A DNA stretch of 64,000 bases, from NCBI GenBank assembly GCA_964498785.1, contig CAZCJL010000002.1, positions 40,919-104,918 on the forward strand, written 5' to 3'. The stretch comes from an uncultured Cytophagia bacterium (GTDB lineage Bacteria; Zhuqueibacterota; Zhuqueibacteria; Thermofontimicrobiales; Thiofontviventaceae). Below are positions 1 through 64,000 of this stretch, piece by piece; within the stretch, counting starts at the first letter, position 1, and each line of letters opens with the position of its first letter. The translations under genes and the position numbers were made by a program. The notes beneath the pieces were generated by a model. It made no database searches, was not told the origin of the DNA, and was given only the letters and a program-made list of their open reading frames with translations.

Positions 1-6
1 AAAATA

Positions 7-918
7 ATGGCCGGGTACAATCAGACCATTCGTAAAATGCAATTGACTTTGGGAACAAAATTCTGGCATGATCAGTCAACGAATTTTAGTCGTGATTTTG
101 ATTATTTCTTTTTTGAATCTATGTTAACATATCCATTTATGCAATATTTATCCTTAAATCCAGCGCTTGCCATTGAAAGAGTGAGCGATTATGAAAGCAG
201 AGTATCGCCAGGCCTGGAAATTGTATTCACGCCAAGTCCCATAATCGGCGTTTCTGCAAAAGCGAATCGTTATCTGGAACCGTATCGGACATTTAATTAT
301 TGGCAACAAAATCCATATTTACATACATCTGAAAAACATCCAGTGTCTGATGTTGCACTGAATTTGGAACTGAATATGGAATATCAAATTATCCCGAATG
401 TGTCCTTTCGTGCCGGTGTTAGTCATAAGTTGATTTCAGATTACAGCTACTGGCAACGAGATAACATAACGAGTCTTTTCAAGTTAGAGCAGTTCAATGA
501 TGTCGCGCTTTCCAAATTTATAATAGGCTTTGATTACAATATCGCCGATGTTGCATTCCTCAACGCGCAGCTCACCTATTATGACGGCTCAATTGACGAT
601 AACATCAATACGTCTATTCAGAAAGAAATACCGTATCTTGCGAAATATCAGGTTCCGGTAAAGATTCAATTTAATTTGAATAGCACAGCCACATTATCGC
701 TGCAATCGCTGTGGTCGGGTGCTCGCAGGTTTTCTGTGTATACAGATCGTAAGCTTGACAGTTTTATGCTAGTATCAGCAAAAATTGAAAAGACAATGTT
801 CACACATTACGAATTTTACATTGGTAGTGATAATCTTCTCGATGATGAATTTTTGATGTGGGAAAATTATCCGCATATCGGTCTGCAATTTTATTTAGGA
901 ATCAAGGCAAAATGGTAA
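7..918 (+). CDS. Putative outer-membrane beta-barrel protein. It may be 5'-partial, because the frame is open to the window start.
   Basis: 303-aa ORF ending in the aromatic C-terminal residue ...GIKAKW that is typical of OMP barrels. There is no stop between position 1 and the first ATG. The stop overlaps the prmA start (ATGGTAA). Confidence 0.4.
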   Translation: MAGYNQTIRKMQLTLGTKFWHDQSTNFSRDFDYFFFESMLTYPFMQYLSLNPALAIERVSDYESRVSPGLEIVFTPSPIIGVSAKANRYLEPYRTFNYWQQNPYLHTSEKHPVSDVALNLELNMEYQIIPNVSFRAGVSHKLISDYSYWQRDNITSLFKLEQFNDVALSKFIIGFDYNIADVAFLNAQLTYYDGSIDDNINTSIQKEIPYLAKYQVPVKIQFNLNSTATLSLQSLWSGARRFSVYTDRKLDSFMLVSAKIEKTMFTHYEFYIGSDNLLDDEFLMWENYPHIGLQFYLGIKAKW

Positions 919-1778
919 TACCCAAAAACTGGATTGAAATAAAAATCAAGACAAATCCTGACACTGAAGAAATTATCTCAAATTTTTTATTTGAAATAGG
1001 CTGTACTGGTTGTCATAGCGAGGACTATTACGTGAAGGCATATTTCGATGAAACAGCGACATCCATCGAAATTGTGAAAAAACTTAACACATATTTAAAC
1101 GAATTGTCTGAATTGGGATTAGAGGTTTCAGGGCATGATATTGACGTTGAAGTTATTGCCAATTGTGATTGGAACGCTAAGTGGAAAAAAACACTAAAAC
1201 CGATTCATGTCTTCCCGGATGTCATTATAAAGCCATCGTGGGTCGAGTTTACAGCGCGGGAAAATGCACTGGTTATTAAAATGGATCCGCAAATGGCATT
1301 TGGCACAGGAACTCATGCCACTACTCAACTGGTGATGAGATTACTTCGATCCCACGTGATTCAGGCAGAACGGGTATTGGATATCGGAACAGGTTCCGGG
1401 ATTCTTTCTATAATGGCAGTGAAATTATTTAACTGTCAACTGATCGCTTTGGATATTGATCCGATTGCTGTTATGACTGCCAAAGAAAATTTTATCGAAA
1501 ATGGCGTTATCGATTCTATTCAATTATTTACCGGAACGCTGGACAGCTTAAAAGAATTAGAATTTGACGTAATAATGGCAAATATAAACCGTGTAGAAAT
1601 TGAAAAAATTCTTCCTGAGTTTCCGCGCTATATTAGAGCCGGAGGGCTCGTTATTTTGTCCGGTATTTTGGCAGAGGAAGATAAATTAATACAAAAATCA
1701 TTAAACAAATTACGCTTTAAAACGTTAATTAAATCAATTCAGGATGAGTGGTTGGGTTTAGTCCTGGAGATACATTAA
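912..1778 (+). CDS. prmA: Ribosomal protein L11 methyltransferase PrmA
   Basis: SAM-methyltransferase motifs VLDIGTGSGILSI and DPQMAFGTGTHATT are diagnostic of PrmA. The ORF-track start at 858 is a GTG that overlaps the upstream gene. The first ATG is at 912 (MVIPKNW...). Confidence 0.85.
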   Translation: MVIPKNWIEIKIKTNPDTEEIISNFLFEIGCTGCHSEDYYVKAYFDETATSIEIVKKLNTYLNELSELGLEVSGHDIDVEVIANCDWNAKWKKTLKPIHVFPDVIIKPSWVEFTARENALVIKMDPQMAFGTGTHATTQLVMRLLRSHVIQAERVLDIGTGSGILSIMAVKLFNCQLIALDIDPIAVMTAKENFIENGVIDSIQLFTGTLDSLKELEFDVIMANINRVEIEKILPEFPRYIRAGGLVILSGILAEEDKLIQKSLNKLRFKTLIKSIQDEWLGLVLEIH

Positions 1779-1896
1779 ATTCAATTGAATTATCTTGAAA
1801 ATATTTGAAACCTCACAGTGATTATTTGGTGTGATTATCATCGATCGAACATCCAACTCTGCGGCACTACCGAACTTAAATACGATTTAATCAAAG

Positions 1897-2562
1897 ATGA
1901 AAAAAGTAGTAATAATAATTTTCACATTATTGATTGTCACTTCATATCTTTTTGGCGCTGGTCAAAAAGTTTTGGTAGATTCTGTTCAAATTAATAACAA
2001 TTATTTGACTATTGATTTTAGCATTGAAGGTATTATCGATGAAAAAATCGCTGAGGGCTTGATTAAAGGCAGAACACTTACGCTGGAATACAATATTCAA
2101 TTATGGGAGAAAAGTTCGGGATTAATAAATCATTTAAAAATCGAACGTTTTGTTCGAATGAAAGTCAATTTCGATTTTTGGGAAAACAAATTTGTAATTT
2201 ATCAACCAGGAGAAAAACGCTTAACCAGTTCCATCGAAACGGTTCGCGAGAGATGTTCCGAAATCGATGATTTTAATGTCATATCACTGGAAAAATTGAA
2301 ATCAGAGTCCGATTACTTTATCAATATTGAGATTGTATTGAAACCATTGTCTGTAGAAAATTATGAGGAAATTAAGAACTGGTTAAGCGGAGAAGTAAAG
2401 GACATCAGTTTAAAAAGAATGAGTAACCCGGAAGAGCAAGAAAAAGGATTTAAAAATCGAATATTAAGAATTTTTATGGCAATCACTGGATTTGGAGATC
2501 GCGTGATTTCTGGTAAAACTGAAAAATTTGTTATTCAAGGAAATAAAGTTCTGTGGCATTAA
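1897..2562 (+). CDS. Hypothetical secreted protein (signal peptide)
   Basis: 221-aa ORF with an ATG start and an N-terminal hydrophobic signal-like segment (MKKVVIIIFTLLIVTSYLFGAG). I recognise no catalytic motif. Confidence 0.5.
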   Translation: MKKVVIIIFTLLIVTSYLFGAGQKVLVDSVQINNNYLTIDFSIEGIIDEKIAEGLIKGRTLTLEYNIQLWEKSSGLINHLKIERFVRMKVNFDFWENKFVIYQPGEKRLTSSIETVRERCSEIDDFNVISLEKLKSESDYFINIEIVLKPLSVENYEEIKNWLSGEVKDISLKRMSNPEEQEKGFKNRILRIFMAITGFGDRVISGKTEKFVIQGNKVLWH

Positions 2563-2621
2563 ATTTGAATTTAATGTGATATCCAATAATGTAAAATAGT
2601 CCCCCTAACCAGGTCTCTAAA

Positions 2622-3977
2622 ATGGAAATGAATGAAATATGCAAGAATCATCAGGATCGGGAAGCCAAACGCAGATGTTATTATTGTAAATCTCTTATTT
2701 GTACTGAATGTCAACTTCAAAAGCTGCACCACATTTATTGCGGTTGGAAATGTTTTTTTATGGATGTTGTAACGAATGTCGTTAGCAAAACGTTACGCCA
2801 CTTTCGGGTCTGGCGCCGCTTTTTCAGACGAAAAAAAATATTTTCTTCGCGAAATTTGATCGATCTGTTCTTAGTAGTGATCATTATTTATAATGTCATT
2901 TTAATGCATGGTAATCGACGTCAGATAAAACAACTGTTACAATTACATGAAAGGGCGCCTGCCGATACCACGCTAACAGAACATGCAGAACAGATTGATA
3001 CCCTTACGGTATTTCCCGTGCCACAGGCCTCCATGATTGTACGAAACCGTTTTGATATTGAAGGTGAAACCGAGGATAATCGCGTTGTTACCCTTTCAGC
3101 AAACGGTAAAATGCAGCAAGCAATATTGGCGAAGGGAAGAAAATTCGCGTTTAAAGACGTTGTTGTAAAAAACGGACAGAATCATTTTGTAATCCGTTCG
3201 ATAAATGAAGATGGCAGCAGCGTGATTTTGGAGGAGGTTCATTTTAAATATGGCAAACCAACTCCATCGTATTTAGCTCGTGATTTTTCCCGGGGAAATG
3301 TTGATAAAATGAAAATTGCATTAACGTTCGATGGTGGATATCTGGATAATGCCGCGCATGAAATCCTGGATATCCTGAAACAGGAAAATGTAAAAGCAAC
3401 GTTATTTTTGACCGGAATATTTATCCGCAAATATCCTGAACTTGTCAGACGAATGGCAGATGAAGGCCATGTCATTGGAAATCATTCATGGACTCACCCG
3501 CATTTAACAACGTATGCTCAAAATAGAAAACATCAGACACTTGCTCACATTACTGCTGAAATTGTTCAACAGGAATTATTGCGGACAGCAGAATTATACA
3601 AGCGAGTTACCGGCCAAAAAATCGATCCGTTATGGCGCGCTCCTTATGGAGAGCATAATCAGGAAATTCGACAGTGGGCGGCGGAAGTTGGATTTCGTCA
3701 TATTGGATGGACTGTTGGAAAAAATAGCGGGGAACACATGGATTCTATGGACTGGGTCGCAGATAAGCATTCTCCTGCATATCATACTGCAGATGAAATC
3801 GCTGAAAAAATATTGTCATTTGGTGCAGAATCAAGTACCCGCGCAAATGGGTCAATTATTTTGATGCATTTAGGATCAGAACGAAGTGATGATTATCCAC
3901 ATTTAAAACTACCCATGATTATTGATCAATTTAAGAAAAGAGGGTATGAAATAGCAACCATCCCGGAAATGTTATAA
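2622..3977 (+). CDS. Polysaccharide deacetylase (NodB/CE4 domain) with an N-terminal Cys/His zinc-ribbon and one TM segment
   Basis: C-terminal NodB motifs TFDGGY and HSWTHPHL. The N-terminus has the Cys/His cluster CKNH...CYYCKSLICTECQ...HHIYCGWKC, followed by a hydrophobic helix LIDLFLVVIIIYNVILM. Confidence 0.75.
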   Translation: MEMNEICKNHQDREAKRRCYYCKSLICTECQLQKLHHIYCGWKCFFMDVVTNVVSKTLRHFRVWRRFFRRKKIFSSRNLIDLFLVVIIIYNVILMHGNRRQIKQLLQLHERAPADTTLTEHAEQIDTLTVFPVPQASMIVRNRFDIEGETEDNRVVTLSANGKMQQAILAKGRKFAFKDVVVKNGQNHFVIRSINEDGSSVILEEVHFKYGKPTPSYLARDFSRGNVDKMKIALTFDGGYLDNAAHEILDILKQENVKATLFLTGIFIRKYPELVRRMADEGHVIGNHSWTHPHLTTYAQNRKHQTLAHITAEIVQQELLRTAELYKRVTGQKIDPLWRAPYGEHNQEIRQWAAEVGFRHIGWTVGKNSGEHMDSMDWVADKHSPAYHTADEIAEKILSFGAESSTRANGSIILMHLGSERSDDYPHLKLPMIIDQFKKRGYEIATIPEML

Positions 3978-3984
3978 AAAAAAA

Positions 3985-4010
3985 CAGAGGCGCTAACGCC
4001 TCTGTTTTTT
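3985..4010. terminator. Bidirectional rho-independent terminator
   Basis: Hairpin cagaggcg-ctaa-cgcctctg flanked by an A9 run on the 5' side and a T6 run on the 3' side. It would terminate the + gene ending at 3977 and the convergent small minus-strand ORF. Confidence 0.7.
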
Positions 4011-4112
4011 CGCTCCTCTGCCCAAAGGAGCCCATTAAAGAGATTAAGTAAGGAGGATAACTCACCATTGAGAAAAGTACACAATAGGAGATTGATATGT
4101 AAAGAACGACTT

Positions 4113-4298
4113 TTAATTCATTTGATAATTATTTTCGTAAATTACTTCTTTCCAATCTTTTTGTATGAAAATTTGATTATTGCCGGATTCTTCAAACTTT
4201 GAATTATTTGCAACTGTTGAATCGTGATTCAGTAATTTTAGCATGGTACTTAATTTTTCAACGTTTGTTAAATATCTGCAATTGCCATAAACTATCAT
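4113..4298 (-). CDS. Small hypothetical protein (61 aa)
   Basis: Internal ATG (MIVYGNCRYL...) preceded by a strong SD GGGAGGA at the correct spacing. The gene is convergent on the bidirectional terminator at 3985-4010. Its leader contains an SD-like/anti-SD-like hairpin (see findings). Confidence 0.3.
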   Translation of the reverse strand: MIVYGNCRYLTNVEKLSTMLKLLNHDSTVANNSKFEESGNNQIFIQKDWKEVIYENNYQMN

Positions 4299-4654
4299 AA
4301 TCCGTCCTCCCAATACGTTGAGAGAGAAGGCATTTACGCTGCGAATTATATTGTTAATGTTTTGACCACTGAAATGCCTCCTCCCTCAAATAGAACTAAA
4401 TGAGACTTTGAATCGTACACCTTAATGTGAGGTTTGCTGCGACTGGCTTACTCTAATGCAATATCCAGACCAATTTTTTTAAGAGCATGTAATAATAATT
4501 ATAACTATCAAAATAACAATAATTAATTAAGTTATGATGACGTAACATTGTGTTGGTATATAACCGAATTTCACTGGGATTTATGGTTTTCTTTCTATAG
4601 AAAATTAACCATACTATTGAATGGTAAACAGAGATTGAAATGGATTAAAAGAAA

Positions 4655-4683
4655 TTGACATTTACTTAATTAATTGCTATATT
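4655..4683 (+). promoter_or_regulatory. Candidate sigma-70 promoter (TTGACA-17 nt-TATATT) for the downstream large OMP gene
   Basis: TTGACA at 4655-4660, a 17-nt spacer and TATATT at 4678-4683. The gene start at 4749 is preceded by SD AAGGAG. Confidence 0.4.
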
Positions 4684-4748
4684 ATTTTACAATTATTGCC
4701 GATGAGTAATAAAAAGCTAACTTCTTTTAGCGTTTCAAGGAGATGATA

Positions 4749-7700
4749 ATGGCAAAGTTTAAATTTTTTATTGTTGTAATAATTTTTCTTTTTCCTGCTC
4801 TGGCTAACTCCCAGTATTTTGGAAAAAATAAAGTACAATATCAAAACTTTGAATGGAAATATATTCAATCCGAGCATTTTGATATATATTTTACAGAGGG
4901 TGGAGAAGATATCGCAACTTTTGTTGCTGAGATTTCAGAGGCGAGCTATAAAAGACTAAAAGCGAGTTTCCGTTTTGAATTGGTAGACAGGATTACAATT
5001 ATTGCTTATAATAGCCACAATGATTTTGGTCAGACAAATGTTTCGTTAGCGCCACCGGAAGAGTCTGTTGGGGGATTTACCGAATTTTTTAAAAACAGGG
5101 TGGTTCTCCCGTTTGACGGTAACTGGGAGCAATTCAGGCATGTAATCCACCACGAGTTAACTCATGCTGTTATGTTGCAGATGTTATATGGCGCAGGCGT
5201 TCATTCAATCATTAGCGGAATGTCCCGATTGCGTTTACCGCTATGGATGATTGAAGGACTCGCAGAATTTGAAAGCAGGGAATGGGATACGGAAAGTGAT
5301 ATGTATTTACGCGATGCTGCATTAAATACGTATGTTCCGGATGTCGATATGCTTTATGGTTTTATGGCTTACAAGGGAGGGCAGTCTGTTCTTTACTATC
5401 TCGCTGAAAAATACGGTAAGGAAAAAATCGGTGAACTACTTGGGAAGGTTAAAGTAACCAAAAATGTTGATAAAGGGTTTAAGCAGGCAATTGGCACAGG
5501 GATAAAGGATCTAACCAGTAAGTGGCATCTTTATTTAAAAAGAGAATACTGGCCGGATATTGCAGATCGAAAAGAACCTGGTGAATTTGCAAGGAAAATG
5601 ACAGATCATATTAAAGAACGAAATTTTGTGAACAGTGGTCCTGCGCTTTCTCCAAAAGGAGATAAAATGGTATTTTTATCGGATCGGGATGATTATTTTG
5701 ATATCTTCCTGATGAGTGCAATCGATGGGAAAATAATATCCAAACTTGTAAATGGAGAACGGTCCGGAAATTTGGAAGAATTAAAATGGTTGCGGGCCGG
5801 CATCAGTTGGTCACCCGATAGTAAGAAGATTGTGTTTGCAGCGAAAGCCGGTGATCGTGATGCCCTCCATATTTACAATGTAAAAAACAAAGGTCTGGTG
5901 AAAACAATAAAACTAAACCTTGATGGTATTTTTAGCCCGGCATGGTCGCCAAAAGGAGATGAAATTGCATTTATGGGAACCAAAAACGGACAGGGCGATA
6001 TTTATGCATACAGTTTAAAAACCAAAACATTGCGCCAAATTACCAATGATGTTTTTAGCGATCTTGAACCTGCCTGGTCACCCGATGGCGAACGCTTAAC
6101 ATTTATAAGCGATAGAGGAGCCTACCTGTTACCTGATGATTTACCCGAAAATTTCCAAATCTATTACTCTGATTTTTATAATTACGATGTATATATTATC
6201 CAACAAGATGGCTCTGGTATTCAACGCATTACAAAAACAAAAGGAAACGAACAGTCGCCTGTTTTTTCACCCGATGGTGCCAGGCTGGCCTATACCAGTG
6301 ACAGAACCGGGATTTACAATATCTATATAAACAATTTGGAAACCGGCGTGGAATATCCGATCACAAATGTACTTACTGGAATATTTCACATTTCATGGGA
6401 AGGCGATAATGACAAAATGGCGTTTGCATCATTCTATAAAGGTGGCTATGATATTTATCTTATGAAAAATCCATTGAAAATTGCGCCGGGTGATGTTAAG
6501 GTGCAACCGACAAATTTTGTTTCCCAGAATGGCAAGGATGCATTTCGTGATGAAAGCTTTTACGCGTTTAATACATCTTATAAGTTTTCGGATGAGACTT
6601 CTGATAATCAATATAAAAATTATATATTTGGCGAGGATTTTAAAGAAGGGGGTGTTGATGTAACAGAACATACTGAAAATACTTTTCTGGATTCAACAGA
6701 ATTTAAACTTGCTTCCGGGGAATATAAAATTCATAATTATAAAATAAAGTTTTCTCCGGATATTATTTATGGAAACGCCAGTTACAGTCAATTTTTCGGA
6801 ATGCAGGGCTCCACGCAAATTGCCCTCTCCGATGTTCTCGGAAATCACAGGATCAATTTATATACAAATTTATTCTATGATCTAAGAAATTCTAACTTTC
6901 AAGCGTCATATTATTATTTGCCAAGACAAACAGATTTTGGTTTTGGCGGATTTCATTACGCCTATTTTTTTAGCACGTATTCCGGTTGGGTCAGAGATCG
7001 CAATTATGGTTTTATGGGATATGTTTCCCGTCCGTTTTCCAAATATACCCGAGTGGATCTCGGACTTACATGGTTGGCAATTGATCGGGAGTATATTCAG
7101 ACCCAGTTTGGTGTTGAAAAGAAACGGAACATGCTTCTTAATTTATCTTGGGTGAACGACACTGTTGCATGGGGGTGGGGATTTACCGGCCCTGTTAACG
7201 GAACCCGTTCTTTGCTGGGAGTGCTTTATTCTCCGGGATATAGCGATTATAGTCTGGATTTTGGCACATTCCGGGGAGATTACCGAAAATATACCCGTAT
7301 CGGAAATGATTATAATTTCGTGTTTCGGTTGTCAGGTGGTGTGAGCGTCGGACAGCAGCCACAGAAATTTTTTCTGGGTGGAACATCCATGTGGTTGAAT
7401 TATAATAGCAGATATGGTAATTTGTTGGTTGATGATATTGATGATATTTATTTTAGTTCGTTTGAAATGCCGATGCGCGGCGGATTATATTATGAGCGAG
7501 TCGGAAACAGATTTTTCCTGACAAATGTCGAATTCAGATTCCCGCTTATCAGATACTTTTTGATGGGCTGGCCTCTCCCGATCGGATTGCAAAATGTACG
7601 CGGCGCTTTATTCGTCGATACCGGCAGTGCCTGGAATTATTCTGATTTTAAAGCGTTTGATAAAACTGATGCCGGATGGCCTAAATTGAATGATATCTTT

Positions 7701-7832
7701 ATGGGATATGGCGTCGGAATGCGCTTAAACATGGGCTTTTTTATCCTCCGGTTTGATGCTGCCTGGTCTACTGACTGGGTCGATAGCTCTGCAAAACCGG
7801 TTTACTATTTCTCAATCGGTCCTGAATTTTAA
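4749..7832 (+). CDS. Multi-domain outer-membrane protein: N-terminal HEXXH (peptidase-MA-like) domain, TolB/PD40 beta-propeller repeats and a C-terminal Omp85/BamA-family beta-barrel
   Basis: Signal peptide, then an HHELTHAV zinc-metallopeptidase-like motif. Repeated PD40 motifs follow (SPKGDKMVFLSDRD, SWSPDSKKIVFAA, PAWSPKGDEIAF, PAWSPDGERLTFISDR, PVFSPDGARLAYTSDR). The C-terminal barrel has Omp85-like motifs (GALFVDTGSAW, GYGVGMRLN...FILRFDAAW) and ends in F. I prefer the ATG at 4749 because SD AAGGAG at 4737-4742 then has 6-nt spacing. Confidence 0.7.
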   Translation: MAKFKFFIVVIIFLFPALANSQYFGKNKVQYQNFEWKYIQSEHFDIYFTEGGEDIATFVAEISEASYKRLKASFRFELVDRITIIAYNSHNDFGQTNVSLAPPEESVGGFTEFFKNRVVLPFDGNWEQFRHVIHHELTHAVMLQMLYGAGVHSIISGMSRLRLPLWMIEGLAEFESREWDTESDMYLRDAALNTYVPDVDMLYGFMAYKGGQSVLYYLAEKYGKEKIGELLGKVKVTKNVDKGFKQAIGTGIKDLTSKWHLYLKREYWPDIADRKEPGEFARKMTDHIKERNFVNSGPALSPKGDKMVFLSDRDDYFDIFLMSAIDGKIISKLVNGERSGNLEELKWLRAGISWSPDSKKIVFAAKAGDRDALHIYNVKNKGLVKTIKLNLDGIFSPAWSPKGDEIAFMGTKNGQGDIYAYSLKTKTLRQITNDVFSDLEPAWSPDGERLTFISDRGAYLLPDDLPENFQIYYSDFYNYDVYIIQQDGSGIQRITKTKGNEQSPVFSPDGARLAYTSDRTGIYNIYINNLETGVEYPITNVLTGIFHISWEGDNDKMAFASFYKGGYDIYLMKNPLKIAPGDVKVQPTNFVSQNGKDAFRDESFYAFNTSYKFSDETSDNQYKNYIFGEDFKEGGVDVTEHTENTFLDSTEFKLASGEYKIHNYKIKFSPDIIYGNASYSQFFGMQGSTQIALSDVLGNHRINLYTNLFYDLRNSNFQASYYYLPRQTDFGFGGFHYAYFFSTYSGWVRDRNYGFMGYVSRPFSKYTRVDLGLTWLAIDREYIQTQFGVEKKRNMLLNLSWVNDTVAWGWGFTGPVNGTRSLLGVLYSPGYSDYSLDFGTFRGDYRKYTRIGNDYNFVFRLSGGVSVGQQPQKFFLGGTSMWLNYNSRYGNLLVDDIDDIYFSSFEMPMRGGLYYERVGNRFFLTNVEFRFPLIRYFLMGWPLPIGLQNVRGALFVDTGSAWNYSDFKAFDKTDAGWPKLNDIFMGYGVGMRLNMGFFILRFDAAWSTDWVDSSAKPVYYFSIGPEF

Positions 7833-7861
7833 TGTATTAAATGTGTTTTTATTGAATAGGA

Positions 7862-9148
7862 ATGATAATGAATAGAAAAGATAAGATCATGCGGCTAATT
7901 CTCGTTGCTTTAATTGGTTTAGTCATCCAGTCGATAGCCGATGATAATATTTATACGCCAGCCGACTCATTTTTCGGCCCTCCTGTTTTTGTTTATGATA
8001 TTCATAATTATCTGTCAAAAACAGATCGCGAGCTTAATCGCATTGTTATACATGTTGGCTTTTGTAATGATATTTTACAATTCATTAAAACCAGTAATGT
8101 AAATTTTAATGCCCTCTATGAGCTATCTGTTTCGGTTTTTGATAAAAAAGGGAATCATATTAGCAGTAACACATTTACAAATGAAGTAATTGTGCAATCT
8201 TTTGCAGAGACAAATCTGCGGCGATTATCGAACCGAGTTGCGCATGAAGTTGAACTTGTTGCCGGTGAGTATAAAATTGTGATAAGTTTAACTGATATTG
8301 ATACAAAAAAAACGTTGCGTCGACAAAAAATAATGAAAACACCGGAATACACATTCGATAAAATCAATGTGAGCGATGTTGTTTTTGCTCCCAATCTCAA
8401 TAAAGAAACAACTACAGATACAATAATCACTCCGAATCTTAGTCGTAATTTTAATGAACCTGATTCTGAATTCGGAGCCTACTTTGAAATATATCCGTTT
8501 TCACTAAATGATTCGATTATTGTGAAGTATGAAATAGTGGACGATGTGAATGAAGTCGTATTTAGCGCCCGGGATGCATTTATCCCACAATCGATGGCGC
8601 TTCCATACATAATTCATTTAAGTGATCGGATGAAACAAGCGGGACGTTTTAAATTAAATATCAATGTCACGCAAAAAGAAACCTCAATGGAAAGATCTGA
8701 AAAATTTTCAACAGCATGGCGGCATGTCAAGCCTGACAAACTCGATGTCCGGCAGGCAATTAAACCGCTCAAAAATTATGTTTCAAATAAGGATTGGAAA
8801 TGGCTGCAAGATGCCAGTGTCGATGAAAAAGAAAAATGGTTTGATAACTACTGGGACAAGCGGGATCCCACCCCTGAATCTGACAGAAATCAACTTATGG
8901 ACGAATTTTATGAACGTGTGGAATTCGCTAATTATTATTTTACCATCAATGCGTTGGATAAAGACGGTTGGGATACTGACCGCGGCAAGGTATATGTTAA
9001 ATATGGTCAGCCCACGTCAGTGGACAGGCATGTGCAGGAATTAAATGTGCCGCCATACGAAATATGGTTTTACTCTAACATTGACAGACGTTTTATGTTT
9101 GAAGATCGATCGGGGTTTGGTGATTATACATTGGTTAAAATTGAGTGA
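7862..9148 (+). CDS. GWxTD domain-containing secreted protein
   Basis: Signal peptide, plus a C-terminal GWDTDRGKVYVKYGQP motif that matches the GWxTD signature. Confidence 0.65.
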   Translation: MIMNRKDKIMRLILVALIGLVIQSIADDNIYTPADSFFGPPVFVYDIHNYLSKTDRELNRIVIHVGFCNDILQFIKTSNVNFNALYELSVSVFDKKGNHISSNTFTNEVIVQSFAETNLRRLSNRVAHEVELVAGEYKIVISLTDIDTKKTLRRQKIMKTPEYTFDKINVSDVVFAPNLNKETTTDTIITPNLSRNFNEPDSEFGAYFEIYPFSLNDSIIVKYEIVDDVNEVVFSARDAFIPQSMALPYIIHLSDRMKQAGRFKLNINVTQKETSMERSEKFSTAWRHVKPDKLDVRQAIKPLKNYVSNKDWKWLQDASVDEKEKWFDNYWDKRDPTPESDRNQLMDEFYERVEFANYYFTINALDKDGWDTDRGKVYVKYGQPTSVDRHVQELNVPPYEIWFYSNIDRRFMFEDRSGFGDYTLVKIE

Positions 9149-9184
9149 TTTTATAAAAAGATAGCGCTTTATCTATTCGTGATC

Positions 9185-11722
9185 CTATAATTTACCGGCA
9201 AGCACCACGGTACTTTTATGGGAAACAAGCACGCCATGTGCTGAATTCAGCGCCTCAAGATAAATAATATAAATTCCCATCCGACAATCATGATTATTGT
9301 CATCTTTTCCGTCCCAAATAAACGATCCTTCACTGCCAGATGGACGATTGTTTGCGAGATGTCGTCGCAGTCGGCCGCGAGTGTCGTAAATTTTAATGTT
9401 GATTGCGGCTGTTTTTAAGGGCAGGTTGTAGTGAATAATTGTGATGTCATCGAATCCGTCATTATTCGGAGAAAATGGATTGGGCGAAGCTTTGACTGCG
9501 GCGGTTGTCGCTAATTTTTCAACATAAATACTGTTTTTTGATCCCGGCGTTCCACCCTCAATTTTCGTGCACGTGCTCCAGTTTGTTATCTGATCAGACG
9601 CTATTTCAGGATTGAATCGTTCCAAAGAATAGCCATCACCGCCTCCCATATCTTGAGAATAATTGAGATGATCGATGATATTGTTGTTTAGATCATATAA
9701 ATATACAGCGTCCGAAGTATTATTCAAAGACGGAAATTGAGATGTGATGATGACGTGCGCCGGGATGTTCGGAAAAATTTCTAACGACAGAGGAGCCTGA
9801 GCAACAATTAAAAAAGAATCCGGTTGAATTTTGAGAGAATGATTTGCAATTTCAAGCAACTTAGTCGTGTCTGAATCTGAAATTGACCACTGCTGCATGT
9901 CGATTGGCGCATCTGATCGATTAAGGAATTCTATCCATTCCGGGTGATCAGTCAACGGAGCATACATAATTTCATTGATGATGATACTTTGACTGAAAAA
10001 ACGTTTACGATATTGAGCATAAGTTGTATCATTTTCGGTGTTTTGATCCTGCTCTGTGAAAGCGATTGCATAGACATGTTGAATGCCTGGTGGTACATTC
10101 ACCCATTCAGCGGACACTGTAACCGAATCATGACGATTAAGATGATTATGATATGTTACGTTGTCATTGATTTTTTCAGAATCTTCCAAACGCGCGTTGA
10201 GATTCGCGTCATTGTAGAACGATACAGTAAAACCGTTGACCTGTTTTTTCCCGATATTGGCCACTGTTGCTGAAATGAGTACTATCTCGTCAAATTCAGG
10301 ATTTTGACTTGTGAATTTAATATCATCTATCTGCAAATCGTATTCTTTCGGAGAAATGCTGTTGTAAATTCCGGGCGTCGATCCGGATGAATCTTCACAG
10401 GGCGCCCAGTTAATACTATCAATTGAAGACCAAGCAAAATCGAACCGTTCGAGCGAAACATCCGGTTCAAAACTCCAGGTGTCATAATAAACCATACTGT
10501 CGATTGTAATATTTGTCAAATCATAAAGAACAACAGCATCAAAATCATTATTAAGCACAGACCAGTTCTTCACGTAAATATGCGGAGTTGTAAATGAATT
10601 TTCACCTTTCTCCTGGGATAAAATGAGATATTCATTTGGTTGAATTCGATTGCATTGGCCGGTAATGGTCACTTTTGTATCTGTTCGTGAATCAGAAATT
10701 TTCCAATTTATAACATCAATTGCATTGCCAGATGGATTATAAAGTTCTATCCATTCCGGCTCATTGGCATCCGGTCTGAACATGACTTCATTGATTATCA
10801 CGGAATTTTTATTGAATGGAATGATTATAGATTTAATTTCTTGATTATTAGTAATATTCATATCGTTCACAACATCAATATGCGCGATAAACAAATGAAG
10901 TCCACTTGTTAACGAATCAATATCGATCCGCCGATTTAAGGAATCACCTGACAACAGATTTTGCTGGATGTTGTTTTCCTGAAAAATGAGTTCACTGTCA
11001 GTCCCAACAGAATCCTGATCCAGGTCATTAAAAACGCTCACAGAAAAGTAAGAGACGCTATTCAAGCCAATATTTACGATATTAACACTCACAGAAAACG
11101 GCGCTCCTGCTGGAGGAGGATTCGGGTGAAAATCAAGGAGAACCGATAGATCGATGCTTAACGGTGAAACACTGTTCCAAAATCCGGGAGTTCCATGTTC
11201 ATTTTTTGAGTTTTCCCAATTATCTGAGGAGTTTGACCCTGAAAGGTCAATTTTTTCATCAGAATGGCCAGGACGATTGTCTATCGAATAGGTGTACTGT
11301 GAAATCGGATAGCCATTTATATCGAACAGTGTAATAGTTTCGGGTTCACTATTCGATAAACCCCCACTTCCGAACGTTGGTCCATCAATGGTTAAAACCA
11401 AGGCATCATCGGGAATAAGCGTGTCATAGATCGGATCATTTTCAAAATATCCCGGGTCGAGAATAACGGCAAATTGCCCCGGAGCTAAAATAATTCCTTG
11501 TTCTACTACGATAATGTTGTCAGAATCCTTGCCGTCGCTAATAGACCAGCCAGTCAGGTTGACCGATTCAGATTCAGAATAATTATAAATTTCAATAAAT
11601 TCATAATAATATTCGCTGGCAGAAGGGTCAAACATTATTTCACTTAACGATATTTGAGAGAAACAAAGATTGGTAAAGAAAAGTTGAGAAATGACGAGAG
11701 AAAAAAGGATATTGTTTTTCAT
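9185..11722 (-). CDS. Secreted protein with three lamin-tail (LTD) domains and a T9SS/gliding-type C-terminal domain
   Basis: Three LTD signatures (IMFDPSASEYYYEFIEIYN...LTGWSISD, INEVMFRPDANEPEWIELYNPSG..INWKISD, INEIMYAPLTDHPEWIEFLNRSD..QQWSISD). The C-terminal motif is PNPFSPNNDGFDD (type-B sorting/CHU_C-like). The ORF-track start at 11761 is a TTG. The first ATG is at 11722 (MKNNILFSLV..., a signal peptide). Confidence 0.75.
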   Translation of the reverse strand: MKNNILFSLVISQLFFTNLCFSQISLSEIMFDPSASEYYYEFIEIYNYSESESVNLTGWSISDGKDSDNIIVVEQGIILAPGQFAVILDPGYFENDPIYDTLIPDDALVLTIDGPTFGSGGLSNSEPETITLFDINGYPISQYTYSIDNRPGHSDEKIDLSGSNSSDNWENSKNEHGTPGFWNSVSPLSIDLSVLLDFHPNPPPAGAPFSVSVNIVNIGLNSVSYFSVSVFNDLDQDSVGTDSELIFQENNIQQNLLSGDSLNRRIDIDSLTSGLHLFIAHIDVVNDMNITNNQEIKSIIIPFNKNSVIINEVMFRPDANEPEWIELYNPSGNAIDVINWKISDSRTDTKVTITGQCNRIQPNEYLILSQEKGENSFTTPHIYVKNWSVLNNDFDAVVLYDLTNITIDSMVYYDTWSFEPDVSLERFDFAWSSIDSINWAPCEDSSGSTPGIYNSISPKEYDLQIDDIKFTSQNPEFDEIVLISATVANIGKKQVNGFTVSFYNDANLNARLEDSEKINDNVTYHNHLNRHDSVTVSAEWVNVPPGIQHVYAIAFTEQDQNTENDTTYAQYRKRFFSQSIIINEIMYAPLTDHPEWIEFLNRSDAPIDMQQWSISDSDTTKLLEIANHSLKIQPDSFLIVAQAPLSLEIFPNIPAHVIITSQFPSLNNTSDAVYLYDLNNNIIDHLNYSQDMGGGDGYSLERFNPEIASDQITNWSTCTKIEGGTPGSKNSIYVEKLATTAAVKASPNPFSPNNDGFDDITIIHYNLPLKTAAINIKIYDTRGRLRRHLANNRPSGSEGSFIWDGKDDNNHDCRMGIYIIYLEALNSAHGVLVSHKSTVVLAGKL

Positions 11723-11852
11723 AACGCGCTGAGTGATTAAAAGAATAGAATTTTTGGACAAAAACGTTATAACATCTTAGTTATTTTAGAGTTTTAAACC
11801 GGTTACTATTGGATAAGTTCCATTGTTCTGTCTTAATTTAACAATATTTATC

Positions 11853-11881
11853 TTGAAAAAAAGAAAAAAAGTTTGTATATT
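11853..11881 (+). promoter_or_regulatory. Candidate sigma-70 promoter for the tmRNA precursor (TTGAAA-17-TATATT)
   Basis: TTGAAA at 11853-11858, a 17-nt spacer and TATATT at 11876-11881. A start here would give a leader of about 40 nt, to be removed by RNase P at the mature GGGG 5' end. Confidence 0.35.
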
Positions 11882-11925
11882 TAAAAGTGAAACTTTTAGA
11901 ATGTTTGTGCATCTAAAGAATAAAT

Positions 11926-12287
11926 GGGGACGACCTTGGCTTCGACGGGGGTCAGTGGAGTCATGGATAGCATACCGAGGTCTCCTGGTACCTCGAAAAA
12001 TAACAGGAAACTACAATTAAATGCAGATAATTATGCATACGCAATGGCTGCCTAAATAGGGCAACCCGTTCCTTTCGGGCTGTGCTCATCCGGTTTGAAT
12101 GTGAACGTCGACTAATGATGAGATAGCTTTTTTTCTTGCCTGAGGAGGAAAAGCGAAATTTAATCAGGATAGCATCTGGCTGTTTTTGTTTGTTGTGATT
12201 CCAGGTGCGAAATAATGCAACAAACTAAGTATGTAGAAGTCTGTGATTTCAGGCTTTCGGACGCGGGTTCGATTCCCGCCGTCTCCA
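11926..12287 (+). ncRNA. ssrA: tmRNA (SsrA), standard one-piece form
   Basis: 5' GGGGACGACCTTGGCTTCGACGGGGG... and 3' ...GGACGCGGGTTCGATTCCCGCCGTCTCCA are the tRNA-like acceptor/T-arm halves. The internal tag reading frame is GCA GAT AAT TAT GCA TAC GCA ATG GCT GCC TAA at 12023-12055, giving ADNYAYAMAA-stop. The 3' end is followed by CTA rather than an encoded CCA. Confidence 0.92.
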
Positions 12288-12299
12288 CTAATTTACCAT

Positions 12300-12331
12300 A
12301 AGCCGCCGTAAATATCGGCGGCTTTTTTGTA
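12300..12331 (+). terminator. Rho-independent terminator after ssrA
   Basis: aagccgccg-taaatat-cggcggctt followed by TTTTTTGT. Confidence 0.65.
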
Positions 12332-12361
12332 GATATTCGAGTTAAAACAGGGAGAGATTTG

Positions 12362-13297
12362 ATGGAAAATGTTGTCATTATTGGAGGTGGAACAGCAGGG
12401 CTTTCGGCAGCAATATATACCGCCCGGGCGCAGTTAGCGCCGGTGGTGGTGAAGGGAGATACGCCAGGCGGGCAGATTACATTAACTGATGCTCTTGATA
12501 ATTATCCCGGATTTTCAGACGGAATATCCGGATTTGAATTATTTCAAAAATTGGAACAACATGCCGCACGCTTCGGAGCCAAAATTGTTGCAGACACGGT
12601 AGTGTCTGTTGATTTTTCGAAGCAACCGTTTGTTGTGAAAACACATGAAAAGACTTATGAATCTAAAACAGTCATTATTGCGACAGGATCAAATCCCCGA
12701 AAATTAAATGTCTCGGGTGAAAAAGAATTTATTGGCAAAGGTGTTTCGTATTGTGCCACATGTGATGGCTTCTTCTTTAAAGATAAAAAGGTCGTTGTCG
12801 TCGGAGGAGGAGATAGCGCAATTGATGAAGGGCTTTTTCTGACCCGTTTCGCTTCGACCGTTACAGTTGTCCATCGACGGGATCGACTGCGCGCAAATCC
12901 ATTTTTGCAAAAAAGAGCGTTCTCAAATGAAAAAATGAAATTTGTATGGGATGCTGTTGTTACCGAAGTGTCCGGTGAAAATGGCGTGACAGGTGTTCGT
13001 TTGAAGAATATTAAAACAGATGAAGAATCAATGCTGGAAACTGATGGCGTATTTATATTCATTGGCCATATTCCAAATACAAAGATTTTTGAAGGACAGG
13101 TTAAAATGGATGAAAGTAATATCATCATTACAGATCGCAGACAACAAACCAATATCGATGGGATTTATGCTGCCGGCGATGTTCAGGATTCTATTTATCG
13201 CCAGGCGATTACATCGGCCGGGACCGGCGCTATCGCCGGAATGGAGGCCGAAAAGTTCGTGGCATCTCTGGAAGGGAAATCATACCCCGGCAAATAA
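12362..13297 (+). CDS. trxB: Thioredoxin-disulfide reductase
   Basis: FAD motif GGGTAGLSAA, redox-active CATCDG and NADPH motif GGGDSA. The ATG at 12362 is preceded by SD GGGAGAG. The track's 12359 is a TTG. Confidence 0.9.
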   Translation: MENVVIIGGGTAGLSAAIYTARAQLAPVVVKGDTPGGQITLTDALDNYPGFSDGISGFELFQKLEQHAARFGAKIVADTVVSVDFSKQPFVVKTHEKTYESKTVIIATGSNPRKLNVSGEKEFIGKGVSYCATCDGFFFKDKKVVVVGGGDSAIDEGLFLTRFASTVTVVHRRDRLRANPFLQKRAFSNEKMKFVWDAVVTEVSGENGVTGVRLKNIKTDEESMLETDGVFIFIGHIPNTKIFEGQVKMDESNIIITDRRQQTNIDGIYAAGDVQDSIYRQAITSAGTGAIAGMEAEKFVASLEGKSYPGK

Positions 13298-13330
13298 TTA
13301 TAAATTTGTTTATCATGAATTTTTTAAAAG

Positions 13331-14476
13331 TTAGTGAAGCGCTTTCTGGTTTTTATGCTTACCAATCCAGAACAGCGCTTTTTTTCTAATGTGGCCATTG
13401 GGGTGGCTTTTACTTAGTTGATACAGGATACTGATTGCAGACGGATGTTGCATTTGCCCCAGAGCGAAGACAGTGAAGTTTTGTATGTCAGGATTTTTGT
13501 CCTTAAATGCAAGTTGTTTTAAAATGAGTGATGATTTTTGATTATCGATTTGACTTAAGCTAAAAATTGCCTCTTTGCGAGTGGATTTATCGTCTTCCTT
13601 GATTGCAATTGAAGATAATAAATAAAACGCTTGTGGACTATTTGATTGACTTAATGCCAGAATCGCTTTTTTGTTCAGAGTGGCACACTGAGATTTTACA
13701 ATAAATTCACTAAGAATGTAATCACTATGCTTTGTACCATAATTCCCAAGACAAAAAATTGCACTCTCTTTTATCGTGTTTTCATACGTGTTAAATAAAA
13801 CCTGATTAAGAAAGCTGTAAATTTTTTGCACGGGAGGATGAGATGATAAGCCATCGATTATTTGATTGCCCAGGATAATCTCCGAGTCTTTCTTAAATAA
13901 ATATTGCAACCAATCAATACTCTCACTTTGATTTGCTTTTCCCAACCAATAAACTGGCTTGTTGCCGAAATCAAAACGTGCGTTAAGCGGAAGTGCATAA
14001 ATTTGCATAAGCTTTGGAAGCCCGGATTCGAGGTAATAGTCCATAAAAATAAGAATTTCACTGCAATCTCCATCGTTAGCCGAATGGTACTTATTTGAAA
14101 TATCGGGTTTGTTTTGTAATGTGAAATTATCATAAACATCGTCCCTTCTAAACCCAATTCTATGGATTGCCTCATGCAACATTGGGCATTTGGGATTAAC
14201 GATTTTTTGATTTGGATAATAAAAAAAACAATCCGTTTCATTTTCTCTGCTAATGAAGTAGCTAAGCCAGATTCTTTTAATGGAGTTATCTTTTATTGAT
14301 TGCTTAAGTGCAATAGAAATTTTTTTACGAAGGGAAAAATGCGGAGTTTCTAATTTATAAACATCAGAGATGGATTGCGCATTTATGTAATTAACGGTGA
14401 TCAGGATTGAAAACCAGATGAAAATTAGTGGGGTAAAAAAAAGTTTCCCTCTGTGAATACGAGCAATCATTTTCAT
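13331..14476 (-). CDS. Secreted HEAT/PBS-lyase-type repeat protein (hypothetical)
   Basis: N-terminal signal-like hydrophobic stretch. The C-terminal half has repeated helical HEAT-like units (..KEAIFSLSQIDN.., ..IQNFTVFALGQMQHPSA.., ..GHIRKKALFWIGK..). Confidence 0.5.
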   Translation of the reverse strand: MKMIARIHRGKLFFTPLIFIWFSILITVNYINAQSISDVYKLETPHFSLRKKISIALKQSIKDNSIKRIWLSYFISRENETDCFFYYPNQKIVNPKCPMLHEAIHRIGFRRDDVYDNFTLQNKPDISNKYHSANDGDCSEILIFMDYYLESGLPKLMQIYALPLNARFDFGNKPVYWLGKANQSESIDWLQYLFKKDSEIILGNQIIDGLSSHPPVQKIYSFLNQVLFNTYENTIKESAIFCLGNYGTKHSDYILSEFIVKSQCATLNKKAILALSQSNSPQAFYLLSSIAIKEDDKSTRKEAIFSLSQIDNQKSSLILKQLAFKDKNPDIQNFTVFALGQMQHPSAISILYQLSKSHPNGHIRKKALFWIGKHKNQKALH

Positions 14477-14547
14477 AAGAAATAAAATCAGAGTATTAGG
14501 AGTTCAAATCAATCAGAAAATTTTAAGAGGGATCGCATAAATGTACT

Positions 14548-15129
14548 TTATTTTTGGGTAACGATCATTACTGCCTGTTGATCCAAATTTCGAATGTCGA
14601 ATTTACCGATCTCAATTTTTCCTTTTTCATCACTTTTAAATGTTCTATGATAATCTGGCAATTTGAAAATAATATCAGAATAGAGCCGTCTGTTTTCAGC
14701 AGAAAGATATAATGTAGTCTCGTTGGTTGAATTTGACTTTATAATCCGGATATATATTTCGTCACGATTAAGAATAATTGGTTCTTCTTTCTCATTTGAA
14801 GCCGGATTTAAAAGCACAAGTTCGCTGGTAAAGTGACGCTCTCCGGGCATTTCATCAAGCAATTGCGGCTTTAAAATGAGGCCGGAAATAGTAACATCAT
14901 CACCGTTAAGGTGTTTTATGAAGTTGATTACATGGTTTGTAACAGGTTTATGTAACTCATCAAAAAGAATGGTATAAAAAATCTTTAATTCGGAGAAAAT
15001 TTTCCTACATCGAGAACATGAATCAAGATGAACCGAAATTTTTTTCGTTTCATTTTGTTCCGAGTTTTGTTCTAAGATAAAACGCTCGATGTCGTTTAAG
15101 TCAAGGCATTCTGTATGTTTGCTATCCAT
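14548..15129 (-). CDS. Putative anti-sigma factor (zf-HC2-type zinc finger), cytoplasmic
   Basis: The N-terminus (CLDLNDIERFILEQ....HLDSCSRCRKIFSELK) matches the H-x3-C-x2-C anti-sigma zinc-finger pattern. No TM segment is evident. Confidence 0.45.
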   Translation of the reverse strand: MDSKHTECLDLNDIERFILEQNSEQNETKKISVHLDSCSRCRKIFSELKIFYTILFDELHKPVTNHVINFIKHLNGDDVTISGLILKPQLLDEMPGERHFTSELVLLNPASNEKEEPIILNRDEIYIRIIKSNSTNETTLYLSAENRRLYSDIIFKLPDYHRTFKSDEKGKIEIGKFDIRNLDQQAVMIVTQK

Positions 15130-15248
15130 AGTTCAAAAAACTTAAAATGAATATCCCTCACTCAAAAATTGCTTTATTTTTGTAACATAAGCAAATTTTG
15201 AATTGTTTGTATTTCTATATACAGACAACCCTGCTTTTTTACGTAAAA

Positions 15249-16325
15249 TCAGAGTAAATCTTTTAATTTTATTCTAAGTGATTTTTTGGTAATTTTGACA
15301 AGATATTCAAATATGGAGCGCTCTTCTTCTCGGTATGCTCGTTGAGTTAAATCGGGAATGTAGCGTTTTAGATATTTAAAATTCGATTCACATTCTTTAG
15401 CATGAGTTAAGTCATAAATAAAATCTTTGATCGCTTTAAAATAAATTTTTGCCTTGTCCTCATCAATTTTGTTTTTCATTAAATATTGATTATTAATTTT
15501 GCTTTGTACAAATTTTATGATAACTTTATTGACTTCATTGACCTCTTTAACCTGGAAATCTTGAAATGGCGATGATGTGTCAACATTCTTGGTGACCTGT
15601 TCCCTGAATTGCTGGAAAGTAACATCACGAATAATATTTGCAAGCACATCAATGGGAAGGAAATCCTGATATTCATTTGTTTTTGACACGATGGAAAGCA
15701 TTTTTCGCATCATGCCAGACACAGAATCATTCGGAGTGTATTGATCCAGGAATTGCTGGAAAAGTAGTTTGCCGGGTATTTCAGAAAGATTTCGCCGTAG
15801 TTCCTTTCTAAAATTATCATTTTCTTGTTTAATTTCCTGTAAATAAACAAATTCTCGACCCATTTCTTTAAAAGAACAAAAATTCCTGGAATTTCTGATG
15901 GCCACTCTAATATTACGTATGATTTTTGCGCCTTCGGGATCTCTTTCTCTGAAAATGCGAGAAAGTTCTTGTTTGGTTTTTTTTACGACAAGACGGCGCA
16001 GGCTCATCATTAATGTATTATCAGTGCAATTTTTAGGCGTTGCGATTATAGGCTCAAAATATCGTTTCAACTGAACAAATTCGTTATTATTATTTCGCAT
16101 AAAAAGCCCAGCGATGCAGTCCATCGCAACGTCTTCAAGATCATTTAAACCCTCCGCATTTTTGGGACGGATATTTTTCCCAATAACTTCCTGATACTTT
16201 AAATAACTAGTTGCAATTTTTTGAGAAAGATTAACAAACTCAGTTAGTTCACACGGTGAATAACTACCATTACAAATATTTTTAATCAATGTGAATACTT
16301 TTACGGATTCCATAAGACCGGTCAT
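15249..16325 (-). CDS. Hypothetical protein with weak sigma-70-family resemblance. It may be a divergent sigma-like partner of the downstream anti-sigma-like gene.
   Basis: 358-aa ORF with a clean ATG. Segment LEDVAMDCIAGLFMR resembles sigma region 2. The C-terminus ITKKSLRIKLKDLL resembles a region-4 helix. The call is weak and by eye only. Confidence 0.4.
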   Translation of the reverse strand: MTGLMESVKVFTLIKNICNGSYSPCELTEFVNLSQKIATSYLKYQEVIGKNIRPKNAEGLNDLEDVAMDCIAGLFMRNNNNEFVQLKRYFEPIIATPKNCTDNTLMMSLRRLVVKKTKQELSRIFRERDPEGAKIIRNIRVAIRNSRNFCSFKEMGREFVYLQEIKQENDNFRKELRRNLSEIPGKLLFQQFLDQYTPNDSVSGMMRKMLSIVSKTNEYQDFLPIDVLANIIRDVTFQQFREQVTKNVDTSSPFQDFQVKEVNEVNKVIIKFVQSKINNQYLMKNKIDEDKAKIYFKAIKDFIYDLTHAKECESNFKYLKRYIPDLTQRAYREEERSIFEYLVKITKKSLRIKLKDLL

Positions 16326-16552
16326 TTTAAGGTTAATAATACACAGAATTCAATATCTTTCTCCGATTGCAAATTATATACCATGATAATTAATGAAGTT
16401 AAATTAATGTTCAATAAATTAAACAAGTATTATCAATAGTTTATATATTATTAGATAATTGAGCGATTATTCTGTGGTGTGCATCTGTGAAACAGTTGTT
16501 TCAATGTAACACATCATTTTTGTATCGATTAGAGTCAATAGCAGGGAGGAAT

Positions 16553-16585
16553 AAAAAAAGCTGATAAAAACAAATTTTATCAGCT
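16553..16585 (-). terminator. Rho-independent terminator downstream of the NtrC-family regulator
   Basis: On the minus strand: agctgataaaa-tttg-ttttatcagct followed by T7. Confidence 0.6.
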
Positions 16586-16616
16586 TATTGCAGATTATGT
16601 ATGTAAAATGATGAAA

Positions 16617-17996
16617 TCATTTTACCATGGGAAGTCCATATTTTTTGGCTTTGCGGTAGATGGTTGCTCGGCCAATACCAAGTTTTTTGGCTGTCTGTGA
16701 AATATTGCCCTCACACTCGAGCAAAGCCTGCTTAAGTGCCTCTTCTTCCAGCTTTTCGATCCAACTGGAAAGTGTATTATCCGATTCGTAAAGCTTTTTT
16801 TCTCCGAGAGATTTAACAGCAGGTGGAAGGTCTTTGGGTGTTATTTCGCCATTCGTTGCCAATACAATGGCTCTTTCGATAGCATTTTCTAATTCTCGAA
16901 CGTTGCCGGGCCAATGATAAGCCATTAAAAGTTCAAGCGCATCCGGTGAAATGCCGGTTACATTTTTGTTTTCCTCTTTCGAATATTTGTCCAGAAAAAA
17001 TGCCGATAAAAGTGGTATATCTTCTTTGCGTTCTCTTAAGGGTGGTAATTTAATCGGAAAAACGGAAATTCGATAATAAAGGTCCTCCCGGAATTCGCCA
17101 TTTTTCATTGCCTCTTCTAAATTTCGGTTTGTGGCGGAAATTAATCGGACGTCAACTTTTATGAGTTCGTTGCCACCAACTCGCTCAAATTCACGTTCCT
17201 GGATAACTCGTAATACCTTTGCTTGAGTTACCGGACTCATTAATCCCACTTCATCAAGAAAGACCGTTCCATTGTTCGCTTGCTCAAATTTACCCATACG
17301 ACGACCTGTTGCTCCGGTGAAAGCGCCTTTTTCATGCCCAAAAAGTTCACTTTCGAGGAGTGATTCCGGCAGCGCAGAGCAATTTACTGCAACGAAAGGT
17401 TTATTCGCTCGTTTGCTATGATAATGAATAGCTCGCGCAATTACCTCTTTGCCAGTGCCACTTTCGCCCTGTACTAAAACAGTCACATTGCTATCGGTCA
17501 CTTTTTCAACCGATTTGAACACTTCTTGCATTACACCGCTTTGGCCAATAATATTTTTGAATACATATTTTTGTTTGAGTTCAATTCTTAGTTCATCGAT
17601 TTCTTTCTGAAGAGAGCTGTTCATTAGGGCATTTTGAACAGTGACTGGTATTCTGTCCTTGCTGAAGGGCTTTTCAACAAAATCATAAGCGCCAAGCTTC
17701 ATGGATTGGACAGCTTTTTCGATTGTCCCGACTGCTGACATCATCACAACTGGAATTCGGGGATCCTCTTCCTTTATTCGCTTTAGCGTTTCAATCCCAT
17801 CGATCCCGGGCATCTGAATGTCAAGCATAATGAGATCAGGAATATACTCTCGCAATTGCTTGAGGCATGCTTCACCGTTCGCAGTTTCTTTAATTTCATA
17901 AGACTTGAATTTTGATAAATTCGCTTTGATTAGCTTTCGAATGTTTGGATCATCATCAACTACAAGTATACTATAAACCCGTCCTGTGGTACTCAC
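16617..17996 (-). CDS. Sigma-54-dependent response regulator (NtrC/AtoC family enhancer-binding protein)
   Basis: REC domain (ILVVDDD...LDIQMPGIDG). AAA+ domain with Walker A GESGTGKE and the sigma-54 contact motif GAFTGA. C-terminal Fis-type HTH. GTG start with SD GGGAG. Confidence 0.9.
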   Translation of the reverse strand: MSTTGRVYSILVVDDDPNIRKLIKANLSKFKSYEIKETANGEACLKQLREYIPDLIMLDIQMPGIDGIETLKRIKEEDPRIPVVMMSAVGTIEKAVQSMKLGAYDFVEKPFSKDRIPVTVQNALMNSSLQKEIDELRIELKQKYVFKNIIGQSGVMQEVFKSVEKVTDSNVTVLVQGESGTGKEVIARAIHYHSKRANKPFVAVNCSALPESLLESELFGHEKGAFTGATGRRMGKFEQANNGTVFLDEVGLMSPVTQAKVLRVIQEREFERVGGNELIKVDVRLISATNRNLEEAMKNGEFREDLYYRISVFPIKLPPLRERKEDIPLLSAFFLDKYSKEENKNVTGISPDALELLMAYHWPGNVRELENAIERAIVLATNGEITPKDLPPAVKSLGEKKLYESDNTLSSWIEKLEEEALKQALLECEGNISQTAKKLGIGRATIYRKAKKYGLPMVK

Positions 17997-18103
17997 TTTT
18001 AACTCCCCACGTTTTTCAAATTACAATCAATTTTTATAATTATAGTAATTTTTTTTTACTTTATCAAGCACTTTTTGTAAGTCTTTAAAAAATATGTTTC
18101 AGT

Positions 18104-19165
18104 TTATGACATATTTAAAAGTTTTAGCAGAGCAGGTTCATTTTTTAGTATTTTTAATTTAATTTTCAAATAGGAAATAGAACAATCGATTCCTTGAATA
18201 TTACTGAGCCTGACCGCGTCTTTTTCTGTTGTAATTATCCATTGAGCCTTGCTATTTACAGCTCTTTTTTGGATTTGTTGCAAATCTGTTCGAGAGTAAT
18301 TATGATGGTCTGAAAATGTGTTTTCCGATGCAATATCTGCTCCCAGTTTCATTATTGTATTACGAAAGGCATCAGGATTTCCGATTCCAGAAAATATCGC
18401 GACTTTTTTGTTTTTTATTAACTCTACAGAATATTCCGAAGTACCATTCAATTCATTTAAACTGACCGCCTGATGGATGGTTTCAAATATCGGAACATTT
18501 GTATGTTTTTTTATGATATTTCTTGTTGAAGCAATTTGATCTACCTGATCGACGCGGGTTAATAGTATTATATCACTTCTTTTAAGGCCGGCAAGAGATT
18601 CCCGCAATGTACCGGCAGGTAGCAGAATATCATTTTCCAGCCCTGCAGAGCAGTCAATCAGTAAAATATCCAAATCTCTGTTTATTCTGCGGTGCTGAAA
18701 ACCATCATCTAAAATAATGATATCAGGATTGAAGGTGTCCCGAATAAACATTCCGCCTTTGAATCGATCACTTTCCACTACAACAGGAACACCCGCCAAA
18801 TTTCGAGCCAGTAATTGAGGCTCATCGCCACTCTCATCATAATCCACCATAATTTGGTGTCCGTTAGAAACAATAACGGTGCCTTTACTTTTACGACGAT
18901 AACCACGGCTTAAAATAGAAACCTGTTTCTCATTTTCAATGAATAGATTTGCCAAATACTCTACTGCCGGTGTTTTACCGGTACCACCGGTGGTAATGTT
19001 ACCCACGCTTATGCACCTGATTCCGGATATTTGTTTTATGTTGAAAATGCGCCAATCGTAAAATTTATTTCGGATATAAATGATAACGCCGTAGATAAGT
19101 GAAAACGGTAGTAATAAAATTTTTACAACGTTATTTTTTAAAATAGTCATCCGCTTGACGCTCAT
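18104..19165 (-). CDS. lpxK: Tetraacyldisaccharide 4'-kinase
   Basis: P-loop VGNITTGGTGKTP is characteristic of LpxK. The gene overlaps the upstream gene by about 35 nt. An alternative ATG at 19150 is possible. Confidence 0.85.
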   Translation of the reverse strand: MSVKRMTILKNNVVKILLLPFSLIYGVIIYIRNKFYDWRIFNIKQISGIRCISVGNITTGGTGKTPAVEYLANLFIENEKQVSILSRGYRRKSKGTVIVSNGHQIMVDYDESGDEPQLLARNLAGVPVVVESDRFKGGMFIRDTFNPDIIILDDGFQHRRINRDLDILLIDCSAGLENDILLPAGTLRESLAGLKRSDIILLTRVDQVDQIASTRNIIKKHTNVPIFETIHQAVSLNELNGTSEYSVELIKNKKVAIFSGIGNPDAFRNTIMKLGADIASENTFSDHHNYSRTDLQQIQKRAVNSKAQWIITTEKDAVRLSNIQGIDCSISYLKIKLKILKNEPALLKLLNMS

Positions 19166-19796
19166 TTTCTATCATACGTTGGGTTAATTTTTCTTTAAAT
19201 TTTTCAAATTCTTCCGGAGCCATATTTTGTGGCGCCTTTAAAGGTTTTCCATAGATTGCCACTGCTTTTGAAAATGGTGCAATCAGATTAAAACGATCCC
19301 AACTTTTAAACTCAATTTTTCGTTTGCATGAAAAAGTCAGAGGCAATAAATATGCATTTGCCTGTTGCGATAAATAAATTGCTCCTGATTTTACTTTATG
19401 GCGGGGCCCTGTGGGCCCATCAGGCATAAGTGCGCATTCATGACCATTTTTTAACGCCTGCAACATCGCTCGAAAAGCATGTTTTCCACCGCGCGTACTT
19501 GAGCCGCGTACAGTTGTATATCCCAGTCGGTGCACAGCCTGAGCGATCATTTCTCCGTCAGAATGCAGACTTACCATTGCCGTAATCCCTTCATCCCGAT
19601 GGATGTATATAGGGAGCATTATCCGGCCATGCCAGATTAAATACAATATACGCTTGTTCTTTTTTCGTAATTGGTTCAAATAACGCTGATTGATAATTTT
19701 TATTGAACATAATTTCCCTAAAAGGAGAATCAAAAGCCAGCTAAATTTACTGACTAAAATGAATGCAATTGTTCGTTTTAGCTTTTTTTTATTCAT
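19131..19796 (-). CDS. DUF374-family lysophospholipid acyltransferase-like protein
   Basis: About 220 aa with an N-terminal TM segment. This family is typically found beside waaA/lpxK. The assignment is by family resemblance only. Confidence 0.65.
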   Translation of the reverse strand: MNKKKLKRTIAFILVSKFSWLLILLLGKLCSIKIINQRYLNQLRKKNKRILYLIWHGRIMLPIYIHRDEGITAMVSLHSDGEMIAQAVHRLGYTTVRGSSTRGGKHAFRAMLQALKNGHECALMPDGPTGPRHKVKSGAIYLSQQANAYLLPLTFSCKRKIEFKSWDRFNLIAPFSKAVAIYGKPLKAPQNMAPEEFEKFKEKLTQRMIENERQADDYFKK

Positions 19797-19815
19797 GAAT
19801 CTCTAAGCTTCCTGG

Positions 19816-20943
19816 TCACATTATTTCCAATACAAGTTCAGCAGTTTTTTTTGAAGCGCCTGTTTCACCAAGTTTGCTTCGGATCTGTTTTAAGTCTGTT
19901 ATTATTTCTTGCCGTACTTCGGAATTGTAGAGAAGTGTCTCCGAAGCCGGAATTAATTCGTTGCTGTTGAAATGATTTTGAATAAATTCCGGTACAATTG
20001 TTTTTTCAGCAATCACATTAACAAGTCCAATATTTTTTATTTTCACCAGACGTTTTCCAATTTGAAATGACACCGCATCGACTTTATAAACAATAATTAA
20101 TGGCGTTTCAAAAAGAGCTGATTCTAATGTCGCAGTTCCGGACGCAACGATTAGAAGATCAGAATAATTCATGATTTCGTAGGTTTGGTCTTCGAGTATT
20201 TTTACGTTGCAATTAGCGCTTAGTATTTCTTCATAAAGCTCTCTCTTCACCGAAGACGCTCGACTTACAATGATTTGAATATCGTTATGTCTTGAAATCA
20301 ATGCATCCACGGTTTTGGCCATTTCCGGGAGCAGGCGTTTTACCTCGAGTTGTCGGCTTCCGGGTAACAGGCCAATGAGTTTCTTCTGATTGTCCAAATT
20401 ATTAATGTTCATGAAATCGGATCGATTTAATCTGGTCTCCAGCACCTCTAATAACGGATGCCCGACAAATCTGGCGTCTATCCCGGCTGCACGGAACATT
20501 TTTTCTTCAAATGGAATAATGACAGCCATTCGGTCGACTAATTTGACCATTTTTTGAATCCGGTTTGCACCCCATGCCCAAACCTGGGGCGCGATATAAT
20601 AAAATACTTTGATGCCCAATTTCTGTGCTGCGTTGGCCAGTTTTAAATTAAGCCCCGGGTAATCAATTAAAATTAATACATTTGGTTTCCTCGATTTAAG
20701 GGTTGCCACCAAATTTTTATACACTTTTTTGAAGAATCGAAATCTTTTAATCACATCGACAATACCGAGAACGCTCATCTCATTTATATGGTATAACAGG
20801 TGAGCGCCCTGTTGTTTCATCTTATCTCCGCCTACGCCAAAAATTTCAAGCGCTGGTTCTTCTTTCAAAAGCTCCCTGACGAGGCCTGATCCATGAAGAT
20901 CTCCTGACGCCTCGCCAGCGACAATCATTATATTCTTGTTCAT
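19816..20943 (-). CDS. lpxB: Lipid-A-disaccharide synthase
   Basis: N-terminal IVAGEASGDLHG motif and overall GT-B architecture typical of LpxB. Confidence 0.9.
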   Translation of the reverse strand: MNKNIMIVAGEASGDLHGSGLVRELLKEEPALEIFGVGGDKMKQQGAHLLYHINEMSVLGIVDVIKRFRFFKKVYKNLVATLKSRKPNVLILIDYPGLNLKLANAAQKLGIKVFYYIAPQVWAWGANRIQKMVKLVDRMAVIIPFEEKMFRAAGIDARFVGHPLLEVLETRLNRSDFMNINNLDNQKKLIGLLPGSRQLEVKRLLPEMAKTVDALISRHNDIQIIVSRASSVKRELYEEILSANCNVKILEDQTYEIMNYSDLLIVASGTATLESALFETPLIIVYKVDAVSFQIGKRLVKIKNIGLVNVIAEKTIVPEFIQNHFNSNELIPASETLLYNSEVRQEIITDLKQIRSKLGETGASKKTAELVLEIM

Positions 20944-20947
20944 TTTA

Positions 20948-21961
20948 TTATGTTATTCCCAACAATTGCAGTTGTTTTTTTATCTTATGGGTTATTTCAA
21001 TCGCGACCATTAATGCTTCACGGCCTTCTTCACCACTAACTGCGGGGCGAGAGTTCGTTTTAATGGATTCAATAAATGATGTTAGTTCCATTTTTAGCGC
21101 GTTTCCCTCTTCAACAGGTGGCTTTTCGTAAATTATTTTTTTGCCCTGCTGATTATCGCCAAATTCTATCGGAATGCCAAATTGGGCGCCGTCTTCAGAA
21201 TCAGCGTCTACTAATCGATAAATTTCAGAAAATTTTTGTAGAAAATCTATACTAATGTATGCATTTTTTTGAAACAATCGCATTTTACGCATTTGCTTTT
21301 GCGAAATACGGCTGGCAGTAACATTGGCAACAGCACCGTTCTTAAATTGAATGCGAGCGTTCGCGATATCAACTTCATTTGTAATGACAGCTACACCACT
21401 GGCGTCGATTTTTGCTACCGGGCTTTTTACAAGGCTCAATATAATATCGATATCATGAATCATCAAATCCAACACTACCGCAACATCAGTTCCGCGAGGA
21501 TTAAATGACGCCAGGCGATGACTCTCGATAAACATCGGATTTAAATCAATCCTGTTCAAAGCGACTATCGCCGGATTGAACCGTTCAATGTGCCCGATTT
21601 GGATAATAGAATTTTGCTCTGCCGCAATTTTGATTAAATCATCAGCCTCTTTACTTGTACTGGTGATTGGTTTTTCAATAAGACAGTGAACACCCTTTTT
21701 TAAGACTTTTGTAGCGACTTCATGATGAAGTGTGGTCGGAACGACAATACTAACGCCCTGAGCCTGCGAGATTAATTCGTCGAGATTATGAAATGCTGTC
21801 GTATTAAACTCAGCAGCGATTTCCTGACTCCGCTGTATGTCGGTATCGTAAACTCCTACCAGATCAGCTTCTGCTATTTGATTATAAAGTGATGTGTGGA
21901 GCCTTCCGAGGTGTCCCACTCCGATGACACCTATTTTTAATTTTTCCAAATTTCCCTCCAT
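20948..21961 (-). CDS. Gfo/Idh/MocA family NAD(P)-dependent oxidoreductase
   Basis: Rossmann motif KIGVIGVGHLGRLH, a conserved EKP motif and a C-terminal alpha/beta domain. It lies directly upstream of lpxB in the same operon orientation. Confidence 0.8.
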   Translation of the reverse strand: MEGNLEKLKIGVIGVGHLGRLHTSLYNQIAEADLVGVYDTDIQRSQEIAAEFNTTAFHNLDELISQAQGVSIVVPTTLHHEVATKVLKKGVHCLIEKPITSTSKEADDLIKIAAEQNSIIQIGHIERFNPAIVALNRIDLNPMFIESHRLASFNPRGTDVAVVLDLMIHDIDIILSLVKSPVAKIDASGVAVITNEVDIANARIQFKNGAVANVTASRISQKQMRKMRLFQKNAYISIDFLQKFSEIYRLVDADSEDGAQFGIPIEFGDNQQGKKIIYEKPPVEEGNALKMELTSFIESIKTNSRPAVSGEEGREALMVAIEITHKIKKQLQLLGIT

Positions 21962-22010
21962 AATTTATCAAATACGAACAAAGTTAATCAAAAAAAATAA
22001 AATAGTCAAT

Positions 22011-24167
22011 CTATTTTATATGAACAAGTCGTTTTGTGGAAACAGAGTTATTTGTACGCATTTTTAGATAGTAAACTCCGCTACTCAAATTATCAAGATG
22101 CAGATGATGAATATATGTCCCGGTTGCTTTAAAGTTGTTAAACAGTACTTTCACTTCCTTTCCGAGAGTATTATAAACAGCGGCGAAAATATGTTGTGGC
22201 TTTTTTACCTGATATACAATATTTGTGGAGGAATTGAATGGATTGGGATAATTTTGATAAAGCACATAATCTTTTGGGTTATTTGAATTCTGTTCGTCAA
22301 CATCACAGCGGGAAATGTTAATATCTGTTTTTACAACTGTCCCGCTGAGGCCGCAGGCAAAGATTTTACTATCTGTTGTTGTTAAGGAATACAGGCCTTG
22401 AGTGTGAAAATATTGTTCTGTCCAGGTTTGTCCACTGTTTTCAGAATAGAGGATGATTCCATCGGAATTCGTCGCCCAGCCGGATAGATTATCCCGAAAA
22501 AGAATAGATGTGACTCCCTCTCGCCCTATTTTTCCTGTAAATGACCAATGTTGACCCAGGTCGAACGATCTTAAAATACTTCCGTCATTGCTCATTGCGA
22601 TGCTAAAATCGGAATCAACGATCTGGCAGCAAATTAATTTGGGTATTGCTTCAGAATCATATTCAGCATTATGCCACGACGAACCGGAATCAGTAGTATA
22701 CAACAAAGTTCCGTCTCCTACAATCAGCCCTTTTTCAGAATTGAAAAAAGCAATGTCATTCAAATTTGAAGTGGCTGGTACTTCATGAGTTATTAACTGA
22801 TCGCCGCCTTTCGTACTGGAAATCAACAGGCTATTTCGTCCACAGCACCATATTGTATTTTGATCGATAACTTCGATATTGTTTAGCCAGTTGCCTTGTG
22901 TAATATCCGAATTTGACTGGTTTTTCCATGTTTCTCCGGCATCGGTAGTTTTTGCCAGGAAACCGTTCGCTCCGCACGCCCAGCCGATTTTGTCATCAGC
23001 GAAATCGAGCCCCTCTAACCTCAGGCAAAAATCGTCATCAGCAATAATGCAGGACGAACGCCAGGTTAATCCCCCGTCGTTACTGCGCATGATCGCACTG
23101 TAATATCCAATAGCAATAATTAGTGAATCTGAAATCGCTTTAATTTTGTAAAGAGGTTGTGCTGTTGTTTTCGGAACAAGGTTCCAACTATTACCAAAAT
23201 CGGCGGAATACTGAATAATTCCCATTCCGCCAAATGACCAAAATTTACGGCCTGAAATAGCAACATCCTGGGTTTCATTGGCAAATTGTCGTTGAAGCCG
23301 AGTCCAGTTGTCCCCATCATTAGTCACAAAAACAACACCTTTTGCACCGGCAGCAATCCCTCTTTTGCCGGAATCAAATTTTAGTGATTTCAAATTTTCA
23401 AATAACGTGACATCGATATCCTCGCGTTCCCAGGTAACGCCACCATCCTTTGATATGAGAAGATAGGTACTAACCTTTTTGTAGCAGGAGGCGTCTCCGA
23501 CCGCCCATGCGATTTGACTGTCCACCATCCAAACATTGTTTATATTTCTTGCTTCGATATTTGGAACCTGTTCAGATTTCTGCCAGGTATGGCCGTCTGT
23601 TGTATAGAAGATTGTTTGATCGTCACAAACCGCGATACCTTTTAAGTGGTTAACCATGTAAATACCATTTATTTGTTTTGTGTTTTCGATAGAACATGAT
23701 TGCCAGGATTCATGATCCACTGTTTTATAAATGATGCCGTCATTCCCGGCGCACCATGCATGGTCGGAATCGACTGCAGATATTGTATTGATTTGATAAA
23801 GGAGGTTTATGGATTGCATGATCCAGTTTTTCCCGCCGTCATTTGTGAACAAAACAATCGAAGGTAGTGTTCTTCCGCCGCCAACTGCCCAGCCGATATT
23901 TTCATCAACGAAATCGACATCATAGAGGTTGAAATCAATATCACTGGCATAAGCCTGAAATTCCCAGGTTTTCCATCCATCGGTTGTTTTTAAAATTATG
24001 GCATTATTGCAAACTGCCCAACCAGTCAGGCCATCTTCCAACATATCCACGGCATTAAGGGAATAAGGGATGTCGATCGTATTTGCTGTCTGCCAGCTAT
24101 GAGCATGCGCATTGATTGTCATGGTGAAAAGTAGAAGCACAAGTCCGACTTTTATTGATATGTGCAT
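22011..24167 (-). CDS. BNR/Ycf48-like repeat (sialidase-fold) protein with a T9SS C-terminal sorting domain
   Basis: Many Asp-box-like repeats (DGGKNW, DGGVTW, DGDNW, DGGLTW, DAGETW, DSGSSW, SGQTW). The C-terminus is a type-A T9SS CTD (YQNYPNPFNSSTNIVYQV....SGVYYLKM....KRLVHIK). The track start at 24215 is a TTG. The first ATG is at 24167 (MHISIKVGLVLLLF..., a signal peptide). Confidence 0.75.
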   Translation of the reverse strand: MHISIKVGLVLLLFTMTINAHAHSWQTANTIDIPYSLNAVDMLEDGLTGWAVCNNAIILKTTDGWKTWEFQAYASDIDFNLYDVDFVDENIGWAVGGGRTLPSIVLFTNDGGKNWIMQSINLLYQINTISAVDSDHAWCAGNDGIIYKTVDHESWQSCSIENTKQINGIYMVNHLKGIAVCDDQTIFYTTDGHTWQKSEQVPNIEARNINNVWMVDSQIAWAVGDASCYKKVSTYLLISKDGGVTWEREDIDVTLFENLKSLKFDSGKRGIAAGAKGVVFVTNDGDNWTRLQRQFANETQDVAISGRKFWSFGGMGIIQYSADFGNSWNLVPKTTAQPLYKIKAISDSLIIAIGYYSAIMRSNDGGLTWRSSCIIADDDFCLRLEGLDFADDKIGWACGANGFLAKTTDAGETWKNQSNSDITQGNWLNNIEVIDQNTIWCCGRNSLLISSTKGGDQLITHEVPATSNLNDIAFFNSEKGLIVGDGTLLYTTDSGSSWHNAEYDSEAIPKLICCQIVDSDFSIAMSNDGSILRSFDLGQHWSFTGKIGREGVTSILFRDNLSGWATNSDGIILYSENSGQTWTEQYFHTQGLYSLTTTDSKIFACGLSGTVVKTDINISRCDVDEQNSNNPKDYVLYQNYPNPFNSSTNIVYQVKKPQHIFAAVYNTLGKEVKVLFNNFKATGTYIHHLHLDNLSSGVYYLKMRTNNSVSTKRLVHIK

Positions 24168-24317
24168 GACATTACCTCTTTTTTTCGATAAATATTTTTT
24201 ATGAATAAATTGCAATTATTTGTGAAGTGAATCATATTTTTGTGAAAAGGCAAGAGGGATAACTGACATTCGCATAAAATTTAAATCTATTGGCTTAGCT
24301 GAATTGTGATGGATTGT

Positions 24318-24338
24318 AATTGCATTACTTATGCCGCA
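24318..24338 (-). promoter_or_regulatory. Candidate sigma-54 (-24/-12) promoter reading toward the BNR/T9SS gene
   Basis: The minus strand reads cGGCATaagtaATGCA. GG and GC have the exact 10-nt spacing of the TGGCAC-N5-TTGCA consensus, with two mismatches. The strength of this call is modest. Confidence 0.25.
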
Positions 24339-24458
24339 TCAATGAAAAGCCTTCCACTCCAGCGGATTTATCTGAAATGAAAATAGGAAATATATTATAT
24401 AAAGTCAAGGTTTAATATAATACCTGAATTTCTAAAATAGAAATTAAATATCTGTTCC

Positions 24459-24506
24459 GGAGTGAATTGCTCCTGTGCATCGCGGGCGCATCTATGCGAT
24501 TCAGTG
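24459..24506 (+). repeat. Half-copy of a REP-like palindromic repeat family (arm homologous to repeat B at 52364-52464)
   Basis: ggagtgaattgctcctgtgcatcgcgggcgcatctatgcgattcagtg aligns with both arms of the palindrome at 52364-52464. The shared blocks are ggagtg, ctcctgtgc, c(g/c)cggg, gcat(c/t)tatgc and gattcagtg/cactgaatc. Confidence 0.5.
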
Positions 24507-24745
24507 TAATACAACATTAACAGGCTGTAAAAGAACTACCCTTGCGAACGTTATAAAAAATGGAACAGGTTTTATATTGTTAAAATTTATGTAATTATCT
24601 TTAAATATCATATCTACAAAATCTTTGCAAGGGTTTTTCCTGATGTTATTTTTCTATTTTGAATTAAGCGCTATTTCGTGTGTTTCGTGGGTAATAAATC
24701 TATTTTTTCATTATTATAATTCATTATAGAAATTTAGGGTTTAAA

Positions 24746-26167
24746 TTATTTCTGATAGATATTGTACGTATTTAGCAATCGATAAATTGTCATCCGATTG
24801 ACCTTTGCATATTTAGCCACTTTTGATATATTACCATTGCACCTGGAGAGTAGCGCCTGGAGATACGCTTTTTCAAATTGACTGATCCATTTTTTTCGAG
24901 CTTCTTTGAGTGGTAAATTATTTTTTAAAGTTAGATTGTTAGCAGCCTGGTAGTCACGGATATCCTGAGGCAGGTCTTCCGGAAGTATTGTTGATTTATG
25001 CAGAGATTCTACTAAACCTCTGATTACTGTCTCGAGTTCATTAACATTGCCGGGCCAACTATATTGTTCAAGAATATTAATGGAATCATTTGAGAATTTC
25101 ATATTTTTTTGCTTTTTGTATTTATTTAAAAAGTGAAGTACCATTGGTGCAATATCATCCTTCCGCTCGTTGAGGCGCGGGATGTTAATTTTAAAAATTC
25201 TTTTATGATCAAAATTAATTCTTAAATTGTTCATAAATGTATTCTCAGAAATATTGTTGTCGATTCCGATAATGACACGGGTATCACAAGATGCAACTCG
25301 AACACTGTTGGATTTTTGATAGCGGTTTGTTAATAAAAAGTGAATGATTTTACTTTGCAAGCGCTCGTTAAATGTATTAAAATCGCATAGATAAAGAGTT
25401 CCGCGATCAGCCTTTTTAAGAAGGCCATTACTCGATTGTGTTGAAACAGGGAACGAGTTTTCTTTATAACCAAATAGTAAATTTTCTAATAAAGAATTTT
25501 GTAAGCCATTTCCATGAAAGGGAATGAAAGGATTTTTAGCTCGATCACTGTTGAAGTGTAGCGCACTGGCGATTATTTCTTTTTCTGTTCCGGGCGCGCC
25601 GAAAAGAAAAATATGGGCGTTTGTACAAGCATGTTTTTTAAGCTTTTCTAAAAGAGTTCGCATTTTGGATGAAATCGCGATGATGTTTGAGAAATCGTAG
25701 TCAGTCTTAAGTTGTGACTTTAGCCGATTGTTTTCCTGTTCCAGTGTTTCAATCCGCATTTGATGATGGTAATGTTTCGAGTGTAATAAAACGAGATTTT
25801 CAATGATTTCAAAAAGTTCTTGAAAACTGAATGGTTTGGATAAAAACAAATCCACTCCCATTTTTCGTAAATCATCCTGTGGAATAAGGTCTTTGCGTAA
25901 AGATGAAAGCATAATGACCGGTATGGATTTAACGTTACGATATAGAGGATTTGAGGCGAGTATCGACATGAATTTGTAACCGTTCATTGCAGGCATCATA
26001 TAATCCAGAATAATTAAATCAATGTTTTTTTGCAGAATAAGATTTAATCCTTCGTTACCATCCCCTGCTGTTATCAAATTATCGTGTGTCTTTTCAAAAT
26101 ATTTTTTAAAAATAAATTGTTGATCAACGTTATCATCAATTAATAAAATATTGTACTGACTTTCCAT
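24746..26167 (-). CDS. Response regulator with a degenerate sigma-54-interaction (AAA+) domain and a Fis-type HTH. It is probably ATPase-inactive.
   Basis: REC domain (NILLIDDN...ILDYMMPAMNG). The central domain is colinear with NtrC AAA+, but Walker A reads GAPGTEKE instead of GESGTGKE and there is no GAFTGA. The C-terminal HTH is NGNISKVAKYAKVNRMTIYRLL. The first ATG is at 26167. The track start at 26230 is a TTG. Confidence 0.75.
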   Translation of the reverse strand: MESQYNILLIDDNVDQQFIFKKYFEKTHDNLITAGDGNEGLNLILQKNIDLIILDYMMPAMNGYKFMSILASNPLYRNVKSIPVIMLSSLRKDLIPQDDLRKMGVDLFLSKPFSFQELFEIIENLVLLHSKHYHHQMRIETLEQENNRLKSQLKTDYDFSNIIAISSKMRTLLEKLKKHACTNAHIFLFGAPGTEKEIIASALHFNSDRAKNPFIPFHGNGLQNSLLENLLFGYKENSFPVSTQSSNGLLKKADRGTLYLCDFNTFNERLQSKIIHFLLTNRYQKSNSVRVASCDTRVIIGIDNNISENTFMNNLRINFDHKRIFKINIPRLNERKDDIAPMVLHFLNKYKKQKNMKFSNDSINILEQYSWPGNVNELETVIRGLVESLHKSTILPEDLPQDIRDYQAANNLTLKNNLPLKEARKKWISQFEKAYLQALLSRCNGNISKVAKYAKVNRMTIYRLLNTYNIYQK

Positions 26168-26479
26168 AACTATCCTCAGAGTTGCTTGATTGTTGGTGAA
26201 TAGTTTTGATACTTTCAAAATTAATGCCAAAAGCGAAAAATTTTTTTATTAATTTTGAAGTGCCTTAAACGCTTTGAGATACACTTACATTAAGTGATGT
26301 TATCGAATAATTGGTTGTGTATTATTGTCCGTTTTTGAAACAAATGTCAGGAGGTTATACGTTGTTGCTCAAACTTAATATTTCTGATTATTTTAAAATT
26401 ATGCTTTGGATTTAAATAATCAATTCTTATATTATGACAATAAAAAAAGTCTGTTTTATTAACGAAAGGATTCTGACTT

Positions 26480-28429
26480 ATGGCTGAACACAAACCATTT
26501 GTCCCTGCAAATGTTACCTTGCGTGATTTTAATGTGAAAACTGTTGTAATCGGTGTGATATTAGGTGCGGTTTTCGGAAGTGCAAACGCATATTTGGGAT
26601 TACTGGTCGGTTTAACTATTAGTACAGCGATTCCGCTGGCAGTTGTTTCTGTGGCGATTTTACGGATTCTTACTCCAATATTTGGCAAGCCAACAATTTT
26701 GGAGTGTAATATTTCTCAAACAACTGGGTCCGCAAGTTCATCTCTGGCATCCGGTATTATTTTCACAATACCAGCGCTATTTATTTGGAAACAAGACCCA
26801 ACCCTGTTACAAATGACATTGCTTGCAATCACCGGTGGTGTTACCGGCGTGCTGTTTATGATTCCGCTGCGTGGATTCCTGATAGTGAAGGAACATTACA
26901 ATTTACCATATCCGGAGGGCACAGCAAGCGCTGAAGTACTAATCGCAGCATCAGAGGGAGGATCCTCCGCTAAAAATGTGTTCGTTGGCCTGGGTATTGG
27001 CGCATTGTACAAAAGTTTAATTTCATTATTTTATTTCTGGCCGAGCAAAGTAAAAATGGTATTACCATTTATAAAGAAAGCGGAAATAGGCGTCTCCACT
27101 ACACCGGCCCTGATTGGGGTGGGTTATATTTTAGGGCTGAGAATTGGTGCGATAATGGTTGGCGGGGGATTGATTTCATGGGTTGTTATCATTCCGATTA
27201 TTGCTCATTATTTTGGCGACGCAACGATCTGGCCAGATACTTACGAGTATTTAAAGTTAAAAGGACTCGATCCGGCAATTACCACGATCGGGGGATTGTC
27301 GCCAAAAGAAATCTGGGAAGGTTATATCCGAATTATCGGCGCCGGCGCTGTTGCGGCAGCAGGAATTATTACTGTTATAAAGTCCATTCCTACCATGATC
27401 GAGTCTCTTAAAATTGGAATCAAAGAATTAAAATCAAGCGCCGCAAAATTAAACGAAGGCCGGATTCGGACTGAACAGGATTTGCAATTGAAATTTGTGA
27501 TTATGGGGATTTCAATTGTAGTGCTTTTAATTACAGTTATCCCGGGAATTATTGGGCAGCATACTTTTATGTTGATGCGATTTATAAGTGCACTGGCAAT
27601 AGCGGCCTTTTCATTTGCCTTTGTAACAGTATCTTCGCGAATTGTCGGGATGATTGGCGTGTCATCTAATCCGACTTCGGGAATGGCGATTGTTACTTTG
27701 TTGGGAACTGGTTTGGTGTTTAAATTAATCGGTTGGACAGATATCACCGGAAAAGTAACCGCGTTAACTATCGGTACAATCGTTTGCATTGCAGCGTCCA
27801 TCGCCGGAGATATTTCTCAGGATTTGAAAACCGGCTTTCTGGTTGGAGCGACCCCGCGTAAACAACAGATAAGCGAATTGATCGGAGCAATCGGTTCTGC
27901 CTTTTTCGTTTGTCTGGCAGTTTTTTATCTCGGAAAAGCCTATGGTTTTGGGACTGACGCACTTCCGGCGCCACAAGCCACGTTAATGAAAACAGTCCTT
28001 GATGGCGTTTTGGGAGGTAATTTGCACTGGGACCTTGTCGCTATCGGAGCTGCATTTGCCGTAGCAATTGTTTTATTCAAAATTCCACCATTACCATTTG
28101 CAGTGGGCATGTATTTGCCGCTTTATACCATGACCCCGGTGTTCATCGGTGGATTGTTACGATATATTGTTGAGAAAAAATTTGGAGCAGAAAAACAGGA
28201 AAAAGGAAAGGATCAGGGTATTTTGCTTGGTTCCGGTTTTATCGCAGGTGAGGGATTGATGGGAGTCGTCATTGCGATTATTGCAGTTGCGGTTTCCAGA
28301 ATACCGAAATATTTGGAAATACAATATCCCACAGAATGGCTGGGACAGCTTGTTTCAGTAGCTGCTTTCACCTTGTTGGGATGGTACTTATATAAAGTGG
28401 CAGTGAGTACGCGGAAGAACAAAAAATAA
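26480..28429 (+). CDS. OPT-family oligopeptide transporter
   Basis: 649-aa polytopic membrane protein. The N-terminal FVPANVTLRDFNVKTVVIGVILGAVFGSANAYLGLLVG region and overall pattern are typical of the bacterial OPT family. Confidence 0.8.
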   Translation: MAEHKPFVPANVTLRDFNVKTVVIGVILGAVFGSANAYLGLLVGLTISTAIPLAVVSVAILRILTPIFGKPTILECNISQTTGSASSSLASGIIFTIPALFIWKQDPTLLQMTLLAITGGVTGVLFMIPLRGFLIVKEHYNLPYPEGTASAEVLIAASEGGSSAKNVFVGLGIGALYKSLISLFYFWPSKVKMVLPFIKKAEIGVSTTPALIGVGYILGLRIGAIMVGGGLISWVVIIPIIAHYFGDATIWPDTYEYLKLKGLDPAITTIGGLSPKEIWEGYIRIIGAGAVAAAGIITVIKSIPTMIESLKIGIKELKSSAAKLNEGRIRTEQDLQLKFVIMGISIVVLLITVIPGIIGQHTFMLMRFISALAIAAFSFAFVTVSSRIVGMIGVSSNPTSGMAIVTLLGTGLVFKLIGWTDITGKVTALTIGTIVCIAASIAGDISQDLKTGFLVGATPRKQQISELIGAIGSAFFVCLAVFYLGKAYGFGTDALPAPQATLMKTVLDGVLGGNLHWDLVAIGAAFAVAIVLFKIPPLPFAVGMYLPLYTMTPVFIGGLLRYIVEKKFGAEKQEKGKDQGILLGSGFIAGEGLMGVVIAIIAVAVSRIPKYLEIQYPTEWLGQLVSVAAFTLLGWYLYKVAVSTRKNKK

Positions 28430-28504
28430 TCATTACGCGGATATAAACAATCAGACGCGTGAGTTTAAAAAATATTTCTGAATAAAATTGATAATGTAAT
28501 AAAA

Positions 28505-28545
28505 ACGGCATAGTTCATCGATTCGGGCTGTGCCGTTCTCGTTTT
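28505..28545 (+). terminator. Probable rho-independent terminator after the OPT transporter gene
   Basis: acggcatag-(14-nt loop)-ctgtgccgt followed by TCTCGTTTT. Confidence 0.45.
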
Positions 28546-28582
28546 GAAGAATTTATCCTTGCTAAAATAGAATAAAAACAAG

Positions 28583-28611
28583 TTGACATTTATTGAAATC
28601 TTTGTTATAAT
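28583..28611 (+). promoter_or_regulatory. Perfect-consensus sigma-70 promoter (TTGACA-17-TATAAT)
   Basis: TTGACA at 28583-28588, a 17-nt spacer and TATAAT at 28606-28611. The ORF-track ORF that starts at 28583 uses the TTG inside the -35 element and is therefore an artefact at its 5' end. Confidence 0.5.
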
Positions 28612-28645
28612 GAAAAACATAAACAAAAATGAGGCGCTATTTTCG

Positions 28646-28906
28646 ATGGCGATTATTATGAAAAAAATATATCTATTTTTGATTATTTCTTGGCTTGTAG
28701 CACGCTTAAAATTGACGATTGAGCTATCACGACTGGCAATTTTTAAACTTATGCCAAAAGCACAAATCCATGAAGTGTCTAATATTTCAAAATCATTGCC
28801 GCTAACTTTGTGGAATTATGAAGAAAATAGGGTAAGCTTTTTATGCTTCGATCCATTAGAAAATCAGTTTTTGATAAATGAATTTCCGCCAATTAGCGGA
28901 AATTAA
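28646..28906 (+). CDS. Small hypothetical membrane protein (86 aa), or an untranslated leader
   Basis: ATG 35 nt downstream of the consensus promoter, with GAGG 12 nt upstream. It has one hydrophobic helix (IYLFLIISWLVARL). A perfect 9-bp hairpin aatttccgc-caatta-gcggaaatt overlaps the stop codon. The coding status is uncertain. Confidence 0.3.
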   Translation: MAIIMKKIYLFLIISWLVARLKLTIELSRLAIFKLMPKAQIHEVSNISKSLPLTLWNYEENRVSFLCFDPLENQFLINEFPPISGN

Positions 28907-28938
28907 AAAGTAAATTATACAAGTATAGTGAGCAGGTA

Positions 28939-29769
28939 ATGAGCGCAGATAATGTAAAGCGTGCAAAGTTATGTCCGAATTGCGGGAAATTAATTAATGC
29001 CGATGCAAAAGAATGTATTCATTGTGGATATAAAAATCCCGGAAAAACGAATTTAGGTAGTTTAATTTCAAGCTTGTTTTACGGAAAAGTGAGTTTTATC
29101 CAATCAGTAACCCTGGTATGTATGTCTTTATACATTCTCAGTATCTTTCTCGACCCATCCGCTATTTTAAAACAAGCCGGTATTTTTAATCTGCTATCTC
29201 CAAGTTTATTAAGTCTTGATAAACTGGGTATGACAGGCAGTTATGCAATGGCCAGGGGTCGTTTTTGGACATTAATAACCGCGATTTATTTACACGGCAG
29301 TTTATTGCATATTGTTTTTAATTTATTATGGATTCGTCAGTTAGGCCCGGCTGTGGAGGAGCTGTTTGGTGTTTCCCGTCTGATACTTATTTTTACATTT
29401 TCTGGAGTTGCCGGCTTTATTATCTCCAATCTAATTGGAATACAGTTTACGATAGGCGCCAGTGGCTCCATTTTTGGATTGCTGGGCGCTTTGATTTATT
29501 ATGGTCGTCATCGTGGTGGTGTGTTTGGGCAGGCGCTGTTTCGGCAACTTATGGGATGGGCTGTTATTCTGTTTCTATTTGGATTTATGATGTCAGGTAT
29601 TAATAATTATGCACACGGTGGTGGGTTCGTGGGTGGCTATCTTACAGCACGATTGTTTGGCTATTTGGAGCTAAACCGAGAAACCCCGCTTATTAAAAAG
29701 CTGGCGGCTGTTACAATTATCGTGACTGTGCTTTCGTTTGTATTCGCAATTATAAGTACTTTCAGATAA
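28939..29769 (+). CDS. Rhomboid-family intramembrane serine protease with an N-terminal zinc ribbon
   Basis: CPNCGKLINADAKECIHCGY zinc ribbon. Rhomboid catalytic motifs GASGSIFGLLGA (Ser) and AHGGGFVGG (His), in six TM helices. Confidence 0.85.
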   Translation: MSADNVKRAKLCPNCGKLINADAKECIHCGYKNPGKTNLGSLISSLFYGKVSFIQSVTLVCMSLYILSIFLDPSAILKQAGIFNLLSPSLLSLDKLGMTGSYAMARGRFWTLITAIYLHGSLLHIVFNLLWIRQLGPAVEELFGVSRLILIFTFSGVAGFIISNLIGIQFTIGASGSIFGLLGALIYYGRHRGGVFGQALFRQLMGWAVILFLFGFMMSGINNYAHGGGFVGGYLTARLFGYLELNRETPLIKKLAAVTIIVTVLSFVFAIISTFR

Positions 29770-29889
29770 TCCTGGTTATTAATACTTACCATTTCTTAAT
29801 GTGATTTAAAGATTTTCTTTATGAACGAATAATATAAAATGGAAGTAAATTTATGTTATTTATACAAAGATAGTCTAACATAAATATTT

Positions 29890-29918
29890 GAAAAAGTATT
29901 TGACTATTTAAAAAAATA
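29890..29918 (+). promoter_or_regulatory. Candidate promoter for the ferredoxin gene (TTGACT-17-TATTTT)
   Basis: -35 TTGACT at 29890-29895, a 17-nt spacer and a -10-like TATTTT at 29913-29918. The match is weaker than the others. Confidence 0.3.
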
Positions 29919-29965
29919 TGATTATTTTAGGCATAAATAATTTACGATAAAAATAAATAGACTAA

Positions 29966-30178
<213 letters not shown>

Positions 30179-30206
30179 ATATATCTCTTAAAATATGTTT
30201 ATCTAA

Positions 30207-30237
30207 GGGCAGAACCTAATTCTGCCCTTTGTTGTTT
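30207..30237 (+). terminator. Rho-independent terminator after the ferredoxin gene
   Basis: gggcagaa-cctaa-ttctgccc followed by TTTGTTGTTT. Confidence 0.75.
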
Positions 30238-30355
30238 ATATGTACCCCTCCGGTTTATGTAGCAACTTTGTTTTTTTACTTGATTTTCGAGAATATTTAG
30301 TTTAAATTATCGTAACGTAATTTAAACATTTTTTATATTATAAAGGGCTTTAATT

Positions 30356-31186
30356 ATGTTACGTAAAATGATATGCACGTTTATTCTCCTTGTGGGTTTC
30401 TACAACACATCCCTTTACGCACAACTGGATAATTATAGGATTTCTAATGTTAAAGATTTTAAGCCTGTTTTTTTAGTTGATATGCCCACCGCGAATATAT
30501 TAACAGATGAGAGCGAGAACAATCGGGAACCGGCTAAATATTTTTTATTAACACTGCGCGTGTATAAACTTGGTGGAATGAACGGCGGGTTAATGGTTGG
30601 CTTAACCAGGCATTTGATGTTTGGAGTTTCTTATGGTGGACAAAATTTGATTGGGGAAGGAAAAATTAATTGGAATCCTTCGCCGGGCATCAGTGTTCGC
30701 TATAAACTTTTTAGCGAAAGGTACCCTTTTCCTCCGGAAATTTCAATCGGTTATAATTCACAAGGATGGGGCAGTTACGATGAGGACTTGAAACGGTACG
30801 AAATTAAATCACCGGGTCTTTATCTGGTGATGAGCAAAAATTATTCCAATGCGATTGGTAATCTTGGATTTCATGGTGGAGTAAATTACAGCCAGGAAAA
30901 TCAGGGTGGAGATAAAGATTTAAATATATTTTTAGGCGCACATCTAATTTTAGAAGAAGAACTTTCCCTTGTGTGGGAATACGATTTTGGAACAAATGAT
31001 AATGATGAAAAGTCTTATGGAGCAGGAAAAGGGTACATGAATGTAGGGATCCGATGGTTATTTGCTCGTCAATTAATTCTTGAGTTCTCTGCTAAAAATT
31101 TGCTTAATAATAAAAAGGGCGAGGACGGAAAGGCCGAACCATTATCAAACAGAGAAATGAAAATTATATACCGTCAGGAATTATAA
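30356..31186 (+). CDS. Hypothetical secreted protein, possibly an OM beta-barrel
   Basis: Signal peptide (ICTFILLVGFYNTSLYAQ). Alternating hydrophobic pattern with Gly/aromatic residues. No identifiable motif. Confidence 0.5.
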   Translation: MLRKMICTFILLVGFYNTSLYAQLDNYRISNVKDFKPVFLVDMPTANILTDESENNREPAKYFLLTLRVYKLGGMNGGLMVGLTRHLMFGVSYGGQNLIGEGKINWNPSPGISVRYKLFSERYPFPPEISIGYNSQGWGSYDEDLKRYEIKSPGLYLVMSKNYSNAIGNLGFHGGVNYSQENQGGDKDLNIFLGAHLILEEELSLVWEYDFGTNDNDEKSYGAGKGYMNVGIRWLFARQLILEFSAKNLLNNKKGEDGKAEPLSNREMKIIYRQEL

Positions 31187-31205
31187 TAAAATTCAGGACA
31201 TAGTG

Positions 31206-31757
31206 ATGACGAATAAAATTAAAATGATCACTCTTTTGTTTATTAGCATGTACGTATTTGGATGTTATACTGTAATAACACACCCCCAAATTTCTGAGGA
31301 CATAATTAGCGAAAATGAATATATGGATGATAATGTAACGCATTTTGATGAGTGTACCCAATGTCATAATAATTTTGATCGCTTTCGTCCTTTTAAAGAA
31401 AATTATCATACAATGTTAAGTAATGATTATGATAATTATGACTGGCAATATTATTATACCATGCCCTGGTGGGAAGAAGATCGATATTTTTCTCTGGTAA
31501 ATACCGGGCAGAAAAGCAGAAAACTACCGCCAACTCAGAAACGATCTGTTGGGCAAAGAAATAACTCTGTACCAACAACTTCTACTACTGCGCCATCTCA
31601 ACCAGGCAATTTAAGTAAATCTGTCCCTCCTGATAATAATGTAACGACAACCACAGAAAAGAAAACCAGTGATACAAATAAACGAACCTCATCTCGCCGA
31701 AGCACTGGCACTGAACTTAAGAAAAAGAAAAAGTCATCCGGGAGTGACAAGAAATAG
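31206..31757 (+). CDS. Lipoprotein with a single CXXCH motif and a Ser/Thr/Lys-rich disordered tail
   Basis: Lipobox LLFISMYVFGC. The motif is DECTQCHNN. The C-terminal 80 aa are low complexity (TTSTTAPSQ..KKKKKSSGSDKK). The ATG is at 31206; the track's 31203 is a GTG. Confidence 0.5.
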   Translation: MTNKIKMITLLFISMYVFGCYTVITHPQISEDIISENEYMDDNVTHFDECTQCHNNFDRFRPFKENYHTMLSNDYDNYDWQYYYTMPWWEEDRYFSLVNTGQKSRKLPPTQKRSVGQRNNSVPTTSTTAPSQPGNLSKSVPPDNNVTTTTEKKTSDTNKRTSSRRSTGTELKKKKKSSGSDKK

Positions 31758-31796
31758 CCAGTTTTTTAAAAATAGCCGTAATATACAGGAGGTGAA

Positions 31797-34172
31797 ATGC
31801 TGCGAGGAATCAAAATTGCGTTAGGATTATTGATTGTATTCGGAATTACGGCAATTGTTGTTATAGTGCTTTCGATTCGATTAGCAAAGGATTCATTGCC
31901 ACAAACTGATGGTACAATTAAATTATATGGACTTCGATCATCATGCAAAATATACCGTGATGATTTTGGCGTCCCACATATTATTGCCAGAAATGAAGAA
32001 GATCTTTTTTTTGCTTTAGGATATGTTCATGCACAAGATCGGTTGTGGCAGATGGATTTCCATCGTCGGGTGGCAACAGGAACGCTTTCTGAAATTTATG
32101 GTGAACGAACGATCCGTAGTGACAAATTTTATCGGACAATTGGTTTATATGATATCGCTCAAAAAATTGCAACGAATTTAACTCCAGAATCACGCAATTT
32201 ACTGTTTCATTACATTGCTGGTATAAATAATTACATCAAAAAAAATTATAATAATTTACCCATCGAATTTGCCCAACTGAAATATCGGCCAGAACCCTGG
32301 AAAATACAAGATATTATCGCATTACAAAGACTCGTCGCGTGGGAGTGTTCAAAATCACGATATTACGATCTGTTAATCGGCAACCTGGTCGCGAAATGTG
32401 GTTATCGAAAAGTGAATGAGTTATATCCGGGATATTTGAAAACACAATCATCTTTCCTGGCGAATCAATTAAAAGCAGCTCAAAATCTTATCCTCGATGT
32501 GACTGATTTTATGTTTAAAGTGCCTGAATTTGGGTTCTCATTTTTTGCAAATCAGATGTTTTGTGTAAATGGGGAAAAAACCATCACAGGAAAACCGATA
32601 TGTGCCTTTGCTCCCATTCAAAAACCTGCGTTACCTTCAAATTGGTACGAGGTACATCTTGTCGCCCCTTTTATTAATAGCTACGGATTGACAATGCCCG
32701 GGTTGCCTGCACTTATGTCTTCCTTCAATGATAATTTTATCTGGATTTTGGCGTCGCTAAACTCCGATGATCTTGATTTTTATATCGAACAAGTCGATTC
32801 TTTTCGCTATTTTTATAAAAATAGATGGTATCCACTGGAAACGAAAACAGAAATTATTAAAATTAAAGATAATGAACCACTGGAACTACTGGTGCGTACT
32901 ACAAAACACGGCCCGATTGTTTCCGATTTGCTGAACAAAACTTATGCGAACGGTTTCGCAATGTCTGTTAAATGGCTTGGCCAAGAATTGACAGATGATT
33001 TTTCCGGATATTATCATCTGTTAAAATCGAGAAATGTAAACGATTTACCGGATGCCGCACATTCGATGAAAGTGCCGGCTTATAAAATAATGTATGCAGA
33101 TACAACAAATAATATCGGATTAAAAGTGGTTGGAATGCTGCTTAACAGACCAATCGGGGAGGCCGCTGTGCCACTCCCTGGTTGGAACAGTCGATATGAT
33201 TGGCCAGACTTTATGCCGCAAAGTCGTTTAGACCGCTATGTAATTGTTGATAAAAAATATATATTTGCAGATAATACAACAGACGATTCTATCGATGAAT
33301 TACAGATTACATCTTATTTAGCGCCTGAATGTCGCTTTAATCATTTCAGAGAAACGATAGAGTCCGATGATAAAATTACTATTGCTATGATTAAAGGGGT
33401 TCAGAATGAAATATATTCGCGACAAGCAAAATCGCTGGTTCCTCATTTTTTGAAGGTACTGCAATCTGTTCCCGATCACAGCAATCTCCAAACATTCTTT
33501 ATTGATAATTTGGAGCAATGGAATTATTCTATGAATAAAAAGAAAATTGCTCCGACTATTTATAATATGTGTGTTGTGAGGCTTATGGAACAGATTTTTA
33601 AAGACGAGATGGGAGATTCGCTTTTTTCTTTTTTTACTGAGACCCCGGAGGCAATAGCCGCGTCTCTAACAAATATAAATGAAACAACATGGATAGACGA
33701 TATTAGGACAACTGAAAACGAAAATTTAGATAGTATAATTTTAAGAAGTCTTGATGTTGCTTATCAATCTTTAGTACAAAAATATGGGGACATAGTAGAT
33801 GACTGGCGATGGGGCAAGGTTCATCAAATGTATTATGTGCATGAACTCGGTAAAGAATATCCGGATAATTGGGTGTTTAATATTGAATCAGTCTCATTAA
33901 ACGGGGCGAATTGTACAATCGATAACAGTGCGTATGAAGTGAGACGGTTGTTCAATGTTGCAGCAATTACCACCTGTCGCGGTATTGTTGATCTTTCACA
34001 TATTGAGAATTCACAGATGATTATTTCGGTTGGCCAGTCCGGTCAACCGCTGGATGAGCATTACAAAGACCAGTTTTTACTATGGCAAAAAGGGCTCTAT
34101 CGAAATATTATATTTAATCAGGAGACGATACAACATTCGGGTTACAACCTGTTAGTTTTAAAACCAAATTAA
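31797..34172 (+). CDS. Penicillin acylase family Ntn-hydrolase (possible AHL/penicillin amidase)
   Basis: N-terminal FGVPHIIARNEEDLFFALGYVHAQDRLWQMDFHRR is characteristic of the S45 penicillin amidase family. Signal/TM anchor. SD AGGAGGTG. Confidence 0.85.
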   Translation: MLRGIKIALGLLIVFGITAIVVIVLSIRLAKDSLPQTDGTIKLYGLRSSCKIYRDDFGVPHIIARNEEDLFFALGYVHAQDRLWQMDFHRRVATGTLSEIYGERTIRSDKFYRTIGLYDIAQKIATNLTPESRNLLFHYIAGINNYIKKNYNNLPIEFAQLKYRPEPWKIQDIIALQRLVAWECSKSRYYDLLIGNLVAKCGYRKVNELYPGYLKTQSSFLANQLKAAQNLILDVTDFMFKVPEFGFSFFANQMFCVNGEKTITGKPICAFAPIQKPALPSNWYEVHLVAPFINSYGLTMPGLPALMSSFNDNFIWILASLNSDDLDFYIEQVDSFRYFYKNRWYPLETKTEIIKIKDNEPLELLVRTTKHGPIVSDLLNKTYANGFAMSVKWLGQELTDDFSGYYHLLKSRNVNDLPDAAHSMKVPAYKIMYADTTNNIGLKVVGMLLNRPIGEAAVPLPGWNSRYDWPDFMPQSRLDRYVIVDKKYIFADNTTDDSIDELQITSYLAPECRFNHFRETIESDDKITIAMIKGVQNEIYSRQAKSLVPHFLKVLQSVPDHSNLQTFFIDNLEQWNYSMNKKKIAPTIYNMCVVRLMEQIFKDEMGDSLFSFFTETPEAIAASLTNINETTWIDDIRTTENENLDSIILRSLDVAYQSLVQKYGDIVDDWRWGKVHQMYYVHELGKEYPDNWVFNIESVSLNGANCTIDNSAYEVRRLFNVAAITTCRGIVDLSHIENSQMIISVGQSGQPLDEHYKDQFLLWQKGLYRNIIFNQETIQHSGYNLLVLKPN

Positions 34173-34183
34173 AGGCTTGTTCA

Positions 34184-35161
34184 ATGGAGCAAAAATTAAT
34201 TAAGGATTTGAAACCAGGTGATTCTGTATTAACTTTTTTTGTGATTCGTAAAAAAGAAATCAAACAAAAAAAGTCAAACGGAGATCTATATCTATCTTTT
34301 GAATTTGGTGATCGTTCCGGAAGAATTCGAGGATCAGTGTGGGAAAACGTGGAAAAATTATATCAGGAATTTCATGTTTCCGATGTGGTGAAAGTCAAGG
34401 GAAAAGTGATCAGTTATCGCGAAGAAGCCCATCTTTCTATTGGAAAAATGCGAAAAACAATTACGTCAGACAATATCCGCCCGCAGCAATTCCTTCCTGA
34501 AAGCAATACTGATAATAAAGAAATAGATCGTGAATTAATGGATTGGATTGCCAGCATTCATAATGCCCATATCAAAACCCTATTAGAGGGGATTTTCAAT
34601 GATCCGGAAATAAGGGAAAAATTCATGTTTGCACCAGCCGCCAAATTGTGGCATCATAATTATTTGGGCGGATTGGCGGAACATACATTATCTCTGATAA
34701 ATCTGTGCCATCAATTACATCAACTCTATCCTCAACTAAATCGGGATGTTTTATTAGCCGCCGCGTTACTGCACGATCTTGGCAAAATTTATGAGTTGGA
34801 AACCAAAGGATTTATTAATTATTCTGCTGAAGGTCGTTTGATAGGCCATATTTCCATGGCATGCGAAATCGTGAACGATAAAACAAAAAACATAAAAGAT
34901 TTTCCCGACACCATAAAACAACAACTATTACATTGTATTTTAAGCCACCATGGCAAGCAGGAATACGGTTCCCCGGTTGTGCCGATGACTTTAGAAGCGC
35001 TGGTATTGAATTATGCGGATGAACTTGATTCAACGATTGCTGCATTTATGCGCATTAAAAAGAAAGATCACGAACCAGGAAAACAATGGAGTAATTATGT
35101 GAATTTGCTGGATCGTTTTCTATATATCGAAGATTTGTCAGAACATAAATCTTCCGATTGA
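34184..35161 (+). CDS. YhaM-like 3'-5' exoribonuclease (OB-fold plus HD domain)
   Basis: N-terminal OB-fold region and a C-terminal HD motif (HTLSLINL...LLHDLGKIYE). Confidence 0.75.
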   Translation: MEQKLIKDLKPGDSVLTFFVIRKKEIKQKKSNGDLYLSFEFGDRSGRIRGSVWENVEKLYQEFHVSDVVKVKGKVISYREEAHLSIGKMRKTITSDNIRPQQFLPESNTDNKEIDRELMDWIASIHNAHIKTLLEGIFNDPEIREKFMFAPAAKLWHHNYLGGLAEHTLSLINLCHQLHQLYPQLNRDVLLAAALLHDLGKIYELETKGFINYSAEGRLIGHISMACEIVNDKTKNIKDFPDTIKQQLLHCILSHHGKQEYGSPVVPMTLEALVLNYADELDSTIAAFMRIKKKDHEPGKQWSNYVNLLDRFLYIEDLSEHKSSD

Positions 35162-35332
35162 GAGGGATGCATGTGCGGCAGACTGATTGCCTTGGAGATA
35201 ATCTATCTCAAAAGTAGTCCCGAAGCAGCTTTAGCGAGAAATAGTCTACAATTAATTCATTGCCCAAATCGTTTTTAGTAGACTCCATTAGACGCCTTAG
35301 TTAAAACGCTAAAACTGCTTCAGGTATCCCTC
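35162..35332. ncRNA. Candidate structured RNA element (unclassified). Three nested helices span about 170 nt of intergenic DNA.
   Basis: Closing helix gagggat(35162-35168)/atccctc(35326-35332). A 15-bp helix cgaagcagctttagcg(35221-35236)/cgctaaaactgcttc(35307-35321) with one mismatch. An inner helix agtctac(35243-35249)/gtagact(35278-35284) encloses a 28-nt loop. The strand is not determined. Confidence 0.25.
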
Positions 35333-35627
35333 CGAAATTAAATCAATTGTCATTTTTTATTTATTTTATAATTTTACAGTATCCCCTTCAATGATCATAC
35401 CAAAGATATGATTTTGTTAAAATGTCTGTTATTAATGTAGTTATAAAAATCAGATCGTTTCGCTTTCTTTATCATTTTGATACTGCAACCAAAAATTTAT
35501 TAAATTGAGAATTCAACATCCTGGTTTAATTAAATGCAGGCTATTTAAAAATTTAATTTCGATCTCGAAACTTTTACATCTATTTTACGTTTTAAAAACC
35601 AGTATTTCGATATTTAATGGAGGGATT

Positions 35628-36335
35628 ATGGATAATATCACTGCTGAAAAAAGCAACCATATAAGTACATTTGAAAAAATAGTAAATGTATTCGTAGAAC
35701 CAAAAACAACATTCCAAAGCCTAAATCAAAATCCGGATTGGTTTGTGCCGATGATTATCGTTCTTGCAATCGTTGTCTTGTTTACGACGATTATTATGCC
35801 AATTGTATTGCCCGAGCAGATGGAACAACAAAAAACAAAAATGGCAGAAAAGGGAATGAGTGACAAAGAAATTGCAAATGCCGTGGCAATCGGGCAAAAA
35901 GTTGGGAGAATCGTCGGTCCTATATCGGCGAGTATTGTAATGATAATATATTTACTTGCTGTTTCCGGCATTTTGTTATTCACCGGAAATATAATTATCG
36001 GCGGCGAAACCAGTTTCAAAAAAGTGCTATCCGTTGTAGCGTATTCATCTTTGATTGGCAGTTTGGGATCACTTTTAGTTTTGCCTCTTATTCTCGCTAA
36101 GAAGACCATGCATGTCGGTTACAACCTGGCAGCTTTCATGGCCTCGGATGCGCATAAAACTCCGCTGTACCAATTTTTATCAAAAATAGATTTCTTTGCA
36201 ATTTGGCAGGTCATCGTAATCGGGATCGGCTTGTCTGTCATTTATAGATTCACTCCCAAAAAATCAATATCAATGGTTGCGATTTTATATGTATTTTACG
36301 TTGTTATTTCAGTTGTGATAACAAGTGTATTTTAA
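35628..36335 (+). CDS. Yip1-family integral membrane protein
   Basis: About 235 aa with five TM helices and Yip1-like topology. The ATG at 35628 is preceded by GGAGGGA. The track's long N-terminal extension from 35505 begins at a TTG in an AT-rich spacer. Confidence 0.65.
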   Translation: MDNITAEKSNHISTFEKIVNVFVEPKTTFQSLNQNPDWFVPMIIVLAIVVLFTTIIMPIVLPEQMEQQKTKMAEKGMSDKEIANAVAIGQKVGRIVGPISASIVMIIYLLAVSGILLFTGNIIIGGETSFKKVLSVVAYSSLIGSLGSLLVLPLILAKKTMHVGYNLAAFMASDAHKTPLYQFLSKIDFFAIWQVIVIGIGLSVIYRFTPKKSISMVAILYVFYVVISVVITSVF

Positions 36336-36367
36336 ATTCATATCAGTTAAATTTTATAAGGGTTTAT

Positions 36368-37687
36368 ATGATGAAAAGCAGAATTTTGTTCATCGGGTTC
36401 ATCATCGCTTCTGTAATATCAGGTAGTTTGGATCTTCATGCCCGGGGTAAAGTCCATTCGGTTAATGATTGTATAAAAATTGCCCTAAAGAATAATACAG
36501 AGATTGTTTCAGCACAAAGCAATTATCAGATGTCGCAGGCTGGTTTAAAATCTGCCTGGGGCAATTTTATGCCATCAATTACTGCTTCAGCACAATGGCG
36601 TCGCCGAAATGAAGATTTGATTATGTTTCGGTTTAAAGACTTTGTTCAGTCAAAAGATTCGTACTATTACGGTGTGGAGATAAGTCAGCCACTTTTTACC
36701 GGTTTTGGAAATTACGCATCATTAAAACAAAGCCGGGCCGAAGAAAAGATGGCTCAAAATTATCTGACTGCCACCCAACAACAAACCGTACTGGAGGTTA
36801 AATTAAAATATTATGCTGTATTAAAAGCAATAGAGCTTTTAAAAGTGTCTCAAGAAGTGCTTCATGCCAGTGAGCAGGAATTGAAACGAATTGAGGCAAT
36901 GGAAGAAATTGGATCTGCCTCCCGTGCCGAAGTATATCAACAAAAGGTGCGGGTCGGCGAATATAAACTGTTACTAATCGACGCCCGAAATTCGCTGAGT
37001 ACTGCAAAAGCGGAGCTAAACCACACCTTAGGTATTGACGTTAACACTGAACTCAATCTCGAGGAAGAAATTTTAGAGGTTACTGATATTGATGTCAATT
37101 TCGAGGCGCTTGTAAATAAAGCACTAAATAACCGTGTGGATTATAAAGCTGCTCAGCAGAATGTGAATAGCGCTACAGCCAATATCACAATTCAAAAAAG
37201 CGGATACTTTCCATCTATATCCTTGAACGCTGATTATAGCTGGTTCGATGTTGAGCTCCCCCAGACTTCCAGAGCGTTGAAGGAATTTGATAATTATAGT
37301 ATAAGTTTGAATATGGGCATGACTATTTTTCAGGGATTTAAAACAAGAGCCAGAGTGAACAGTGCCAAAGCATCGCTAATAAAGGCCGAGGCAGAGCTGG
37401 AACAGACAAAACGTCAGGTTATGCTGGACGTAAAAACAGCAGTGCTCCATCTTCAAAAGGCGGCCGAAAATATAGAAATAACAAAGGAGAATTTAGCGTC
37501 CGCAGAAGAAGATTACCGTCTCGCATCGGAACGATACCGGGTGGGCTCCGGAACTTTGCTCGAGCAAATGAACGCAGAAAGCTCTCTCAGTCGCGCAAAA
37601 GCAAACAGAATTGAAGCACTATATGATTATCAATATTATGTGGCAGCTCTTGAATTAGCTGTTGGTAATTTAAAAGTTGTTTTTTAG
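36368..37687 (+). CDS. TolC-family outer-membrane efflux protein (OMF)
   Basis: Signal peptide and two OEP repeats with the typical coiled-coil pattern. It is the first gene of the efflux operon. Confidence 0.85.
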   Translation: MMKSRILFIGFIIASVISGSLDLHARGKVHSVNDCIKIALKNNTEIVSAQSNYQMSQAGLKSAWGNFMPSITASAQWRRRNEDLIMFRFKDFVQSKDSYYYGVEISQPLFTGFGNYASLKQSRAEEKMAQNYLTATQQQTVLEVKLKYYAVLKAIELLKVSQEVLHASEQELKRIEAMEEIGSASRAEVYQQKVRVGEYKLLLIDARNSLSTAKAELNHTLGIDVNTELNLEEEILEVTDIDVNFEALVNKALNNRVDYKAAQQNVNSATANITIQKSGYFPSISLNADYSWFDVELPQTSRALKEFDNYSISLNMGMTIFQGFKTRARVNSAKASLIKAEAELEQTKRQVMLDVKTAVLHLQKAAENIEITKENLASAEEDYRLASERYRVGSGTLLEQMNAESSLSRAKANRIEALYDYQYYVAALELAVGNLKVVF

Positions 37688-37752
37688 AATGTTTTTGTTG
37701 ACAATTGGTTTAAGAGAACCAAAAGGAATTTATGGTTAACAGGGAGATTTGA

Positions 37753-38970
37753 ATGTCGAAAAAAAAGAAAATATTTTTGTTTCTGGGTGGTCTTATTATT
37801 ATCATCATTTTTATCGCAGTCAATTTGCTTAAAAGCAAGGGGGGACATATTGAGGTGCAGGTGGCGGAAGTTGAGAGAGGCTCGATTACGCAAACAGTTT
37901 CCGGATCCGGAAAAATTCGGCCTGAGGTTGAAGTAAAAATTTCCGCGAATGTAAGTGCGGAAATTATCGGATTATATGTTAAAGAAGGAGATTTGGTTCA
38001 AAAAGGCGACTTGCTCGTGGAACTGGATAGCAAGCGTTATGAAGCAGCTTTGGAACGGGCAAAATCCAACCTGAAATCGGCTCAGGCGAATTTGCAAAAA
38101 GCTAAGTCTGATTATAGACGAACGCTGGATTTGTATAATAAAAAGTTGATTTCTGATGCAGAAAAAGAGAGCGCAGAAGCTTCTTTGCTGTTAGCAGAAA
38201 GCGAGGTCGAACAAGCGCGGGCAAGTTTAGAGGAAACAGATGATCAATTAAGAAAAACGAAAATTTTTTCGCCCATAACAGGTACAGTTTCTGAGTTGAA
38301 TAAAGAATTGGGAGAAATTGCACTGGGTTCCACTTTTCAGGCGGATGTAATAATGGTTGTGGCAGATTTGTCGAATATGGAGGTGGTCGCTGATATTGAT
38401 GAGAATGATGTGGTTCTGGTTTCAATTGGTGATTCAACCAATATTGAGGTTGATGCAATTCCGGATACGACCTTTTTAGGAGTCGTTACGGAAATAGCGC
38501 ATTCTGCCACTACACGAGGCCTGGGAACGCAAGAAGAAGTCACGAATTTTGAGGTTAAGATAGCAATGATTAATTCGGTGGAAAAATTACGTCCGGGGAT
38601 GTCTGCAACAGTCGATATAAAAACCGAAACCAGACGTGATATTTTGTATGTGCCTATTCAAGCTGTTACTGTTCGATTGCCGGATGAAATAAAAAGCGTA
38701 AACAAAGATGGAAAAGATGCAGGCAAAGGGGAAAGCGCTGAACCAATGGATGCTGATAAAAAAATGATTGAAGTAGTATTTGTCGTTGAGGATGAGACTG
38801 CGAAAACAGTTCCGGTGAAAACCGGAATAAGTAATGATACAGATATTGAGATAAAATCTGGTCTGGAAGAAGGTCAAAAAATTGTTATCGGCAGCTATCG
38901 GGCGATCTCTAAAACATTGAAAGATGAAAGCCTTGTTAAGGTGGCTGATAAAACTAAATTGTCAAAATAG
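37753..38970 (+). CDS. Efflux transporter periplasmic adaptor subunit (HlyD/MacA family)
   Basis: N-terminal TM anchor, then biotinyl-lipoyl, coiled-coil and beta-barrel regions. SD AGGGAG. Confidence 0.85.
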   Translation: MSKKKKIFLFLGGLIIIIIFIAVNLLKSKGGHIEVQVAEVERGSITQTVSGSGKIRPEVEVKISANVSAEIIGLYVKEGDLVQKGDLLVELDSKRYEAALERAKSNLKSAQANLQKAKSDYRRTLDLYNKKLISDAEKESAEASLLLAESEVEQARASLEETDDQLRKTKIFSPITGTVSELNKELGEIALGSTFQADVIMVVADLSNMEVVADIDENDVVLVSIGDSTNIEVDAIPDTTFLGVVTEIAHSATTRGLGTQEEVTNFEVKIAMINSVEKLRPGMSATVDIKTETRRDILYVPIQAVTVRLPDEIKSVNKDGKDAGKGESAEPMDADKKMIEVVFVVEDETAKTVPVKTGISNDTDIEIKSGLEEGQKIVIGSYRAISKTLKDESLVKVADKTKLSK

Positions 38971-38992
38971 TTTTAATTTATAGAGGTATTCC

Positions 38993-39673
38993 ATGTTGAT
39001 TGATATCGAAGACATTGAGAAAATTTACACGGTTGGTACAGTCGAAGTCCATGCGTTACGTGGTGTTAATTTGCAGATAGAAGACAATGAATACATTGCT
39101 ATTATGGGGCCGTCTGGATCCGGAAAATCTACGTTAATGAATATCCTGGGGTGTCTGGATACGCCGTCTTCTGGTGAGTATCAGTTTAGCGGAGAAGCGG
39201 TTAGCAAAATGAATGATAATCAACTTGCGGAAATCAGGAACCGCGAGATTGGCTTTGTATTTCAGACATTCAATTTGTTGCCCAGAGCATCTGCTTTACA
39301 CAACGTAGAATTACCGCTTATTTATAATGGTACTCCATCTTCCAGGCGTAAAAAAATTGCCAGAGAAGCGCTGGAACGGGTTGGTCTGGCAGATCGAATG
39401 GATCATAAACCAAACGAGCTATCCGGTGGACAACGTCAGCGTGTGGCCATTGCCCGGGCCCTGGTAAATAATCCAAAAATTATTTTAGCAGACGAACCCA
39501 CAGGTAATCTTGATACCAGAACGGGTGAAGAAATCATGGAAGTTTTCGAGGATTTACATGAAGGCGGAAATACGATCATTTTGGTAACGCACGAGGAATA
39601 TATTGCCGAGCATACCAATAGAATTGTTCGATTGCGTGACGGCAGAATCGAACGAGACGAGGAAATCGCATGA
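38993..39673 (+). CDS. macB: ABC transporter ATP-binding protein, MacB/LolD type
   Basis: Walker [10 protein letters not shown], signature [15 protein letters not shown], Walker [12 protein letters not shown]. The stop overlaps the next start (ATGA). Confidence 0.9.
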
Positions 39674-40896
39674 GAATTTTGGTTGAATTGTGGGAAGGCG
39701 TGAAAATTGCGCTTGTTGCGTTGCGAACGAATAAAATGCGATCGTTCTTAACAACGCTTGGGATCATTATCGGTATTATGACGGTTATTTCCATTCATGC
39801 AATCATAATCGGATTGAATCAAGCTTTTTATTCATCAATTTCTGCGCTTGGTTCAGATACATTATACATTCAAAAATTTGCCTGGGCTTCACGAACAGAT
39901 TGGCTGAAATCTCTGCATCGAAAAGATATTACAATGAAAGAGGCGGAAGCCATTGATAAATTTGCAACACTTGCTACTGCCGTTGCACCAACAGTAACCA
40001 CTCAGCGTACTGTTAAATTTAAAAGCGAAAAACTCACTGGAATTCAGGTGATTGGTACAACTGAGGAGTATACAATCACGTCAAGTGTTTATCCTGAAAT
40101 AGGGCGGCCCTTATCAAAATTAGACGTCGATCACCGCAGAGCTGTTTGTATTATCGGATATGAAATAGCAGATAAAATATTTAAAAATGTAAACCCGTTG
40201 GGAAGACGTATTACAATCGGGTTTACTAAATTCAGAGTGATTGGTGTGATGGAAAAACAGGGAAGTATGCTTGGTCATAACCTCGATACTCAGGTTATTA
40301 TCCCATTTGGACTTTTTCAAAAACTGTATGGCTCCAGACGCTGGGTAACAATTGAAGTGAAAGTGAGCGATCCGGAATTTATTGAGGATGCAAAGGACGA
40401 GCTTACTGGTATATTAAGAAGGGTGCGCAAAGTACCGCCGGGCGAAGAAAATGATTTCGCGATTAACCAACAGGATGCAATCGCAGATTTGTATAAAAGT
40501 TTAACAACCGCATTATATATCGTTGCTTTTGGAGTGGGCGCCATTTCCCTGATCGTCGGAGGTATCGGAATTATGAATATTATGCTTGTTTCTGTAACCG
40601 AGCGTACGAGGGAAATCGGAATCCGTAAAGCAATCGGTGCTCGCAATAAAGATGTTTTATGGCAGTTTTTGGTTGAGTCGGTGATGGTGAGCGCTATCGG
40701 TGGCATTATTGGCATCTTGCTGGGTTTTGCGATCGCGAAAACAATTGCTGCTTCAACGTTTTTGTCAGCATCTATTTCAGCAGTTTCAATAATTATCGGA
40801 GTAGGTTTTATTGCTCTGGTGGGAATCGCATTCGGCATTTTCCCGGCTTACAAAGCATCCCGCCTGGATCCGATTATTGCCTTACGCCATGAATAA
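39670..40896 (+). CDS. ABC transporter permease, FtsX/MacB-type (permease 1)
   Basis: N-terminal TM, MacB periplasmic domain and a C-terminal FtsX 3-TM bundle with ...[14 protein letters not shown].... Confidence 0.85.
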
Positions 40897-40919
40897 CGTA
40901 TTGAATAAAAAGTAGGAAT

Positions 40920-42140
40920 ATGGAATTTAAATCAAGCCTTATCATTGCTATTGACGCGATGCGCAGTAATAAGCTGCGTTCGATTTTAACGACATTGGGT
41001 ATTATCATTGGGGTGACAACGATTATTGGGATGATGTCGATTGTGCAGGGACTGCAAAATTATATGGTCAGTCAATTATCTATTTTGGGATCAACTACAT
41101 TTCAGGTACAGAAATTTCCGGCAGTAAATTTTGGCCATTTGGATGAAAAATACAGAAAACGAAAAGACCTGACATTAGAACAGGCGAATGCAATTAAAAG
41201 AGCGCAGGCAGTCAAGGCAGTCGGCCCTGAAGCCTGGCAATTCAGACAGGTTGTTAAGCATCAAGACAAAAAAACAAATCCTGACGTATTTATGACAGGC
41301 GCCACGCCCGAATTTCAGGCAGCGAACGGGTATTTTGTCGGAGAGGGGCGATTTATTACCTACGAAGATGTCGAATTTAGGCGAAAGGTGATTGTGTTAG
41401 GATTGGATGTCGTGGAAATGTTGTTTCCGCATTCTCTGGCCATCGGTCAGGATGTTCGGGTTGGCGCTCAAAAATTCAGAGTCATTGGAACTCTTGAAGA
41501 GCAGGGAAGTTCATTTGGTCAAAGCAAAGATAATTATATTATTATCCCGATTACAACTTTTTATAAAATTTATGGGGACAAGAGAAGTCTGAATATCACT
41601 GTTCAGGCAAAAAGTGTTGATTTGTTGGAAAACGCTATTGAACAGACAACTGGAATATTGAGAACTGTTCGCAAAGTACCTCCTGGGGAACCAAATGATT
41701 TTGAAATTTTTACCAGTCAATCGCTGGTTGACACATTTAACGACATGTCTAAATACGTAAAGATCGCGGCTATTGGCATTGCGCTAATTTCGTTGCTTGT
41801 CGGAGGAATCGGAATCATGAATATCATGCTGGTTTCAGTAACAGAGCGAACAAAAGAGATCGGAATTCGCAAATCCATTGGCGCAAAAAAGAAAGATATC
41901 CTGTGGCAATTTATTACAGAATCTGTTATATTAGGTAACATTGGCGGACTGATCGGTATTATTTTGGGAATATTTATTGGCATATTTGTGGGACTTGCAA
42001 CACCATTGCCAACTGCAATTCCAATTTGGGCCATTTTTCTGGGAATCGGTTTTTGTTCGGCGGTCGGATTATTTTTCGGCATTTATCCGGCGGCAAAAGC
42101 TGCCAGATTAGACCCGATAGAGGCGCTTCGCTATGAATAA
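40920..42140 (+). CDS. ABC transporter permease, FtsX/MacB-type (permease 2)
   Basis: Paralog of the preceding gene (...[14 protein letters not shown]...). Confidence 0.85.
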
Positions 42141-42190
42141 TATAGTTCAACAAAATGAAAAACATCCTAAAGAGCAGGAGGTTATAAAGA

Positions 42191-42529
42191 ATGAATATCT
42201 CATTAAAAAAGGTTAATGATGTTCTCGTCGTTGCAATGGAAGGCGAGATTATGGGTGGAACAGATGCTGAAAGTTTTAAAAATACAATCTATAAATCAAT
42301 AGAAGATGATGTGACCAATATTGTTGTTGATCTAAAGAACGCAACGTGGATGAACAGCTCCGGATTGGGAATGTTGATCACAGGCTTAACCACAGCTCGA
42401 AGTAGCGGCGGTGATTTATTTCTTGCACAATTATCAGAACGGATTCGGAGACCACTGGAAGTGACAAAATTAGATTCGGTTTTTTCAATTTATGATACAG
42501 TAGATGAAGCAATCGCTGGATTTAAATAA
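42191..42529 (+). CDS. STAS-domain protein (anti-sigma-factor antagonist, SpoIIAA-like)
   Basis: 112 aa with a conserved phosphorylatable-Ser region (NSSGLGMLI). SD AGGAGG. Confidence 0.8.
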   Translation: MNISLKKVNDVLVVAMEGEIMGGTDAESFKNTIYKSIEDDVTNIVVDLKNATWMNSSGLGMLITGLTTARSSGGDLFLAQLSERIRRPLEVTKLDSVFSIYDTVDEAIAGFK

Positions 42530-42567
42530 ATATTAACCAGGTAATTGCGTATTTTAGGAGAAGGAAT

Positions 42568-43137
42568 ATGACGCAATATACACGTGAACAAATCGTTGAA
42601 AAAGTGAAACAAAAAATCTCTCTTGAAGGTGTGGATTTAGCTGGTATTGACTTATCTTATGAAAATCTAAAAGGTGCAAATTTCGCTGGCGCCAATTTAG
42701 TTGAAGCGCATTTACAAAACACAAACCTTGAAGGAGCTAACTTCCGCGGAGCCAACCTTGAACGGGCATTTCTCTTTGGTGCAAACCTTACGAATATAAT
42801 ATTTGATAACGCTAATTTAAAGGATGCGAACTTGCAGGATACAAATTTAGAAAATTCCAGCTTTGTGAATGCAGATATGGAACATATTAAGCTGTTTGGT
42901 TCACAAATGGAAAATTCAAACTTTGAAAACGCGAACCTGAAAATAGCGCGTATGAAACGAGCGTCACTCAAAAAAGCGAATTTTAAAGGAGCGAATCTGA
43001 GCGGAGCGCATTTGGAACGGTCAGACCTTACAAATGCTAATTTTGCAAACGCTGATCTAACGGATTCTCATTTAAAAAGCGCGAAGACAAATAATGCAAA
43101 TTTTGAAGGCGCAAAAACCGAAGGTATGCAACAATAG
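42568..43137 (+). CDS. Pentapeptide-repeat protein
   Basis: Tandem A(N/D)LxxA(N/H)L pentapeptide repeats cover almost the whole 189 aa. Confidence 0.8.
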   Translation: MTQYTREQIVEKVKQKISLEGVDLAGIDLSYENLKGANFAGANLVEAHLQNTNLEGANFRGANLERAFLFGANLTNIIFDNANLKDANLQDTNLENSSFVNADMEHIKLFGSQMENSNFENANLKIARMKRASLKKANFKGANLSGAHLERSDLTNANFANADLTDSHLKSAKTNNANFEGAKTEGMQQ

Positions 43138-43192
43138 AAAATTATTAGAAAATTGCCTGTCAAATAATGTTTAGCACGATTTTTGTTGAAAC

Positions 43193-43222
43193 ATATCATA
43201 TTTTTAATATGATATTTTTTTT
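43193..43222 (+). terminator. Weak AT-only hairpin plus T7, a possible terminator or operator palindrome
   Basis: atatcatat-tttta-atatgatat followed by TTTTTTT. The stem has no GC pairs. Confidence 0.3.
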
Positions 43223-43233
43223 GAGGCTCGTTT

Positions 43234-44823
43234 GTGAATAGAAAAGAAATATGTGCTGCATTACTTACGGCTGTGGTAACAATTTATTTTTCCGCTTGTT
43301 CGTGTTGTTTCTCTCAAAATATAGCTCATCCGGTTTCTTCAAAAAATTCAATCAATAAAATGCACTATGCAACAGTTGAAGTATTGGTTGTTTTTTACAT
43401 AAATACTGTTGCGTCCCAAATATCCCCGGACGAAATCAACCGGATGAAAAACGGAATCCATCTTGCCAGGGAGTTCTTTTGGCGAAATTCAGGCGCAAAA
43501 TTAAATTTGACGATCAGCTATCTTGAAATCCGGGATTTTAAATCCAACTTATTTTTCCAGCATGATGGATCATTCGTGCCAGAATATGTTCAACAGGACA
43601 TCCGACAAACCGACATTGAGGTGGATCGGTATGGCATAATTGTGATAATTTATCCGCCGCCAACAGGAACTGGTAATTATAGCGAAATGCAGGTTATTCA
43701 GGAATCTGCTTATGCCTTTATCCGTTATCCGTTTCCAAAAGATGGGACCTATCCGGTATCCGGCAAATCAGTTGATCATTTTAGTGTATGGCCGTTTGTT
43801 CATGAACTGCAACGAAGTCTTAGACACGTTTATTCTGAGAAATGTGGCGCCTCTGCAATGTGGGATGGGGACGCACCAGTGGATTATGCCAAAAAGTCAG
43901 GCGAAAAATTCAGCTATCAGGCTGAGATACTCCGTGCTTTCAATGATTATTTGCACATAAGTGAACCCTGGGGATATGTATCCGAAGCAGTTGATCGTGA
44001 TTATGATCAATTTCCGGATAATGATCCCGATGTGCCCATGGATGAAAATCGGTTTGGAAGTAATTCGTCCAGCGCTGATACCGACGATGACGGGCTCACT
44101 GATTTACAGGAGTACATGGCCAGTATTTATCAGGGAAGTAATCCCCTGAATCCGGATTCTGATTTCGATGAAAAAAATGACGGCCAGGATGAATACCCTC
44201 TGAATTATCTTTTTCCTGGTGTTAATAAATTAATACCGGATTTTAGGGGAGAACTTGATTCCCAATATCTTGTGACAGATAAAATGGATTTCTCTTCTTT
44301 TTATTTTTCGGGCGGAGATTCATTAACCGCCAAATTTTATATGAGTTGGGATGAGCGCTATCTCTATATATCAACCATTCTTGATGCGCCGGCTGCTCTT
44401 CACCTTGATCTTGATTTGAATAATGATGGCTGGTGGAATGGCCGGGATAACTATCGTATCGTTGCAGATCCATTTTCCGCTCGATTGACAGAAATTCGAA
44501 TAAAAGATGCCACAGCAAGAGCGCGAAAGTTGAGCTTACGTTCAGGACTAAGTGATAATGAAATATGGGATGATGAACCTGAGTATATCTCCCAATTTGG
44601 GCGATTGATTGATGAACGCGATGTAAAATTTTCAACCAAAACACAAGAAATGAAATACATGATTAAAATCGCAATTCCGGCGAACAAGTATGTTGCTTTT
44701 AAACCGGAACCGGAACGAAAAATTAGCCTTCGAGCATATTTCACTCAAATTGGCGTCGATAATGGAATGTGGGCTACCATTTACGAGCACTATTCCTTTT
44801 TTGAATGCATTTTAATAAGATAA
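43234..44823 (+). CDS. Lipoprotein with thrombospondin-type-3-like Asp-rich calcium-binding repeats (hypothetical)
   Basis: GTG start with SD GAGG. Lipobox IYFSAC. Asp-rich repeats DNDPDVPMDENRFG, DTDDDGLTDLQEY, NPDSDFDEKNDGQDEYPLNY. Confidence 0.55.
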   Translation: MNRKEICAALLTAVVTIYFSACSCCFSQNIAHPVSSKNSINKMHYATVEVLVVFYINTVASQISPDEINRMKNGIHLAREFFWRNSGAKLNLTISYLEIRDFKSNLFFQHDGSFVPEYVQQDIRQTDIEVDRYGIIVIIYPPPTGTGNYSEMQVIQESAYAFIRYPFPKDGTYPVSGKSVDHFSVWPFVHELQRSLRHVYSEKCGASAMWDGDAPVDYAKKSGEKFSYQAEILRAFNDYLHISEPWGYVSEAVDRDYDQFPDNDPDVPMDENRFGSNSSSADTDDDGLTDLQEYMASIYQGSNPLNPDSDFDEKNDGQDEYPLNYLFPGVNKLIPDFRGELDSQYLVTDKMDFSSFYFSGGDSLTAKFYMSWDERYLYISTILDAPAALHLDLDLNNDGWWNGRDNYRIVADPFSARLTEIRIKDATARARKLSLRSGLSDNEIWDDEPEYISQFGRLIDERDVKFSTKTQEMKYMIKIAIPANKYVAFKPEPERKISLRAYFTQIGVDNGMWATIYEHYSFFECILIR

Positions 44824-45031
44824 CTGTTCGGTGATTCTGCAAAGTAAGTTTAAAAAAATCTGCGACATGGGTAGTAAATATGCACAGACGGGTTTCTGGG
44901 ATCAGGCGGCTGTTATTGGCTGTATAAAATAGATGAAACCACTTCCGCAATTTTTAACTGTTTTGCAAATATATGACCTTGCATGTATAAATGCTTAAAG
45001 TAAAAAATCAGGATTAATTGAGATTTGAATT

Positions 45032-46693
45032 ATGAGAGCTTTGCTGATATTATTTATTGCAGTTATAATGTTGTTTTCTAATACAACAACAAAGGGGGAT
45101 GATTCTGATACAAAACAGGAGATGGTGACAACTGCTCATTATCTTGCAACTAAAGCTGGTTTTGATATTCTGGAAAAAGGCGGAAACGCAGTCGATGCTG
45201 CAATCGCAGCGATGTTTACACTTCCAATTGTGGAACCCTGGGCCTCGGGTTTAGGGGGCGGTGGATTTGCAGTGGTGAAAATGAAAGCTGGTTCAGAGCC
45301 TCTAATTATTGATTATCGCGAGCAAGCGCCAAGAGGAGCAAATCCAGCGTTGTTATATCGAGATTCTGAATCGTTTCGATATTATGCTTACACCGGGTAT
45401 CGATCAATTTGTGTTCCGGGAGTGGTTGCCGGGGCAGAATTTTTATTGAATAAATATGGTTCGCTAAGTTTGGAGCACGTTTTACAACCAGTTATTGAAA
45501 TCGCCAGACAGGGATTTCCCATATCTTATAAATTTTACAAGAAAATAACAGAGTATTATGATCTTATTGATGTGAACCGGACCACGTCTTCCATATATTA
45601 TCCGAATTACCTGCCGATTGGCGAAGGGGAAATGCTGATGCGGGAGGATCTGGCAAAACTATATGAAAAAATTATTGAAAAAGGATTATCAGATTTTTAT
45701 CAAGGTGAGATCGCGAATAATATTGTAGAAGATATCCGTCTAAATAGCGGATTGTTAACGATAAAAGATCTGAATTTGTATAGCCCGAAAATACGAAAGC
45801 CAGTCAGGGGAAACTACAATGGATACGAAATAGTGACGGTTCCACCGCCAAGTTATGGAGGGGCGGCGCTAATCGAATTGTTGCAAATACTCCAGGGATA
45901 TAACCTAAAAAAAATGGGCTTTAATAGCGGAGAATATATTCATGTTTTCATCGAGGCGCTAAAACATGTGATAAAAGACAGGGAAACGTATGCCGGTGAC
46001 CCGGATTTTGGCTCGATCCGCTATGATAACTATATTACAGACCAATACGCACAAAATATTCGCTCCAAAATTGATACACTAAGTGCCGCTAATTTTCCTA
46101 TTGTGACAGTCGCGTCAAAATATGAAAGTGAAAATGCCTCTCATGTCTCGATTGTTGATAGAAATGGTAACTGTGTCGCTTTTACAAATACGATCAATTT
46201 TTACTTTGGATCCGGTGTATCCCACCCTGCTTATGGAATTTTATATAATAACGGATTATTCTATTTTTCACAGGATTCTTTAAATAAAAATGCTGTTGAA
46301 CCTGGCAAACGTTCTGCTAGTAGTACAGCGCCGACAATCGTTCTTCGCGGAGATAAACCGGTTCTTGTATTAGGCACGTCTGGTGGTGCACGGCTTCTCT
46401 CAACGTTTGCGAATATTATTATCGGGGTGATGGATTTTAATATGTCCATCGACGAAGCGATTGATGCACCAAGATTTTTTTATGAAGACGGAAAAATACA
46501 AATGGAAACCAGAATTGAATCAGTTACTATTGAATATTTGAAACAACTGGGGCATAAAGTAAATCTGAAAACAGATTATAGCGCTTATTTTGGGATTGCC
46601 CAGGGAATCCAAATTAATAATGTGAGCGGGCAATTGATCGGCGCCGCAGACATGCGGGGAGAAGGTAACAAGTACATAAACAATATAAATTAG
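45032..46693 (+). CDS. ggt: Gamma-glutamyltransferase family protein
   Basis: Signal peptide. N-terminal TTAHYLATKAGFDILEKGGNAVDAAIAA and GLGGGGF. Small-subunit region NASHVSIVDRNGNCVAFTNTINFYFGSG. Oxyanion GG in GTSGGARL. The nucleophile motif is unusual (see findings). Confidence 0.8.
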   Translation: MRALLILFIAVIMLFSNTTTKGDDSDTKQEMVTTAHYLATKAGFDILEKGGNAVDAAIAAMFTLPIVEPWASGLGGGGFAVVKMKAGSEPLIIDYREQAPRGANPALLYRDSESFRYYAYTGYRSICVPGVVAGAEFLLNKYGSLSLEHVLQPVIEIARQGFPISYKFYKKITEYYDLIDVNRTTSSIYYPNYLPIGEGEMLMREDLAKLYEKIIEKGLSDFYQGEIANNIVEDIRLNSGLLTIKDLNLYSPKIRKPVRGNYNGYEIVTVPPPSYGGAALIELLQILQGYNLKKMGFNSGEYIHVFIEALKHVIKDRETYAGDPDFGSIRYDNYITDQYAQNIRSKIDTLSAANFPIVTVASKYESENASHVSIVDRNGNCVAFTNTINFYFGSGVSHPAYGILYNNGLFYFSQDSLNKNAVEPGKRSASSTAPTIVLRGDKPVLVLGTSGGARLLSTFANIIIGVMDFNMSIDEAIDAPRFFYEDGKIQMETRIESVTIEYLKQLGHKVNLKTDYSAYFGIAQGIQINNVSGQLIGAADMRGEGNKYINNIN

Positions 46694-47127
46694 CGCTGCT
46701 CTATTTTATATGCATTGAGAAACGCCACAAGCTCATCCTGATAAGATCGTTTGCGATGATATTCATTTTGATTGACAAAATATTTTTCAACTTCGTCAAC
46801 ACCAGATTGGGACACAGAAAACGCAGCATATCCGTTTTCCCAGGAAAAACGCATTGTTAGAAGCCGATTTTCATTAATCCAGCTTGCCGTCCTGCCTTTA
46901 AGTAGTTTTGCTAATTCATCAATCGTATACTCAAAGGGTAAATCTATAAGAACATGGACATGGTTTGAATAGACAAAATTGGCTGTGATGAAAATTTCTT
47001 TAAGTGAAGAATATTCAATCAGATAATCTGATACTTTTTGCCGAACATCTGGTTCAAGATTCTTCTGCAAATCAAGAGTCGCCCACATTAAATGAAGCCA
47101 GCATCGGCTGTATATCTGTTGAGACAT
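46690..47127 (-). CDS. IS200/IS605-family Y1 (HUH) transposase, RAYT-like, solitary
   Basis: 145 aa. HUH motif NHVHVLIDLP, catalytic-Tyr region WENGYAAFSV and the C-terminal KYFVNQNEYHRK signature. Its 3' end overlaps the ggt stop by 4 nt. No inverted repeats flank it. Confidence 0.7.
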   Translation of the reverse strand: MSQQIYSRCWLHLMWATLDLQKNLEPDVRQKVSDYLIEYSSLKEIFITANFVYSNHVHVLIDLPFEYTIDELAKLLKGRTASWINENRLLTMRFSWENGYAAFSVSQSGVDEVEKYFVNQNEYHRKRSYQDELVAFLNAYKIEQR

Positions 47128-47201
47128 ATCGTCTCTCCCAATTGTTTTTTCATTAACTTTTCATAAGCAAAATTAAGTCAAAATATTTCATGCCCTTTAT
47201 C

Positions 47202-48104
47202 TCAGGTGTTTGTTAAAACCCGTTCGTTCGCCATTTTTTCTAATTCTTCAATTGTTAACGGCGCGCTGCCTTCCAATCGATTATTTATAAGCAAATACGC
47301 GTATTTCTTATTTTTAATTGCTCGTTCGATCAATTTCATGAGGCCTTCCCGAACAGCAGGTTGTCGCTCCACGATTTTATCAAACGGATTGAATTTTTTA
47401 ACCGACTCATTGTACGCCATTCCTGTTGGAGTCAACATGCGGGCAATGATGAAATCAGCCGTTATAGAATCAAATTCCAATTGTTTGCCAACTGGTGGCA
47501 TATAAGACCATTGGTTGAAAACATGCGCCACTTTATGTTTCCGCAGAACATCAAAATATCGCGGCACAAGAAAATTTTTATTTCGAATTTCAACACTGTA
47601 TTGAAAATCAGCAGGCAATTTAGTGAAGAATTCATCCAGCTTTTTTGTAAATTCACTTACCGTCAGATCGGTTTTTTTGATATACGAGAATTCGAAAATA
47701 AATGGACCGGTATGATCCATAAACACATTCTGGTATGGTTTAAGAACCGTGTTGATGAATATTTTTTCATTTAAAAAATTCGGATTTAATTTTTCTGCCA
47801 TCTCATGATGATAATGTTTTTTGGGATAACGGTAAATTGTGATTTCTTCCCAAACTTTGCTGCACGTTTTAAAATGTACCGGAAGCTGTTTTGAATAATG
47901 TTCAAGTAATGACTCTGAGGGAGGCTGATAAAAAAACAGATCCATTCCCACGGTTGAAAAACGTCTGTCTGCGGCATACTCCGCAAGGCAGTCTTTCTTG
48001 AAACGATGTTCAGGATATTCTTTGAAATAAACGATATCTTTCCACCCCTCATACGCCCATGATGATGTACCAAACATAACATATTTTTTATATTCTTTTA
48101 ACAT
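47202..48104 (-). CDS. DUF72 (UPF0759) family protein
   Basis: N-terminal FGTSSWAYEGW matches the DUF72 GTSGW motif. An alternative start is the internal ATG at 48077. Confidence 0.75.
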   Translation of the reverse strand: MLKEYKKYVMFGTSSWAYEGWKDIVYFKEYPEHRFKKDCLAEYAADRRFSTVGMDLFFYQPPSESLLEHYSKQLPVHFKTCSKVWEEITIYRYPKKHYHHEMAEKLNPNFLNEKIFINTVLKPYQNVFMDHTGPFIFEFSYIKKTDLTVSEFTKKLDEFFTKLPADFQYSVEIRNKNFLVPRYFDVLRKHKVAHVFNQWSYMPPVGKQLEFDSITADFIIARMLTPTGMAYNESVKKFNPFDKIVERQPAVREGLMKLIERAIKNKKYAYLLINNRLEGSAPLTIEELEKMANERVLTNT

Positions 48105-48106
48105 AA

Positions 48107-48952
48107 TTATTCCCTGGTACTTAATTTTTTTATAAAATTTTTCAATCCATTTATATAAATATCGCCGGATATCAAAAATCCATCATTATGCCCTCCACTG
48201 ATTTTTAAGAATTCTTTCGGTTCGTTTGCAATCTGAAAAAGCGTTTTACCAAATTGATAAGGCACAATATCATCCTGAGAACTGTGAATTATTAAAACCG
48301 GACAAACCACTTTTTCCAGATAGCTTTGAGTGGAATATTTGAACTTTATCAACCATTTAACCGGCAAAAATCCATAATGCGCCTCTGCCATATCACGGGC
48401 AGATGTGAACGCTGATTCAAGGATTAATGCGCCTGGCTGCGTACGCTGTGCCAGCCATGCTGCAATTGAAGCACCGAGAGAACGACCAAATATGATAATT
48501 CGTCGCGCATCAATATTTTTTCCCTGTGTCAAATAAGTCCATGCTGCCAGAGCATCCAGATATGTTCCCTGCTCGCTCGGAGTACCGCGACTTTTTCCAA
48601 AACCACGGTAATCAAAGATAAAGACATTGTAATCTAATTTTCGGAATATCGCGATAGATTCAAGCCTGTCACTAATATTACCGGCATTCCCGTGATGAAA
48701 CAGTATTGTTCCTCTACTTTCAGGTGCCGGGATAAACCAGCCATGCAGTTTAATATTATCCTCAGTTGTAAAAAAAATGTCTTCATAATCGAAGCTATAA
48801 TTATTTGGTGTATACATCAACGTGTTTGTTGGAAAATAGATTAACTTACCCTGGAATAGATAAACAATAATGCATAATCCGCCATACCCGATTGAAAGGA
48901 TTGTAAAAATCGGGGTAATGGCAGACCATATTTTTTGAAAAAAAAGATTCAT
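48107..48952 (-). CDS. Alpha/beta-fold hydrolase
   Basis: N-terminal TM. HGNAGN oxyanion region and nucleophile elbow GRSLGAS. The first ATG is at 48952; the track's 48958 is a TTG. Confidence 0.8.
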   Translation of the reverse strand: MNLFFQKIWSAITPIFTILSIGYGGLCIIVYLFQGKLIYFPTNTLMYTPNNYSFDYEDIFFTTEDNIKLHGWFIPAPESRGTILFHHGNAGNISDRLESIAIFRKLDYNVFIFDYRGFGKSRGTPSEQGTYLDALAAWTYLTQGKNIDARRIIIFGRSLGASIAAWLAQRTQPGALILESAFTSARDMAEAHYGFLPVKWLIKFKYSTQSYLEKVVCPVLIIHSSQDDIVPYQFGKTLFQIANEPKEFLKISGGHNDGFLISGDIYINGLKNFIKKLSTRE

Positions 48953-49236
48953 ATTCAAAACTCAATCAAAAAGGTGTGAATAAATAACGAATCGCTCAGA
49001 TAAATTAATATAAGATATTTCTGATTAAAACTCAATAAGAAAAATGATATGTAATGCAGAGAAAACAAATATCGAATTTCGCCGAATTCAAATACTAATT
49101 TAAATATACAATAGCAATAAAGAAATTGAATATTTAAATTGATTGTTTTTTGAAGAATACGTATATTTAAAAAGTTATAAATAGTAAACACACAAATTGT
49201 GAAGACACAGTAAAATGAAACATGGGAGGCGAATAA

Positions 49237-49962
49237 ATGAGTACTCGATTTTTATCTTTTATCATTTGTATAATGTTTATTTTTACATGCAGCATCGCAA
49301 ATACACAACCAATGTTTCAAGCGGGTGTAAAATTTATTGGAGGATTTCCTCGCGGTGAATTTAATAATCATGTAAAAAATACCGGTATCGGAGGTACAGG
49401 GACTTTTTTATATAACTTTGAACACAAGCCGTTTGCTGCTGGCGTATCTCTCGGATTTCTCATTTATGGACGTGATACTCGGACAGAACCATTTAGCAGC
49501 ACGGTCCAGGATGTCTATGTAGATGTAATAACAACAAATAACATTTTAAAGGGGCACCTGGTGTTGCGGGCGCAATCCCCTGAAGGACTGGGAGGCGGCG
49601 CGATTATTCCCTATTTTGATGCGATGTTCGGATTCCACTATTTATTTACAGAAACCAGGGTGCAGGATACAGATGCTTTTGGAACGGGATATGATATCGC
49701 CAGTTCCACAAATTACGATGATATTGCGACGAGTTACGGCGGTGGAGGAGGCTTTATGGTTCGAGTTTATGATAGTTCTCGTGATGCCGAGGGAATTGAA
49801 GCGGTTTATGTCGATTTTAGCGTACATTATTTAAAAGGGGGGGAAGCTGAATACCTTAAAAAAGATGGCATCATTCGATCCGATGAAAAGGTTACCTATA
49901 ATCCCAGCAAATCTACAACAAATTTGTTGAATTTTTCTTTAGGAGTTGCCTTTTATTTTTAA
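49237..49962 (+). CDS. Small outer-membrane beta-barrel protein (OmpA-like/porin-family fold)
   Basis: Signal peptide. Alternating beta-strand pattern. The terminal residues ...LGVAFYF are aromatic. SD GGGAGG. Confidence 0.6.
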   Translation: MSTRFLSFIICIMFIFTCSIANTQPMFQAGVKFIGGFPRGEFNNHVKNTGIGGTGTFLYNFEHKPFAAGVSLGFLIYGRDTRTEPFSSTVQDVYVDVITTNNILKGHLVLRAQSPEGLGGGAIIPYFDAMFGFHYLFTETRVQDTDAFGTGYDIASSTNYDDIATSYGGGGGFMVRVYDSSRDAEGIEAVYVDFSVHYLKGGEAEYLKKDGIIRSDEKVTYNPSKSTTNLLNFSLGVAFYF

Positions 49963-49988
49963 AACATGTGAAAAGATTATTAGCAAAG

Positions 49989-50020
49989 GCTGGCGTGCTT
50001 TAGAGACGCCGGTCTTTTTA
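49989..50020 (+). terminator. Probable rho-independent terminator
   Basis: ctggcgtg-ctttagag-acgccgg followed by TCTTTTTATT. Confidence 0.45.
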
Positions 50021-50151
50021 TTAATAACTATCCGGTATTCCAGCATCTGTCCACTTATCGAAAATCATTCATCTTTTTATTGAATTTTAAAGAAAACTTC
50101 ATAAATTAATAGAAAGTATTTGGATTAAAATAATTAATTGAGGAGAGAGTT

Positions 50152-52305
50152 ATGAATAAACATTTCGTATTGATACTATTAGTTCTTGTATTATGCGTAA
50201 CTTTTGGTGTTGCCGAAGAGGGGATGTATCCGATGAGTGGAATCCATAAGTTAAATCTAACAGAAAAAGGATTAGCAATTCCGACATCAGAAATTTATAA
50301 TCCGGACGGCGTCAGTCTAATAGACGGCATTTGTAGAGTGAATGGCTGTACCGGTTCATTTGTTTCGGAAAATGGTTTGATTTTAACAAATCATCATTGT
50401 GCTTATCGTGCTGTTCATGCAGCAAGCTCCGCTGATAATGACTATATCCGGAATGGTTTTCTTGCGAAAGATAGAAGCGGAGAGATACATGCAATTAATT
50501 ACACGGTACGAATTACTGAGTCTTATGAAGATGTTTCAGCCGAAGTGTTGAGCGTTGTCACCGATGAAATGAATTTTTATGAGCGGACAAAGGCCATCGA
50601 GAAGAAAATTAAACAGATTGAAAAAGACGCAGAAGATCAAAATCCTGGTAAACGGGCAGATATTGCAGAAATGTTCACCGGGAAAACGTACGTGCTGTTC
50701 ATCTATGCCTATTTGAAAGATATTCGACTTGTGTACGCTCCGCCACGTTCGATTGGTGAATTTGGCGGTGAGGAAGATAATTGGATCTGGCCGCGTCACA
50801 CCGGAGATTTCTCGTTTTTAAGAGCCTATACTGCTTCCGACGGCAGCTCGGCCGAATATTCGCCCAACAATGTGCCATACAAGCCGCGAAAGTTTCTAAA
50901 AATTGCGCCAGAGGGAGTAAATGAAGAGGATTTCGTTTTTATCTTTGGCTATCCGGGAAGAACGTACCGCCATCGTACGTCGTACTTTTTGGCATACGAA
51001 GAGGACATTCGGATGCCACGGGTAGTAAAACTTTACGACTCGCTCATTTCCCTGATGAAAAAAATGGGAGAGAACGACCGTGAAGTCGCTTTAAAACATT
51101 TATCGCGTATTAAAGGTCTTTCCAATGTGCTAAAAAATTATCGCGGAAAATTGCTTGGTTTAAAACGGTTGAATCTTGTTGAAAAAAAGCGTCTTAAAGA
51201 AAAGGAGTTGATAAAATTTATCCGGTCAGATGAAAAACGAAATAAAAAATATGGAGATATTTTACCTGCTCTTGAAAAGTTATATCTCGATAGACGAGCA
51301 ACATCCGAATATGAATTTAACCTGCAATATATGCGACAGAATGCGTATATGCTCCGATTCGCTCTCACAGTATATGAAGCAGCGGTTGAACGCCAGAAAA
51401 AAGATATCGAACGCGAATCCGCGTATATGGATAAAAATTTCTCCCGTACAAAAAAGCGATTGTTGATGATGACGAAAGATTACTATGAGCCAACAGATAA
51501 AACCGTTTTTAAAGAATTTTTTATGCGGTTAGCTGAATTGCCAGAAAATCAACAGATCGACGTTGTAAAGTCGATAATAAATGGCAAAGATCCGGAAACG
51601 GCTATTGATGATTTTCTGACAACTGCTTACGCAGCAAGCAAATTGCATAAACCAGACTATCTGGAGCAGGCATTACTAAAATCCGAAAAAGAACTGAACC
51701 AGTTGGATGATCCGTTTCTCGATTTTGCAATCACTATTTATCCGATATATAAAGAATTAAGAGAAACCGGGAAATCGCGCAAAGGACAAAGTGATGAATT
51801 GGCTGCACGGTTAATTGATGTTAAAAAAGATTTTTTAAAAACTGATTTCATCCCCGATGCCAATGGTACATTGCGGTTTACTTACGGATATATTCGGGGT
51901 TATTCTCCGGTGGATGCTGTTTATTATCATCCGATTACAACTCTGAACGGCGTGATTGAAAAAACAACGAACGAACCTCCTTTTAATACCCCGAAAAAAT
52001 TAATCGAGCTCTATAATGCAAAAGAGTATGGGCGGTTTTATAATCCCGAACTGGGAGGCGTTCCTACTGCGATTTTATATGACATGGATACTACCGGTGG
52101 AAATTCGGGAAGTCCGGTGATGAATGCAAACGGAGAAATTGTTGGTGTAAACTTTGACCGTGCGTTTGAAGCGACAATTAACGATTTTGGCTGGAGCCAG
52201 GACTACAGTCGTTCCATTGCTGTCGATATTCGATATGTTTTGTGGGTCACTCAAAAATTTGCAGGAGCAGATTATCTGTTGCGCGAAATGAAAATTATTG
52301 AATAA
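50152..52305 (+). CDS. S46-family dipeptidyl-peptidase (DPP7/DPP11-like)
   Basis: Signal peptide. N-terminal GCTGSFVSENGLILTNHHCA (catalytic His region). C-terminal GGNSGSPV (catalytic Ser). Length 717 aa. Confidence 0.88.
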   Translation: MNKHFVLILLVLVLCVTFGVAEEGMYPMSGIHKLNLTEKGLAIPTSEIYNPDGVSLIDGICRVNGCTGSFVSENGLILTNHHCAYRAVHAASSADNDYIRNGFLAKDRSGEIHAINYTVRITESYEDVSAEVLSVVTDEMNFYERTKAIEKKIKQIEKDAEDQNPGKRADIAEMFTGKTYVLFIYAYLKDIRLVYAPPRSIGEFGGEEDNWIWPRHTGDFSFLRAYTASDGSSAEYSPNNVPYKPRKFLKIAPEGVNEEDFVFIFGYPGRTYRHRTSYFLAYEEDIRMPRVVKLYDSLISLMKKMGENDREVALKHLSRIKGLSNVLKNYRGKLLGLKRLNLVEKKRLKEKELIKFIRSDEKRNKKYGDILPALEKLYLDRRATSEYEFNLQYMRQNAYMLRFALTVYEAAVERQKKDIERESAYMDKNFSRTKKRLLMMTKDYYEPTDKTVFKEFFMRLAELPENQQIDVVKSIINGKDPETAIDDFLTTAYAASKLHKPDYLEQALLKSEKELNQLDDPFLDFAITIYPIYKELRETGKSRKGQSDELAARLIDVKKDFLKTDFIPDANGTLRFTYGYIRGYSPVDAVYYHPITTLNGVIEKTTNEPPFNTPKKLIELYNAKEYGRFYNPELGGVPTAILYDMDTTGGNSGSPVMNANGEIVGVNFDRAFEATINDFGWSQDYSRSIAVDIRYVLWVTQKFAGADYLLREMKIIE

Positions 52306-52363
52306 CCTAAAATTTTAAATGAAAATATTCAGACTTATTATAACCATATATTTTATTTTATAT

Positions 52364-52464
52364 GGAGTGTAATACTCATATACTCCTGTGCGTCCCGGGA
52401 GCATTTATGCATTGCACTGAATCGCATAAATGCACCCGGGACAAACAGGGGGGCGATTCACTCC
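52364..52464. repeat. 101-nt imperfect palindromic (BIME-like) repeat, a full two-arm copy of the family seen at 24459-24506
   Basis: ggagtg...ctcctgtgcgtcccggg-a-gcatttatgc-attgcactgaatc-gcataaatgc-a-cccggg...cactcc. The central hairpin is 17 bp and is bracketed by ggagtg/cactcc. Confidence 0.55.
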
Positions 52465-52550
52465 CGAACGCATATTCAATTTTTAAAGATAGTTAATTAT
52501 TGTTTTAGAATTTCAGGAATAATTTTAATTACTTGTGGAGATTTGTTAAA

Positions 52551-53804
52551 ATGACAAATGAAAGCAGCGCCCTAAACAAAACGCGTGTACGCATCGACTC
52601 GATTGATGCATTCAGGGGAATTACAATATTTTTAATGGTGTTTGTTATTGCGGTGGCAGCAGGTAATTATCCGAATCTCCCACAAGAACGATCATGGTTC
52701 GGAAGTCTGCCAGTGTCCGCCTGGAATCATGCCGAAGTCGGGTGGGAGCGATTTGTTGAGGAAATGAGGGAAGCTGGTCTTTCAGAAAATGAAATTAAAT
52801 TGCTGCCAGAGGCAAAATTAAAAAATGTTGGCCTGACTGCGACCGACCTGGTTGCGCCTTTTTTTATTTTCATCGTGGGATTGGTGATCCCGTTGAGCAG
52901 GAGCCGTCGCGGGCGCGAGTGGTGGAACCACGTTGCCAGCAGAACGCTCAAATTAATTATCGCCGGAGTATTGTACATTAGCCTGATTTTGGGTTTGTCG
53001 TGGTGGTGGGGAATATTGCAGGCGATTGGCATTGCCTATTTTATGGGAGCTGCAAGCATGAGATTACCACGGCGAATGAAATGGATCACTGTTTTTGGAG
53101 TGCTTGCGCTTCATTTGGTAATGACAGAGTTTGTTGGCTGGTGGCTGCAATTTGGCAATATAGCCGAGCCTTTTTGGCGCATCAGTGATCCACTGGGAAA
53201 TATGGCAAAACCACTGATTATCCATTGTCTGCCGTGGGTTTCTATTTCCTACGGTGCAATGACCATGATCGGCGTTTTGCTCGGAGAGGCAATTGTTACC
53301 GGAAAACGAAAAGCAATCACCCAACGAAGCATGCTGATTGGTGTGGTGTTTATGGGGCTGGGATATGCGATTCACAAAACAGGCCTAATCATAGGTCACA
53401 CCAGTTTATGTTTCAATAAACCCGATGTGAGCGCTTCGTATGCTATGTTTACCTCCGGCCTCGGTGCAATGGTTTTTCTTGCGCTTTATTATATTATGGA
53501 TATCTGGGGAAAGAAAAAATGGGCATATCCTTTTGCAGAGTTCGGCAGAAATGCGCTATTAGCCTATTTTATGCAAGTCATCATGAGAATTTTTTTCCGG
53601 GGACTTCATCTGGAATATTTCTTTGCTGGCAAACCGAATGAAGCGCTTTTAAAATGGGCCGACGTTCTGAACTCACCATTCTGGACTGCGTTTTTGCTTG
53701 ACAAAAGCGGCTACAATGGAATGGTGTGGGGACTTATCTGGACGGTGTGTTTGTGGGGGATAATTATGTATTTTAACAAGAAGAGTATTTATTGGAAATT
53801 ATAA
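52551..53804 (+). CDS. DUF1624/HGSNAT-like acyltransferase-family membrane protein
   Basis: N-terminal RIDSIDAFRGITIFLMVFV matches the family's RxxSLDxxRG motif. Multiple TM helices. The ATG is at 52551; the track's 52533 is a TTG. Confidence 0.65.
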   Translation: MTNESSALNKTRVRIDSIDAFRGITIFLMVFVIAVAAGNYPNLPQERSWFGSLPVSAWNHAEVGWERFVEEMREAGLSENEIKLLPEAKLKNVGLTATDLVAPFFIFIVGLVIPLSRSRRGREWWNHVASRTLKLIIAGVLYISLILGLSWWWGILQAIGIAYFMGAASMRLPRRMKWITVFGVLALHLVMTEFVGWWLQFGNIAEPFWRISDPLGNMAKPLIIHCLPWVSISYGAMTMIGVLLGEAIVTGKRKAITQRSMLIGVVFMGLGYAIHKTGLIIGHTSLCFNKPDVSASYAMFTSGLGAMVFLALYYIMDIWGKKKWAYPFAEFGRNALLAYFMQVIMRIFFRGLHLEYFFAGKPNEALLKWADVLNSPFWTAFLLDKSGYNGMVWGLIWTVCLWGIIMYFNKKSIYWKL

Positions 53805-53818
53805 AACTAAAATATTGC

Positions 53819-54850
53819 CTAAGCCGCGCAGGTGCGGTTTCGCCCATTTTTTTTTGCTTGGTAAAGCGCCCGGTCCGCTGCTTTGATTAAGTGAACGGCT
53901 GTTTTTACTTGTCTGGTTATTTCAGCAACACCAAGACTAATTGTTACCTTTATCCCAAATTGTTCTTTACTTAGAGAGGCGACTTTCCGGCGTATTTTTT
54001 CTGCAACTTTTGCAGCTTTTATAATTTCAGTGTTCGGTAAAATAACTGCTAATTCTTCACCGCCATAGCGGCAGGCGATATCAGTCGTCCGAATCGCTGA
54101 ACGGATAAAACCGGCGACACCTTCTAAAACCTCATCCCCTTTTTGATGGCCATAAGTGTCGTTAAATTTTTTAAAATTATCAATATCGATCATTATTAAA
54201 GATACTATTTGTTTATTTCGCTGAGCTAATTTAATTTCCCTGTCAATGCTCATGTTAAAATATGAACGATTGAACAAGCCGGTGGTCTGATCGTGATAGG
54301 CCAGCATTGATAGTTCGTTCTGGCTTTCAACGATTAATTCATGGTATTCCCTCAAGCTATCTTTTAAATTATGGTCATCAACAGATCGTAATATTTTAGA
54401 AAATTTTTGCTCCATTAACATTTCTGCCTGATTTTTTAGAAATGGCAATTGCGATTTGTCTGATGGATTATGGAGACGTTCTTCAAAAGTTAGTTTATTG
54501 CCCACTAAATCGATAATATCCATATTTTGCAGATAGCCGACAGTTGCGGGGAATCCGTTAATAATACTACCGTTGCGGCTGTTTAAGTCTTCAAAAATAA
54601 AGGATTGTGTCTCAAAACACCAACGTATGGCTCCGTGATTACGGGAAACTTTGGAATCAATTATTTGCACGTCACATTGTTGTGCACGTCCGATAATATA
54701 CTTTTTCCTTTTATCCAGGGCGATCAACCGTCCATTAAAGATCAGATAATATTTTCGTTCTGGCTTTTCAGCTCGTCTATTTTCCCGTTCTTGATCAGAA
54801 ACCAGCATAGTTTTTTTATTTAATAAACGAACTGCTGTTTTACCAGCCAT
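53819..54850 (-). CDS. FHA-domain-containing diguanylate cyclase (GGDEF)
   Basis: N-terminal FHA (GRAQQCDVQI...SRNHGAI...DLNSRNGSIING). C-terminal GGDEF with the RYGGEE active-site motif. Confidence 0.85.
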   Translation of the reverse strand: MAGKTAVRLLNKKTMLVSDQERENRRAEKPERKYYLIFNGRLIALDKRKKYIIGRAQQCDVQIIDSKVSRNHGAIRWCFETQSFIFEDLNSRNGSIINGFPATVGYLQNMDIIDLVGNKLTFEERLHNPSDKSQLPFLKNQAEMLMEQKFSKILRSVDDHNLKDSLREYHELIVESQNELSMLAYHDQTTGLFNRSYFNMSIDREIKLAQRNKQIVSLIMIDIDNFKKFNDTYGHQKGDEVLEGVAGFIRSAIRTTDIACRYGGEELAVILPNTEIIKAAKVAEKIRRKVASLSKEQFGIKVTISLGVAEITRQVKTAVHLIKAADRALYQAKKNGRNRTCAA

Positions 54851-55188
54851 ACGTATACTCCGAAACTTTAGTTATCGCTGTTTTTCCTTTTAGAAATATG
54901 ATTTCAAAAAAGAAAATAAACATCCTGTAATAGTAATTTTTTATTACAAGTTATCGCGACATTAAATTTTTGTGGGAACTTAAAATTTAGGATTAAATTG
55001 AAAAGATATTCTTTATTTGGGGGTTATTATTGGTTTCCGAAATTTCCTGAAAAGCCCTGGTAGAAATTAATATTAACCAACCAAATCACAACAATGTTAG
55101 AATAGAATATATTGAAAATTTAATAAATTGTCAATAAAAAAATTAAATGGATTTAGCATTCTTTAAAATTGATAATTAATTAAATTTA

Positions 55189-55545
55189 TTATCTGGTATC
55201 TTCTACAATAATTATACCAAAGGTTTTGTCTGCAAAAGTAAATCCAATGTTGACAATGCCCTTAATCGTTACGGTTTCGCCCTTCAGGGGAACCCGACCT
55301 GCAGGTTTCACCCAGATTTTTCCGGTCGTATCGCTAATTTGACAAAAACCTTTATCAATAAAGGGAAGCGCGATAATTTGAATCACTTCTCCTTTAACTG
55401 TAACATTTTTATTTTTAAAATGTTGCGGATTGCTCTGTATCGAATCAATATGGTGTGGAATAATCGCAGCGCAATCTATTTCGATTGCAATCAAAATAAT
55501 CAAAAGGATAATAAACGTGGTTTTGTCGCGATATGAATTTATCAT
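55189..55545 (-). CDS. Hypothetical membrane-anchored small protein
   Basis: 118 aa with an N-terminal TM helix (TFIILLIILIAI). No recognisable motif. Confidence 0.45.
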   Translation of the reverse strand: MINSYRDKTTFIILLIILIAIEIDCAAIIPHHIDSIQSNPQHFKNKNVTVKGEVIQIIALPFIDKGFCQISDTTGKIWVKPAGRVPLKGETVTIKGIVNIGFTFADKTFGIIIVEDTR

Positions 55546-55550
55546 AATAA

Positions 55551-56042
55551 TTAATTATTCGATTTCGAGGAGCGCTTGTCCTCGGATAAATGGCTTAAAT
55601 AACCGAACAATGCAGAAACGTAAAATTCATAACCGATACTTTTGTAACTAAAATGTATAAAGAGCGGAATAAATAATAAGGGCAGAGGAATTACCACTGC
55701 TGCGAATAGCGAATGTAAAAAACCGCGATGTTTAAATATGATTGCCCATACCGCAAAAAAACCGGTCCCGGCAGCCCATCCGTAGTAACCATATAAAATT
55801 AATAAGCCTAATAAAGTTAAAAGTAATAAATAAATAATCCGCTGTGATTTGCTTTTGATATCAATATCTGGAAACAGAGCGCTTAAGTAAGTTAAACCAA
55901 AACAAAGTGGAATGCGCCAGAGATTTTGCAAGAATTCCAATATATTAAAGTTTGTTTTCCATAAAATGATGGGAAAAACAAGTATGAGCGCCCAAACAAA
56001 AGCGTGTAATCCTTTTTGAGAGTGCTCTGAAAAATTACTCAT
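55551..56042 (-). CDS. Membrane-bound metal-dependent hydrolase-like protein (DUF457/YdjM-like)
   Basis: Four to five TM helices with conserved His/Asp residues (HAFVW, PDIDIK, HRGFLHS). The family assignment is tentative. Confidence 0.5.
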   Translation of the reverse strand: MSNFSEHSQKGLHAFVWALILVFPIILWKTNFNILEFLQNLWRIPLCFGLTYLSALFPDIDIKSKSQRIIYLLLLTLLGLLILYGYYGWAAGTGFFAVWAIIFKHRGFLHSLFAAVVIPLPLLFIPLFIHFSYKSIGYEFYVSALFGYLSHLSEDKRSSKSNN

Positions 56043-56232
56043 GATTATCCAAATAATACACCAAATTTGTCATTTTTTTAATATACTAAAATTAAAATTT
56101 TATGTCAATAGTCAAAGTAATTTTTTATTTCTTGACTTTTACAGGATGAATTTGTATTTTTCTAAATAATCTTATTAGATTGATAAAATAGGAGGAAGCA
56201 GTATTATTCTGAAAATTTAATGAGGAAAGGAA

Positions 56233-56655
56233 ATGAGTGATAATTTAATCGGGAATGAAATTGTATCTCACTGCGGAAAATGTAAAAGTGATACACTGCA
56301 CCTTATTACAGCAGTAAATGGCGCTCAGATTGAAAAAGTTCTGTGCAAAATTTGTCTTAGTTATCACAGATTTAGAACACCTAAAAATTCAATACCAAAT
56401 CATTCACAACATAAAAAAAATACCATGACTACAAAAAAAAAGCGTTCAATTTCGGCAAAGAAAGCTGCTGAAATAATAAGTTTGGACCCGGAAGACGCGA
56501 TAGAATATCAAATGACATTAAGTTATGATGTTGATGCAAAAATTAGCCATAAAATATTCGGGCTTGGAATTGTTAAAAACATCATTGATAGTCAAAAAAT
56601 AGAAGTTTTATTTAAAGATAAAGAACGGATTCTGGTCCAGAACTACAAGTTATAA
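56233..56655 (+). CDS. Hypothetical zinc-ribbon protein
   Basis: CGKC....CKIC zinc ribbon, a basic linker and a small C-terminal domain. SD GAGGAAAGG. Confidence 0.5.
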   Translation: MSDNLIGNEIVSHCGKCKSDTLHLITAVNGAQIEKVLCKICLSYHRFRTPKNSIPNHSQHKKNTMTTKKKRSISAKKAAEIISLDPEDAIEYQMTLSYDVDAKISHKIFGLGIVKNIIDSQKIEVLFKDKERILVQNYKL

Positions 56656-56687
56656 TAAACAACAATTTAACAACTATATTAATTGCT

Positions 56688-56735
56688 AAAGCATAAGGAA
56701 GTTACAGTTATTAAATTACTTATGCTTTTTTTATT
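56688..56735 (+). terminator. Rho-independent terminator
   Basis: aaagcataagg-(about 20-nt loop)-cttatgcttt followed by a T7 run. Confidence 0.5.
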
Positions 56736-57076
56736 TTAATAATACAATAATTTATATAGTTAAGCTATATAATATCTCGTAGATATGTTGATATAATTGC
56801 TAAATTATTGTAATTTTGCAATAATATTCGATTTCTACTTGATATTTTTGCATAAATTCAGTATAATTGAAAACATAATTTTTGAATGATCTTTCGATAA
56901 TAATAATTGGAATAATATATTGCATCAACCCGTTGACAAACTTATATTGATTCGATGATAAGAGAATAGAAAGATCATTAATACAATTAAGCAAATTTAT
57001 GCTTGTCATCCAGGATCATAGATTCATTTACTTTTAGAATGATGATTAAAGAAATAAACAGAGGTTACCGATAAAA

Positions 57077-57592
57077 ATGGAGGCTTTGATGAACAGCTTA
57101 AGAAAAGGTAAGCTTGTTATTTGCGTACTGATAATTTTAGTGAGTTCTGCTATTGTTTTTTCACAAACGAAGAATGGCGAAAAATATCCTCGCGGAGCTC
57201 AATATTTTTTAGGAACAGGCGATGAAATATTAATCAGAGTGAATATTTGGGGTTTTGTGAATAAGCCGGGCCAATATATGGTACCCAGCGAAACCGATCT
57301 CATTTCACTTATATCTTATGCGGGCGGGCCGGCCCGAGGGGCCAAATTATCCAGCATAAAAATTGTTCATTTAAATTCAAGAAGTAATGAAAAGCCGAAC
57401 ATTGAAAAAATAAATGTTGATAAATATCTAAAAAAAGGGGATGATTCAATTATCCCACGGCTTCGCCCCGGAGATACAGTTGTAATTTCAGGATCAAAAT
57501 GGTATTATATGAATACATTTCTGGAGTTTACAACCAAGGTTGCTGTCCTGGTACAGATATATAGCTGGGTTAATTATTATCATGAAAGATGA
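57077..57592 (+). CDS. Polysaccharide export protein (Wza-like Poly_export plus SLBB domain), short form
   Basis: Signal peptide. YFLGTGDEILIRVNIWG....PGQYMVPSETDLISLISYAGGP and PGDTVVISG are typical of the polysaccharide-export SLBB fold. Confidence 0.65.
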   Translation: MEALMNSLRKGKLVICVLIILVSSAIVFSQTKNGEKYPRGAQYFLGTGDEILIRVNIWGFVNKPGQYMVPSETDLISLISYAGGPARGAKLSSIKIVHLNSRSNEKPNIEKINVDKYLKKGDDSIIPRLRPGDTVVISGSKWYYMNTFLEFTTKVAVLVQIYSWVNYYHER

Positions 57593-57725
57593 TCAGTAAG
57601 TAAGTCGAATAAATTGACTTAACTCACTTTAAATATTCGTAATATAGAAAAAAAGTGTTGACAAATTAGAAAAAAGTCAATATCTTAATACATGCATCTC
57701 AGGTAAAACATCTTGGAGGTTTGAA

Positions 57726-58895
57726 ATGAACTCGTCGAAGAAAGTGATAATCGGGGGAATAATTTTTATATTTTTAATGATAACTAACGCTGTAGGCCAG
57801 GTTAATGGTGGATATGGCCTTAATCATGTGCGTTCCGCATGGTCTCTCAAACCGGGTTATTTAACTCTCACCACCAAGACACATTTTTTCGGAAAAGTTT
57901 CCTCTGAACTCGAAAATTCTGCTGTTACATATTGGGTCGTTCAGGGAGCATTCAGTCTTAATTATGGTGTGAATGATCATCTTGAGCTGGCACTAACCCC
58001 GATTGTTTATCAGGATAATCATAAAGGGGGAAAAGGTTATAATTTACCGGATGATTTATATTTAAGTGTAAAATTAGGTTCTTATGACGTCAGCGGGAGC
58101 TCCATCAAATATGGAGTATTGATGCAAACCCGATTTCCTACAGCAGAGCATCACAATGTTGTATTTGAACCATACTCGGCAAACTCAATTTCGTGGGGAT
58201 TTAAAGGTATGGCAACCTATTCCAAAGACCCTTTATATCCTGACGATAATATGAATGCTCATTTTAATCTTGGATATACCAATTTTAATGATGTCGGGCA
58301 AAAGTTAGCATTTCGCGGTGAAAATGACACTGTATCAGTTCGGTCAATGTCTCAGGAGATGACTTTTGGATTGGGAATTGAAATACCGACCTCAGAATTT
58401 GATTTTTCTGTAGAATTATTTGGAAATACATTTTTACAGAAACCGCCGAAGGAAACCGCCTTCAGCCGGGAAAATTATCTCTATTTGACGCCAGGTATCA
58501 CATTTCGAGCGTATCGTTGGTTGTCATTAAATTTTTCAACTGATCTGAGATTATCATCAAATAATGATGAAACAGAATATATGTTTGATTCTAAAATTAA
58601 AGGAATGCCGAATTATCCTTCCTGGCGCGTTAATTTAGGAGCCTCAATGGTGCTGTTACCGACTAAAATCTACAAGTCAAATGAAAAAGATATTTTAATT
58701 AAGAAGGCTGAATCCAGGAGAGAATTGTTTGAACAAATCATTCGTGAACAACGAGAAACAGAATCAGCAGAGCAAGAACTGGAACGAATTAAGACAGAAA
58801 GAAGAAAAGCAGAGAGGGAATTAGAACGCCTGCGACGCATTTTAGAAGGTGAATCCCGCTCTAAAAAAAATAATAATGATGATCAAAATAATTAA
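57726..58895 (+). CDS. Outer-membrane beta-barrel protein with a C-terminal charged coiled-coil (hypothetical)
   Basis: Signal peptide. Beta-strand-rich body. The last roughly 70 aa are a highly charged ER-rich helix (EQELERIKTERRKAERELERLRRILEGE). SD GGAGG. Confidence 0.55.
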   Translation: MNSSKKVIIGGIIFIFLMITNAVGQVNGGYGLNHVRSAWSLKPGYLTLTTKTHFFGKVSSELENSAVTYWVVQGAFSLNYGVNDHLELALTPIVYQDNHKGGKGYNLPDDLYLSVKLGSYDVSGSSIKYGVLMQTRFPTAEHHNVVFEPYSANSISWGFKGMATYSKDPLYPDDNMNAHFNLGYTNFNDVGQKLAFRGENDTVSVRSMSQEMTFGLGIEIPTSEFDFSVELFGNTFLQKPPKETAFSRENYLYLTPGITFRAYRWLSLNFSTDLRLSSNNDETEYMFDSKIKGMPNYPSWRVNLGASMVLLPTKIYKSNEKDILIKKAESRRELFEQIIREQRETESAEQELERIKTERRKAERELERLRRILEGESRSKKNNNDDQNN

Positions 58896-58930
58896 TCCAT
58901 GATTTGAACATAATTTTTGAATTTTTAAAA

Positions 58931-58968
58931 AGCCAGTGTGATATTCACTCACGCTGGCTTTTTTGTTT
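58931..58968 (+). terminator. Rho-independent terminator
   Basis: agccagtgtga-tattcac-tcacgctggct followed by TTTTTTGTTT. Confidence 0.65.
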
Positions 58969-58976
58969 CATTTATC

Positions 58977-59005
58977 TTGACTTTTAAGATGGAAGTTCAT
59001 ATATT
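58977..59005 (+). promoter_or_regulatory. Candidate sigma-70 promoter for fabH (TTGACT-17-TATATT)
   Basis: TTGACT at 58977-58982, a 17-nt spacer and TATATT at 59000-59005. The gene follows at 59072 with SD AAGGAGGG. Confidence 0.45.
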
Positions 59006-59071
59006 TGTAACATTCTGATTAACCTTAAAAAAGGTATTGGTTTATATACTCAAATTAAGGAGGGAACAAGG

Positions 59072-60067
59072 ATGCGTGCACGAATTACAGGAACCGGTTT
59101 TTATGTGCCGGATAAGGTTGTCACAAATTTTGATCTTGAAAAATTGATGGATACCAGTGATGAGTGGATTCGAGAACGATCTGGTATCATAGAAAGGCGA
59201 TTTGTTGATAGTGAAATCGGAAGTTCTGGACTTGGTGCAGAAGCAGCAAAAAAAGCATTGGATAAAGCAAATTGCCAGCCTGCGGATATTGACTTTATTA
59301 TTTTCGCGACTCTCAGCCCGGATTATTTTTTTCCCGGCTCTGGTGTGTTTTTGCAGGAAAGACTTGGTATTAAAGATATTGGTGCGTTAGATATTCGCAA
59401 TCAGTGTACCGGTTTTATTTATGGGTTATCAATCGCAGATCAATATATTAAATCTGGGATGTATAAGCGAATTTTAGTCGTGGGCGCAGAAATTCATTCC
59501 ACAGGATTGGATATGTCCAACAGCGGCCGGGATGTTGCGGTTCTATTTGGGGATGGCGCCGGCGCTGTTGTTGTTGAGCCCAGCGATGATGATGAATATG
59601 GCGTTTTATCCACACATTTACACGCCGATGGTCGATTTGCAAAAGAATTGTGCTGTGGAGATCCGGGAAGCCTGAAAAACCCTCGCTTAAGTGCTGAAAT
59701 GATTGCAAATGGTTCAGTTTATCCCTACATGAATGGGCGGCAGGTGTTTAAACATGCTGTCGTAAAATTTTGTGGCGCAATCCAGGAATGTCTGAATATG
59801 AATAATGTTACACCGGACCACGTTAAACTTGTTATTCCGCATCAGGCGAATTTAAGAATTACCGAGGCTGTGGCGCAGCGATTTGGTTGGAAAGTCCATG
59901 AACAGGTGTTCAGTAATATCCATAAATATGGAAACACGACTGCCGCTTCCATCCCGATTGCTATTGATGAAGCAATCACAGAAGGCAAAATAAATCGCGG
60001 GGACTATGTTGTTTTAGTCGCATTTGGCTCTGGCTTTACATGGGCCTCCGCATTAATTCGATGGTAA
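59072..60067 (+). CDS. fabH: 3-oxoacyl-ACP synthase III
   Basis: N-terminal ITGTGFYVPDKVVTNFDLEKLMDTSDEWIRERSGI, active-site Cys region NQCTGF, and His/Asn motifs (IPHQAN, GNTTAAS). Confidence 0.9.
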   Translation: MRARITGTGFYVPDKVVTNFDLEKLMDTSDEWIRERSGIIERRFVDSEIGSSGLGAEAAKKALDKANCQPADIDFIIFATLSPDYFFPGSGVFLQERLGIKDIGALDIRNQCTGFIYGLSIADQYIKSGMYKRILVVGAEIHSTGLDMSNSGRDVAVLFGDGAGAVVVEPSDDDEYGVLSTHLHADGRFAKELCCGDPGSLKNPRLSAEMIANGSVYPYMNGRQVFKHAVVKFCGAIQECLNMNNVTPDHVKLVIPHQANLRITEAVAQRFGWKVHEQVFSNIHKYGNTTAASIPIAIDEAITEGKINRGDYVVLVAFGSGFTWASALIRW

Positions 60068-60089
60068 ATTTTATCTTGGGGGATTCAAT

Positions 60090-61583
60090 ATGAAAAAAAA
60101 TCTATTAAAAATCGGAATTATTTTAAGCGCTTTAATATTCACGTATGGTTGTGCGCCAAAAGCAATTAAAAAACAAATTGTTTCTCCGGTTGAAAAATTG
60201 GCGCAACAAATTGACGTGCAAATTAATGAACCAGAATTTGAATCTGCATTTATTGGCATCGCTGTTCAATCTATGGAAACAGGTGAGATTCTTTTTCAGC
60301 ATAATGCCAACAAATTGCTGATGCCTGCTTCCAATGAAAAAATACCCACGAGTGCAACAGCCCTGATAAAATTTGGTCCGGAATTTACGTTTAAAACCAC
60401 ATTATATGCTTCCGGCGAAATTCAGGATAGTGTGTTAGTTGGAAATTTGATTGTTGTCGGCGGTGGAGATCCAACGATTGGTTATCAGAACTGTGAAGAG
60501 CCAGACTCCTGTTATATCTTTGAATCCTGGGCCAATGCGTTAAAAGCAAAAGGCATCAAAAAGATTGAGGGTGATTTAATCGGTGTGGATGACGTTTTTG
60601 ATGACGAGTTGATCGGTTATGGCTGGACATACGACAATTTGAGCTATTCATACTCGGCCCAAATCAATGGCTTGATATTCAATCAGAATTGGGCAAAAGT
60701 CATGTATGAAACGGATTCCACAACAGGTAAACTATTATCTTCCGTTTCTCCTGATGTGAGCTATGTTCAGCTATTCCCGGATATCGAAATTGTCGAAGAT
60801 CCAGGTGAGAAAACCAGGATTGATTTTCATCGTTTTGAACATTCAAACGATGTTGTTTTTGGCGGGACGTTGAAATCCGGTGATATTTATTCGCGGAGAA
60901 TATCGGTGCATAATCCCACGTTATATTTTCTGCGTGGATTTCGTCGGGAATTGGAAAATTTTGGTATCCATGTCAGTGGCGAAGAAATTGATTCCGATGA
61001 TCTCGATTCGCTGACCATTAATGACGATGATTTGATTTATACGCACGAATCCCCTCCTTTCGCAGAAATTATGAAAACATTAATGAAGGAATCCAACAAC
61101 TTATATGCCGAGAGTCTTGTCAAACTACTGGGATATCATTTCGGGAGCGAAGGTTCTTTTGAGGAAGGGGAAAAAATTATTAAAAGCACGCTACGCAGGT
61201 TTGGGCTGGCTGAGGATTCGTATCGATATGAAGATGGCTCCGGTTTGTGCCGGTATAATTATATTTCTCCGAACCATATCATAAAAATATTACGGGGCAT
61301 GCATTACCATAAATACGGCGAAGTGTTTAAAAATAGCCTGCCCATTGCTGGTGTGGACGGAACAATTGGTTATCGTATGAAGGGCACTGTGGCAGAGGGC
61401 AGAATTTCTGCGAAGACAGGAACAATTTCCAGTGTCCGATGTTTGTCAGGATATGCAATGACACAGGACGATGAAGTGCTGGCATTCTCTGTTTTGGTCA
61501 ATAATTATCTCTGCAGCGTTCACGTGGTGATGGATATGCAGGATCGAATTTGTATGCTGTTATCGTCATTTAGCCGGAATTAG
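60090..61583 (+). CDS. dacB: D-alanyl-D-alanine carboxypeptidase/endopeptidase (PBP4, S13 family)
   Basis: SXXK (PASNEK), SXN (SGL..YNYISPN region) and KTG (KTGTISSV) motifs. Lipoprotein-like signal LIFTYGC. Confidence 0.8.
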   Translation: MKKNLLKIGIILSALIFTYGCAPKAIKKQIVSPVEKLAQQIDVQINEPEFESAFIGIAVQSMETGEILFQHNANKLLMPASNEKIPTSATALIKFGPEFTFKTTLYASGEIQDSVLVGNLIVVGGGDPTIGYQNCEEPDSCYIFESWANALKAKGIKKIEGDLIGVDDVFDDELIGYGWTYDNLSYSYSAQINGLIFNQNWAKVMYETDSTTGKLLSSVSPDVSYVQLFPDIEIVEDPGEKTRIDFHRFEHSNDVVFGGTLKSGDIYSRRISVHNPTLYFLRGFRRELENFGIHVSGEEIDSDDLDSLTINDDDLIYTHESPPFAEIMKTLMKESNNLYAESLVKLLGYHFGSEGSFEEGEKIIKSTLRRFGLAEDSYRYEDGSGLCRYNYISPNHIIKILRGMHYHKYGEVFKNSLPIAGVDGTIGYRMKGTVAEGRISAKTGTISSVRCLSGYAMTQDDEVLAFSVLVNNYLCSVHVVMDMQDRICMLLSSFSRN

Positions 61584-61587
61584 CATG

Positions 61588-62481
61588 TCATTCAACAGGT
61601 TTTTGATCTGAAATTTGATTGAGGCGGTCCTGTGTCAGCTCGCAATATGTTTGGTTGATGTCAAAGCCTATATATTTGCGGCTATTCAACGCTGCGGCAA
61701 CACAGGTCGAGCCAGAGCCAACAAACGGATCGAGAATGACATCATCAACATAAGAATAAAGGCGGATCACCCGCTCGGCAAGTTCGACTGGAAAGGGCGC
61801 CGGATGGCCGACCCGCTTCGCTGACTCCGGGGCAATATTCCAGACAGATAATGTTGCTTCCATAAACTCGTCGCGGCTGATGTCGGAATTTCCCTTATCT
61901 GGTCGTGTAAAACTTTGCTTGGCAAATACAAGAAGGTATTCATGAAGGTCCCGTAATCTCGGGGCCTTCGCACTTTTCCAGCTACCCCAGGCACAGCTTC
62001 CGGTGGCTCCTTTTGCTTTCTGCCAGATAATTTCACCCATTGGCAGGTATCCCACTTTCATAAATAATCCGTAAAATAGTGCATGCATTGGCAAATACGG
62101 TTTTCGACCCAGATTGGCAATATTTATAACATAGCGTCCACCAGGGCGTAGAACGCGATGGACCTCCTTGCACACATTTTCAATCAATAATAAATATTCC
62201 TGTAATTCCAAATCACTGTCGTAATCTTTACCAACATTATACGGAGGAGAAGTAAACGCTAATGCAACTGAATTGGATGGGATATTTTTCATGTCTTCGG
62301 ATGATTGACAGTAGATTTGATTTTCCCATCCTGTCGGTTTCGGGATATCTGTTTTGGATAATTGAGCAGGAGATTCTGGCCTGGAAAAAAGTTGTTTGTA
62401 AAGATTCCTGTTGTAAAACAGTGAAGAATCATGGGCTTCCCGTTTTCCGGTTCCAAAAGAGGATGTTTTGGTTTTTTTCAT
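61588..62481 (-). CDS. Beta-class DNA N6-adenine/N4-cytosine methyltransferase (ParB-less, solitary)
   Basis: Motif IV FTSPPY near the N-terminus and motif [16 protein letters not shown] near the C-terminus, which is the circular permutation typical of beta-class amino-MTases. No restriction-endonuclease gene is adjacent. Confidence 0.85.
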
Positions 62482-62577
62482 TTTTAGAAATTTTTATGAT
62501 TATTGAATATCTACGATTGTCAAACTTTTCAAAGATAGCATTTTCGAGCGAAAATGTCAATTAAAAGTTTTTAAAAT

Positions 62578-63177
62578 TCAGTTGTTTTGTAGCCAGGTAA
62601 TGAGCTCCTGAACTTTGATTCTCAAGTCTTCGATAGTACTATCATTATTTATCACATAATCCGCGCGCGCAATTTTTTCCTGCACCGGAAGTTGAGATGA
62701 AATGCGCTCCTCAATCTGTTGCTCACTCAAATGATCGCGCTCTTTTAGTCTGGCAATTACGTTATCATAAGGAGCATGCACCACAATGATATAATCAAAT
62801 TGATTTTCTGACCCAGCTTCAAAAATAAGTGCAGCTTCCACACCGGCGATATCCACGGCGCCCCTTTTTTCAAGGTCATTCAGCATCGCCTGCTGACGAT
62901 TCAATACATGTGGGTGAATAATTGAATTTATTTTCCGACGGGCTTGTTCATCTCTGAAAATGATTTGAGCGACTTTCTCACGATTAAGCTGGCCCTGTTT
63001 ATCATAAATATCTGCCCCAAATTCAGACATTAGTTTTTTTTTGATAACCGCGCTTGTATTCACAAGCTCTTTCGCTATTTTATCGGCGCTGATTATGATG
63101 ATTCCATTTTCACTCAAAAACTTCGCAACTAAAGTCTTCCCACTTCCAATTCCGCCGGTCAATCCAATTCTTTGCAT
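62578..63177 (-). CDS. coaE: Dephospho-CoA kinase
   Basis: P-loop IGLTGGIGSGKT at the N-terminus. About 200 aa. Confidence 0.9.
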   Translation of the reverse strand: MQRIGLTGGIGSGKTLVAKFLSENGIIIISADKIAKELVNTSAVIKKKLMSEFGADIYDKQGQLNREKVAQIIFRDEQARRKINSIIHPHVLNRQQAMLNDLEKRGAVDIAGVEAALIFEAGSENQFDYIIVVHAPYDNVIARLKERDHLSEQQIEERISSQLPVQEKIARADYVINNDSTIEDLRIKVQELITWLQNN

Positions 63178-63192
63178 TCAGCAACCTCATTA

Positions 63193-64000
63193 TTAACGTA
63201 CAATCGCGAATTTACCGATTTTGTTCTGAGTCCCATAAGATATGTAAAAAATATAAATCCCTGCGCTTACAAGACGACCGTTTTTATCTTTTAAATCCCA
63301 TTCTGCCGTCCCATCACCATTATTTTCGATGATTTGCCGAATAACGTGTCCCCCGGAATTCAGTATTTTTATTGTTGCTTCTCGTGTTACGTTTGCAAAT
63401 GAAATATAATTCGCCTCAGCAGCCTGACACGGATTTGGGTAAACAAAGACATCGGATAAGTTTTCTTTAATAAAATTAAAAGATGCCTGATCTCCCTGAC
63501 CGGTAACAATTGGAGTACCGTGTGTGTTTTTTATATTTCGAACGGTGATTGTGTAGATTCTGCCAATCGAATTAATAGAATGCCGGTCATCTAATTGTAA
63601 AATTACAGCGCTACTATCGTTTCCATGAAAACGAATGCCCCGAATTTCGATGAAAGGATTTAAAACGTAATTTCCAATATCGAGTGTGGATTGCCGGTCC
63701 AGTCGCTGGTTAAAATAGAGTATTATATGAAATTCATCGCTAAATTCTGCTCGTAGAAGATACGGGGCTGGAATATTTTCTGATATTTCAAATGAAATGC
63801 TATTTTTTGTGGTATCTAGTGGCGTATTATCCGCATCAAAGACATCATGCACAACAACAAAATAGGAGCCAGGTAATAGTGTAGTGGTTTTAGCTGTCAA
63901 AATGACATCCTGCATTGATTTTGCCGTGATCACAGAGACCGGGTTGCCAATATCGTTACTAAATAAATAATGTGTCGGATTTTTAATGCTAAAATTCATT
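63193..64000 (-). CDS. T9SS C-terminal-sorting-domain protein, C-terminal part only (the 5' end lies beyond the window)
   Basis: The C-terminus VFVYPNPCQ....IKILNSGGHVI.....SAGIYIFYI......KFAIVR is a type-A T9SS CTD. The reading frame stays open to the window edge. Confidence 0.6.
   Translation of the reverse strand, partial: MNFSIKNPTHYLFSNDIGNPVSVITAKSMQDVILTAKTTTLLPGSYFVVVHDVFDADNTPLDTTKNSISFEISENIPAPYLLRAEFSDEFHIILYFNQRLDRQSTLDIGNYVLNPFIEIRGIRFHGNDSSAVILQLDDRHSINSIGRIYTITVRNIKNTHGTPIVTGQGDQASFNFIKENLSDVFVYPNPCQAAEANYISFANVTREATIKILNSGGHVIRQIIENNGDGTAEWDLKDKNGRLVSAGIYIFYISYGTQNKIGKFAIVR

Follow-up and report, generated by a model that had tools for sequence, protein, structure and literature searches.

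The spacer between yhaM and yip1, two neighbouring genes in the 64-kb stretch of DNA analysed here (the window), contains a conserved, unclassified and structured non-coding element, the core of which is 72-94% identical between lineages, the long helix of which is kept in all four lineages that carry it, and for which there is no Rfam family; the initial annotation of the locus, which had described a candidate unclassified structured RNA, is borne out to that extent. The reading preferred here, which is given a probability of about one half, is that the element encodes a lineage-specific small non-coding RNA. This RNA would be transcribed on the minus strand, in convergent orientation to yhaM and in divergent orientation to the efflux-type operon yip1-OEP-HlyD. 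Transcription would start 10-25 nt downstream of an 18-nt promoter-like block, TTTGGTATGATCATTGAA (at ~35376 if this is a sigma-54 promoter and at ~35387 if it is an extended -10 promoter), and the RNA would pass through an unconserved A/U-rich leader and then the segment UCGGAGGGA to enter a long helix, P2, that would enclose ~70 nt with the motifs GGCGUCUAA and AUUUGGGCAA in single-stranded form. The RNA would probably end at a U-run after P2, at ~35205, giving a predicted length of ~135 nt for the conserved part and of ~175 nt from the predicted start. P2 would act as both scaffold and stabiliser and would present AUUUGGGCAA, GGCGUCUAA and possibly UCGGAGGGA to target mRNAs, by base-pairing, or to a protein, with expression controlled through the promoter block and a palindrome upstream of it. 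A stand-alone RNA of this kind is judged likelier than a leader of the downstream gene, which agrees with the preference expressed in the initial annotation.

No regulatory RNA from the host phylum, candidate division KSB1 (Zhuqueibacterota, as identified from the flanking proteins), was found in Rfam or in a literature search, and the element would represent a new clade-restricted RNA family with a conserved promoter block and conserved loop motifs. This would be a small addition to the catalogue of bacterial small RNAs and possibly a case in which such an RNA arose recently, and it touches no long-standing open question.

The locus and the lineages that carry the element

The element begins at the yhaM stop codon (the ORF ends at 35161 and the element starts at 35162) and the ATG of yip1 is 296 nt past its end, so the direct contact with a YhaM-like gene and the ~300-nt distance to the downstream gene that had been described are both correct. 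Downstream of yip1 are the genes for an outer-membrane efflux protein (OEP) and then a HlyD-type adaptor, while a penicillin amidase is encoded upstream of yhaM, and the order amidase-yhaM-spacer-yip1-OEP-HlyD is common to all four carrier lineages. The G+C content is ~0.40 in the element and its core compared with 0.25-0.30 in the remaining spacer. Other conserved spacer blocks before yip1 are TTATTAAATTGAGAAT (35497-35513) and CTCGAAACTTTTAC followed by CTATTTTACGTTTTAAAAGCCAGTATTT (35560-35610), the last of which contains two TTTTAC repeats ~11 nt apart, and these blocks are presumably regulatory sites of the yip1-OEP-HlyD operon, of the putative divergent RNA gene, or of both. The coordinates of the features discussed are collected in Table 1.

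Table 1. Features of the yhaM-yip1 locus and sigma-54-like sites elsewhere in the window (window coordinates; strand in brackets where one is assigned)
Feature	Position (strand)	Sequence or size	Remarks
yhaM	34184-35161	325 aa	YhaM-like 3'-5' exoribonuclease; OB-fold and HD domain
Outer helix P1	35162-35169 with 35325-35332	GAGGGAT(G) with (T)ATCCCTC	window sequence
P1 partner	35162-35169 (-)	CAUCCCUC	window-specific; abuts the yhaM stop codon
Tail after P2	35203-35218 (-)	ACUAC-UUUU	possible 3' end or weak terminator tract
Long (middle) helix P2	35219-35236 with 35307-35324	CCCGAAGCAGCTTTAGCG with CGCTAAAACTGCTTCAGG	window sequence
P2 3' arm	35219-35237 (-)		sequence conservation ends here
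P2 5' arm	35306-35324 (-)		pairs with 35219-35237 over 18-19 bp
Inner helix P3	35243-35249 with 35278-35284	AGTCTAC with GTAGACT	window sequence
P3 3' arm	35243-35249 (-)	GUAGACU	inside a 10-nt deletion in L003
P3 5' arm	35278-35284 (-)	AGUCUAC	pairs with 35243-35249
Apical-loop motif	35260-35269 (-)	AUUUGGGCAA	invariant in 4/4 lineages (alignment A3)
Internal-loop motif	35288-35296 (-)	GGCGUCUAA	alignment A3 columns 50-58; GGCGACUUA in L003
Shine-Dalgarno-like segment	35327-35335 (-)	UCGGAGGGA	invariant in alignments A2 and A3
A/U-rich spacer, putative 5' leader	35339-35376 (-)	38-51 nt	34-58% identical to window
Promoter-like block	35387-35404 (-)	TTTGGTATGATCATTGAA, 18 nt	100% identical in 4/4 lineages
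Palindrome	35470-35482 (block 35468-35483)	TATCA-TTT-TGATA	kept in alignment A1; TATCATTTTGAGA in L003
yip1	35628-36335		Yip1-domain membrane protein; ATG at 35628
Sigma-54-like site	2554-2569 (+)		upstream of polysaccharide deacetylase gene starting 2622
Sigma-54-like site	16368-16383 (-)		upstream of 358-aa ORF directly downstream of a sigma-54 activator gene
Sigma-54-like site	26214-26229 (-)		upstream of second sigma-54 activator gene, ATG 26167

By every search route used, the element was found in four lineages only, all of them in KSB1 and all with the element between yhaM and the yip1-OEP-HlyD operon. These are the window itself, which serves as the reference for identities, L005 (the same as L043, and with L044 near-identical), L001 (the same as L002), and L003 (on the same contig as L008, GCA_014729735.1), and the YhaM proteins of the last three are 82, 80, and 72% identical to that of the window, respectively. 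A few bases in L044 (1-209) differ from L005/L043, one of which (G to C) breaks the long helix while another disrupts the inner helix, and L044 was left out of the covariation analysis because these differences are probably assembly errors at the end of a contig with 3x coverage. In KSB1 relatives whose neighbouring proteins are 55-62% identical, the element is absent from the equivalent position. It is missing in L004 (YhaM 62%), where urocanase is found 52 nt after yhaM, and at the loci L045 and L048-L050, which were found through searches with Yip1 and the YhaM C-terminus that added only duplicates (L043, L044) as new carriers. A covariance model built from the four carrier lineages, termed R1, has no match in L045, L049, or L050. 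In the JGI contig L049 (253-3636), the penicillin amidase and the yhaM homologue are each split into two ORFs, which points to pseudogenes or to frameshift sequencing errors.

Wider searches gave the same narrow distribution. No further homologue was found in a protein-anchored scan of species-representative genomes, and a three-block DNA pattern run against 185,579 such genomes matched the known KSB1 contig (L008) and ~35 sites in unrelated phyla, and R1 rejects all of the latter. A promoter-plus-core pattern had a single match in JGI metagenomes, which was a high-G+C chance match that R1 also rejects, viral contigs gave two chance matches to the pattern and none to R1, and blastn against plasmid and phage collections found no similarity. 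The element is single-copy within the 64-kb window.

In the other three lineages the core (from ~35203/35219 to 35345) is 0.94, 0.89, and 0.72 identical to the window, compared with 0.66, 0.65, and 0.46 for the third codon positions of yhaM and yip1 and with 0.22-0.34 for the intergenic flanks just outside the core. The core is thus under purifying selection, roughly as strong as that at first and second codon positions. Conservation is not evenly spread over the interval of 35162-35332 that was originally delimited. Its right part is conserved, while the left 57 nt (35162-35218), which include one arm of the outer helix, are specific to the window genome and unalignable in relatives, and the functional unit lies further to the right, at ~35203-35404 with the promoter block included. 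On the minus strand, the invariant pieces are, from 5' to 3', UCGGAGGGA, the arm GAAGCAGUUUUA, GGCG.CU, AGUCU, AUUUGGGCAA, and the arm CUGCUUCGG, and identity falls to 22-34% immediately beyond the 3' arm of P2. The loop motifs are conserved as strongly as the helix arms. In the carrier lineages there is no start codon at a usable distance after the Shine-Dalgarno-like UCGGAGGGA. None of the ORFs is conserved, and two short ones were considered as small proteins and rejected: the start of a 35-aa ORF on the plus strand lies in unconserved sequence, and a 26-aa ORF on the minus strand lacks the ATG in L005 and L001 and has a frameshift in L003.

The helices and the probable functional strand

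The three complementary pairs of the initial annotation all exist where it had placed them, and both strands out-fold dinucleotide-shuffled sequences. The plus strand folds at -52.4 kcal/mol (z -3.7) and the minus strand at -61.2 kcal/mol (z -5.0), with 0/200 shuffles as good in either case, and the putative transcript from 35376 to 35203 on the minus strand has a fold z of -5.1. The proposal of three nested helices over 170 nt did not survive comparison with the relatives, since the outer helix is unconserved and one lineage has lost the inner helix. Of the three, the middle helix is kept in 4/4 lineages, the inner helix in three lineages with L003 as the exception, and the outer helix in none of the relatives.

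The middle helix, P2, carries most of the structural evidence. Paired cells make up 96% of the total over the four lineages, compared with 31-44% when the partners are slid against each other. Of its 19 pairs, 13 are invariant, one has changed on both sides (G-C to A-U), and two have wobble changes on one side only (U-G to U-A and C-G to U-G). Covariation on the aligned homologues therefore yields one compensatory change, which is not statistically significant, as 103/500 shuffles reach the observed score with n=4 sequences. Hence P2 rests on conservation and compatible changes rather than on statistics. The inner helix, P3, does not vary in three lineages, and L003 lacks its 3' arm through a deletion, so there is no covariation to assess. 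In the three lineages, AUUUGGGCAA is located in the 28-nt loop of P3, and in L003 it is located in the loop of another hairpin of 6-7 bp (AUGUAU/AUGCAU). A small alternative hairpin draws on the same AGUC as P3, and because of this competition and the absence of P3 in L003 the inner structure is ambiguous. In the window genome, the 5' arm of the outer helix, P1, is UCGGAGGGA itself. P1 was rejected as a conserved feature, since the partners of UCGGAGGGA in the relatives differ in both sequence and distance and exceed shuffles only marginally in their pairing (p 0.05-0.18 per lineage).

The initial annotation had read the element on the plus strand, and it is the minus strand that is now favoured, on account of the G-U/C-A asymmetry, the fold, the promoter-like block and the U-runs. 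In three columns of P2, seven cells are G-U pairs on the minus strand and the corresponding C-A mismatches on the plus strand, with no cases of the opposite kind, such that the minus strand has an uninterrupted 16-bp P2 core in every lineage, and on the plus strand the same helix has one or two C-A mismatches per lineage. The minus fold is also better by 9 kcal/mol. No single one of the strand arguments is decisive, and three wobble columns would favour the same strand by chance in about 1 in 8 cases, but together they indicate that the functional strand is probably the minus strand.

The mismatches in every lineage are a first difficulty for the strongest alternative, which is that the plus strand is the active one and that the element forms a structured 3' UTR or intercistronic part of a yhaM read-through transcript, with possible roles as a barrier to 3'-5' exonucleases, as a processing site, or as a carrier of an anti-Shine-Dalgarno sequence. 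The element abuts the yhaM stop codon, and there is no terminator between yhaM and yip1, so read-through is plausible, and the plus strand too out-folds its shuffles. The anti-Shine-Dalgarno role has a specific candidate pairing, since GGAGGGAU (35619-35626), in the ribosome-binding site of yip1, is identical to the minus-strand segment 35327-35334, which makes it complementary to the element's plus strand, and AUCCCUCC can pair with it across 290 nt. The UCCCUCC of the element, which could mask the ribosome-binding site of yip1 (GGAGGGAUU), does not vary. However, in L003 the ribosome-binding site of yip1 is altered (GGGAGGAAU) and the element does not match it (GGAGGGAC), which means that the two do not co-vary, and the stretch at 35162-35169, with which the anti-Shine-Dalgarno segment pairs on the plus strand, is itself unconserved. 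Moreover, there is no conserved promoter upstream on the plus strand, and the invariant 18-nt block is left without a plus-strand reading. On this balance, a plus-strand element is considered unlikely, although it is the first of the alternatives to be kept in mind.

The promoter-like block, the putative 3' end and the proposed mode of action

The invariant block TTTGGTATGATCATTGAA is situated 38-51 nt upstream of the core on the minus strand and is separated from it by the A/U-rich spacer, which is unpaired in the predicted fold and varies in length between lineages. The block may be either a sigma-54 (-24/-12) promoter or an extended -10 promoter, as its sequence fits both readings and they are equally possible. 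As a sigma-54 promoter it would be read as TGGTAT-N5-TTGAA with a predicted start at ~35376 according to the rule of PMC4591121, and as an extended -10 promoter it would be read as TGgTATGAT with a predicted start at ~35387. The consensus used for sigma-54 was TGGCAC-N5-TTGCW, with GG at -24, TGC at -12, and fixed spacing. Compared with this, TTGGTATGATCATTGAA matches in the GG, the TTG and the exact spacing, has A for C at -12, and has T for C at two weaker positions, so that it agrees with four of the five positions at which E. coli sigma-54 sites seldom deviate, the A for C at -12 being the exception. The same GA deviation at -12 is found in the experimentally confirmed sigma-54 promoter of E. 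coli hydN, CTGGCATGATTTGTGAA, and glmY is a gene for a small RNA under sigma-54 control (PMC4591121). A palindrome within the block, ATGATCAT, is a possible operator.

In the window, four sites fit the relaxed pattern TGGYAY-N5-TTGMW where 0.89 are expected (~4.5-fold), and each of the three sites other than the block has a start codon in matching orientation 43-53 nt downstream. These enriched and gene-proximal sites make it appear that sigma-54 is in use here and that TTGAA is an accepted -12 element. The three sites are TGGCATTAAATTTGAA, TGGTATATAATTTGCA, and TGGCATTAATTTTGAA, two of which have TTGAA rather than TTGCA at -12. The window encodes two sigma-54 activators, at 16617-17996 and 24746-26167 on the minus strand, each with Response_reg, Sigma54_activat, and HTH_8 domains. 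The 358-aa ORF that follows the first of these has no Pfam match, and the site upstream of the second hints at its autoregulation. Elsewhere in the window, TTTGGTATAATTATTGTA at 55204-55221 on the minus strand matches the block at 15/18 positions and has a perfect extended -10 motif (TGgTATAAT). Being inside the 3' end of a 118-aa ORF, with a 340-nt spacer downstream, it was rejected as a second promoter block and taken as a likely chance match. A second, conserved palindrome, TATCA-TTT-TGATA, is located ~100 nt upstream of the predicted minus-strand start and may serve as an activator site or an operator, in common with the divergent yip1 operon.

At the other end of the putative transcript, a U-run of 4-5 U is found 2-10 nt after the 3' arm of P2 in all four lineages, within surrounding sequence that is unconserved. 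A terminator scan misses this site because the enclosed loop is far too large, and it departs from a canonical terminator in that the U-run is short, is set off from the helix by 2-10 nt, and comes after a helix that encloses 70 nt. A second alternative starts from this point, namely that the minus-strand transcript is the structured 5' part of a regulated antisense RNA that extends into the 3' end of yhaM rather than a discrete trans-acting small RNA. Its action would be in cis, through duplex formation, cleavage by RNase III, or interference with transcription, or it would insulate the efflux operon from yhaM read-through. This proposal shares the promoter and strand evidence with a discrete small RNA, and the U-run after P2 would be only a weak terminator. 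The best partner of UCGGAGGGA in three lineages (the window, L005, and L001) is 45-50 nt beyond P2, at or inside the coding end of yhaM, and the RNA would be fully complementary to any yhaM read-through transcript, on which it could therefore act in cis. What speaks for the discrete RNA is that sequence conservation halts abruptly at the 3' arm of P2, which suggests that the functional RNA ends there, and that shuffled sequence pairs just as well as the sequence beyond P2 does. An antisense RNA, together with the cis modes of action that it would entail, is considered unlikely and is rated somewhat below a plus-strand element. It is improbable that the element functions at the level of DNA or is a selfish or relic sequence (a protein-bound inverted repeat, a recombination site, or the decayed end of a mobile element) that gives no functional RNA, even though its main feature is a long, near-perfect inverted repeat and its covariation statistics are weak, because it is single-copy in the window, is found solely at the syntenic site in four lineages and in none of the plasmid, phage, and viral collections, has no transposase, integrase, or repeat family alongside, has single-stranded loop motifs as conserved as the arms, and retains RNA-type pairing, G-U included, at every change in the arms.

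With a discrete minus-strand small RNA as the preferred reading, AUUUGGGCAA is a candidate seed or protein-contact site. No complement of AUUUGGGCAA above chance was found in the window, and no significant duplex was found with the translation-initiation regions of the five neighbouring genes. A more specific scenario is offered as speculation and is held to be doubtful: the RNA would be sigma-54-activated and recent in a single KSB1 clade, born where yhaM met yip1-OEP-HlyD, and it would act through UCGGAGGGA/AUUUGGGCAA on ribosome-binding-site regions or a protein, or would insulate the efflux operon by antisense overlap with yhaM read-through. If this were true, it would be a datable de novo birth of a small RNA in an uncultured phylum.

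Comparison with known RNA classes

The element corresponds to no known class of RNA in the searches made here. No Rfam family matches it at gathering score in the window, the region 35050-35700 at E<=10 gives only a spurious match to a human lncRNA, and three relatives searched at E<=1 give none. The statement in the initial annotation that it is not tRNA-like agrees with the lack of any tRNA or tmRNA at the element by Rfam and ARAGORN, and the one that it is not SRP-like agrees with the lack of an Rfam match. The sole Rfam family at gathering score in the 64-kb window is tmRNA (RF00023), with a full-length gene at 11926-12290 on the plus strand (203 bits). Several other kinds of element were considered and set aside. 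A REP, MITE, or integron attC repeat or a mobile element is contradicted by the single copy in 64 kb, the same syntenic site in 4/4 lineages, and the lack of a plasmid, phage, or viral match, and the conserved terminal core sites of an integron attC are absent. There is no reverse transcriptase nearby for a retron ncRNA, no transposon nuclease gene nearby for a transposon-associated guide RNA, and no Rfam match to a group II intron fragment.

The shape of the element invites comparison with 6S RNA, which it resembles in its size range (135-190 nt) and in being mostly double-stranded with a large unpaired interior. In 6S RNA the central bubble mimics an open promoter, and the RNA binds sigma-70 RNA polymerase and serves as template for product RNA. 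That the element is not 6S-like, as had been argued from its shape, is consistent with RF00013 and RF01685 both being unmatched (in the window at gathering score, in 35050-35700 at E<=10, and in three relatives at E<=1), and the two differ in three respects. The closing helix of the element is a continuous duplex of 18-19 bp whereas that of 6S RNA is interrupted; the interior of the element is an asymmetric 70 nt (22 nt on the 5' side and 5-6 nt on the 3' side, plus a hairpin) rather than a central bubble between two long helices; and 6S RNA is a housekeeping gene found broadly within a phylum while the element is known from four lineages of one small clade. The 3' UTR stabilisers and intrinsic terminators are similar in that they are located right after a stop codon and have a very stable helix, but the element has no plus-strand U-run after the helix (the nearest U-rich stretch on that strand starts ~18 nt after the outer helix), has a 70-nt loop, and pairs better on the opposite strand. 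Its earlier description as something other than a terminator is in keeping with the lack of any terminator-like site in 34900-35800.

Small RNAs that depend on sigma-54 include Qrr1-5 in Vibrio and CrcZ and NrsZ in Pseudomonas. The element has no sequence or structure in common with these RNAs or with GlmY of E. coli, its range is far narrower, and its promoter class is ambiguous, with GA at -12 and an extended -10 reading that is equally possible. What it would share with GlmY, Qrr, CrcZ, and NrsZ is the organization of a stand-alone intergenic gene, in this case with a candidate -24/-12 promoter and a possible activator site ~100 nt upstream, and a structured body that shows conserved single-stranded motifs.
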